The notes below the pieces were generated by a model, which saw only the letters and a program-made list of their open reading frames with translations, had not been told where the DNA came from and did not search any database. A stretch of DNA of 38,846 bases from an uncultured Gammaproteobacteria bacterium (GTDB lineage Bacteria > Patescibacteriota > Microgenomatia > Levybacterales > UBA12049): contig CAYWEP010000003.1 in NCBI GenBank assembly GCA_964457405.1, positions 3,036 through 41,881 on the forward strand, read 5' to 3'. The position numbers and the translations under genes were made by a program. Shown piece after piece: positions 1-38,846 of this stretch (positions are counted from its first letter, which is position 1; every line of letters starts with the position of its first letter).

Positions 1-180
1 ATTTGCCCAAAACCGTTTGCTATTTCCATTAGCATTTATAAGTACATCAAATGTTGAACCTTTGTATGAATTGTAGTTTTGTTTCGTAATTTCTAACACT
101 AAAGATTCTTGTTGAAGGTATTTGACTAAATCAGTCCCTAATAATCCGTTTGCACCGATAATTGCAAGTTTTTTTTTCAT
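1..180 (-). CDS. N-terminal part of an NAD-dependent epimerase/reductase (extended SDR, RmlD-like), runs off the left edge
   Basis: Not in the ORF track. Manual translation from ATG at 180 gives MKKKLAIIGANGLLGTDLVKYL...FDVLINANGNSKRFWAN, with a GxxGxxG Rossmann motif and no stop before the edge. Confidence 0.8.
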   Translation of the reverse strand, partial: MKKKLAIIGANGLLGTDLVKYLQQESLVLEITKQNYNSYKGSTFDVLINANGNSKRFWAN

Positions 181-198
181 CAGTAGTTGAGTGACATT

Positions 199-1230
199 CT
201 ACCGTGAAAGAAGTTGTTTCGCAAGTTTTTTTTGAACCTCATCTCTATTTTTAGTTTTGAAATACCAATCAATTGTTGTATGTAAACCATCAATAAATCT
301 AACTTTTGGTTCCCACCCAAGAAGTTTTTTTGCCAGCAAGTTACTGGCCACTCTATTTCTTGGACCAGTGGGCATGTCAGGTAATAACTTGATTTTTGCT
401 TTATGTCTTGTATATCTTAGTATCTCAGCAACCGCATCTAAAATTTTAATTCTTTCCATGGTTCCTAAATTCACAGCTGTACCATTGTCAAGTTTTTCAG
501 CTGCTAAAATTACCCCATCTACAATGTCTGTTACATATGTCCAATTTCTTATTTGTGTACCGTCTCCCCAAACTTCAAAGGGGTTTTGCCGAGTGAACGC
601 TCTTGCAATCATTGCAATAACCGCATGATCCTCTTTTCCTCTCGGACCATAGACTGTAAAAAATCTACATGAAGCAGTTTTGAGACCATACTCATCATGA
701 TAGGCGCGGAGCACCTTTTCTCCCATAAGTTTTGCATACCCATAAATATTATCGGAATCATAGGGAGGACCCACCAAATCTTCTGTCAAGAATATTTTTT
801 TCATAGGATTTTTTTGCAAATAACTAGGGTAGACACAACCAGAAGAGGCAAAAACAACCTTTTCTACTCCCTCTTTTAAAGCCTCCCAAAAAACTAAACC
901 ATCCATCATAAGATTTGTTGCCGGACCTGCCTGATGAAGATCAATATATCCTCTTCCCCCATGATCTCCAGCAAAATGGATAACAATATCCACTCCTTTT
1001 ACAGCCTCCCGTGCAACACCAGGCTCTCTTAAATCTGCAGTCTTAAATTCTATTTGTTTTTTTTGTAAGTGAGATTTTATATTTTCTTTTTTCCCAGATG
1101 AAAGATCATCTACCACTCTCACAGAACTTCCTAACTCAAAAAGTCTATTTACTAAATGAGAGCCAATAAATGAGGCTCCTCCCGTAACTAAAACCTTTTT
1201 GTTCTTCCAATTAAATTTACGTTTTGCCAT
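199..1230 (-). CDS. NAD-dependent nucleotide-sugar epimerase (GDP-mannose 3,5-epimerase-like / UDP-glucose 4-epimerase-like SDR)
   Basis: VLVTGGASFIG Rossmann motif, ASSGCVYP, catalytic YGYAK, RFFTVYGP, VWGDGTQIRNWTYV. Start moved from the track's TTG at 1254 to ATG at 1230 (MAKRKF) because a promoter-like site occupies 1245-1273. Confidence 0.85.
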   Translation of the reverse strand: MAKRKFNWKNKKVLVTGGASFIGSHLVNRLFELGSSVRVVDDLSSGKKENIKSHLQKKQIEFKTADLREPGVAREAVKGVDIVIHFAGDHGGRGYIDLHQAGPATNLMMDGLVFWEALKEGVEKVVFASSGCVYPSYLQKNPMKKIFLTEDLVGPPYDSDNIYGYAKLMGEKVLRAYHDEYGLKTASCRFFTVYGPRGKEDHAVIAMIARAFTRQNPFEVWGDGTQIRNWTYVTDIVDGVILAAEKLDNGTAVNLGTMERIKILDAVAEILRYTRHKAKIKLLPDMPTGPRNRVASNLLAKKLLGWEPKVRFIDGLHTTIDWYFKTKNRDEVQKKLAKQLLSR

Positions 1231-1244
1231 TCTTAATAGTAAAG

Positions 1245-1297
1245 ATTGTATCAATAATAACTTAACTTGTAAATTTGTTATAATTGTATGCTACAAT
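1245..1297. promoter_or_regulatory. Divergent sigma70-type promoter region
   Basis: Minus strand: TTTACA (1273-1268), N17, TACAAT (1250-1245) with an extended TG. Plus strand: two extended -10 elements, TGtTATAAT (1276-1284) and TGcTACAAT (1289-1297), upstream of ATG 1317. Confidence 0.55.
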
Positions 1298-1316
1298 GAG
1301 ATGAATTTTTTAGACT

Positions 1317-2273
1317 ATGAAAGTTGTTAAAAGAGTAACTGGTTATAAACAAGATCCTACTAGGTACCTTGATTTTGAAAGATTTCAGAAAGAATGTGGC
1401 AACTTTGTTTTAATAGAGGCGGCATTTGAAGAATCATCTCAGTGGAATGAATATAATTTTACGAAAGAAGAATTTAATAATATACAAAAACAAAAAATTG
1501 TCCGATTAGATTTTGCCCAACCCACCCTCTTTTTTGTTGGTGATAATCCTGATCATTATGATCATCAATTCTATAAAGTCTTTACCATATGCCCATATAC
1601 TGCCAAATGGCTTAATAACAAACACGATAACAAAAAATATGTTCCGATTTTTTTTCCGTACAACGAAAAATTAATTCCCAAAAGGCAAAAAAAGAAGTAT
1701 GATATCATATACGCTGGCCACATCCTCGCACCGGCAATACGTGAGTATGTTAACGTAATAAGTAAATTTAATTATCGTCTCATTTCTAATTCCAAAAATC
1801 CTCTGGTAACTAATCACGGTGCTTCGTACACAGAAAAAATGAACCTTATTGCTCAATCAAAAATAACTTTAGTTGCTAACGTACTTTATATAAGATACTA
1901 CCAACTTTTCTATATTTGGAAGATACAAAACTACAAAAATAATGAAGCGTTTAAACTCGTTCCTAAATGGTATCAAATTAACAAATGGCTGAACAAGGAG
2001 ATTTTAGTTCCACAATTGAAATCAAGACTCTTTGAAGCAGCATTCGGAAGATCTTTGATTCTTTGCAGAAGAGACCCTTTTAATATTGTAGAAAAGTATT
2101 TTGAACCAAGTAAGGAATTTGTTTATTTTGAACAGGATAAGTTAGTAGAAACTATTCAGCGTATTCTCGCGAACTTTAAATCATACGAAAAGGTTATTGA
2201 TAGAGCCCATAAAAAAGCGATGAATAACTACACCACTAAAAAATTTGTTGAAAACTATTTAAAGAAAATATAG
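1317..2273 (+). CDS. Putative GT-B glycosyltransferase (CgeB/Glyco_trans_1_2-like C-terminal domain)
   Basis: YDIIYAG, IAQSKITL, KSRLFEAAFGRSLIL, YFEPSKEFVYF and the C-terminal NYT helix are typical of CgeB/YkvP-like GTs. Confidence 0.65.
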   Translation: MKVVKRVTGYKQDPTRYLDFERFQKECGNFVLIEAAFEESSQWNEYNFTKEEFNNIQKQKIVRLDFAQPTLFFVGDNPDHYDHQFYKVFTICPYTAKWLNNKHDNKKYVPIFFPYNEKLIPKRQKKKYDIIYAGHILAPAIREYVNVISKFNYRLISNSKNPLVTNHGASYTEKMNLIAQSKITLVANVLYIRYYQLFYIWKIQNYKNNEAFKLVPKWYQINKWLNKEILVPQLKSRLFEAAFGRSLILCRRDPFNIVEKYFEPSKEFVYFEQDKLVETIQRILANFKSYEKVIDRAHKKAMNNYTTKKFVENYLKKI

Positions 2274-2275
2274 CT

Positions 2276-3250
2276 TTGAAAAAGTTTATAGTAATCACAA
2301 CCATCTTTTCACCGACTGAAGCTGTAAAAAAATTTGCAAAGCATAAGGATTGGCAATTAATTGTTGTAGGAGACAGAAAGACACCTCATGGCTGGAAATT
2401 AAACAGTGCAACTTATTTATCTCCCAATCAACAGATGCGTCTTTTTCCAAAGCTGGCAAAAGATTTGCCCTGGGACTCGTACAGCAGAAAAAACATTGGC
2501 TATCTTTATGCCATAAGAGAAGGCGCAGATATCATTGTTGATACTGATGATGACAACATTCCTTATGACGACTGGGGTAAAAATGTTACTTTTGAAGGTG
2601 AATTTAAAACTATAGTAAGTAACGGATTTGTAAATGTTTATAAATATTTTACAGATGAATTTGTTTGGCCAAGAGGGTACCCACTGAACAAATTGCTTGA
2701 AAAGAAAAAAGTGAGAATTGAGATAAAAAAACAAAAGATAGGAATTTGGCAGTTTCTAGCAGATGAAGAACCCGATGTGGACGCGATCTACAGATTGACT
2801 ATAAATAAGAAGATTAGTTTTGCAAAAAACTCCCCCCTAGTTCTAGGAGAAAATGTTATTTGTCCAATCAATACTCAAAATACTTTTTTTACAAAAGAAC
2901 TTTTTCCTTTGTTATTTCTTCCACCATTTGTAAGCATTCGGTTTGTTGATATCCTAAAAGGATTTGTTGCTCAACCACTTATGTGGCAATTAGGATATCA
3001 TGCCGGGTTTGGCCCGGCTAGTGTTATGCAGAAACGCAACCCACATGACTATATGAAGGATTTTGAATTAGAAGTACCAATGTATGTTGATACAGAAAAA
3101 ACAGTTTTTACTACAATAAAGGCAATAAATCCAAAACAAACGTTAACTCAAAATTTATTAAATGTTTATCACCGCTTAAGCATTGAGAAGATTGTCTCAA
3201 AAAAAACAGTAGTTGCACTCAAAACATGGTTAAAAGAAATTAATTACTGA
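2276..3250 (+). CDS. STELLO-like (DUF288) GT-A glycosyltransferase, GT75-related
   Basis: IVITTI, LIVVGDRKTP, SYSRKNIGYLYAI, DTDDDN, WPRGYPL, PDVDAIYRL, PINTQNT and QKRNPHDYMKDFELE match the STELLO/DUF288 pattern. TTG start 2 nt after the upstream stop. Confidence 0.85.
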   Translation: MKKFIVITTIFSPTEAVKKFAKHKDWQLIVVGDRKTPHGWKLNSATYLSPNQQMRLFPKLAKDLPWDSYSRKNIGYLYAIREGADIIVDTDDDNIPYDDWGKNVTFEGEFKTIVSNGFVNVYKYFTDEFVWPRGYPLNKLLEKKKVRIEIKKQKIGIWQFLADEEPDVDAIYRLTINKKISFAKNSPLVLGENVICPINTQNTFFTKELFPLLFLPPFVSIRFVDILKGFVAQPLMWQLGYHAGFGPASVMQKRNPHDYMKDFELEVPMYVDTEKTVFTTIKAINPKQTLTQNLLNVYHRLSIEKIVSKKTVVALKTWLKEINY

Positions 3251-3261
3251 CAAGATTAATT

Positions 3262-4110
3262 TTACAGCAAGTTTTGTCTGTCAATTGAAGAATAGATATA
3301 TTTATTATAAAGCTTGTGGTCAAAGATATGCATGACAAAAACCATATCACTCCACGCTGATTTAACTGCTCTTTTATGAAACAAACCATTTATTTTGCAA
3401 ATTTTGCGCTTTTTAAATTTTTTATTCGAAGAAAAACTTTGTTTATTGAATTCGGAAATTGCCAGTAACTCTCCTCCATACTCGGAATGTATTTCTTCAT
3501 CAGTACCAATGACATCGTCAAAATAGCAAAAAATTCTTGGGAGCAATTTTGACTTCTCAGCTTCAAAAAGCAGAAATGCATCTTTTGTAGAAGTATAAAA
3601 ATCAAGATCAAAAGCAATAAACCCAATAGGGGCAATTTTCTTTTTTATAAATCTAGGAATTGTTGAAGAAACATCTCCTATTATTAATTGTGTTGAATTT
3701 TTAATCTTTTTACGAAGAGTTGGCGCATCCATTTTATAAAAACCTTTTTCCCAAATATATGGTAAATCTCTGTAGTCCAATGGAGCTGGTAAACCCGAAC
3801 CCATATCAAAGCCGTAGACATCAATTTCTACTCCAGTGATTCTGGAGATTTGTTCTGCATGTTTCTCAAGGTTAATTAAGCCATGTCCACCTGCAACTCC
3901 AAACTCCATAGTTGAAATTCTTCTTATCCCCAATTTTTTTGCCTCATTTGCTGCTTGCAGCAAGCAATACCCATAATATGTCCTATCTAAACCATCAATA
4001 TGTAACCTTAAAAGATAGAAGAAGGGAAAGGGAAATTTCCTGAGTAAATAAATGATTAAAAAAATAGGATTAGTAATACCGATAAGTATTTCCCTTGATG
4101 TAAAAGCCAT
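3262..4110 (-). CDS. TylF/MycF/NovP-like SAM-dependent O-methyltransferase-fold protein
   Basis: MEFGVAGG (motif I), VYGFDMGSGLP, FIAFDLDFYTST and YFDD resemble TylF-family motifs. Confidence 0.6.
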   Translation of the reverse strand: MAFTSREILIGITNPIFLIIYLLRKFPFPFFYLLRLHIDGLDRTYYGYCLLQAANEAKKLGIRRISTMEFGVAGGHGLINLEKHAEQISRITGVEIDVYGFDMGSGLPAPLDYRDLPYIWEKGFYKMDAPTLRKKIKNSTQLIIGDVSSTIPRFIKKKIAPIGFIAFDLDFYTSTKDAFLLFEAEKSKLLPRIFCYFDDVIGTDEEIHSEYGGELLAISEFNKQSFSSNKKFKKRKICKINGLFHKRAVKSAWSDMVFVMHIFDHKLYNKYIYSSIDRQNLL

Positions 4111-4183
4111 AAAATTACGACTGCATATTATAAATGAAATATATTAAATAGAATGCACTCACAGATAATATTTGCATGCTCAA

Positions 4184-5536
4184 TCATTCCTTATTTATAG
4201 TTTTTTTAAACTGTTCCACTATTTTACTTTTTTGGAAAACCTTGTTTTTTATCAGGTTGTTTCTTTCTAATGGGTCTTTCGATAAAAGATAATATTCTTC
4301 TATTTCTCCATCTTCCTCTACTATGTATTTTTCTTTCGGAGTAGTAAAACTCCAAAGATTTTTATAACCACGAATTTCTGTTTCGTTGTCCAAAATACCC
4401 AGGTGTACATTAGGACTTAAGCACTTGTAGAGGATACGAGAAAGACTATTAATTGGCGAGAAAATCCTATCAGATATTAAATTATTTCCTTCAAATTGTG
4501 ACACTTTTATTCCTGCAATGGAGGAAATTGTTTTCGCAATACTTACCAATGATACTGCTTGAGTTACGATCTTTGATTTTGCTGAAGGTAGATTAATGAT
4601 AAGAGGTATATGGATTAATTCATTATACAAAGATAGCGCCCCATGCCCAACCACACCATGCTCCATGAATGCCTCACCGTGATCCGATGCCACTATGAAT
4701 ACAGTATTGGGGTACTTGTATTTTAAGAAATTTATGATTTTTCCGATATATTCATCAGTATTCTTTACAGAACTTCTATAGGCCTCGCGAAAAATTTCAG
4801 TTATTTTTTTATTTTTAGTTTTCATTATTCTTAAGCTTGTAGTAAGTTCTTTATAAAATATGACTTTATTTATAATTCTTTGAATAGGATTTTTATTCTG
4901 GAAAAAATGTCTGTTCAATCCACCAAAGTAAGGAAGATGGTTATCCATATAATGAAGCCATAAGAAAAATGGTTTCTTGTCTTTATTGTTAAAAAAATTA
5001 ATTACCTTTTTATTGAGTTTATGACCAGGTACTGAATGCTCGGGAGATAGAAAAATAGCTTTTATGAAGGTACGAATAATTTCTAGCACGCTGAGTAAAT
5101 TTTCGGGAGTTTTTTCTCGAAGTTTCATTAAAAACTCTTGTGAAGAAAGATACACTTTGCTTACATTTTCATACCCGTCATCATATGTATCAAACCCTCT
5201 CTCATAGCCATAAATGGAATATAATGCAGGACTGTCTGCAAGAAATGCAGTTGTACTGTAACCATTGTCTCGTAATATCTCCGCCAGGGTTTTTATTTCT
5301 TTATTGTTAGGAATACCGAGGTAATTTCCATAAGTAAAAGGAAGGGTACCCGTCATTATCGAACAATAACAAAAGAATGTGGGATTAGCTGGAGAAATTG
5401 CATTAGTAAACACATATGAATCTTGAGCAAAAGAATCTAAAAAGGGTGTATTTTTTTCATTCTTGTTATAATAACCTACAAAATCTGCTCGCAGAGAGTC
5501 AATAGTAACAAGAACAATATTTGGCTTTTCTTTCAT
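4184..5536 (-). CDS. Sulfatase/alkaline-phosphatase-superfamily protein with a non-canonical (Thr) nucleophile motif
   Basis: PNIVLVTIDSLRAD, SIMTG, TLAEILRDNGYST, KPFFLWLHYMDNHLPY, SDHGE, LYNELIHIPLII, DPLERNNL. Start set at ATG 5536 (MKEKPNIV); the track's extension to 5767 overlaps the divergent gene. Confidence 0.85.
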   Translation of the reverse strand: MKEKPNIVLVTIDSLRADFVGYYNKNEKNTPFLDSFAQDSYVFTNAISPANPTFFCYCSIMTGTLPFTYGNYLGIPNNKEIKTLAEILRDNGYSTTAFLADSPALYSIYGYERGFDTYDDGYENVSKVYLSSQEFLMKLREKTPENLLSVLEIIRTFIKAIFLSPEHSVPGHKLNKKVINFFNNKDKKPFFLWLHYMDNHLPYFGGLNRHFFQNKNPIQRIINKVIFYKELTTSLRIMKTKNKKITEIFREAYRSSVKNTDEYIGKIINFLKYKYPNTVFIVASDHGEAFMEHGVVGHGALSLYNELIHIPLIINLPSAKSKIVTQAVSLVSIAKTISSIAGIKVSQFEGNNLISDRIFSPINSLSRILYKCLSPNVHLGILDNETEIRGYKNLWSFTTPKEKYIVEEDGEIEEYYLLSKDPLERNNLIKNKVFQKSKIVEQFKKTINKE

Positions 5537-5577
5537 AAATGTTTCGTTTCTGCTTATTATTGCACAAAAAGAAAAAA

Positions 5578-5606
5578 TTGACCATAGGAGGAATTTAGTG
5601 TATGAT
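5578..5606 (+). promoter_or_regulatory. sigma70-type promoter for the 5618 gene
   Basis: TTGACC (5578-5583), N17, TATGAT (5601-5606), 11 nt before ATG 5618. Confidence 0.55.
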
Positions 5607-5617
5607 TTACCCATATT

Positions 5618-6319
5618 ATGAAAACAAAAACTGAACAAAAAAAATATATCTCTCTTGAGGGCAAAGTTACTCATAGTAAAAAAATCCTTCGAAAAGCATA
5701 CGAGAAACATGGCGATCAAATGGCAATTTTCTGGACGGGGGGTAAAGATTCCACAGTGCTCCTTCATATGGTAAGGGAAGTATTTGGATCAGACAGAAAA
5801 TTTCCAATACTCTATCTTGATACACAACTCGATTTTAAAGAAGTTTACGATTTTATTGAAAGATTGAAGAAGGAGTGGAATCTTAAGCTCATTACAATAA
5901 AAACAACAGATGAACATATGAAAAAATATGAATCGCTTAAGACAAAGAAAGAACGAGTAGAACTTGCTAGTATTTTTAAAATTATTCTATTAAAAGAAGC
6001 GGTAAAAAAGTATAATTTACCGGCACTTGTGATCGGGATTCGATGGGATGAGCATTCTGAGCGAATTGCGGAAAAATATTTTTCCCCGAGAGATGATCAC
6101 ATGCGAATACATCCGCTACTCCATTTCACAGAAAAAGATATTTGGAAGTATATAAAAGAAAACAAAGTGCCCTATATTTCCTTGTACGATAAAGGCTATA
6201 GATCTCTTGGTGAAAAAGAATTTACTAACCCAGCGACACCTGATGGTGGAGAAAGATCGGGAAGACAAAAAGAGAGAGAAGTTATAATGAAGAGACTAAG
6301 AGACTTGGGTTATTTTTAA
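5618..6319 (+). CDS. PAPS-reductase/CysD-family PP-loop protein, cysteine-free (probable adenylyltransferase such as CysD-like ATP sulfurylase)
   Basis: WTGGKDS PP-loop, LDT, GIRWDEHSER, RIHPLLHFTEKDIW, GYRSLG, ERSGR, C-terminal LRDLGYF. The protein has no Cys. Confidence 0.8.
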   Translation: MKTKTEQKKYISLEGKVTHSKKILRKAYEKHGDQMAIFWTGGKDSTVLLHMVREVFGSDRKFPILYLDTQLDFKEVYDFIERLKKEWNLKLITIKTTDEHMKKYESLKTKKERVELASIFKIILLKEAVKKYNLPALVIGIRWDEHSERIAEKYFSPRDDHMRIHPLLHFTEKDIWKYIKENKVPYISLYDKGYRSLGEKEFTNPATPDGGERSGRQKEREVIMKRLRDLGYF

Positions 6320-6333
6320 TAATCTCCTTATGT

Positions 6334-7218
6334 ATGAACGATAAACCTCAGTATGTTTTTCTGTTTGACGTTAACCACACCCTCATTAATACAGCGCTTT
6401 ATCACACAAAAGCACTCCTAGAAATAGAGAAGAATCTTTCAAAATATATTGATTTAACTGCTGCGCGATATATTACTAGACGTTTTGATGAAATTTTTCT
6501 TCTTATGGTTGCGGGATTTTTATTTAGAACTGTGGATGAATGGAAAAAAATTCCTGGAAGAAGAAAATCTTACGAAAGGCTTGTTGATCTCATTACAGAA
6601 CATCAAGTAAAAGTAAAAGGAGAATGGGGATTTATTAAAAAATGGAGCAGAGAAGTGTTCCTCAAGATTGCTGCTGATGAGATAAAAGCTATTCTATCAC
6701 CAGAGGTTATTCAAAATACGGCAACGATATATTGGGATACTATTACCAATCTTACTGAACCATTTGATGAGGCAAAAAAATTGCATGATTATTTAACGGA
6801 CAAAGGATACCATATATATCTACTTACAAGCAGCGATGGGAGATTACAAATTAAAAAAGGGTTTTTTACCTATGATCCTTTATTCTCAGGGACTTATAAA
6901 AAAAATAGAATGATTACACTCAAAAAAAAGGGACTTCATTTTAGAGATGTTATAGTTGGTGATCCACATGATAAACCTTTTCCCGATTATTACAAACGTG
7001 CGATTGAGATTGTAAGTAACGACTTAAAGAAAGAAATACAAAATAAAAATCTCATAATTGTCGGCAATTCTTTGGAAGATGATTTAGAAACTCCTAATAT
7101 TCTCCTTGGATTTGGTACTGGATTCCTTTTTAAAAAAGGAACATCATCTAAAAGAATTCATGAAAACATATTTGAAATTGGAAACCTTATGGAAGTCGTA
7201 TCAATAATGAAAATATAG
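6334..7218 (+). CDS. HAD-superfamily hydrolase, divergent
   Basis: Motif I FLFDVNHTL, motif II LLTSSD, motif III DKP, motif IV IVGNSLEDDL. Confidence 0.65.
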   Translation: MNDKPQYVFLFDVNHTLINTALYHTKALLEIEKNLSKYIDLTAARYITRRFDEIFLLMVAGFLFRTVDEWKKIPGRRKSYERLVDLITEHQVKVKGEWGFIKKWSREVFLKIAADEIKAILSPEVIQNTATIYWDTITNLTEPFDEAKKLHDYLTDKGYHIYLLTSSDGRLQIKKGFFTYDPLFSGTYKKNRMITLKKKGLHFRDVIVGDPHDKPFPDYYKRAIEIVSNDLKKEIQNKNLIIVGNSLEDDLETPNILLGFGTGFLFKKGTSSKRIHENIFEIGNLMEVVSIMKI

Positions 7219-7248
7219 TCCGCTATATTATCTAAGTTATAACACAAA

Positions 7249-8430
7249 GTGAACCTCAATAAAAAAATTAATGTAGCAATGATATCTCATTTCGCTTTTA
7301 AGGATATGGGAGAAGGCGCAGTATTTCCACAAAACATTCGGAATTTTCTTTTAAAAAAAATAGGAAAACTAACGTATATTGATCACCCTTTTCCTTTGTC
7401 TAATTTTCCTGCCTCTCAGATTACAATATACCAAAATGGAGTAAAAACTTATCAATTAACTTCTCTAAAGCTAGAGATGCCTACATTAATTTTGTTTACC
7501 TATCAATTTTTTTTAACAATTTTTTTTCTCATTAGGAAACCAATTATATACGACCTCTCTATCGCATGTGATAATCTATCCATAATCTCTGTTTATATAC
7601 TAAGAAAAATAGGCTTTATAAAAACTCTTGTTTATTATACCGTAGACTATTCGCCAAAAAGATACAGTAATATTTTCCTCAACTATTTATATCAACGCAT
7701 GGATAGACTCGCATGTATGATTTCTGATATGAATTGGGTCACCGTTGAAGACATGATAACTGCAAAAGTACAAAATGGACTCGATCGAAAAAAATGCGCT
7801 CCTTTTGCAGTCGTGCCAATTGGTTTTAATAAAGAAGAGATTGTTAATAAACCTACAAATAATGCAGGTAGATTTAATTTATTCTTCGTAGGAGTTTTGT
7901 ATGAGAAACAAGGATTACAATTAGTTATTAACGCTATGCCAGAGATAATAAGAATGTTTCCTCATGTTAAACTCATAATAGTAGGATCTGGCCCATTTGA
8001 AAAGCAGATTAAACAATTAGTCGAGCGTTTGGAACTTAAATCTTATGTTACATTTACTGGTTACATCAATGACCACAAAAAGATAGTATCAATTCTAACC
8101 AAAAACGGCGGAATAGGTTTAGCAACATACAATCCTACCATTGGAGATTTTACCTATTATGCTGATCCGAGTAAAATTAAGCTGTATCTTCTTTGTGGTC
8201 TGCCCATCATAACTACCAAAGTACCACCAATTGCCAAAGTTATAGAGAAAAAAAAAGCGGGACTTATCATTAATTATTCGGAAAAGGATCTAATACATGC
8301 TTTAGAGTCTTTACTTCAAGAAGAAAAAACATATTATTTATATAGAAATAATGCTTTGAAAATAGCAGAAGGTTATGATGATAACCTCATTTTAGAAAAA
8401 GCATTTAATAAACTTCCTAGTAATTTCTAA
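7249..8430 (+). CDS. GT4-like (GT-B) glycosyltransferase
   Basis: FFVGVLYEKQG, IIVGSGP, VTFTGY, ADPSKIKLYLLCGLPIITT. GTG start. Confidence 0.85.
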   Translation: MNLNKKINVAMISHFAFKDMGEGAVFPQNIRNFLLKKIGKLTYIDHPFPLSNFPASQITIYQNGVKTYQLTSLKLEMPTLILFTYQFFLTIFFLIRKPIIYDLSIACDNLSIISVYILRKIGFIKTLVYYTVDYSPKRYSNIFLNYLYQRMDRLACMISDMNWVTVEDMITAKVQNGLDRKKCAPFAVVPIGFNKEEIVNKPTNNAGRFNLFFVGVLYEKQGLQLVINAMPEIIRMFPHVKLIIVGSGPFEKQIKQLVERLELKSYVTFTGYINDHKKIVSILTKNGGIGLATYNPTIGDFTYYADPSKIKLYLLCGLPIITTKVPPIAKVIEKKKAGLIINYSEKDLIHALESLLQEEKTYYLYRNNALKIAEGYDDNLILEKAFNKLPSNF

Positions 8431-9310
8431 GATATATCGAGATATTATTAGCTCCGTATTTTTTTGATACAGATATTGTATCTGCTCTTTCAGCTAACTT
8501 GTCAAATCTCTGGGTTCGAAAAATCTGTGATAGTATAAACAACAGTGTCTTTACCAAATGTCCTGTATAAAAAATTTTAATGATTTTGAATCGTGATGTA
8601 GTCTTTAGTTTTTTTTCAAAAACTTTTTCATCGTATCTTCTCAGATGACCTATTTTTTTATCATGAATAATATTTAACGGAATAAAAAATGGCCAAACAT
8701 ATCTAAATTTTAGTGGGGTAGTTATAAAAACATCAGCGCGACTTGCTGCCACTCTATCTATTTCTTTTAATGCTTTTCTATCATGAGGCAAGTGCTCTAA
8801 AATTGCGTTTGCACTAATATAGTCGAAAGTGTTATTAGAAAATGGTAACGTTTCTGCATTACATACTACCCAAAAGGTTTTTTTTGCAACATTATTTTTT
8901 TTTGCCAAGTATTTTGCCCTTTGAATACCAACTAAAGATAAATCGCAACCAACAGCCTGAAATCTCTTTTTTGCAGCCTCTATAACAGTATACCCTGTTC
9001 CTCCAACACCAATATCCAAAAACACATGTTCTTTTTTTTCGTTTTTTAAATTAAACAAGCCAAAAATCCTTTCATTGTATGTTTTTTGCCACAATTCTAT
9101 AGGATCTTTCTTATATGCTTTATCAAAATATTTTATTTGATGTTCATATTGCGGATTATTCTTTTTTTCGGCCTCAGTTATAAATAAAGGAATATCATCT
9201 ACTACCAAAAATTTTACATCGCATTTTTTACAATACAAATTAATATTATAGGAAAGTTTTCCCTTACATACTGGGCAAACAATTATTTTAATCCATTTTG
9301 CATCAATCAT
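8417..9310 (-). CDS. Class I SAM-dependent methyltransferase with N-terminal Trm112-like zinc-ribbon domain
   Basis: IVCPVCK...YCKKC...VDDIP N-terminus; FLDIGVGGTG, GCDLS, LPFSNNTFD, LEHL, GHLRRY. Confidence 0.85.
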   Translation of the reverse strand: MIDAKWIKIIVCPVCKGKLSYNINLYCKKCDVKFLVVDDIPLFITEAEKKNNPQYEHQIKYFDKAYKKDPIELWQKTYNERIFGLFNLKNEKKEHVFLDIGVGGTGYTVIEAAKKRFQAVGCDLSLVGIQRAKYLAKKNNVAKKTFWVVCNAETLPFSNNTFDYISANAILEHLPHDRKALKEIDRVAASRADVFITTPLKFRYVWPFFIPLNIIHDKKIGHLRRYDEKVFEKKLKTTSRFKIIKIFYTGHLVKTLLFILSQIFRTQRFDKLAERADTISVSKKYGANNISIYLRNY

Positions 9311-9363
9311 AACTTCATATATTTAAAAATATAACTTAAACAATATTGACATACGATAAGCAA

Positions 9364-10377
9364 TTACGTAATTATTTTCTCAAAAAATTTCACAAAGGCA
9401 TCTGCTGTCCATCGATTTTTGTATTCCTTGCTCTCTAAAAACTTCTCGATTTCATGGATATAGGAATTGTACGTTTTTTCATCAATCGATTCCAGAAACT
9501 TACTCATTTCTTTGTAATTTTTAAATTGTCTCCAATCAATAAAACATCTTTTACTAATAAATTCTGAAATATTAGGAGCTCCTAAGTAAATTGGTACACA
9601 GTGTGCTTTAAAAAAATCAATCATTTTTTCAGAAATATAACCAGTAGATTCACAATTTTCAAAACAAAGAGCAAACTTGAATTGAGATAGTATTTTGTAC
9701 TTGTCTTGAGATTGAAAACCGCCTTTATAAGAAGAAAATTTTTTATATCCAAATAACCGTTGTCCAATACTAAATCGTGCAGGTTTATTCCACCCTCTTC
9801 CATATAAAGAAAAATCTGGACGGTTATTAAAAAACTCGATCGCTTTTAATCTTTCAGAATATAATTCTTTTGTGGAAAAGGACAATAACCGAAATGGCAA
9901 AAATGCCACCCAATTTGCATTCATTAAAACAACAAGCTTTTTCTCTTTGAAAGGAAATTTTTGTGGCTTCATACCAGCATCAATTTTTGGAATATTGAAT
10001 TTATAATATTTTTTGTTATCAACAAAATCATCATTCCATGTATATACTCTATCAAAAAATACATGGAAAATTTTTATAAAGCTAAATGGATTTACAATTG
10101 GAGTTTCAACGATAAATAAAATGTTTTTTTTCTTGTTTTTGACAATTCTTATCCAATGCTTCACGTCCCATGGATATGGCATGTCAAAATAGACATCTTT
10201 CTCCGTTGGAGACTCAGTAGGAATATCGATAGTATTAAGAACAATATTTTTTTTAGCAAGGGCATTTCGAGCTGCCACAAGATATGGAGATGCAGCAACA
10301 GAACCGCTATTGAAAATATTATTTTGATAATAAATTTTATTGTTAAATGGTTTCAATCCAATTAATCTTTTTTTCAT
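9364..10377 (-). CDS. GT10 family (alpha-1,3/4-fucosyltransferase-like) glycosyltransferase
   Basis: Signature FKFALCFENCESTGYISEKMIDFFKAHCVPIYLG. ATG at 10377 preferred over the track's TTG at 10404. Confidence 0.85.
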   Translation of the reverse strand: MKKRLIGLKPFNNKIYYQNNIFNSGSVAASPYLVAARNALAKKNIVLNTIDIPTESPTEKDVYFDMPYPWDVKHWIRIVKNKKKNILFIVETPIVNPFSFIKIFHVFFDRVYTWNDDFVDNKKYYKFNIPKIDAGMKPQKFPFKEKKLVVLMNANWVAFLPFRLLSFSTKELYSERLKAIEFFNNRPDFSLYGRGWNKPARFSIGQRLFGYKKFSSYKGGFQSQDKYKILSQFKFALCFENCESTGYISEKMIDFFKAHCVPIYLGAPNISEFISKRCFIDWRQFKNYKEMSKFLESIDEKTYNSYIHEIEKFLESKEYKNRWTADAFVKFFEKIIT

Positions 10378-10400
10378 AATCAGAGTGTATTTTGATACTA

Positions 10401-11225
10401 TCAAATGATCTTTTTGCTGCGAAGCAGGTTATAGAGCTGAATTCTGCTGCCAGTCGGCATAAACCATGCGGTGGCAAATTGCAGAACATTGTAAACGATA
10501 TCATAAAATGTTGGCTTATAGCCATATTTTTTAACAGCATTTATTTTGACTAAAAAACCCATAATCTCTGTCCTCAATACGTTGTTGTGACTACTCGATG
10601 TAATAATCAGTCTATACTTTAATAAAGGCATTGGAATACTTGCAAATTTATACTTTCTCCCTAATCGAAACCAGAAATCGATATCTTCACACGGATATTT
10701 TGTACCGTCATACCTTCCCGTCTTCAGATAAGCATCCTTTCTAAGCATAACGGTCGGATGTGCAAATGGAGAATAGCGGAACATTATTCTTTTTAACTGG
10801 TCCGAAGTTATTGGATATATTCTTTTCCCCACAGTAGTATTACGCTCATCGATAACAATAATATCATTACCAACAATTGCAATATCTGGGTGAGATTTCA
10901 AAAACTCATACTGAATCTCGAGTCGCTTTGGAAGAGAAATGTCATCTTGATCCATTCTCGCAATAATATCTGATTTTGCTTGATCGATAGCAAGATTTAA
11001 TGACTCAGCCATGTGCAAGTTCTTTTTATTTCTTATTACTTTAATACGCTTATCCTTTTTTTTAAATGAATTAATAATTTGTAAAGTATTATCTGTAGAA
11101 GCGTCATCGATAAGAATTAACTCAAAATTTTGGAGCGTTTGAGAGAGAATGCTCTCTATTGCCTGAGCAATATATGTTTCTGCGTTGTAAATTGAGATAA
11201 CAACAGAAACAAGCGGTTTATTCAT
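10401..11225 (-). CDS. GT2 family glycosyltransferase
   Basis: PLVSVVISIYN, LIDDASTD, ARMDQDD (DxD), HPTVM, CEDIDFW. Confidence 0.9.
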   Translation of the reverse strand: MNKPLVSVVISIYNAETYIAQAIESILSQTLQNFELILIDDASTDNTLQIINSFKKKDKRIKVIRNKKNLHMAESLNLAIDQAKSDIIARMDQDDISLPKRLEIQYEFLKSHPDIAIVGNDIIVIDERNTTVGKRIYPITSDQLKRIMFRYSPFAHPTVMLRKDAYLKTGRYDGTKYPCEDIDFWFRLGRKYKFASIPMPLLKYRLIITSSSHNNVLRTEIMGFLVKINAVKKYGYKPTFYDIVYNVLQFATAWFMPTGSRIQLYNLLRSKKII

Positions 11226-11231
11226 GAAAAC

Positions 11232-11331
11232 AATATATAATTGCGTTAGCTATAATCATAACAATTTTCTACCTTAAAGACAAGAAAAGATTTGCTTTTC
11301 AATAGAAAATCTCTTATGTTTTTGGTATACT
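11232..11331. promoter_or_regulatory. Divergent promoter region with -10 elements placed for leaderless transcripts
   Basis: Plus strand: TGgTATACT (11323-11331) 6 nt before GTG 11338. Minus strand: TATATT (11237-11232) 6 nt before ATG 11225. Confidence 0.45.
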
Positions 11332-11337
11332 CACAAA

Positions 11338-11946
11338 GTGAAATATTTCTATGATAGGTTCTGGGAAAAGACGAAAATTTTGGGAGATTATCATTACAAA
11401 GCGGCGTTTATTAAAAAATTAGTGCCTCAGGAAAAAAATCTTAGACTTTTGGATTTTGGTTGCGGAAATGGCCTTATCACTCAAGATTTTTTAGAAATCA
11501 ACCCAACTCTGAAGATAACTGGCGTAGATGTTTCAAAAGTTGCAATTGCTATGGCAAAAAAAAGAATGCCAGAGCAAAAATTTTATACCATAGCTGAAGA
11601 TAAAGAATTGCCATTCAAAAATAACTCGTTTGATGTTGTTTCGGCAGTAGATGTATTACTTTGCATATATGATACCGAATTTATATTCAAAGAATTATCC
11701 AGGGTTTTAAGTCCCTCCGGAAGATTGCTTATTACCCTTCCTTATTATGGACTTTTAAAAAATCTTGTAATTTCTCTCTTTGCGTTTGACATTGTTTTTA
11801 ATCCTCGGTTTTCTTCTATTCGTTTCTATACAAAAAAAACTTTGATTCATGAAATTAGAGCTGTTGGGTTGTATCCAATTGAATTCGGATATTTTGGTAG
11901 ATTTTATCCGTTTTCCAAAGTTATGTACTGTATTTCCAAAAAATAA
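11338..11946 (+). CDS. Class I SAM-dependent methyltransferase (Methyltransf_11-like)
   Basis: LLDFGCGNG, GVDVS, LPFKNNSFDVV, RVLSPSGRL. Confidence 0.85.
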   Translation: MKYFYDRFWEKTKILGDYHYKAAFIKKLVPQEKNLRLLDFGCGNGLITQDFLEINPTLKITGVDVSKVAIAMAKKRMPEQKFYTIAEDKELPFKNNSFDVVSAVDVLLCIYDTEFIFKELSRVLSPSGRLLITLPYYGLLKNLVISLFAFDIVFNPRFSSIRFYTKKTLIHEIRAVGLYPIEFGYFGRFYPFSKVMYCISKK

Positions 11947-11962
11947 TTTCTCAGAAACGAGA

Positions 11963-11991
11963 TTGCATTTCAAAAAGTCCGATGTTAAAAT
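11963..11991 (+). promoter_or_regulatory. sigma70-type promoter for the 12001-14614 operon
   Basis: TTGCAT (11963-11968), N17, TAAAAT (11986-11991) with extended TG at 11983-11984; 9 nt before ATG 12001. Confidence 0.6.
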
Positions 11992-12000
11992 GAGCTGTCC

Positions 12001-12552
12001 ATGAAACTCCATTTAGGAAGCGGCAAAAGGTACATTCCTGGCTTCGTTCATATCGATATCAATAAATTTCCTCATATCGATTATGTCCACGACATCAAAA
12101 CGCTTCCCATGATTAAAAGCAATTCTGTCGAGCTCATTTACTTTTGTCATGGAATAGAATATTTTGACAGAATAGAAATAGAAAATATTTTGCAAGAATG
12201 GAAGAGAGCTCTAAAAAAAAGAGGTATACTTCGTCTAGCAGTTCCTGATTTTGAAGCACTCGTAAAAGTATATAAAAAATATCACGATCTTAACAAAATC
12301 ATCGGCCCATTATATGGCAGGTGGGAAGTCACTAGCAAAAACAAAACAAATGTTATCTATCACAGAACTGTCTACGACTTCACAAGTATCAAAGCAGTTC
12401 TTGAAGAATCAGGATTTAAGAATATAAAACGGTATGACTGGAGAAAAACAATTCACAAAGATTATGATGATTATTCCCAGGCATATATTCCTCATATGAA
12501 TAAAAGAAATGGTATATTAATAAGTTTAAATGTTGAGGCAACAAAATCGTGA
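12001..12552 (+). CDS. Small SAM-dependent methyltransferase-domain protein
   Basis: KLHLGSG, HIDI, HGIEY, RALKKRGILRLAVPD, LEESGF are typical of glycan-cluster methyltransferases. Confidence 0.8.
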   Translation: MKLHLGSGKRYIPGFVHIDINKFPHIDYVHDIKTLPMIKSNSVELIYFCHGIEYFDRIEIENILQEWKRALKKRGILRLAVPDFEALVKVYKKYHDLNKIIGPLYGRWEVTSKNKTNVIYHRTVYDFTSIKAVLEESGFKNIKRYDWRKTIHKDYDDYSQAYIPHMNKRNGILISLNVEATKS

Positions 12553-13523
12553 AGAAAATTTTGATTACTGGAGGTGCCGGATATATTGGATCGGTACTAA
12601 CAAGACAATTAGTACAAAAGGGATATATGGTAACAGTTTTTGATAATCTTCAGTTCGGAGGAGAAGCAACCATTGATCTTCTATCGCACAAAAGATTCAA
12701 ATTGGTACGGGGAGATATTCGAAATAAAGCACAGGTTCAGGATGCACTTAAAAATATTGATTGTGTAGTAAACCTTGCGGCGTTAGTCGGTGATCTAGCA
12801 TGCAGTATCGACACAAAAGCAACGAATGATATAAATTATAGTGGTGCAAAAATTGTGTGTGATGTATCAAAAGCAAGCGGACTCAAACGATTTATTCATA
12901 TTTCAACCTGCAGCAATTATGGTATTTCTGACACAAAACACCCGGCGACAGAAGAAGCTACTCTTCATCCAATCTCTCTGTATGCCACAACGAAAATTGC
13001 TGCTGAAAGATACGTAATAACGCAAACAAGTAATGATTTTCCTGTATGTATTTTGCGATTAGCAACAGCGTACGGCCTGTCCCCTCGCATGAGATTTGAT
13101 CTTTTAGTCAATGAATTTTTACGCGACGCGTTTGTAAAGAAAAAAATTTCTGTATACCAACCTCTTGCCTGGCGGTCTTTTGTTCATGTCTTCGATATTG
13201 CCCAAGCAATCCACCTTGCTCTTGCCGCGCCTAAAAAGAAAATAAATGGTCAGATATTTAATGTTGTGAATAAAAACTATCAAAAACAAGAAATTGTTAA
13301 CTTTATAAAAAAATATATCCCCGGATGCAAAGAAGAAATTATCAATTCAGCAGCAGACAAAAGAGATTACAATGTGAGTTCGGAAAAAATAAAAAAAACC
13401 TTAGGATTTAAGGCAAAAATCGGTCTACAAGCTGGAATGAAAGAAATGCTCACTGCTCTTAAGACCGGAATTTTTAAAGATCCAACAGACTACCGGTATA
13501 CAAATACATGGCCTTCTTTATGA
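12549..13523 (+). CDS. NAD-dependent SDR, probable nucleotide-sugar 4-dehydrogenase/epimerase (resembles C. jejuni Cj1427-type GDP-heptose dehydrogenase)
   Basis: ITGGAGYIGSVL, LAALVG, STCSNYG, YATTK, RLATAYGLSPRMRFDLLVNEF, DKRDY. GTGA overlap with the upstream stop. The subfamily call rests on recalled similarity. Confidence 0.8.
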   Translation: MKKILITGGAGYIGSVLTRQLVQKGYMVTVFDNLQFGGEATIDLLSHKRFKLVRGDIRNKAQVQDALKNIDCVVNLAALVGDLACSIDTKATNDINYSGAKIVCDVSKASGLKRFIHISTCSNYGISDTKHPATEEATLHPISLYATTKIAAERYVITQTSNDFPVCILRLATAYGLSPRMRFDLLVNEFLRDAFVKKKISVYQPLAWRSFVHVFDIAQAIHLALAAPKKKINGQIFNVVNKNYQKQEIVNFIKKYIPGCKEEIINSAADKRDYNVSSEKIKKTLGFKAKIGLQAGMKEMLTALKTGIFKDPTDYRYTNTWPSL

Positions 13524-14614
13524 GAAAGTATATACATCAAATGGAACCTTGGATAGGCAAAGAAGAAAAGAAAGCAGTTGCAAAATATTTAAGTTCCGGT
13601 GGATGGTTGACAGAATTTAAAGAAACTGAAAAATTTGAACAATTATTAGCAGAATATACTGGAGCAAAATATGCCTGTGCAGTAAACAATGGAACGGTGA
13701 GTCTTTTTATTGCGCTGATGAGCCTAGGAATTGGAAAAGGTGATGAAGTAATTGTTCCAAACCTTACTATGATAGCCTCCGCAAATTCTGTACTTCTGGC
13801 TGGTGCAATACCACGACTGGTAGATATAGAGCAAAAGACTATGTGTCTTGATCTTGCTTTAGCGGAAAAATCTATAACAAAAAAAACAAAAGCAATAATG
13901 CTCGTAAATCTTAATGGGAAATCGCCTGATATGAAAAAGTTGCTTGCGCTTTGCAAAAAATACAAACTTTATTTGGTTGAAGATGCTGCTCAAGCACTTG
14001 GATCTTTTTGGAATAGAAAACATATGGGAACATTTGGTGATATTGGATCCTTTTCCTTTTCCCCGCACAAAATAGTTACTACAGGACAAGGAGGAGCACT
14101 CGTAACAAATAGCCAGGAGCTGATTAAGAAAATCAGAAAAATTAAAGACTTCGGGAGAGTAAAAAGCGGCGTAGATTTACATGATAGCTTGGGTTTTAAC
14201 TTCAAGTTTACTGACTTACAAGCTGTTATTGGGATAGAGCAGATGAAAAAAATCAAATCTCTGGTAAAAAGAAAAAAAGAAATTTATGCTCTCTATGAAA
14301 AAGAATTATCACCGATAAAAAATATACGTTTTATACAAACGAATCTTTCAGAGACGTCACCTTGGTTTGTTGACATTTTTGTGGAAAACAGAGAAAAGCT
14401 GATGGAGTTTTTGAAAAAACATCAGATTGCGACACGACCGTTTTATCCCCCAGTTCATACACAATCACCATATAGAGAAATGAAAGAGTATAAAAATGCT
14501 CGTTTTTATGTCAGTCAGCAATTATCATCTCAGGGCTTATGGCTTCCTTCTTCACTCTCTCTCACCAATCAACAAATAAAATATATTACAAAAATAATAA
14601 AAGAATTTTATTGA
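13520..14614 (+). CDS. DegT/DnrJ/EryC1/StrS PLP-dependent sugar aminotransferase (perosamine-synthase-like)
   Basis: NNGTVSL, GDEVIVP, EDAAQALG, FSFSPHKIVTTGQGG (PLP Lys), GFNFK, LWLPS. ATG 13520 forms an ATGA overlap with the upstream stop. Confidence 0.92.
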   Translation: MRKYIHQMEPWIGKEEKKAVAKYLSSGGWLTEFKETEKFEQLLAEYTGAKYACAVNNGTVSLFIALMSLGIGKGDEVIVPNLTMIASANSVLLAGAIPRLVDIEQKTMCLDLALAEKSITKKTKAIMLVNLNGKSPDMKKLLALCKKYKLYLVEDAAQALGSFWNRKHMGTFGDIGSFSFSPHKIVTTGQGGALVTNSQELIKKIRKIKDFGRVKSGVDLHDSLGFNFKFTDLQAVIGIEQMKKIKSLVKRKKEIYALYEKELSPIKNIRFIQTNLSETSPWFVDIFVENREKLMEFLKKHQIATRPFYPPVHTQSPYREMKEYKNARFYVSQQLSSQGLWLPSSLSLTNQQIKYITKIIKEFY

Positions 14615-14616
14615 TT

Positions 14617-15180
14617 TTATTTTTTTGGATTTCTTAACTCTTTGATGAAATCGAAGTTAATTTGTGAGAATTTAATGACAATTTGGAAAGTTTCTTTGTC
14701 TTCACCCGAAGCTCTTTTTTCAAGCTGTTTAAAGATTTTCTGATGCTCTGAGGCTGCCTGTGTTATTCTACGATCAAGCAGTGGCGGTATTGCATCATGA
14801 GCTTGTAACGCTCGATTATAGTCTTGCACAAGTATACTATAATAATTTTCCCCTTTTAATGCTGTCTCTTTTGCGAGAGCAACTTGTCCTTTTTCCATTA
14901 ATAATTTACTTGCATAAATTGTTTTGCCTGCCATGAGCAAATCAAATTCCACTTTTTTAGCAGGCTTTACGATAAGTTTTTTTATAATTTTATTTCTTAG
15001 AACCTTTATTTTATAAAATCTATTGTCTGGTAATATCCCCGGCCAGGGAAAAGAATATTCGCTAGTAGTGGCTTTTGAAATTGAGTTATTGGAAATCACG
15101 ATAAAAATAAAAAAAGTAAAAACAAAAAAACATAAAAACCACAACTTCCAAGCAATGTTAATTATGTTTTGCGTGCTCAT
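14617..15180 (-). CDS. DUF5667-like exported or membrane-anchored protein
   Basis: N-terminal hydrophobic helix then YSFPWPGILPDNRFYKIKVLRNKI...KKVEFDLLMAGK, resembling the PG.LPD..Y..K pattern of DUF5667. Confidence 0.6.
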   Translation of the reverse strand: MSTQNIINIAWKLWFLCFFVFTFFIFIVISNNSISKATTSEYSFPWPGILPDNRFYKIKVLRNKIIKKLIVKPAKKVEFDLLMAGKTIYASKLLMEKGQVALAKETALKGENYYSILVQDYNRALQAHDAIPPLLDRRITQAASEHQKIFKQLEKRASGEDKETFQIVIKFSQINFDFIKELRNPKK

Positions 15181-15189
15181 AAAACGAAA

Positions 15190-15507
15190 TTACTGTTCTA
15201 TTAAAATCTCTTTTCCTATCCTTCTTACAGCTTTTTCTATTTTAAATTCAACATAAGATATCCAAATCATAATTCCTCTCAGAGTCTTTGTTATGAGGAT
15301 TATGGGAAAATTTCTAATTGTTGTTTTAATTGGCTCTAATTTATAATTTTTTCTCAGAATTTTTCTTGCATGTTCTGCAACCGATACAGATTTCGTTAAT
15401 TGGAAAGCTGTAATGAGAATGAGAGAAAAGAGCAAAAAAACTGCAACAAAAAAAATATTAGGATAATGTATAAGAAGAATATCGTATAAAGAAATAAATA
15501 GGTCCAT
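15190..15507 (-). CDS. Small hypothetical membrane protein
   Basis: 105 aa that fill the gap exactly (9-nt spacers each side) in the operon direction; one N-terminal hydrophobic segment and a basic C-terminal part. Confidence 0.55.
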   Translation of the reverse strand: MDLFISLYDILLIHYPNIFFVAVFLLFSLILITAFQLTKSVSVAEHARKILRKNYKLEPIKTTIRNFPIILITKTLRGIMIWISYVEFKIEKAVRRIGKEILIEQ

Positions 15508-15516
15508 AAGATTATA

Positions 15517-16734
15517 TTAAACAAGCTTAGGATTGTTGGGTAAGGGGATAATATACGTACCTTGATATTTATATTTCTCTTTAAGGAATGTTATTATCTC
15601 ATCTTTAAAATTCCAGGCTAAAATTACCATAACGTCTGGGTTCTTTTTCATGACTTTGTCCGGACTTTCAATAGGAATATGAGTACCGGCTGTATATAGT
15701 CCTTGCTTTAGTGGATTTTTATCTGCAATCGTAGGTATATATTCAAATCCAATACCACAATAATTTAAAAGAGTCGAGCTTCTCGCAGAGGCCCCATACC
15801 CAACGATGTTTCCATTATTATTTTTATCTAAAATTTTTAAAAGCTTTTCTTTATGTTTTTTGACTTTCTGGGCAAAACCCTGCCAGCTTTTTAACGCATT
15901 TAACTTCATTTGTTTTTCTTTTGTCCTGTAATTTTTTACGGTTTTAGTTTCTTTGACTTTTTTCTTTCTTGCATAGATTATTAAAGAACCACCGCTGATT
16001 GGACTCGTTTGAATGTCTTCTATAAAGATTTCATACTGATTTAAAAGTTCTTCGAGGCTTTTTACAGTAAAATAGCACAGGTGCTCGTGATATATGGAGT
16101 CATAGTGAAGCTCTTTAAATATTTTTTTTGCATAATGTAATTCTAAAATTAACAAACCATCAGTATCTAAAACTGCATACATTCCTCTGACAAAATCATG
16201 AGTATTCGCAACATGAGGAAGAACGTTTCTGGCAATAACAACTTCAGCTGCGCCTAATTCTTTTTTTATTTTTTGGGCTGAGGATACGCCAAAAAACTCG
16301 CATTTTGTTGGTATGCCATTCTTAACTGCCATCTCTACAATATTTTTGGCTGGATCAACGCCTAAAACTTTGTACCCTTTTTTTATGAAGGGCAAGAGAA
16401 ATGTTCCATCGTTACTCGCTACTTCTAAGATATAACCCTTTTTAGAGTTTTTGATTCGGGGAATTACATTCTCACAGAATGCTTTAGCATGGTTACGAGC
16501 AATACTTGATGTTGCCGTAACCCAAACATAATTTGTAAATAATTCTTTCGGATCTACAGTATGATTGAGCTGGACAAGGCTGCATCTTGAGCAATAACTT
16601 AACGATAGAGGATAAAATTTTTCTTTTTCAGAAGTACTTTTGAGCAATGAATTTGCTAATGGTTGATTTTTTAGATCTAAAAATTCTTTAATTTTTTTAC
16701 TTCTACATACCCGACAAGAGTCAATTCTTTTCAT
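15517..16734 (-). CDS. NDP-sugar C-methyltransferase (TylCIII/NovU/TcaB9-like)
   Basis: Zn site CRVC...CSRC, QPLAN, LEVASNDG, YDSIYHEHLCYF, GGSL, YGASARSSTLLNY, ILAWNF. Confidence 0.92.
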   Translation of the reverse strand: MKRIDSCRVCRSKKIKEFLDLKNQPLANSLLKSTSEKEKFYPLSLSYCSRCSLVQLNHTVDPKELFTNYVWVTATSSIARNHAKAFCENVIPRIKNSKKGYILEVASNDGTFLLPFIKKGYKVLGVDPAKNIVEMAVKNGIPTKCEFFGVSSAQKIKKELGAAEVVIARNVLPHVANTHDFVRGMYAVLDTDGLLILELHYAKKIFKELHYDSIYHEHLCYFTVKSLEELLNQYEIFIEDIQTSPISGGSLIIYARKKKVKETKTVKNYRTKEKQMKLNALKSWQGFAQKVKKHKEKLLKILDKNNNGNIVGYGASARSSTLLNYCGIGFEYIPTIADKNPLKQGLYTAGTHIPIESPDKVMKKNPDVMVILAWNFKDEIITFLKEKYKYQGTYIIPLPNNPKLV

Positions 16735-16752
16735 TTATATCTACAAATTATA

Positions 16753-17709
16753 TCATTTTTCCTTGAAGTATTTCCAATAACTTAGTAACGCATCTTTTAA
16801 GGCATACTGTGGTCTCCAACCTAATCCTTTTAATTTTGCCGGAGAAAAGCGGAAACAAACAGGCTTTTCAATTTCTGAAGCAATTGGATAATCTTTTAGG
16901 TTAACACCAACTACTTCTAAAAAAACCTTAGCCAATTTTTCGACTGTTACAGGATTTCCTGAACTAATGTGATAGATTTGTCCTCTTATTCCTCTTTGTA
17001 TAAGGGTTATATATGCTTTTGCAACATCTCTTACGTCAAGAATATCAACTTCTCCCAATTTATTTTTAATAAAAATATCATTCCTTTTCCTCTGCAAAAT
17101 TTCTGAAATTTGTTGGGCAATATAATATTCGATAGTACCAGGAAATTTTCCAGGTCCGGTAAATTGGGTTGCGCGGGTGATTATATATTCTACATTCTTT
17201 GAAGCTGCAAGCAATTTTTCCTGTTCTAACCTACCAGCACGATATGGTTCTTTATGAGAATCAACTCTTGGTAAATCAAAAACAGGAATCTCGGTAATAA
17301 AATCAGGTGATGAAAGTTTCTCATAAACAATGCATCCACTTGTGCCCAATATAAATTTTGTAGGTTTATTAAGACTTTTAACTGCAGAGAGAGTATTTTT
17401 AAATATTCTTACGTTTTCAGTATAGATGTCTGGATTTATAGTGTTTTTGTCCAATCGACCAAGCGTTTTTGTTGCAAAGTGAACAATTGTATTAGGGGAA
17501 AAATCACCAATTACTCGTCTTATCTCCTCTGGGTCTCGCAAATCTAGTATATAGCTTTTAAGTGAGCCATTTGAAATGGATTTCAGCTCAGGAGGAAGAC
17601 TTTTGTGAATAGTACCACCAACAGAATAGTTTTGTGAAACTGCAAGCGTTGCTAAAACTCGTCCAAGCATTCCACCCATGCCAGTAATAAAAAGCTTGGG
17701 ATTTTTCAA
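16753..17709 (-). CDS. Rmd-like NAD(P)-dependent nucleotide-sugar reductase (divergent SDR)
   Basis: FITGMGGMLG, TQFTGPG, DILDVRDVAKAY, YHISSG, LGWRP. Catalytic motif reads PYRAGR. TTG start. Confidence 0.7.
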   Translation of the reverse strand: MKNPKLFITGMGGMLGRVLATLAVSQNYSVGGTIHKSLPPELKSISNGSLKSYILDLRDPEEIRRVIGDFSPNTIVHFATKTLGRLDKNTINPDIYTENVRIFKNTLSAVKSLNKPTKFILGTSGCIVYEKLSSPDFITEIPVFDLPRVDSHKEPYRAGRLEQEKLLAASKNVEYIITRATQFTGPGKFPGTIEYYIAQQISEILQRKRNDIFIKNKLGEVDILDVRDVAKAYITLIQRGIRGQIYHISSGNPVTVEKLAKVFLEVVGVNLKDYPIASEIEKPVCFRFSPAKLKGLGWRPQYALKDALLSYWKYFKEK

Positions 17710-17727
17710 GGTATTAATTTCAAATAC

Positions 17728-18726
17728 TTAACTGTATATATTTCTTTTAACGTACGCAATTGTTTTATCAAGTCCTTCTTGTATACTTACTTTAGCAGTC
17801 CATCCTAGCATTTTTTTTGCCTTTTTCGTATCAGCCAGTGTATGCTTGTTAACCTCTTTTTCCAAAAATTCTGGATTCAGCGGATATCCGCCCTGGAATT
17901 GTGTCGGAAAGTTTTCCCAGATAAGCTTTGGGCCGCGGTAAACCGGTTTTACTTTTTTCTCGCCCATTGACTTTGCGATAATGTCAAAAATCTCCTGAAC
18001 ACTTATTGAAGTACCAGACCCAACATTAAAGACTTCATTTTTTGCGTTTTTGTGAGTCATGACGATTTCACAAATGCTTGCAACATCTGTCACATAGACA
18101 AAATCCCGCGATTGCCGACCATCCGAATGCAAAACTGGCTGTTTTCCTTTAATAAGGCACCCAATAATATAGCTTATTAAATAAGATGGAGGTCGAAAAT
18201 CCATATGTGGTCCATATACGTTAAAAAACCGCAGAACTGTTATATCCATTCCATACATGTCTCTATAGGACTGGCAAAGATCCTCTGCAGCTTTTTTTGT
18301 TAGAGCATAAATAAGTGTCGGTTTGGGTAATACAGATTCTTTAAATGGTATAGGATCGTATTCGTAGATGGCAGCTGTCGAGGCAAAAATAATTTTTTTT
18401 ATATTGTTTCTTCGTGCCATTTCCAAAACATTGGCTGTTCCGGCAACATTACACTGGTAGGCTTTCCCAGGGTCGTCGTTACAGCCAGGTAAAGACACCC
18501 ACCCTGCAAAATGAAAGACAACGTCTATATTTCTTAAGACATCTTCCATTTTGGGATCTCCTATATCCATCTTTATGAAGTTTTTATGTAATTGTTCGCT
18601 GCCTGAGAAATTATGAAGGTATCCAAATTTCAAATTGTCCAGAGGATATATATCATGTTTTTTTGTGAGATATAGTCCCACTTGAGATCCAATAAACCCG
18701 GCTCCACCGGTAACTAATATTCGCAT
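17728..18726 (-). CDS. NAD-dependent epimerase/dehydratase (UDP-glucose 4-epimerase-like SDR)
   Basis: LVTGGAGFIG, ASTAAIY, YALTK, RFFNVYGP, DGRQSRDFVYV. Confidence 0.88.
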   Translation of the reverse strand: MRILVTGGAGFIGSQVGLYLTKKHDIYPLDNLKFGYLHNFSGSEQLHKNFIKMDIGDPKMEDVLRNIDVVFHFAGWVSLPGCNDDPGKAYQCNVAGTANVLEMARRNNIKKIIFASTAAIYEYDPIPFKESVLPKPTLIYALTKKAAEDLCQSYRDMYGMDITVLRFFNVYGPHMDFRPPSYLISYIIGCLIKGKQPVLHSDGRQSRDFVYVTDVASICEIVMTHKNAKNEVFNVGSGTSISVQEIFDIIAKSMGEKKVKPVYRGPKLIWENFPTQFQGGYPLNPEFLEKEVNKHTLADTKKAKKMLGWTAKVSIQEGLDKTIAYVKRNIYS

Positions 18727-18738
18727 ATTTAATGAAAG

Positions 18739-19416
18739 TTATTTGAAGGGAACTGCTTTATTTTCATTAACTCCACGTGGATTTTTGTCGTGATGACTTT
18801 TAACTTTTGCAAGCCAGGAAGCAATCATATGATTTAAAACCAATTGAATATCCTCAATTGGACCGTAATGATTGCTATTGACAAGTACTGGATAATGAAC
18901 CATACTCCCAAGCTTCCCTCCTGTCTTAAATCCTAAAAAACCAATTGTTATTGCACCTGAGGCTCTTGCATACTCTACAGCTTTTACCACATTGGGACTA
19001 TTGCCGCTTCCAGAAATTGCGATAACCACATCTCCAGTCTCGATTAAATTTCTTAATTGCTGCACAAAAATATCGTCAAAGCTTAAATCATTTGCAAATG
19101 CAGTTATCAAGGCGACATTATCGGAGAGAGAAATTACCCGAAAACGCCTTTCAGTATTATCATAAATTCGCTGTAGAGTACCTTTACTCAGATCGCATGC
19201 CATATGAGAAGCAGTCGAGGCACCTCCGCCATTACCTAAAATAAATACCTTTCTGTCTTTCTTATATGCATCAACCAAAACATCAATAACCATTTCGATT
19301 TTTGTTTTGTCCAAAGATACAATACATCTGGTCAACTCCACGAGGTAGCTATCAATAAAACTACTTGGATCAAGCTTTGCACTTTTTGTTTTTTTAATAT
19401 TGACAGAATTTTTCAT
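18739..19416 (-). CDS. gmhA: Sedoheptulose-7-phosphate isomerase (SIS domain)
   Basis: GNGGGASTASH, ITAFAND, GDVVIAISGSGNSPNV, IEDIQLVLNH; adjacent to hddA. Confidence 0.88.
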   Translation of the reverse strand: MKNSVNIKKTKSAKLDPSSFIDSYLVELTRCIVSLDKTKIEMVIDVLVDAYKKDRKVFILGNGGGASTASHMACDLSKGTLQRIYDNTERRFRVISLSDNVALITAFANDLSFDDIFVQQLRNLIETGDVVIAISGSGNSPNVVKAVEYARASGAITIGFLGFKTGGKLGSMVHYPVLVNSNHYGPIEDIQLVLNHMIASWLAKVKSHHDKNPRGVNENKAVPFK

Positions 19417-20396
19417 TAATCTATAAAGATAATTTTACTACCCTGTGGCTCAAATGCAAATTCCTGATAAATAAGACCAGGTAGGGATTTAATAATTTTT
19501 TCGTGTTTGTCCTCTGGAGCATAGAACAATAAAAATCCACCGCCTCCCGCACCTAAAAGTTTTCCTCCAATTGCTCCATTTTTTAAAGCTGTCTTATACC
19601 ATATGTCAATTTGCTGATTTGATACTCCTTCTACCATTTGAGTTTTTAATACCCAGTTTTCATGGAGCATTTCTCCAAAGGTATTAAGATTGTTTTTATT
19701 GAGTGCTTTTTTCATTTCTTTAGCAATTGTCACCATCCTAGCCATTATTTCCCTCTTTTTTCCCTTTTTCGCCATGATATTTTTTTGTTTTTTTAAAATA
19801 GAGTCAGCAGATCTCGTGATACCAGTATAAAAAAGGAGAAGACGTTTTTCTAATGTTTTCTTTGTGGCTGTTTTGCAAATAATTGGATCTACATACACTG
19901 TTTCGTTTGGATTAAACTGCATATACTGGAAACCCCCATACGCTGCTGCGTATTGATCTTGCTTGCCTATAGGTTTTTTTAATATTTCTATTTCTATTTT
20001 ACATGCTTCTTTTGCTAATTTTTGGGCATTCACTTGTTTTCCTTGATACGCATACAATGCGTTTAAAAGTCCTACGATATATGAGCTTGAGGAACCCATT
20101 CCCGTTCCCCCAGAAGGAATATCAGCTATTCCTGCGATATGGATTCCTCCTTTTATACCAGTTAACCTCATCGCTTCTCTAGCTAAATTATTTTCTATAT
20201 CCGACACCCTTGTAACTACTTCTGTCTTTGAATAATTAACCAAAATTCTTCCATCGAATTGTCTATTAACCGCTAAATATACATATTTGTTAAGAGTTGT
20301 TGATACCACAGCACCCGTATGATGTTTATAAAAGGAAGATATATCACTTCCTCCTCCGACAAAACTTATACGCAATGGTGTTCTTGAAATAATCAT
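19416..20396 (-). CDS. hddA: D-glycero-alpha-D-manno-heptose-7-phosphate kinase (GHMP family)
   Basis: MIISRTPLRISFVGGGSD, GTGMGSSS, GKQDQYAAAYGG, GGKLLGAGGGGFLL. Confidence 0.9.
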   Translation of the reverse strand: MIISRTPLRISFVGGGSDISSFYKHHTGAVVSTTLNKYVYLAVNRQFDGRILVNYSKTEVVTRVSDIENNLAREAMRLTGIKGGIHIAGIADIPSGGTGMGSSSSYIVGLLNALYAYQGKQVNAQKLAKEACKIEIEILKKPIGKQDQYAAAYGGFQYMQFNPNETVYVDPIICKTATKKTLEKRLLLFYTGITRSADSILKKQKNIMAKKGKKREIMARMVTIAKEMKKALNKNNLNTFGEMLHENWVLKTQMVEGVSNQQIDIWYKTALKNGAIGGKLLGAGGGGFLLFYAPEDKHEKIIKSLPGLIYQEFAFEPQGSKIIFID

Positions 20397-21586
20397 AAGT
20401 GCTTTTCAACAATGGAGTATAGATTCTCTTTCTTGTTTACCAGGAATGTTTTTACTCCAGCTGTGGTAGCAGCCATCATATCACGCTCATCGTCTCCTAT
20501 GCAATAACTCTCGAATAAGTTAATATGATGTTTTGTAGCGGCTTGGAAAAACATACCTGGGTTTGGTTTCCGACAGAAACAATTATCCTCTGTTGCGTGT
20601 GTACAAACAAATATATCATCGAACGTGACTCCAATCTTTCTTAATTCTAATTGCATGTTTTTATGAATATCTTCTAAGGTTTTTTTTGTCATTTTTCCGT
20701 GTGCAACTCCAGCTTGATTTGTAATAACAAACATTTTATATCCTTTCTGTTGTGCCAGCTGCAATGCCTCTTTTACTTTTGGTAAAAAAACAAAATCTTT
20801 CCATTTTATTATATATTCATGCTCCTGTGCGTTTTTATTTATGACTCCGTCACGATCAAGAAAAAGAATCTTTTTCTTCCTAAAATATTCTTCCATCATC
20901 GGTACACGGTCTCTGGTTGTTAAAAAGTAGTAAGGATAATCAGTTCTATAACCTGCTAGTTGACTTTTTGAGATGAGAAGAGGTAATAATTCTTTTTCAA
21001 AAGAAAAGTTGTTATATGGCATGAAATTAACTATTGATTTATCCAGTATAAAAAAACCGATATCAGTGGCATTGAGGTTTCTGGCAGACCGTTTCCTGTC
21101 ATATGCTTGAATAATACCGTTTGAATCTACAAATATATTATTCTCAAATCCATACTCTGCAAAACCATATCGATTGTTATAAACAGTAACCATTGCTAGA
21201 ACATCTTTCGAGAGATAAAAGGAGAACATCTTATCAAGTTGAAGAGGCCAATAGTTGTCAGAGTATAGTAAAAGAAATTTTTTTCTAAGAAAGTGCTTTG
21301 CTCTTCTTATTCTCGTTCCTGTTTCATCTTCTACAGGAGAATGAGAATATTTTATTTTCAGCCCCCACCTACGACCATCGTGTAAGTACTGTTCAATTTG
21401 CTTGTGCAAGTAGCCTGTCAATATGACTACCTCTTCAATATCATTCTTTTTTAACATCTCTATAAGATGCTCGAGAAAGGGCTTCCCATGAATCTCTACC
21501 ATCGGCTTTGGTTTTGTTAACGTAAGAGGAAGTAATCGTTTACCTTTACCACCAGCTAAAATGACTGCCTGTTTTATGAGGCTCAT
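20393..21586 (-). CDS. Fused heptose-1-phosphate nucleotidyltransferase (HddC-like) and heptose-1,7-bisphosphate phosphatase (GmhB)
   Basis: N-terminal ILAGGKGKRL.PLT..PKPM nucleotidyltransferase motif; C-terminal FLDRDGVIN, ITNQAG, CTH...CFCRKPNPGM, IGDDERD. Confidence 0.9.
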   Translation of the reverse strand: MSLIKQAVILAGGKGKRLLPLTLTKPKPMVEIHGKPFLEHLIEMLKKNDIEEVVILTGYLHKQIEQYLHDGRRWGLKIKYSHSPVEDETGTRIRRAKHFLRKKFLLLYSDNYWPLQLDKMFSFYLSKDVLAMVTVYNNRYGFAEYGFENNIFVDSNGIIQAYDRKRSARNLNATDIGFFILDKSIVNFMPYNNFSFEKELLPLLISKSQLAGYRTDYPYYFLTTRDRVPMMEEYFRKKKILFLDRDGVINKNAQEHEYIIKWKDFVFLPKVKEALQLAQQKGYKMFVITNQAGVAHGKMTKKTLEDIHKNMQLELRKIGVTFDDIFVCTHATEDNCFCRKPNPGMFFQAATKHHINLFESYCIGDDERDMMAATTAGVKTFLVNKKENLYSIVEKHL

Positions 21587-21591
21587 AGATA

Positions 21592-22578
21592 TTAGTAGAG
21601 ATCATTTTTAACAAAATCCCGCCAGTAGATAAGATTGTCGTCAATAATATCTTCAAGCGTTAGGATTGGTATCCATCCAGTTGCCATAAAAAATTTACTG
21701 CAATCCCCAATTACAACAGATTCATTTGTCGGCCGAACAAATTTTTCAACTATCTTATGTTGGATTTTACCTTTATATGTTGACTTTTTGATAAGGCTCA
21801 ATATTGTCTCCCCAAACGTACCGATATTTTTCTTTTTATCCGAACCTACCAGATATACTTCGGGCTTACAATGTTTTAATGCCAACCAATACGCATGTAC
21901 AATATCCTTCACATGAATAAAGTTGCGCTTTGCCAACACATATCCACTTTGTAAAACGGGATCTTGCTTTCCATTTTCAATTAACGCAACTTGATATGCA
22001 TACCAAGGAAGACCAAAGATGTTATCCCTACGCGGCCCCTCAATATTAAAAGCGCGCGTCCGAACGATATGCATTCCATATGTTTTGCGATATACATATC
22101 CTATGTAATCCTGAGCCATTTTTGATACTGCATAGGGGTTAAGGGGATTTAAGGGAGTTTCTTCTCTCATTGGTAAGTGCTCTTCTGGAATGTCTCCATA
22201 CATCGCGACACTGCCAGCAATAAGAATTTTTGGATTTATACCTACCCTACGTACTGCTTCTAAAAGATTTACTGTTCCTTTAAAATTAACGTCCATATAA
22301 TGACTGGGGTGATTCCACGAAGGACTCAATCCCCCTTCTGCCGCAAAGTGATATATCTTTGTTGGCATTATTTTTTCTATTGCAGTGTAAATACCAATTG
22401 GATCGGTAAGATCACAATCAAAAAATTCAACCTGAGAAAGAATATGGCGGACGTTACGCAGCCTACTTAGATTCCACCGTTTGAGACCATACACTTTTAT
22501 TCCTTTTTGTAATACATAGTCAGCCATGTGGGAGCCAACAAAACCAGTAATTCCCGTAATGAGCACTTTTTCTTGCAT
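21592..22578 (-). CDS. GDP-mannose/GDP-heptose 4,6-dehydratase-family SDR (DmhA/WcbK-like), catalytic Glu apparently absent
   Basis: LITGITGFVGSH, PLNPYAVSK, TRAFNIEGPRR. AGSVAMYG sits where dehydratases have SSEEYG/SSEVYG. Directly upstream of the heptose genes. Confidence 0.75.
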   Translation of the reverse strand: MQEKVLITGITGFVGSHMADYVLQKGIKVYGLKRWNLSRLRNVRHILSQVEFFDCDLTDPIGIYTAIEKIMPTKIYHFAAEGGLSPSWNHPSHYMDVNFKGTVNLLEAVRRVGINPKILIAGSVAMYGDIPEEHLPMREETPLNPLNPYAVSKMAQDYIGYVYRKTYGMHIVRTRAFNIEGPRRDNIFGLPWYAYQVALIENGKQDPVLQSGYVLAKRNFIHVKDIVHAYWLALKHCKPEVYLVGSDKKKNIGTFGETILSLIKKSTYKGKIQHKIVEKFVRPTNESVVIGDCSKFFMATGWIPILTLEDIIDDNLIYWRDFVKNDLY

Positions 22579-22583
22579 AGTTG

Positions 22584-24401
22584 CTATTCTCTATCTGCTG
22601 TCACTTTACGCAGAGCATTCTGTATGTCTGTCTCGTTTTTAGGATCGACCAAAACAAATAATTTCGCTAAATTAATCCACTCATCTCTTGTCATATTTCG
22701 TTTCTTACGATAAATAAACAAGGTACTCTTATCAAAGGGTATAGAAATTTTCTTTACAAGTACATATGCTTGGGGCAAGGATCTATGTGTTAACCTGAGT
22801 ACATCGTTAAATCTTCTAACAAGATACATGTCAGAATCATAAAGATCATGTTCTCCTTCTTTATATTGATCAATTATACCATTTTTCACCAAAACATAAT
22901 CTGCAGATTGCAGTTTTTTAAAAACCGTGTCGTAGGATTTTTCTCCCCGTATAGCAGCAACGACTCCAATACCACGCTCTTGATATCCAAGAATTGTGTG
23001 AAATCCATTAGAAATCTGAGGCATTTCATACGCTGGCGTATAAATAAATGGCTTACTACTTTTCCAGTCTTCCTTTATAGCGTTGATTATCGATATTACA
23101 TTTCCTTCCTCTGGACGCGGTGGCCAGACCATAGGAGTAAGATAGATTCTTCGCGGATGATGAATAAATGAGGGTAAGACAATATCTTTTAATCCCTGTT
23201 TACCCATAGGCCCAAGTCCCCAGCTCGAAGCAATAAAATTTAGTGAGCCTAGAATTAAGATTGCACTCGATAGTAATATGCTTAACTTTTTATAGCCAGC
23301 GTGTTGTATAACAACAGCTGAGATCAGTGCCATAACTGGATAAATAGGTACTATTAATCGATCTGTTTTCCACACACTTCCGAACGTAAAGAAAGCATAG
23401 GGAACAATAAAAGCAAGCAAAAAAAATGCATATCGTTTGATAAAGATAAGGCAAATCAAAAACCCAGCTACAAATAGTAACCAGAAAAAAATAGTCTGCT
23501 GGGATAGAACATTGAGATAAAACATGACTGAACGAATGGAAAAAACATTGGCAAGCTCAGGCATTCCAAGAAATTCTGTTACCCAAGATGCGCCATTCGA
23601 TGTGTTCGCAGTAATATATGCTTTAAACGGCAGAAGATTTGGTAAATAGTACAGAACTATACTGGGAAGAATTGCGAACATAAAAAAAATGCCGGTGTTG
23701 AAAAACAATGTTTTACGTTTTTTAGGTTCTCTTATGAAAGCATTTATCCCAACTAACGCAACGAGAATCGCTGGACCTACGACAAAAATGGGAACAACCC
23801 ATCGCGTTAAACTACCTAGAAAAAGAAAGATCGAAAAGAGTATTGTGTATTTCGTATTCATAAAACTTTTCGATTTTGCAAGAAATAGTAAAGACATAAC
23901 CACAAACGCTGTTGCAGCCGTTTCAGTGTACGTAAAATGGAGATAAAAAAGAGGAAATCCATAAAAAGCAAAAATAACAGATGCAAGTAAACCTGCTTTT
24001 TTGCTTAAAAATTCTTTTCCTAAGAAATATACGCCTACAATAGTTATGAGATAAAAAAGGACATTTATCCATAAAGCTATCTTGTAGGCATGCAGTGTGC
24101 CGGTAAATAGAAAAGCAATTGCTAGTACAAAACTATATAGTGGTTGCCTATATTTATAAACTTCTAGGAGTTCTAATTGTTTTTCTACTTTAAGCTCTTT
24201 AAATACATCATAATATAAGGTAGCCATCTCCATATATTGATGCTCATCTGTACCTCCTTCAGGATATTGATGGGTTTTCGTTACATATAATGAATGACTT
24301 ACAAATATGACAACACATAGAATTGCTAATGTGTATACCTCCCAATGCCTCATTATCTGAAGATAAAGCCGAGGAATTAAAAAACGCAAGTTTCTTGCCA
24401 T
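22584..24401 (-). CDS. GT-C fold integral membrane glycosyltransferase (ArnT/PMT_2, GT39/GT83-like)
   Basis: Many hydrophobic helices, early DE motif (GTDEHQY), RQPLY, YTET, DRLIVPIYP and a soluble C-terminal domain. Confidence 0.8.
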   Translation of the reverse strand: MARNLRFLIPRLYLQIMRHWEVYTLAILCVVIFVSHSLYVTKTHQYPEGGTDEHQYMEMATLYYDVFKELKVEKQLELLEVYKYRQPLYSFVLAIAFLFTGTLHAYKIALWINVLFYLITIVGVYFLGKEFLSKKAGLLASVIFAFYGFPLFYLHFTYTETAATAFVVMSLLFLAKSKSFMNTKYTILFSIFLFLGSLTRWVVPIFVVGPAILVALVGINAFIREPKKRKTLFFNTGIFFMFAILPSIVLYYLPNLLPFKAYITANTSNGASWVTEFLGMPELANVFSIRSVMFYLNVLSQQTIFFWLLFVAGFLICLIFIKRYAFFLLAFIVPYAFFTFGSVWKTDRLIVPIYPVMALISAVVIQHAGYKKLSILLSSAILILGSLNFIASSWGLGPMGKQGLKDIVLPSFIHHPRRIYLTPMVWPPRPEEGNVISIINAIKEDWKSSKPFIYTPAYEMPQISNGFHTILGYQERGIGVVAAIRGEKSYDTVFKKLQSADYVLVKNGIIDQYKEGEHDLYDSDMYLVRRFNDVLRLTHRSLPQAYVLVKKISIPFDKSTLFIYRKKRNMTRDEWINLAKLFVLVDPKNETDIQNALRKVTADRE

Positions 24402-24410
24402 AGGTAATTG

Positions 24411-25376
24411 TTACTCTATCTGGTTTCTTCCGAAGAAAAAAGCTTCTATAATCCAGAATGTTTCATAATAGAGGAAAAAAATATTAAGAAACGGCAGTAT
24501 AAGTATCCTGCCATCTTTTAGAATCGATGGTGTGGCAAACATTTTTTGCGTGTAAAAAAATGAATATGCAATAAGTAATACTATTCCAACTATGTGAAGA
24601 TACGGCAAGAATGGAATAATTGCTAATCCTGGTTTTACGAGTAATATGAGCCCATTATTAAGAATAGAAATTCCACGAGTCCGCATTGCCCGTCCGTAGG
24701 ATCTTGCAACATGACGTTGTTTGTGTAAAAGCATCCCAAGTGTGTATTCGGTCCCTAAATAATATACATGCGTAACGACAGCGTCGCTTTTTACTACTTT
24801 TCCAATAGACCTAAGCTTACTATGTAAGTCCGCATCCTCATTACCAATTCCAAAATTCCGCACATCTATTCCTCCCACCCGAAGATATATCTCCCTTCTG
24901 ACACAGTCAAATTTTGTTGTAAAACCGGCAATACCCTTATTTACGAGTCTGGCAAAAAAATACTTTTCCCAGAAATTAAACCTGTTCCAAATCCGTTCGG
25001 GCAAAATAATTGTCGGGTATGTACCGACAACTTCTTTGTCTTTCATGGGTTTGACCAATTTTTCTAACTCTACATTTGATTCTAACAAACAATCAGAATG
25101 CATAAGCACAACCAACGAAGATTTTGCATGTTGTAAACCTTCATTAAAACTTGCTCCAACCCCTTTATTTATTTTTCTCTCTATAAGGGTAATAGGAATT
25201 TTTGACGTTTCTGCAAAGTTTTTGACGATTTCAACAGAATTGTCTTTTGATTTATTGTCAACAATAACAATCTCTTTTATTGGGTATTGTTGTTGAGTAA
25301 TGCTCTTTAATGCATGAAGCAGTGTTGTTGAAGCATTACGCATAGGCATTACAACACTTACAGATTTGTTAGTCAT
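24411..25376 (-). CDS. GT2 family glycosyltransferase with C-terminal membrane helices
   Basis: VSVVMPMRN, VDNKSKD, MHSDC, NEDADL and a hydrophobic C-terminus. Confidence 0.88.
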   Translation of the reverse strand: MTNKSVSVVMPMRNASTTLLHALKSITQQQYPIKEIVIVDNKSKDNSVEIVKNFAETSKIPITLIERKINKGVGASFNEGLQHAKSSLVVLMHSDCLLESNVELEKLVKPMKDKEVVGTYPTIILPERIWNRFNFWEKYFFARLVNKGIAGFTTKFDCVRREIYLRVGGIDVRNFGIGNEDADLHSKLRSIGKVVKSDAVVTHVYYLGTEYTLGMLLHKQRHVARSYGRAMRTRGISILNNGLILLVKPGLAIIPFLPYLHIVGIVLLIAYSFFYTQKMFATPSILKDGRILILPFLNIFFLYYETFWIIEAFFFGRNQIE

Positions 25377-26508
25377 TAGTTCTAGTGGGTATTTCTAAAA
25401 AGTCAAAAGCACTACGGTAATATGTTTCATAGTAAAAATACGTGTTGAATTTGTCTAGTCCTTTAAGATATTCTTCATAATTTTTCTTCATCTCCAATAG
25501 TGCCATGCCAAGCTCCTTGATGTTCTGTTGAATAAGTATGCCACAGTCAAATTTTTTAATATATGGTGCGATTGCAGATGTATCGGACATGATAATTGGT
25601 AATCCAAGTGAAGCGTAGGTTTTTACTTTACCAGGATCAGTATAATAAGTTCCATTGGTTGGCGAAATATCATAAAGGGCAATGCCTACCTGGCAGGTTT
25701 TAGAAATATCTTCCAGCTTTTTATCTGAAAAAAATCTATTTGGAAAGTACACTTGACTCTCTATGTTAAGTTTTCTAATTACTGCTTCATATCTATCATA
25801 TAAATTTTCTGTAGACATCCCAATTAATTTAAGTGCATAATCTTTATGATTTTTTAAAAATTCAAATAAAAACTCTATGCCCTGAGAATCTCTAATAACA
25901 CCTACAAAGAGAATAGTAAAAAAGGATCTATTCATCTTCCTTTGTATTTTTTTTGGTTTTACTCCCCACATGACTGTTTTCCGGTCTTGCCTTTTCACTA
26001 TCCTATCATTCATTAATTTGTTTAATAAATCACTTTGATAGAAAGCATATTTTACTTTACTGTTATAGTGTCTCTTTAATTTTTCGAATAATATAAGTGA
26101 CCAGTTGATAGGAGGAAAATAATCACCGTCCCAAAAAAGAAAATCTATATCTCGCAGTTTCTTTTGTAACCACATACCAAAGAAAGATATGGGATGAAAT
26201 GTTATTACTACAACTTTTTCTCCTGGAGAAAAATACCTAATCAGAATGTATAACTGGTAATAATACCACATTATATAGTAGAGAACTATATTTCGAGACA
26301 CTTTAACATTTTTTTCATCAACCAATTTCCCTTTTTTGTACAATCTTATAAGATTTCCTGTATTATTTAACCGTCCTTCAAGCAGAAAAGCCACAAGTTT
26401 TTCTGCATGTCTGGATAAGTACTCTTCAATAAAACCGACAGATTGCAAACTGGAGTACAAAAAAATACTTTTATATAAAATTTTATTCTTTACAGCTTCA
26501 CTTCTCAT
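25369..26508 (-). CDS. GT4-like glycosyltransferase
   Basis: LFVGVIRDSQG, YYTDPGKVKTYASLGLPII. Confidence 0.8.
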   Translation of the reverse strand: MRSEAVKNKILYKSIFLYSSLQSVGFIEEYLSRHAEKLVAFLLEGRLNNTGNLIRLYKKGKLVDEKNVKVSRNIVLYYIMWYYYQLYILIRYFSPGEKVVVITFHPISFFGMWLQKKLRDIDFLFWDGDYFPPINWSLILFEKLKRHYNSKVKYAFYQSDLLNKLMNDRIVKRQDRKTVMWGVKPKKIQRKMNRSFFTILFVGVIRDSQGIEFLFEFLKNHKDYALKLIGMSTENLYDRYEAVIRKLNIESQVYFPNRFFSDKKLEDISKTCQVGIALYDISPTNGTYYTDPGKVKTYASLGLPIIMSDTSAIAPYIKKFDCGILIQQNIKELGMALLEMKKNYEEYLKGLDKFNTYFYYETYYRSAFDFLEIPTRTND

Positions 26509-27118
26509 AAATCATCATATTATAGGCAATAAACGGTCTTAGAAGAGGCGTTAATTCTATTGTTTTTTCATACATTTTAAATAGAGATGTAAATTTCTTA
26601 GGATATACATGTGCCTCAAAAAATACAAATGACGGATTTTTAAAAACCATTTTACAAAGTTTCTTAAAATATGATTGAATAAAATGATTGTGTTTCTTAA
26701 GCAGTACCATATGAGGATAAAATAGGGGATTATACCGATTTGCTTCTAAGATAAATATTGTGCCGCCTTTTTTACATACCCGCTTCATTTCTTCAATAGC
26801 TGCAACATGTTTTGCGAAACGCTGTTTTTCTTCATCGACGTGGTGTAAGACATCGTGAGCATAAACATAATCGAAATAATTGTCTTTAAAGGGAATATCC
26901 AAAATACTGCCTTTTCTAAATTTGTTGCCTAATATTTTTTTTGCATTTTCGTGTTGATAGATATCTACTCCGTAAACATCTAATCCCCATTTCAGAAAAA
27001 AAATATCTTCCGAGCAATTCCCACATCCAACATCTAAGAAGTTTCCTTCTTTACTCTTAAGTTCTTTTTTAATGTAGCCCAAAACTTTTTTTCTATATTC
27101 TTTAGCTTGCTTATCCAT
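26498..27118 (-). CDS. Class I SAM-dependent methyltransferase
   Basis: FLDVGCG, GVDI, IPFKDNYFD, VLHHV, RVCKKGG. ATG 27118 preferred over the track's TTG at 27148. Confidence 0.85.
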   Translation of the reverse strand: MDKQAKEYRKKVLGYIKKELKSKEGNFLDVGCGNCSEDIFFLKWGLDVYGVDIYQHENAKKILGNKFRKGSILDIPFKDNYFDYVYAHDVLHHVDEEKQRFAKHVAAIEEMKRVCKKGGTIFILEANRYNPLFYPHMVLLKKHNHFIQSYFKKLCKMVFKNPSFVFFEAHVYPKKFTSLFKMYEKTIELTPLLRPFIAYNMMIYEK

Positions 27119-28253
27119 ATGCCTTGGAGAATATATTATTCCAGTCAAACCTTTTTATGTACGAAAACGCATTTTGCCGATATACCTTTAATTTTTCTGG
27201 ATCTTTTAATAAAGAAATGATAGCATGACTAATTTTCTCTTTTTGATAGGCTACCACAATACCGCATTTCATTTTTTCTAATTCGTATGCATTATACGGC
27301 ACATTCGTAAGTATAATAGGAAGCCCATTAGCGACATAGTCTTTAATTTTTGTTGAATCTGCGTAATATGTGAAATTATATAATTTATCTTCTTCTGGTT
27401 CGTAAACCGCAACTGCCAACGCACTAACACCTAAAATTGCGTCGATTTTATTTCTGTCTTTTATCCACCCTTTAAATTCAACATATTTCCCTATGTGTAA
27501 TTTTCCGATAAGTTCTTTGAGATCTTTTTCGTATTCTCCGCCCCCTATAATAACAAATTTGAACTCTGGGATATTTTTTACGATATCAGGTATTGCCGAA
27601 AGCACCATTTGGACTCCTTGTTTTTTTAGTAAATGACCCAAAAAAACTACCTGGTTTTTTTTTATTTTAGAAAGGGGCTTTTTTTTAATTTTATCATACC
27701 ACACACCAATGGGGACTACCTTTTGTGGATATTTTTTTAATGGAATATTAAGAAATTTTTCTCTTCCTTCAGCAATTTTAGGAGACACATTCCAAATTTC
27801 ATCAGCATGAATAACACAGTACGCCTCTATTTTATGGTAGAGTGAGTTTAATAGAGAATTTGTGAATCTTTTTGGTGTGAAATCAATAGCATAAAAAATA
27901 ACTTTTTTAACTTTTCCAAATTTTCTAAAAAATAATCCGACTATACAGTTCATGGGATTTATACCTATGAAGAGCGAGAATTTTTCTTTCTGTCTGTTTA
28001 CCCACCACACAATTTGTAATGCATCAATACAATAGTCAAGTATATTTATACTCTTAAACCGTGCGATACGCACCTCATCTGTAAGCTTCCCCTTTTTATA
28101 CGTAATAGAGCTTGCTATCCTTTGATCAAAAAAGGGAAGCGAAATAAACAGTAAGGTATTGGGTAGTTTTTGGAGTAGGTAGTCTCGGAGAGCATGAGGT
28201 GCTCCATAGAGCATGGTGTGTGAAACAACGATAACCTTTTCTTCGCTGCCCAT
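27111..28253 (-). CDS. GT4-like glycosyltransferase
   Basis: VFLGHLLKKQG, IIGGGEY, YYADSTKIKDYVANGLPII, FDW. Confidence 0.88.
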   Translation of the reverse strand: MGSEEKVIVVSHTMLYGAPHALRDYLLQKLPNTLLFISLPFFDQRIASSITYKKGKLTDEVRIARFKSINILDYCIDALQIVWWVNRQKEKFSLFIGINPMNCIVGLFFRKFGKVKKVIFYAIDFTPKRFTNSLLNSLYHKIEAYCVIHADEIWNVSPKIAEGREKFLNIPLKKYPQKVVPIGVWYDKIKKKPLSKIKKNQVVFLGHLLKKQGVQMVLSAIPDIVKNIPEFKFVIIGGGEYEKDLKELIGKLHIGKYVEFKGWIKDRNKIDAILGVSALAVAVYEPEEDKLYNFTYYADSTKIKDYVANGLPIILTNVPYNAYELEKMKCGIVVAYQKEKISHAIISLLKDPEKLKVYRQNAFSYIKRFDWNNIFSKAYG

Positions 28254-28258
28254 AGGTA

Positions 28259-29314
28259 CTATGTAAAATGACCATATCTACATATTTCTTCAATAATTTC
28301 ATCGCTATCATAGGTATAATCCCAGTCAGGATAATGTGATTTAAACTTCGAAACATCAGAAATATACCATATATGATCACCGCTTCTATTTTGTGAGTCT
28401 TTTTTCACATTCGCTTTTTTCTTTAGTATCTTTTCCGCTTGCTCTATTGCTTCGAGAACTGACACATTGGAATGGCGTGATCCCCCAATATTATAAAACT
28501 CACCTCTTCTAGGATTTTTATAGAAATGATAGAACGCGTTAACGAGATCGAAAGAATGAATATTATCCCTTACTTGTTTTCCATTGTATCCATATATCGT
28601 ATAAGGAATACCAGTAGCCACACATTTAATAAGATATGCCAAAAATCCATGAAGCTGTGTTCCTGAATGTGCTGGGCCAGTCAAACATCCACCCCGAAAT
28701 GAAACTGTATTGAGATTAAAATACTTACCATACTCCTGCACCATAATATCAGCTGCTACTTTTGATGCGCCAAAGATACTATGTTTTGAATTATCAATCG
28801 TCATTGACTCATCAATACCGTTTTGGTATCTATGCTTTTTATCAATCTCGTATCGTTTTTCAAGTTCAATAAGTGGCAAGAAATTAGGTGTATCTCCATA
28901 TACTTTATTTGTCGAAGTAAAAATAAATACACCATCGGGACTATACTTTCTGAATAGTTCAAGCATGTTCAATGTCCCAACAGCATTCACACCAAAATCT
29001 GTATGTGGCTCTTTTGCTGCCCAATCATGAGAAGGTTGAGCTGCAGCATGAATTATAAGATCGAATTTGATTCGCTTAAATATTCTCTCGAGCTTCTCAT
29101 AATCTCTAATATCTATTGAATAGTGAATATATTGACCCTTAAATTTTTTTTTGAGATTTTCTCTTGACCATCGAGTACTTGCTTCATCACCAAAGAAATA
29201 CTTTCTCATATCATTATCGATTCCATGAATCTCAAATCCTAAGTTAGCAAAAAATTTTACTGCTTCCGAACCAATAAGCCCGGCAGAACCAGTGATTAAT
29301 ACTTTCTTTGTCAT
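28259..29314 (-). CDS. CDP-paratose 2-epimerase (RfbE)-like SDR
   Basis: [46 protein letters not shown]. Catalytic motif reads FGASK. Confidence 0.82.
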
Positions 29315-29317
29315 TTT

Positions 29318-30253
29318 TTACCTCTTTTCCTGTTGTTTTACCCATTTGACTGTCTCAGAAAGCCCTCTTTGTAGATTCCATTTTGGTTTAAAACCAATGA
29401 GATTTTGTGCACGTCTTATATCAACAAGTTTTTTGGGAACCCCTTTTGGCTTTGTCTTGTCATACCTAATCTTTCCTTTAAAGCCAGTTAGTTTTACAAT
29501 TTCGTCGACAAGTTCTTTCACACTAGTCCCGACACCTGATCCAAGATTTACTGGATCGGACAGTTCAAGTCTTTCTGCGGCGAGTAGAATACCCTCGGCA
29601 AAATCCTCTGCATATAAATAATCTCTTACTGGCTTCCCATCGCCCCATACACAAAGCTCTTTGTACTTGAGGCACTTATATATAAGCGATGGGACAACGT
29701 GCCCGGATTCTATATCAATACTCTGTCCGGGTCCGTATGCATTACTCGGAACAACCACAACCGCATTTAACCCTTTTTCTTGCCTATAAGCTCGAGCCAT
29801 AATTACCGTATTTCGTTTTGCAAATCCGAAGCCATAACCTGTTTCTCCGGGCAATCCATCAAACAGATGTTCCTCTTTCAATGGAGAGGGAGCATCTTGC
29901 GGATAGGCAACAGCTGCTGATATTGCAACAAGTTTCTTAACTCTCGCCGACAATGCTGCTTCAAATACTGAAAGGTCGATAAGAGTGCAATCTCTAAATT
30001 GTGTCGCTGGATATACATTACTGTAATTTACTCCTGCTGAATTTCCGGCCAAGTGAATAGCTATATCAATACCCTTCATAATTCTTTTTGCGATCGTAGA
30101 GTTACGAAAGTCATGTGTTTTAGAAGAAGGGATAACCATCTGTTGCGCTGTAACACCACGAGTTTCATAAAGAAGTTTCGTGACATGCTGACCTACGAAG
30201 TTTTCACCACCGGTGATTAATATTTGTTTATTCTTCCAAAAATCTTTATGCAT
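29318..30253 (-). CDS. GDP-L-fucose synthase (Fcl/WcaG)-like epimerase/reductase, divergent
   Basis: AYP...PLKEE, PSNAYGPG, GHVVPSLI, VWGDGKPVRDYLY, VNLGSG, DKTKPKG; directly downstream of the gmd-like gene. Confidence 0.78.
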   Translation of the reverse strand: MHKDFWKNKQILITGGENFVGQHVTKLLYETRGVTAQQMVIPSSKTHDFRNSTIAKRIMKGIDIAIHLAGNSAGVNYSNVYPATQFRDCTLIDLSVFEAALSARVKKLVAISAAVAYPQDAPSPLKEEHLFDGLPGETGYGFGFAKRNTVIMARAYRQEKGLNAVVVVPSNAYGPGQSIDIESGHVVPSLIYKCLKYKELCVWGDGKPVRDYLYAEDFAEGILLAAERLELSDPVNLGSGVGTSVKELVDEIVKLTGFKGKIRYDKTKPKGVPKKLVDIRRAQNLIGFKPKWNLQRGLSETVKWVKQQEKR

Positions 30254-31355
30254 TTTTTTCGAGCCAATCTACCTTTCTCATCCAATCATCTTTGTTTTGC
30301 ACGTACCAATCTATTGTTTCTGACAATCCTTCTTCCCAAGAATAAATGGGTTTCCAACCAGTCAGTTTATTCAACTTACTATAATCCACACGAAGTTCCT
30401 CTACCTCAGAAAGGCCCAGCCTTCCCCGTCCTTTTACCTGGGTAACCAGTTTTTTCTTTTTCCATAATCCTTTTTTCTGACCGATTCTGATTATCAATTT
30501 ATACCAGTCACCAACCGATATTGTTTCTCCATAGCCGAAGACATATACTTCGCCCGGATTACCAAATAATGCAGCATAAATATGTCCGCGGGTTCCATCT
30601 CTAACAAAACAAAAATCACGCTTTGGTGACAACATTCCCAGTTCGATTTTATCTCTCGTCAATGCCTGACTTATAATCGTTCCAGTAATAAAACGAGGAT
30701 TCTGTCGTGGTCCATAATTATTAAACATTCTCGTTACGACTGTAGGAATCCCAAAAGCTGCGTAATAGTTACGAGTTAAAAAATCGGCAGCTACTTTACT
30801 GGTTGCATATATGCTTTGTGGATTTAATGGAGATTTTTCGTCCAAAATTAGCCCACTGTTTTTATCGAATCGATAGTGCTGTCTCATTTCAGGACGTACA
30901 TTTCCGTATTCTTCGGATGTACCTGCTGTATCAAGCTTATAAATCTGAAGCTCCAAATCTAAAATACTTTGTAAAATATTTATAGTACCAATAGTATTTG
31001 AATACAGTGTCTCGTAAGGACGTTTCCAACTCTCGCCAACATGCGCCTGAGCTCCAAGATGAAAAATGATTGGCTTATTGCCTGCTTTTTTTGCAGCAGT
31101 TTTTAATACCCTAAGCGAGTCCAATATTGCATTTTTATCGGAAAGATCACCACGTAGAATCGTTATTTTTTTTTGAGAAGGATACAGATGATGCAATGCG
31201 CCCGAAGAGGTCGCTCTTATAAAAGCAAAAATTTGCGCATCGTAGCCTAAAAGCATTTCAACTAAGTGCGAACCCATAAATCCATCTGCACCGGTTACGA
31301 ACACTGGCCTGCCTTCTAATAATTTTTTGACCTTTGTTTCAGTTACCATATTCAT
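30246..31355 (-). CDS. GDP-mannose 4,6-dehydratase-like (NDP-hexose 4,6-dehydratase)
   Basis: FVTGADGFMGSH, LGAQAHVGESW, AGTSEEYG, YATSK, RMFNNYGPRQ. Start uncertain (TTG 31364, ATG 31355 or ATG 31349). Confidence 0.85.
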   Translation of the reverse strand: MNMVTETKVKKLLEGRPVFVTGADGFMGSHLVEMLLGYDAQIFAFIRATSSGALHHLYPSQKKITILRGDLSDKNAILDSLRVLKTAAKKAGNKPIIFHLGAQAHVGESWKRPYETLYSNTIGTINILQSILDLELQIYKLDTAGTSEEYGNVRPEMRQHYRFDKNSGLILDEKSPLNPQSIYATSKVAADFLTRNYYAAFGIPTVVTRMFNNYGPRQNPRFITGTIISQALTRDKIELGMLSPKRDFCFVRDGTRGHIYAALFGNPGEVYVFGYGETISVGDWYKLIIRIGQKKGLWKKKKLVTQVKGRGRLGLSEVEELRVDYSKLNKLTGWKPIYSWEEGLSETIDWYVQNKDDWMRKVDWLEKNA

Positions 31356-31373
31356 AATTGCCAATAGTACATC

Positions 31374-31402
31374 ATTATAATGATAATATTAACCCTTGAC
31401 AA
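31374..31402 (-). promoter_or_regulatory. Internal sigma70-type promoter upstream of the gmd-like gene
   Basis: TTGTCA (31402-31397), N17, TATAAT (31379-31374). The -10 lies inside the perfect palindrome ATCATTATAATGAT (31371-31384). Confidence 0.65.
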
Positions 31403-31424
31403 CTGAGTCTATAGTTACTTATAG

Positions 31425-32249
31425 TCACTTTTTCAATAATATTCCTAAAAAACCAGCTCCAACTTCTGCGCATCGCAACAAAATTATTCCGACTGTGGTT
31501 AAAGGGTTTTTAGCGAGGATTTTCCAATGTTTAAAATACGCTTTTTTAATAGGAAAAAATTGAGCAATGGCAACACCTGGATAGCGCTTTACATATTCTT
31601 TAAATGCTTTACTATAGTAGTACTTTTTTTTTACTCTTCCAAAAAAACTTGTTTTTCCTTCATCGTGGTAAATAATTTCCTTTATTTTGCATATTCTCCC
31701 TTTCTTCTTCATGCGGATGTGAAAATCAGAATCCTCAACCCCAACGATTGTTTCATCGTATCCACCAATTGCAAGAGCATCCTTTTTCCGAAAAAATCTA
31801 CAACATTCATTCATACCTTCTTCAAGAAAAAGACTTAAATATCGTTCAAGTGCTACACAATTCGTCCAAAATCCCTCTCCAATTGAAAGCTCTGGAACAA
31901 TAAGAGCTATATACTTGTTGGTGGTAAATGTCTCACAACAATCCTTAATAACATTTTCCGTAAGGTACATATCCTGATCTATAGTCAATACATATTCACC
32001 ATTTGCTTCATGTATACCTCTATTCCTCTGTTTACTCCGCTCAGAACCATCAACAAAATAACGGGTTTTTTTTTGGACATATGATTTATATTCCTCTCTT
32101 TCTTTTTCTGGAAAAGTTACCGCATCAACAACAATAACTTCTACATTTTTATATGTCTGGTTCAAAATCGATTCTATGCATTTTCTTATTGTTCGTTTTG
32201 GATCATATGTCGGTATAACCACGGATACGAGAGGCTTTTTTTGCTTCAT
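31425..32249 (-). CDS. GT2 family glycosyltransferase
   Basis: PLVSVVIPTY, IVVD, IDQDM, GGYDE, VEDSDF. Confidence 0.88.
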   Translation of the reverse strand: MKQKKPLVSVVIPTYDPKRTIRKCIESILNQTYKNVEVIVVDAVTFPEKEREEYKSYVQKKTRYFVDGSERSKQRNRGIHEANGEYVLTIDQDMYLTENVIKDCCETFTTNKYIALIVPELSIGEGFWTNCVALERYLSLFLEEGMNECCRFFRKKDALAIGGYDETIVGVEDSDFHIRMKKKGRICKIKEIIYHDEGKTSFFGRVKKKYYYSKAFKEYVKRYPGVAIAQFFPIKKAYFKHWKILAKNPLTTVGIILLRCAEVGAGFLGILLKK

Positions 32250-32295
32250 ACATGTAATGACTTGTGCTGGACTAAAAATTGTTTTCTCTCATTAT

Positions 32296-33408
32296 TTATG
32301 AAAGCAACAACTTCTTAAAAGCATTGTAACTTTTGTCCCAGGTAAATTTCTTACTCCACTCAGCTGCATGAACGGATAATCTTTCTCGTAATTGAGTATC
32401 CTCAACAATTTTTATCATTTCCTTTGCTAATTCACTCGCTGATGGTTTTTTAGAAATAACTAACCCTGTCTCATTGTGTTTTACAGAATCTCTTAACCCC
32501 GTAACGTTCGTTACTATTGATGGCGTTTTACATCCCGCTGCTTCTGTAACAACCATTCCCCACCCTTCTTTTACTGACGGCAATAGAAGCGCCCATGCTT
32601 CTTGCATGAATTTTAGCTTAATATCACGGGGGTTTTTTTCTATAAAGAAATTATTCTTATTCATCATAGCTACATTTTTTTCTAAGCCTAATTTCTTTAT
32701 TAATACAAATAGGTTTTCTTCTTCTGGACCATTTCCTATTATTACAAGCTTAGCCTCCGGGTGTTTCTGAACAACATATTGCATCGCCTTTATGCATACA
32801 TCGGCCCTTTTCATTTTCACAAGCCGTGCAACAAAAATAAAAAGTGGAGTCTTACTTTTTTTCATTCCTGGAACGTAGCGATCATGATCAACGCCTAAGG
32901 GAAAAATATTGATCTTTTCTTTAGGAATACCAAAATCCACCAGATCACTCTTTGTGCTTTTTGAATAACACAGAAAGTCTGTTTGTTTATACGATATATA
33001 CTCAAATCGTTCAAGAAGATAGAACAACCAAGACAGCGGGAAAGGAAGCTCATGAAAGAAAACTTCTTTTGCTAACTGATTCACATATGCAATCCTTTTT
33101 TCGGAAGAAATATACAGTGGCGTTTGCCAGCAAAGCGTATTGATCATATCAATAACTCTATCCGGTTTTCTTCTTAGTTGTAGATAATACTGAAGTGCTC
33201 GAAAATATACTGTGACCTTGTTTCCTTTTCGGATAATATGGACACCATCAATAACCTCATGCGCAAAGGAACCAATGAAGGCCCTAGAAAAAAAAGTTAC
33301 CGTATGCCCATCTTTCACTAACCGACGAGCACACTCAAATGCTATTACCTCAGCGCCACCTGCTTCTGGATTTTTGATATCCTTCCAATTCAATATAAGA
33401 ATGTCCAT
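32296..33408 (-). CDS. GT4 family glycosyltransferase
   Basis: NWKDIKNPEAGGAE, ARLVKMKR, EGWGMVVTEA (E-x7-E), GLRDSV, FTW. Confidence 0.92.
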   Translation of the reverse strand: MDILILNWKDIKNPEAGGAEVIAFECARRLVKDGHTVTFFSRAFIGSFAHEVIDGVHIIRKGNKVTVYFRALQYYLQLRRKPDRVIDMINTLCWQTPLYISSEKRIAYVNQLAKEVFFHELPFPLSWLFYLLERFEYISYKQTDFLCYSKSTKSDLVDFGIPKEKINIFPLGVDHDRYVPGMKKSKTPLFIFVARLVKMKRADVCIKAMQYVVQKHPEAKLVIIGNGPEEENLFVLIKKLGLEKNVAMMNKNNFFIEKNPRDIKLKFMQEAWALLLPSVKEGWGMVVTEAAGCKTPSIVTNVTGLRDSVKHNETGLVISKKPSASELAKEMIKIVEDTQLRERLSVHAAEWSKKFTWDKSYNAFKKLLLS

Positions 33409-33485
33409 TACTCCTCAGATAATTCACGGTTTGGCACAACCCACTGGTAGAGCTTTTCTATTCCATTCCTTACGCAAGTCTTATC
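33408..33485 (-). pseudogene. Probable 3' remnant of a deleted SDR epimerase gene
   Basis: The spacer translates as DKTCVRNGIEKLYQWVVPNRELSEE*, resembling SDR epimerase C-terminal helices. Its TAA overlaps the next ATG (TAATG). Confidence 0.45.
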
Positions 33486-33491
33486 TCACTC

Positions 33492-34319
33492 TTACGGTAT
33501 ATTAATACGAAAATTTAAATCAGGATCATATTTCCATTTTCTTTTGTTAGTATCATCATAGTATTTGAGTATCTTAAGACGGTAAAATACTGCCCCAGTG
33601 TCCCAAAGCATGTAGAGAATCGTCCTCCAGAAATTTTTTGACCCCATCCTCCAAAAATTTTTTGACGCTAGAGATGACATACCCGTAAACTCAAGCTCTA
33701 TTGGGGCTTCGTAAATTCGCCTATAACCCAATCGATAAGCAACGGAAAGCATTTCTATGTCAAACGCGTACGTCTTTACCAAAAGGCGTGGCAAAACATT
33801 CTCCAATACTTTTCTTCTAAAGAACTTCATCCCGACTTGTGTATCCCGTATTGATAATCCGAAAAGCAATTTGACAATTACTCTGTATCCGAATGAAAGG
33901 ATTTTCCGTTGCCAGGGATAATTCACCTTTGAAACAGGATGAAGCTTTGAACCAACGATTATATCGGCATTATACCATTCAAAGTGTTCAAGAAGCATTG
34001 AGATTCCATTCGGATTTAAATCCATACCTGAGTCAATAAACGCGATGATATCTCCACTCGATTTTGCCATACCAAAACGCACCGCATGTCCTTTACCACG
34101 ATTATGTTTATAACCAATAACGACAATGCTTTTAGACTTTACTTTCTTTGCATTACGAAATGTATCATCCTCGTTCCCATCGACAACGAGTATGATTTCG
34201 TAATCATGCCGCAGCTGATCCATAACTCGTGCAATTCGCATGAGATCTTTTTGTATTGTCCTCTCTTGTTTATACGCTGGAATAATCAAAGATATGAGAT
34301 GCTTTTTAGACCTTTTCAT
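33492..34319 (-). CDS. DPM1/Alg5-like GT2 (polyprenol-phosphate glycosyltransferase)
   Basis: SLIIPAYKQE, VVDG, NRGKGHAVRFG, FIDSG, DIIVGSK, RDTQVGMK, AFDIE. Confidence 0.85.
   Translation of the reverse strand: MKRSKKHLISLIIPAYKQERTIQKDLMRIARVMDQLRHDYEIILVVDGNEDDTFRNAKKVKSKSIVVIGYKHNRGKGHAVRFGMAKSSGDIIAFIDSGMDLNPNGISMLLEHFEWYNADIIVGSKLHPVSKVNYPWQRKILSFGYRVIVKLLFGLSIRDTQVGMKFFRRKVLENVLPRLLVKTYAFDIEMLSVAYRLGYRRIYEAPIELEFTGMSSLASKNFWRMGSKNFWRTILYMLWDTGAVFYRLKILKYYDDTNKRKWKYDPDLNFRINIP
33623..33666. repeat. In-frame tandem duplication with 24-bp period inside the DPM1-like gene
   Basis: tcctccagaaattttttgac (33623-33642) and tcctccaaaaattttttgac (33647-33666), 19/20 identical; encodes SKNFWR-MG-SKNFWR. 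Confidence 0.85.
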
Positions 34320-35586
34320 GGGTTTTTACGTAATATAGCAAAAGCACCACAAGAAGTAAACTCGTAAGACCCAAAGAAATAAAAATAACTTGTAATAATG
34401 ACGTATGAAATAAAGCTATAAAAAGTACTTGTAATATTGCAGCAATAATAATAGGAATGTACACGAAGGTTTTATTAATTGATAGGAAATAATGTATTAC
34501 AATAGTAAGAAGAGAGAAGATAGTGGTATATAGACCAAATGGTCCTAATAAATATCCATACGAGGAATACTTTGCAGTTGTTGATATTTGTAATATGATT
34601 TCTGGGAAGAGATAATAACACGCGGTGATCACAAATGATGGAAGAGCTACCAATAACAACGAAAGCTTAAAATCATTCTTATATTGCTGATTTTTTGAGT
34701 GTTTTTGCACAATAAGCGGGAACATTACCGTGCCTATAGGAGCTGTAACAAAAAAAATAATTCTTCCGATGAGTGAGATTCCGGCATAGATTCCAGCAGA
34801 TTCCGGAGAGAACAAATGCTTCACCAGAATAATATCCGTTGTTAAAAAAGAGGTTAATGCAAACGAGGCAATTGAAGCAGGAACACCATAAGAGAATAGT
34901 TTCTTATTGTCTATTTTTGGAATTCGTAGCTTTTTTCTAAAAAGAAATCGTAACTGTAAAAAACTAAGAAGATAAGACCCTAAGAAAGAAAGAATAAACG
35001 TCACCATTGCCCCCATTACGCCAAATCCAAGGAAAACAAAAAAAACACCAAAGAGTAGTTTTAGTAAAGACGAAAAAAAATTAACAATAGTCATGAAGCG
35101 AAAAGCGAGCTTTGCTTGCAACAATGCGGTATTAACTACGTTCAAAAAGCCAGTAAAAATACACACACCGGCTATAACAATTAAATACTTGTTATCTATT
35201 TGAAAAAAATTAGCTACCTGCTCAAGAAAAAGCATGAGGATTATAAAGATAGACAAACCTGATAAAACCGCAATTTTCCCTACATGGAGAAACAAGCCGC
35301 GAACTTTCGCAAGCTCATTTTGTGCAAAGTATGAAGCGGCGAACCGAACAACAGTAGGTACTATTGCCCCTGCAGGAAGTGTTGCCAATGTTATGAATGA
35401 CACAAGGCTTGCGAAAATTCCATATTCCTCAATAGAGAGATTTCTTGTCATAAAAAGGTTAAAAAGAAAATTAAGAATGTTAACAAAAGCCGAGCCAAAA
35501 ACAATAGTAGCGCTACCCAAAATCAGTGGGTTATTGACGAAAAGTAGCAGCTTCTCACTCATTGGATTCGTACGAAATTTCAACAT
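34306..35586 (-). CDS. wzx: Wzx-type oligosaccharide flippase (MOP superfamily)
   Basis: About 12 hydrophobic helices; TRNLSIEEYG, TTDIILVKHLFSPESAGIYA, VMFP. Start could be 35562. Confidence 0.85.
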   Translation of the reverse strand: MLKFRTNPMSEKLLLFVNNPLILGSATIVFGSAFVNILNFLFNLFMTRNLSIEEYGIFASLVSFITLATLPAGAIVPTVVRFAASYFAQNELAKVRGLFLHVGKIAVLSGLSIFIILMLFLEQVANFFQIDNKYLIVIAGVCIFTGFLNVVNTALLQAKLAFRFMTIVNFFSSLLKLLFGVFFVFLGFGVMGAMVTFILSFLGSYLLSFLQLRFLFRKKLRIPKIDNKKLFSYGVPASIASFALTSFLTTDIILVKHLFSPESAGIYAGISLIGRIIFFVTAPIGTVMFPLIVQKHSKNQQYKNDFKLSLLLVALPSFVITACYYLFPEIILQISTTAKYSSYGYLLGPFGLYTTIFSLLTIVIHYFLSINKTFVYIPIIIAAILQVLFIALFHTSLLQVIFISLGLTSLLLVVLLLYYVKTHEKV

Positions 35587-35673
35587 ATAATGACTTTATT
35601 TTTTAGCTGTTTTGGTCTTTTTTTGCATTATTTGCCTGGAAAATGGCAGATGTCGTTTATATCGCTTCTTTGA

Positions 35674-36723
35674 CTACTTTTTATATACACGAAGAGTTAG
35701 TAACGCTGTATCTTTCCAAGAAAACTGTTTTGCTCGAAGCAATCCTTTATGAGAAAGCTCTTTTTGCATCGTAACATTATGAAAAACACTTTCAATCCCT
35801 TTAGCAATATCCTCTATTCTATATGCGTTGCTATAAAAAACAGCCTCGCCTGCTACTTCAGGTAAAGAACCTTCTCTTGATGTAACAACTGGACACCCAC
35901 AACTCATTGCCTCCAGAATTGGCAAACCAAAACCTTCATATAAAGAAGGCATAGCAAAAACCGTAGCAGCATTGTAGAGTAAAACAAGATCCTCCCTTGG
36001 AACAAAACCCAAACGCACAATCTGCCTATCTTCTTTCACCAGTTGTTGCACCTCTACCAAATCCCTGTTCCAGGGATTATTATGATCAATATTTGCATCA
36101 ACGAGTGCCTTGCCAGTCATAACAAGCGATATATCAGTTTTTTTTATTGCTTTTATGAGTCGCGGTAAATTTTTATTCCACGTAGCATCTCCGACATATA
36201 GTGCAAATGTGTCAGGAAGACCATATTTGTCATGCATTGTTTTTTTCGCTTTTTGCTTATCTACCTCCTTAAATTCCTCCCCCGCTGCGAGATATACTCT
36301 GTGAACTTTCGTGTCTGGTATATCGGTATACTTGACTATATCTTTTTTTGAAGACTCAGAATCTGTTATGATTGCGTCCATTTTTCTTAGAGACCTTTTC
36401 TGGATCTGCCATCTTATGCTCCCTTTTACTCCTGGCGGAAAATGTTTGGGGAAAACCAGTGGTGTAAGATCATGAACGGTAACGACTTGCTTTCTCGTCT
36501 TTTTAAAAGGAAGCGTTGGGAAAAAAGGCTCAAAGTAAGGAATATGAGTAACATCAACGTCTTTTACAAGCCCGTCTCCCCTCTGGAATTGAATATATTC
36601 GTTCTCTGGAAAATATCGCTGCAAGCTTTTCAGCAAATTTATAATATAAAATCCTGTCCCTCTAACTCTGTGCTGCAAAAAATGACCTGATCGTAATGGT
36701 GAAATATCAATTGCTATTTTCAT
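35674..36723 (-). CDS. GT4 family glycosyltransferase (mannosyltransferase-like)
   Basis: MKIAID, VTVHDL, KNLPRLI, PSLYEGFGLPILEAM, SLPEVAG, FSW. ATG 36723 forms an ATGA overlap with the upstream stop. Confidence 0.92.
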   Translation of the reverse strand: MKIAIDISPLRSGHFLQHRVRGTGFYIINLLKSLQRYFPENEYIQFQRGDGLVKDVDVTHIPYFEPFFPTLPFKKTRKQVVTVHDLTPLVFPKHFPPGVKGSIRWQIQKRSLRKMDAIITDSESSKKDIVKYTDIPDTKVHRVYLAAGEEFKEVDKQKAKKTMHDKYGLPDTFALYVGDATWNKNLPRLIKAIKKTDISLVMTGKALVDANIDHNNPWNRDLVEVQQLVKEDRQIVRLGFVPREDLVLLYNAATVFAMPSLYEGFGLPILEAMSCGCPVVTSREGSLPEVAGEAVFYSNAYRIEDIAKGIESVFHNVTMQKELSHKGLLRAKQFSWKDTALLTLRVYKK

Positions 36724-38351
36724 TTTCCAGAGCCTATCATTTTTACTCTCGCCAATGCAAAAAGACTCAAGCACGATAAAAAAAATACTATCAAAGATAT
36801 GCGTCTCACCATTGTATCAAGAAAGGCTAGCTCAACCAAATGTTTTCCCTTAGGCAACATAAAAAAGAGTAACCCTTTTTTATTTTCCACATCTGCTTGC
36901 TGTCGATCAATAAAAAGAGACCACCCTGGAAAATACGTTGTGTTCACAGTTACAGTAGTATCTTGACTTGCTTTAAGAATAAACGTATATTTCGTCGGCA
37001 AAACATTTGAGCGAATAATATGGACATGCCTGGGATCAATAGTTAATTTTGATTTCGCTCTTTTAGTAATATTTTCGTTCCAAACAGTATTAAAAACGTT
37101 GCCTGGGCTATTCGTCCCGTCAATAAAATTACTTCTTGTCAGATAATGCGAGTCTGTGCGCTCAAAGTAATGAGCCGGCCTTGCATAATTTATCGACAAT
37201 AAGACCGCAAACAAGACGAGTCCTACCGAAAGAAGCTTATTCTTAAATAGTAGAGAGACAGACCCGGCCAAAAATGAGGTCACGATGAGCATAAGACTCA
37301 AGAATCTCCAAGGAAACTGAAAATAATCAAGAAGAGGCACTCGTTCCCAAAGCGGGTATGAAACTCGCAGCATCAAAAACAAAGTAACAAAAAACCAGGC
37401 TGCTTGAAAAATAAGGGTATTCACTATCGCATTTCTCCTCTTATAATGAACAAACAAACACACAGTACCAAGTAAGAAAGCTAAGAGATTTGCAGTGCCG
37501 ATTTGAAATGACATCTGTCCCTCAAGACTACTTCCGGAAAAACCTGAACCCCAGGATGGAATAAAGAGCTGAAATATTTCAGGAAAATTACCCTTCACGC
37601 TAAATATTTGTAACCCAGTAACAAACTGTTTCTCAAAAAGTGCAGGTAGCCAAAAAATACTTGATATCCCAAGTGAGATAAGTATACAAATGCCGAACAT
37701 AACGAACAGTCGCTTCTTCTGTTTCGATTGAAGGATAAGAAGAAATAGATACGCAATCCCATAAACAAAAAACATCACCGCAAGAATATTATGAGAGAAA
37801 ATCGTCGCTGCAAGAATCACGCATGAGAAAACAAAATACTTATATGCTGCAGTATCCGCGTATTTCTTTGCCGCCCAGAGAAACCCCGGGAAAAAAGCGA
37901 GCGCCCACACTTCGCCTACAGACCCTCTTATATAGATATCAACAAAACGATACGGAGTGAATGAATAGAAAATAGAAGCAACGACACCACCTGTGGTACC
38001 AAAGTACTCTCTGGTCCAAAGGTAGAAAAGTACACCACCCAGCATTGTCGCAAAGAAAAGATTTAACTTAAACGCGTCAATGAAACTCATGCCAAAAAAC
38101 GCGAGAAACGATGAAAAGTAATTAGGAAGTGGATAGACGTAATTAAAGAGTGGCAGGCCATAGCCAAAATATAAGTCTGGTGCCCAGCGCGGATAAAGGA
38201 CGCCACTGCGTAACACTTTATCAAACTCGTAGAACCGAATCACATGATATTCTCCATCATGTGTTGGCGGAAGACCTGGATGAAGCAGTGCGTATCCAGC
38301 AATAAAAGCAAAAATGAGACAAATAATTATCGGAAGTATACTTTTCGCCAT
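36720..38351 (-). CDS. GT-C-like membrane protein (6-pyruvoyl-tetrahydropterin-synthase-related/YfhO-like family)
   Basis: THDGEYH, LYPRWAPDL.FGYGLPLFNY, PYRFVDIYIRGSVGE, FWLPA, QFPWRFL, YFPGW; many TM helices. Confidence 0.8.
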   Translation of the reverse strand: MAKSILPIIICLIFAFIAGYALLHPGLPPTHDGEYHVIRFYEFDKVLRSGVLYPRWAPDLYFGYGLPLFNYVYPLPNYFSSFLAFFGMSFIDAFKLNLFFATMLGGVLFYLWTREYFGTTGGVVASIFYSFTPYRFVDIYIRGSVGEVWALAFFPGFLWAAKKYADTAAYKYFVFSCVILAATIFSHNILAVMFFVYGIAYLFLLILQSKQKKRLFVMFGICILISLGISSIFWLPALFEKQFVTGLQIFSVKGNFPEIFQLFIPSWGSGFSGSSLEGQMSFQIGTANLLAFLLGTVCLFVHYKRRNAIVNTLIFQAAWFFVTLFLMLRVSYPLWERVPLLDYFQFPWRFLSLMLIVTSFLAGSVSLLFKNKLLSVGLVLFAVLLSINYARPAHYFERTDSHYLTRSNFIDGTNSPGNVFNTVWNENITKRAKSKLTIDPRHVHIIRSNVLPTKYTFILKASQDTTVTVNTTYFPGWSLFIDRQQADVENKKGLLFFMLPKGKHLVELAFLDTMVRRISLIVFFLSCLSLFALARVKMIGSGK

Positions 38352-38845
38352 GGCCTGCGTAGCAATACAATCCCCAATCCAATAATAAGCGGCACAAATG
38401 TCAAGATTATTTTAAGAAGCGGAGTAAAACCAAAATAATTTCCTGTCAGCATGAAAGGAATATATCGAAGAAGAAGACTGAATGAAAATAATAGGGAAAT
38501 AAGCAAAAGGCGTTTGCTCTCAGGGATCAAAAATGCAAACGATAAAAACCATATAGCATACCAGGGATATATTTCCTCACGAAATGACGATAAAAAGAAA
38601 ATAACATACATCAATATGGAAGCGTAGAAAAAGATTTTCTGCCGATTCATTGTTTGTTTTTTGACCGTTCTCCATAAGGCATACAGAAATGCAGGCAGCA
38701 AAAAAAGTGTTGCATATTTTATGAGAACTGAAAAAATAAACAAACAGACGAAAAGCAAAATCTTCTTTTTTTTGAGAAAAAAAAATGCCAGCAAAACAAA
38801 AAACATCATAACAACATCATTATGCCCGCTTACGAAAGTATCAAT
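38327..38845 (-). CDS. C-terminal part of a GT-C membrane glycosyltransferase (GT87/MptA-MptB-like), truncated by the right edge
   Basis: The frame stays open to the edge: IDTFVSGHNDVVMMFF...SVLIKY...YPWYAIW. HND, IK and PWY motifs are typical of polyprenol-P-sugar-dependent GT-C enzymes. Confidence 0.7.
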   Translation of the reverse strand: MDTFVSGHNDVVMMFFVLLAFFFLKKKKILLFVCLFIFSVLIKYATLFLLPAFLYALWRTVKKQTMNRQKIFFYASILMYVIFFLSSFREEIYPWYAIWFLSFAFLIPESKRLLLISLLFSFSLLLRYIPFMLTGNYFGFTPLLKIILTFVPLIIGLGIVLLRRPWRKVYFR

Positions 38846-38846
38846 T

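Follow-up and report, generated by a model that had tools for sequence, protein, structure and literature searches.

A candidate PAPS-free glycan sulfation module pairing a short CysD-like protein with a threonine-type sulfatase-fold protein in a Patescibacteria glycan locus

Three neighbouring genes in a glycan locus of the Patescibacteria, encoding a sulfatase-fold protein of the alkaline phosphatase (AP) superfamily, a short CysD-like protein and a variant HAD-fold protein, may together form a module that sulfates glycans without PAPS. In this reading, which we find somewhat more probable than all others combined, the CysD-like protein is predicted to make APS and the threonine-type enzyme to transfer the sulfuryl group. 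Sulfation of surface glycans is usually explained by PAPS and Rossmann-like sulfotransferases. Recurrent adjacency and two gene fusions support a functional tie of the CysD-like protein to threonine enzymes of the AP superfamily (sulfatase- or NPP-type). A tie to sulfate is likewise supported, since members of these partner families also occur next to canonical CysD-CysN, TauE and, now and then, an APS kinase. The HAD-fold protein is a narrow, lineage-specific addition, joined to the other two in a Levybacteria-type lineage alone.

The locus and the sulfate-pathway genes of its genome

The window, by which we mean the whole analysed stretch of 38,846 nucleotides, is a glycan locus along its entire length, as judged by a profile scan of its ORFs. 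The order and coordinates of the three genes were confirmed as the original prediction had placed them. The minus strand carries the sulfatase-fold gene (4184..5536; 450 aa; PF00884 and Foldseek), a candidate sulfuryl transferase, and a divergent spacer of 81 bp (5537..5617, read from the sequence) separates it from the plus-strand gene of the short CysD-like PP-loop protein (5618..6319; 233 aa; PF01507), a candidate GTPase-independent sulfate adenylyltransferase. The variant HAD-fold gene follows on the plus strand (6334..7218; 294 aa; predicted model and Foldseek), its product being a putative accessory. The sulfatase-fold and CysD-like genes are divergent and are not co-transcribed, which counts against reading them as a module. 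The open frame of the sulfatase-fold gene extends to 5767, and a protein-database call (P0170) gives a 476-aa form that starts at 5614 and would leave a spacer of only 3 bp; because close homologues (449–455 aa) share the start Met encoded at 5536, we take the 81-bp spacer to be correct. Sigma-70-like hexamers lie in the spacer on both strands, TTGACC-17-TATGAT on the plus strand (5578-5606, 10/12 matches) and TGGTCA-17-AATAAT on the minus strand (5584-5556, 9/12 matches), but they are weak evidence because the number of such sites in 4000-7400 does not exceed that in shuffled sequence (10 observed against 16.1 expected).

In the window ORFs that were scanned we detected neither cysN nor cysC nor a PAPS-type sulfotransferase, which bears out the claim that the window lacks these genes. 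The search of the whole genome proposed along with that claim gave the same outcome: in the source genome, which is 83% complete, a value that bounds every genome-wide absence given here, we found no APS kinase (CysC), no ATP sulfurylase (Sat), no Sulfotransfer_1/3 protein, no FGE (PF03781) and no CysN. For the last of these, tblastn with two CysN queries returned only matches of 24–34% on contigs C58 and C35, as expected of translation GTPases. The genome contains a single PAPS_reduct gene. We also looked for a SulP sulfate permease and found none, which counts against a sulfation module; a TauE-family gene lies elsewhere in the genome, on C17.

The sulfatase-fold and CysD-like proteins

The sulfatase-fold protein matches PF00884 (Sulfatase) with an E value of 3.1e-39 (135.5 bits) and has neither a signal peptide nor a membrane segment. 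Its predicted structure (pLDDT 91.6) was compared by Foldseek, and the best among the matches listed were a phosphonate monoester hydrolase (4uph) and S1 sulfatases, with E values from 5.5e-22 to about 4e-18. HMMER alignments to solved sulfatases place Thr-53 on the formylglycine Cys/Ser column, in agreement with the threonine-type nucleophile originally predicted. The nucleophile motif T-F-F-C-Y replaces C/S-x-P-x-R and aligns with C-x-x-x-R of 6hr5 and S-S-P-A-R of 2qzu; with the C/S-x-P/A-x-R motif absent, the protein is not a canonical formylglycine sulfatase. His-298 (G-H-G) occupies the column of the sulfate-binding Lys that follows D-(H/N)-G in sulfatases, and T53, H200, D285-H286-G287 and H298 do not vary among 31 aligned homologues. 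The same genome encodes three sulfatase paralogues (two on C87, one on C43) that retain the canonical C-C-P-S-R together with DDQRxD and are anchored by a hydrophobic N-terminal segment, and (S/G)DNG...K is found in two of the three and in a fragment on C107; the protein of the window has none of these features. This altered "sulfatase" most likely adds sulfate to sugars rather than removing it. Its T-F-F-C-Y motif differs from the T-x-P-S-(H/F) of most other CysD-linked sulfatase-fold proteins, a point that counts against the proposed module.

LtaS and EptA (MCR), which are transferases and not hydrolases, share with the window's protein a Thr nucleophile and a DHGE...H metal site. Their N-terminal domain spans the membrane several times, and they work on its outer side with lipid donors. 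None of this applies to the window's protein, which is structurally nearer to S1 sulfatases, and membership of the LtaS/EptA group was rejected because its homologues begin at the catalytic domain. EptA/MCR models match it weakly over residues 234-343, with at most 25 bits against cut-offs of 500 or more (one of 561). These matches, together with a Thr nucleophile and a DHGE...GH site of a kind typical for superfamily members that transfer phosphoryl groups, suit a different reading in which the transferred group is not sulfate. The PP-loop enzyme would make an ADP-linked or adenylated phospho-compound, as FMN adenylyltransferase does, the Thr AP-fold enzyme (LtaS/EptA- or NPP-like) would move the phospho-substituent to the glycan, and the HAD would trim phosphate, a chemistry that suits a HAD phosphatase fold. 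The NPP-type partner in a related Levybacteria record (L007) and the match of the C-terminal half of the PP-loop protein to human FAD synthase (8rom, 1.9e-14) point the same way. We nevertheless regard this alternative as decidedly unlikely, given that the top structural matches among those listed are sulfatases and phosphonate monoester hydrolases and not LtaS/EptA, that the LtaS/EptA-style membrane domain is missing, that the same AP-fold partner families also neighbour true CysD-CysN pairs, APS kinases and TauE transporters, and that haloarchaeal sulfatase-like proteins do sulfate glycans (PMC3892788, PMC11980604).

The CysD-like protein matches PF01507 (PAPS_reduct; E 4.3e-40), and its 233-aa translation is, as first described, entirely free of cysteine. 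It therefore lacks the catalytic C-terminal Cys (ECGLH) of CysH, and an assignment as a PAPS/APS reductase was rejected. Its best solved relative is CysD of the GTP-coupled heterodimeric ATP sulfurylase CysD-CysN (1zun, E 3.1e-19), with APS/PAPS reductases ranking behind, and in a tree the short proteins group with CysD, apart from two CysH-like (ECGLH) outgroup sequences. The likeness to CysD lies in the PP-loop fold and in a C-terminal tail of CysD type (ERSGR..KE..IM.RLR.LGYF, the ER.GR...LGY pattern). The PP-loop W-T-G-G-K-D-S-T is intact, and across 21 aligned sequences G42, D44 and S45 of SxGxDS are invariant and K43 nearly so. The protein differs from CysN-linked CysD in its length (233 aa against 265–271 aa for most of those in related loci), in lacking the insertion of ~25 residues, in lacking cysteine and in having no CysN found in its genome. 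It also falls below the curated CysD cut-offs (PRK05253, 129 bits against 195; TIGR02039, 96.9 against 396.6; PRK12563, 93 against 413), as it does below those for CysH. The shortfall against the CysD cut-offs, the missing insertion and the missing CysN partner count against the proposed module.

FAD synthase (8rom) is a weaker match than CysD and covers residues 134-202 only, and the neighbours of the gene are glycan and sulfate genes. Another possibility is that the three genes are unrelated neighbours, the first encoding a glycan-trimming hydrolytic esterase, the second a FAD synthetase or some other housekeeping PP-loop enzyme and the third a phosphatase of sugar phosphates. A search of the 83%-complete genome gave no RibF-type FAD synthetase, the HAD has the sugar-phosphate phosphatase NANP as its top structural match and the first two genes are divergently transcribed, all of which would fit such a chance arrangement. 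Across 401 sampled genomes of the phylum, however, the CysD-like gene is present in only 14 and RibF is also rare (17), so the CysD-like protein is not the general FAD synthetase of the phylum. With the fusions and enriched adjacency described below, and with the CysD-like gene accompanied only by the Asn variant of the HAD, we consider a chance arrangement very improbable.

Co-occurrence and fusion in related loci

We surveyed 82 related loci, 28 of them rows with a short CysD-like gene and no CysN and 54 of them canonical CysD rows, counting a partner if it lay within three ORFs of the CysD(-like) gene or was fused to it. AP-superfamily ORFs accounted for 47 of the 357 within three positions of the CysD(-like) gene against 7 of the 293 further out in the same loci. 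An AP-superfamily partner was present in 16 of the 28 short rows; in the other 12, several of which are on short contigs, none was found within three ORFs, which counts against the module. CysN was within three ORFs of the short-type gene in 0 of the 28. The canonical rows had an AP partner in 30 cases, CysN in 40 and TauE in 10. Two metagenome proteins join the domains in a single chain, L049 (691 aa; Sulfatase, SGSH_C and PAPS_reduct) and L053 (762 aa; Sulfatase, DUF4214 and PAPS_reduct); their C-terminal CysD-like parts are 52% and 42% identical, respectively, to the window's protein, and their sulfatase parts have Thr at the nucleophile position. The co-occurrence expected of the three families was thus borne out for the CysD-like protein and the AP superfamily, by adjacency and by fusion, whereas for the HAD it extends only to a narrow lineage.

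Canonical CysD-CysN pairs in other Patescibacteria have the same AP-fold partners, mostly without a nearby APS kinase, and at the scale of the locus the kinase is missing from 27 of the 28 loci that have CysD, CysN and an AP enzyme. Among the nine sampled Patescibacteria with a CysD match at E<1e-26, a strong APS-kinase match occurs in G250 only. The pairing or fusion of these enzymes with a CysD relative in many uncultured bacteria, usually with no APS kinase near, points to APS as the donor. The short-type loci include three (of 28) with a kinase, either an APS kinase (L050, L054) or a Sat-APS kinase fusion (L052; PF01747, 2.5e-80; PF01583, 6.3e-56) that stands beside short CysD-like and NPP-type genes, and in L050 and L052 the kinase gene directly adjoins the short CysD-like gene. 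These kinases imply that the short protein may not be the sole activator and that PAPS may be the donor there. The module might then still sulfate the glycan, using PAPS or APS from Sat/CysC-type enzymes or from a host and not from the short CysD-like protein, while the PP-loop protein would have another part in the same step, such as binding the AP-fold enzyme's nucleotide donor or re-adenylating a by-product. Many sampled Patescibacteria indeed have strong APS-kinase matches without CysD, and free APS is costly to synthesise without a GTPase. We think this arrangement unlikely, as the short protein retains an intact and almost invariant PP-loop, the signature of ATP alpha-beta cleavage, neither Sat nor APS kinase was found in the 83%-complete genome of the window, the kinase is absent from most CysD-CysN loci that include an AP enzyme, and the short clade groups with the activating subunit CysD and not with CysH.

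A possible route for sulfate and its relation to known systems

In the PAPS-free module that we favour, the short CysD-like enzyme would adenylate sulfate (ATP + sulfate -> APS + PPi) without a CysN GTPase. Unless it is coupled to GTP or drawn forward by a later reaction, APS synthesis is thermodynamically very unfavourable, which counts against this step. The cytoplasmic sulfatase-fold protein, of an enzyme class that has a haloarchaeal precedent in vivo, would then take the sulfuryl group from APS at a site with Thr-53 instead of formylglycine and a His-rich DHGE...GH metal site, likely through a sulfo-threonine intermediate, and deliver it to a hydroxyl group on a sugar or on a lipid-linked glycan that the surrounding locus assembles. 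More speculatively, the Asn-variant HAD would have been recruited from a housekeeping phosphatase family and could handle a phosphoanhydride by-product or intermediate. A bolder form of the proposal, which we hold to be doubtful, is that the CysD-like and Thr AP-fold enzymes are a self-contained sulfation unit in need of neither PAPS nor a GTPase, as the fusion of their relatives suggests. APS would be made and used without leaving the complex, with the sulfuryl group passing through a covalent sulfo-threonine, and in the Levybacteria-type lineage the HAD, which through two Asp-to-Asn changes lacks the general acid and a metal ligand, would have been recruited as a third component to provide the thermodynamic drive that comes from CysN or APS kinase in other systems. 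A donor of this kind would then also account for the haloarchaeal proteins Agl7, Agl30 and Agl31.

Classical sulfation of glycans or lipids uses an ATP sulfurylase, an APS kinase and a PAPS-dependent sulfotransferase, for example NodPQ/NodH. The proposed module has the same overall aim, the activation of sulfate and its transfer to carbohydrate, and differs in that no APS kinase or Sulfotransfer_1/3 protein was found in the genome (83% complete) and in a candidate transferase that is of another fold and probably uses a covalent Thr mechanism. Agl7 (HVO_2046) of Haloferax volcanii is annotated as an N-acetylgalactosamine-4-sulfatase, and its deletion is reported to leave a non-sulfated glycan (PMC3892788), so the original prediction was correct on this precedent. 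Agl30 (VNG1056C) and Agl31 (VNG1057C) of Halobacterium salinarum, published in 2025, are sulfatase-like and are described there as sulfating N-glycans, on the evidence of deletion and of expression in Haloferax (PMC11980604). All three proteins are, by these descriptions, needed to add sulfate and not to remove it (PMC3892788, PMC11980604). The 2013 and 2025 work has sulfatase-like proteins adding sulfate in vivo while naming neither donor nor mechanism (PMC3892788, PMC11980604), and in the 2025 report PAPS, APS, CysD, donor and threonine have 0 occurrences (PMC11980604).

As far as the published descriptions extend, the Agl proteins resemble the window's enzyme in being sulfatase-like members of the AP superfamily encoded in a glycosylation cluster; Agl31 is soluble, as is the window's protein, and S1 sulfatases are structural neighbours of both (PMC11980604). 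They differ in being archaeal and in acting on dolichol-linked N-glycans, whereas the window is from the Patescibacteria and its enzyme, relative to the Agl proteins as described, is paired with a CysD-like activator candidate and fused to one in relatives. Because Agl30 and Agl31 are already described in the 2025 report, a sulfation route that dispenses with classical sulfotransferases is only partly new (PMC11980604). The sulfation route originally proposed is therefore upheld in part: the link between the CysD-like and AP-superfamily proteins, the link to sulfate and the Agl7 precedent speak for it, its novelty is diminished by Agl30 and Agl31, and the role of the HAD is confined to a narrow lineage. 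The trio may reveal the source of sulfate for these recently found sulfate-adding enzymes, and it offers two or three defined proteins on which the idea can be tested. If the proposal is true, it would amount to a second, widespread enzymology of biological sulfation and would change the meaning of "sulfatase" annotations in the glycan loci of minimal-genome microbes, and PAPS-free biocatalysts may follow.

The HAD protein is weak by sequence (PF00702, 22.6 bits, under the cut-off of 26.4), but the fold is confident in the predicted structure (pLDDT 94.5), which has a Rossmann-like HAD core with a cap. NANP/HDHD4 is its best Foldseek match (E 3.2e-11), followed by HAD subfamily IA proteins and dehalogenases. 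D12, T165, K214 and D250 are invariant, and from the general pattern of HAD motifs we take the nucleophile Asp, the motif II Thr/Ser and the motif III Lys to be among them. Motif I reads DVNHT (Asp+2 to Asn) and motif IV GNSLEDD (first Asp to Asn); the motif I DxDxT of a standard HAD phosphatase, with its Asp+2 acid/base, is thus replaced by D-V-N-H-T, and distant relatives read D-I-D-D-T. The family is small, with 49 proteins at E<=1e-5 in a database of 5.8 billion sequences. Relatives that keep the canonical DIDDT/GDS motifs are placed elsewhere in the six genomes that have them, and Pfam scans of five of the six showed housekeeping surroundings. Membership of the HAD in the trio, as originally proposed, stands for the Levybacteria-type lineage and not outside it, and only the Asn variant adjoins the CysD-like gene. 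That variant is found beside the CysD-like gene in the window and, with the gene order reversed, in L007/L141; three of the four HAD-linked rows have identical CysD-like proteins and so are not independent. In L007, a Levybacteria record and the closest genome relative, an NPP-type AP enzyme, the HAD and the CysD-like protein are encoded in that order and in one direction, the latter two being 61% and 76% identical to their counterparts in the window.

Features of the sulfatase-fold and CysD-like proteins

All three genes lie where the original prediction placed them: a sulfatase-fold gene at 4184-5536 on the minus strand (PF00884, E 3.1e-39), a CysD-like gene at 5618-6319 on the plus strand (PF01507, E 4.3e-40) and, also on the plus strand, a HAD gene at 6334-7218 with a confident HAD fold (model pLDDT 94.5). 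In that prediction the CysD-like protein makes APS or another adenylated donor, the sulfatase-fold protein transfers the group and the HAD is an accessory, an interpretation that is partly supported here. We lean towards reading the trio as a PAPS-free glycan sulfation module, each catalytic step of which we infer.

Upstream, the frame of the sulfatase-fold gene stays open as far as 5767; a 476-residue version in the protein database (P0170) starts from the Met encoded at 5614 and would thereby gain a hydrophobic segment. The nearest homologues measure 449-455 residues (e.g. P0171, 450 residues and 82% identical), and CysD-linked relatives in other loci likewise start at the position matching the Met at 5536. 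Because homologues begin at this Met, we rejected the long starts at 5767 and 5614 with their hydrophobic N terminus. A start at 5536 implies a cytoplasmic protein and upholds the predicted 81-bp spacer to the CysD-like gene.

Against the arylsulfatase equivalog the protein scores 110 bits with a cut-off of 481. HMMER alignment to solved sulfatases places Thr53 opposite the formylglycine Cys of 6hr5 and the Ser of 2qzu, within a T-F-F-C-Y nucleophile motif in which Tyr replaces the motif Arg, and the G-H-G that follows S-D-H-G-E occupies the position of the sulfate-binding Lys of sulfatases. Thr53, His200, Asp285-His286-Gly287 and His298 are invariant across 31 aligned homologues. The AlphaFold model is confident (pLDDT 91.6); its nearest solved folds, with TM ~0.6-0.69 and E from 5.5e-22 downward, are a phosphonate monoester hydrolase and S1 sulfatases, and LtaS and EptA are not among them.

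As a control, three other sulfatase genes of the window's own genome, G000 (two on contig C87, one on C43), carry the canonical C-C-P-S-R and D-D-Q-R-x-D motifs and an N-terminal anchor, and (S/G)-D-N-G...K is seen in two of the three and in a fragment on C107. The window's protein stands apart from these other sulfatases of its genome. The canonical Cys-type genes, three or four in number and all outside the window (C87:2035-3654, C87:3694-4134, C43:7216-8769 and C107:2175-2909), encode hydrophobic anchors wherever the N terminus is present. If exported, these sulfatases could release sulfate from glycans of a host or the environment and thereby feed the module.

The CysD-like protein contains no cysteine, so a CysH-type reductase mechanism is excluded. 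Among curated models CysD is nearest (129 bits) and CysH second (114 bits), both under the cut-off, and the best solved relative is CysD 1zun (3.1e-19). The PP-loop, T-G-G-K-D-S, is intact and the CysD-type C-terminal tail is retained, whereas an insertion of ~25 residues found in CysN-linked CysD is absent. Human FAD synthase matches only across residues 134-202 (1.9e-14). RibF is present in 17 of 401 sampled genomes, none of which has the CysD-like gene; given how seldom the phylum carries RibF, these searches neither help nor hurt the idea of an FAD synthetase. We consider a different role for this PP-loop protein unlikely.

The CysD-like family is large, 970 of 1,764 scored candidates matching at E<=1e-10; most members are of 216-240 residues, and the hosts are Patescibacteria plus one Altiarchaeales and one Pseudomonadales record. 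It occurs sporadically: across the phylum, 14 of 401 sampled genomes have a match at the same threshold. A quick maximum-likelihood tree (93 rows, not a careful search, SH-aLRT support only) places two CysH-like proteins with ECGLH outside, joins the CysN-linked CysDs in a single clade (54 rows, support 98) and leaves the short CysN-less proteins as a grade below it. The window's protein sits with Levybacteria-type sequences in a clade of seven rows (support 100).

Two sequence features of the pair may be noted separately. Some sulfatase-fold homologues (P0222, P0234, P0215 and L099:385-1833, from a related locus) end in ...E(K/R)..I..RL..LGY(I/L), and CysD-like proteins end in a similar tail, ERSGR..KE..IM.RLR.LGYF (window 6250-6319); this terminal motif, common to both partner families, could be a shared docking peptide. 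The spacer (5537-5617) has promoter-like hexamers on both strands, at a frequency not above that in shuffled sequence. On the plus strand a -10-like element ends 11 nt before the CysD-like ATG at 5618, and the mRNA may therefore be nearly leaderless. The only AGGAGG of the spacer (5586-5591) stands 26 nt before this ATG and 7 nt before a GTG at 5599, which opens a seven-codon frame whose TGA overlaps the ATG (ATGA).

Linkage of CysD relatives to alkaline-phosphatase superfamily genes

Related loci came from public genome contigs (9), from sampled Patescibacteria genomes (12) and from 560 confirmed metagenome relatives, of which the best 80 were taken. We processed 91 loci (the window, the 80 metagenome loci, L007 and 9 Patescibacteria loci), classifying ORFs by phmmer against seeds from the same loci with Pfam checks on subsets; nine loci yielded no CysD ORF under the ORF filter and were not counted. 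Among 54 canonical CysD rows, 40 have CysN within three ORFs, 30 an alkaline-phosphatase superfamily (AP) neighbour and 10 a TauE gene; HADs were not counted for this class. The 28 short-type rows, a count that excludes two CysH-like rows and a 942-residue protein with a weak PAPS_reduct match, show no CysN within three ORFs, no TauE, an AP neighbour in 16 (two of them fusions) and a HAD in 4. The AP neighbours are NPP-type proteins of ~230 or 420-680 residues, or sulfatase-type proteins. As an internal control, AP ORFs were counted by distance: 47 of 357 ORFs up to three positions away from a CysD or CysD-like gene belong to this superfamily, compared with 7 of 293 further off in the same loci. 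In this co-occurrence test, which the original prediction had called for, the pairing of CysD relatives with AP genes held up, and a HAD accompanied 4 of the 28 short-type rows.

The strongest single result is the finding of two sulfatase-CysD-like fusions in metagenome loci: L049:105-2180 (691 residues; Sulfatase, SGSH_C and PAPS_reduct) and L053:5378-7666 (762 residues; Sulfatase, DUF4214 and PAPS_reduct), with CysD-like domains 52% and 42% identical, respectively, to the window's protein. Thr occupies the nucleophile position in both fused sulfatase domains and in all other aligned full-length CysD-linked sulfatase-fold proteins. Given the fusions and the local enrichment of AP genes, we judge it very improbable that the three genes are unrelated neighbours.

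Among public genomes, the CysD-like gene has its closest relative in a Candidatus Levybacteria record (L007), which makes the organism behind the window a Patescibacteria (CPR) bacterium. In L007 this relative follows, on one strand, an NPP-type enzyme and a HAD (CysD-like protein 76%, HAD 61% identical), and the AP-fold partner can therefore belong to either subfamily. Indirect linkage comes from equal 'longest contig' values among database matches, which tie CysD-like, HAD and sulfatase-fold proteins, for example at 14,581 bp (P0006/P0122/P0184) and 34,790 bp (P0009/P0139/P0204) and give 12 CysD-like/HAD pairs in all. Clustering of 230 unclassified neighbours for a further recurrent partner yielded nothing beyond commonplace glycan genes and ORFs specific to single lineages. 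Next to the L053 fusion gene, a 942-residue protein (L053:1772-4600, plus strand) matches GT2 (3.3e-29) and, weakly, Sulfotransfer_3 (1.3e-4) and PAPS_reduct (8e-5).

Proposed sulfate activation and donor, and precedent

The same AP partner families adjoin genuine CysD-CysN pairs and TauE-family anion transporters; to our knowledge, CysD-CysN pairs have no role beyond sulfate activation. Given these neighbours, we regard transfer of a phospho-group instead of sulfate as distinctly unlikely. No APS kinase lies in 27 of the 28 loci that combine CysD, CysN and an AP enzyme, and of nine sampled genomes with a strong CysD match only one (G250) has a strong APS-kinase match. Searches of G000 (1.24 Mb in 115 contigs, 83% complete) found no APS kinase, Sat-type ATP sulfurylase, Sulfotransfer_1/3, FGE or SulP, nor CysN by tblastn, all absences to be read against that completeness; a TauE-family gene is present on contig C17. 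Complicating a simple picture, short CysD-like genes have true APS kinases nearby in L050 and L054 and a Sat-APS kinase fusion nearby in L052; lineages may therefore use different donors, or activation may not fall to the short protein alone. About a dozen sampled Patescibacteria genomes have strong APS-kinase matches (e.g. G205:C1:176429-176872 and G041:C4:12461-12904), several within open frames of ~550-670 residues, a length suggestive of Sat-kinase or CysN-kinase fusions. A CysD-like gene is missing from most of these genomes, and classical PAPS synthesis therefore also exists in the phylum.

The role that the original prediction assigned to a sulfatase-annotated protein in haloarchaeal glycan sulfation proved correct: in Haloferax volcanii, the dolichol-phosphate-linked glycan lacks sulfate when Agl7 (HVO_2046), annotated as an N-acetylgalactosamine-4-sulfatase, is deleted (PMC3892788). 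In Halobacterium, sulfate is added to the N-glycan by the sulfatase-like Agl30 and Agl31, which also sulfate a Haloferax glycan when expressed there (PMC11980604); the words PAPS, APS, CysD, donor and threonine do not occur in the text of that paper. Enzymes of this class are therefore already known. We found no paper in the open-access literature or bioRxiv tying CysD or APS to AP-superfamily sulfotransferases. Pairing with a stand-alone CysD relative appears to be new, as do the fusions, the altered HAD and the occurrence in bacteria (CPR).

The variant HAD and the surrounding glycan locus

The nearest structures to the HAD are NANP/HDHD4 (Foldseek, 3.2e-11), followed by generic subfamily IA and dehalogenase folds, and the protein atlas places it in generic HAD clusters only. 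Its family is very small, with 49 members at E<=1e-5. In alignment, a close subgroup (40-77% identical) has Asn in place of both the Asp+2 general acid (D-V-N-H-T) and one motif IV Asp (G-N-S), and a distant subgroup reads D-I-D-D-T and G-D-S. Family members occur in 15 genomes of a 401-genome sample of the class, where the only Asn variant (G758) lies beside a CysD-like gene on a contig equal in length to the L007 record. Six genomes with canonical motifs have no CysD-like or AP gene within about 9 kb of the HAD, and Pfam scans reveal housekeeping neighbourhoods around five of the six, such as FtsW with MurG, or inositol monophosphatases. The Asn variant therefore looks like a recruited and altered copy. 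Complex prediction for the CysD-like protein with the HAD (scores 0.00 and 0.01, mark 0.32) is non-diagnostic in either direction. The HAD as a missing pyrophosphatase gains no support from need, since G000 has a membrane H+-PPase; a family I PPase was not found in this 83%-complete genome.

Pfam scans of 38 ORFs reveal that the glycan locus spans the window (G000:C3:3036-41881, GC content ~33%) from end to end, with GT1/GT2/GT4/GT10-type transferases, methyltransferases, epimerases, dehydratases, a DegT aminotransferase, heptose-pathway genes and a Wzx-type flippase. Consecutive genes for a SIS-domain protein, a GHMP kinase and an NTP-transferase-HAD fusion (18739-21586, minus strand) look like a nucleotide-activated heptose pathway within it. 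In the middle of the locus, a 605-residue ORF (22584-24401, minus strand) has no Pfam family at E<=1e-5. Downstream of the sulfatase-fold gene, after a gap of 73 bp, comes a 282-residue ORF in the same orientation (3262-4110, minus strand) that has no Pfam or NCBIfam match; its sole PDB match is CalS11 (E 0.2), the protein atlas groups it with TylF-related class I SAM methyltransferases (score 0.99), and it is probably a sugar O-methyltransferase.
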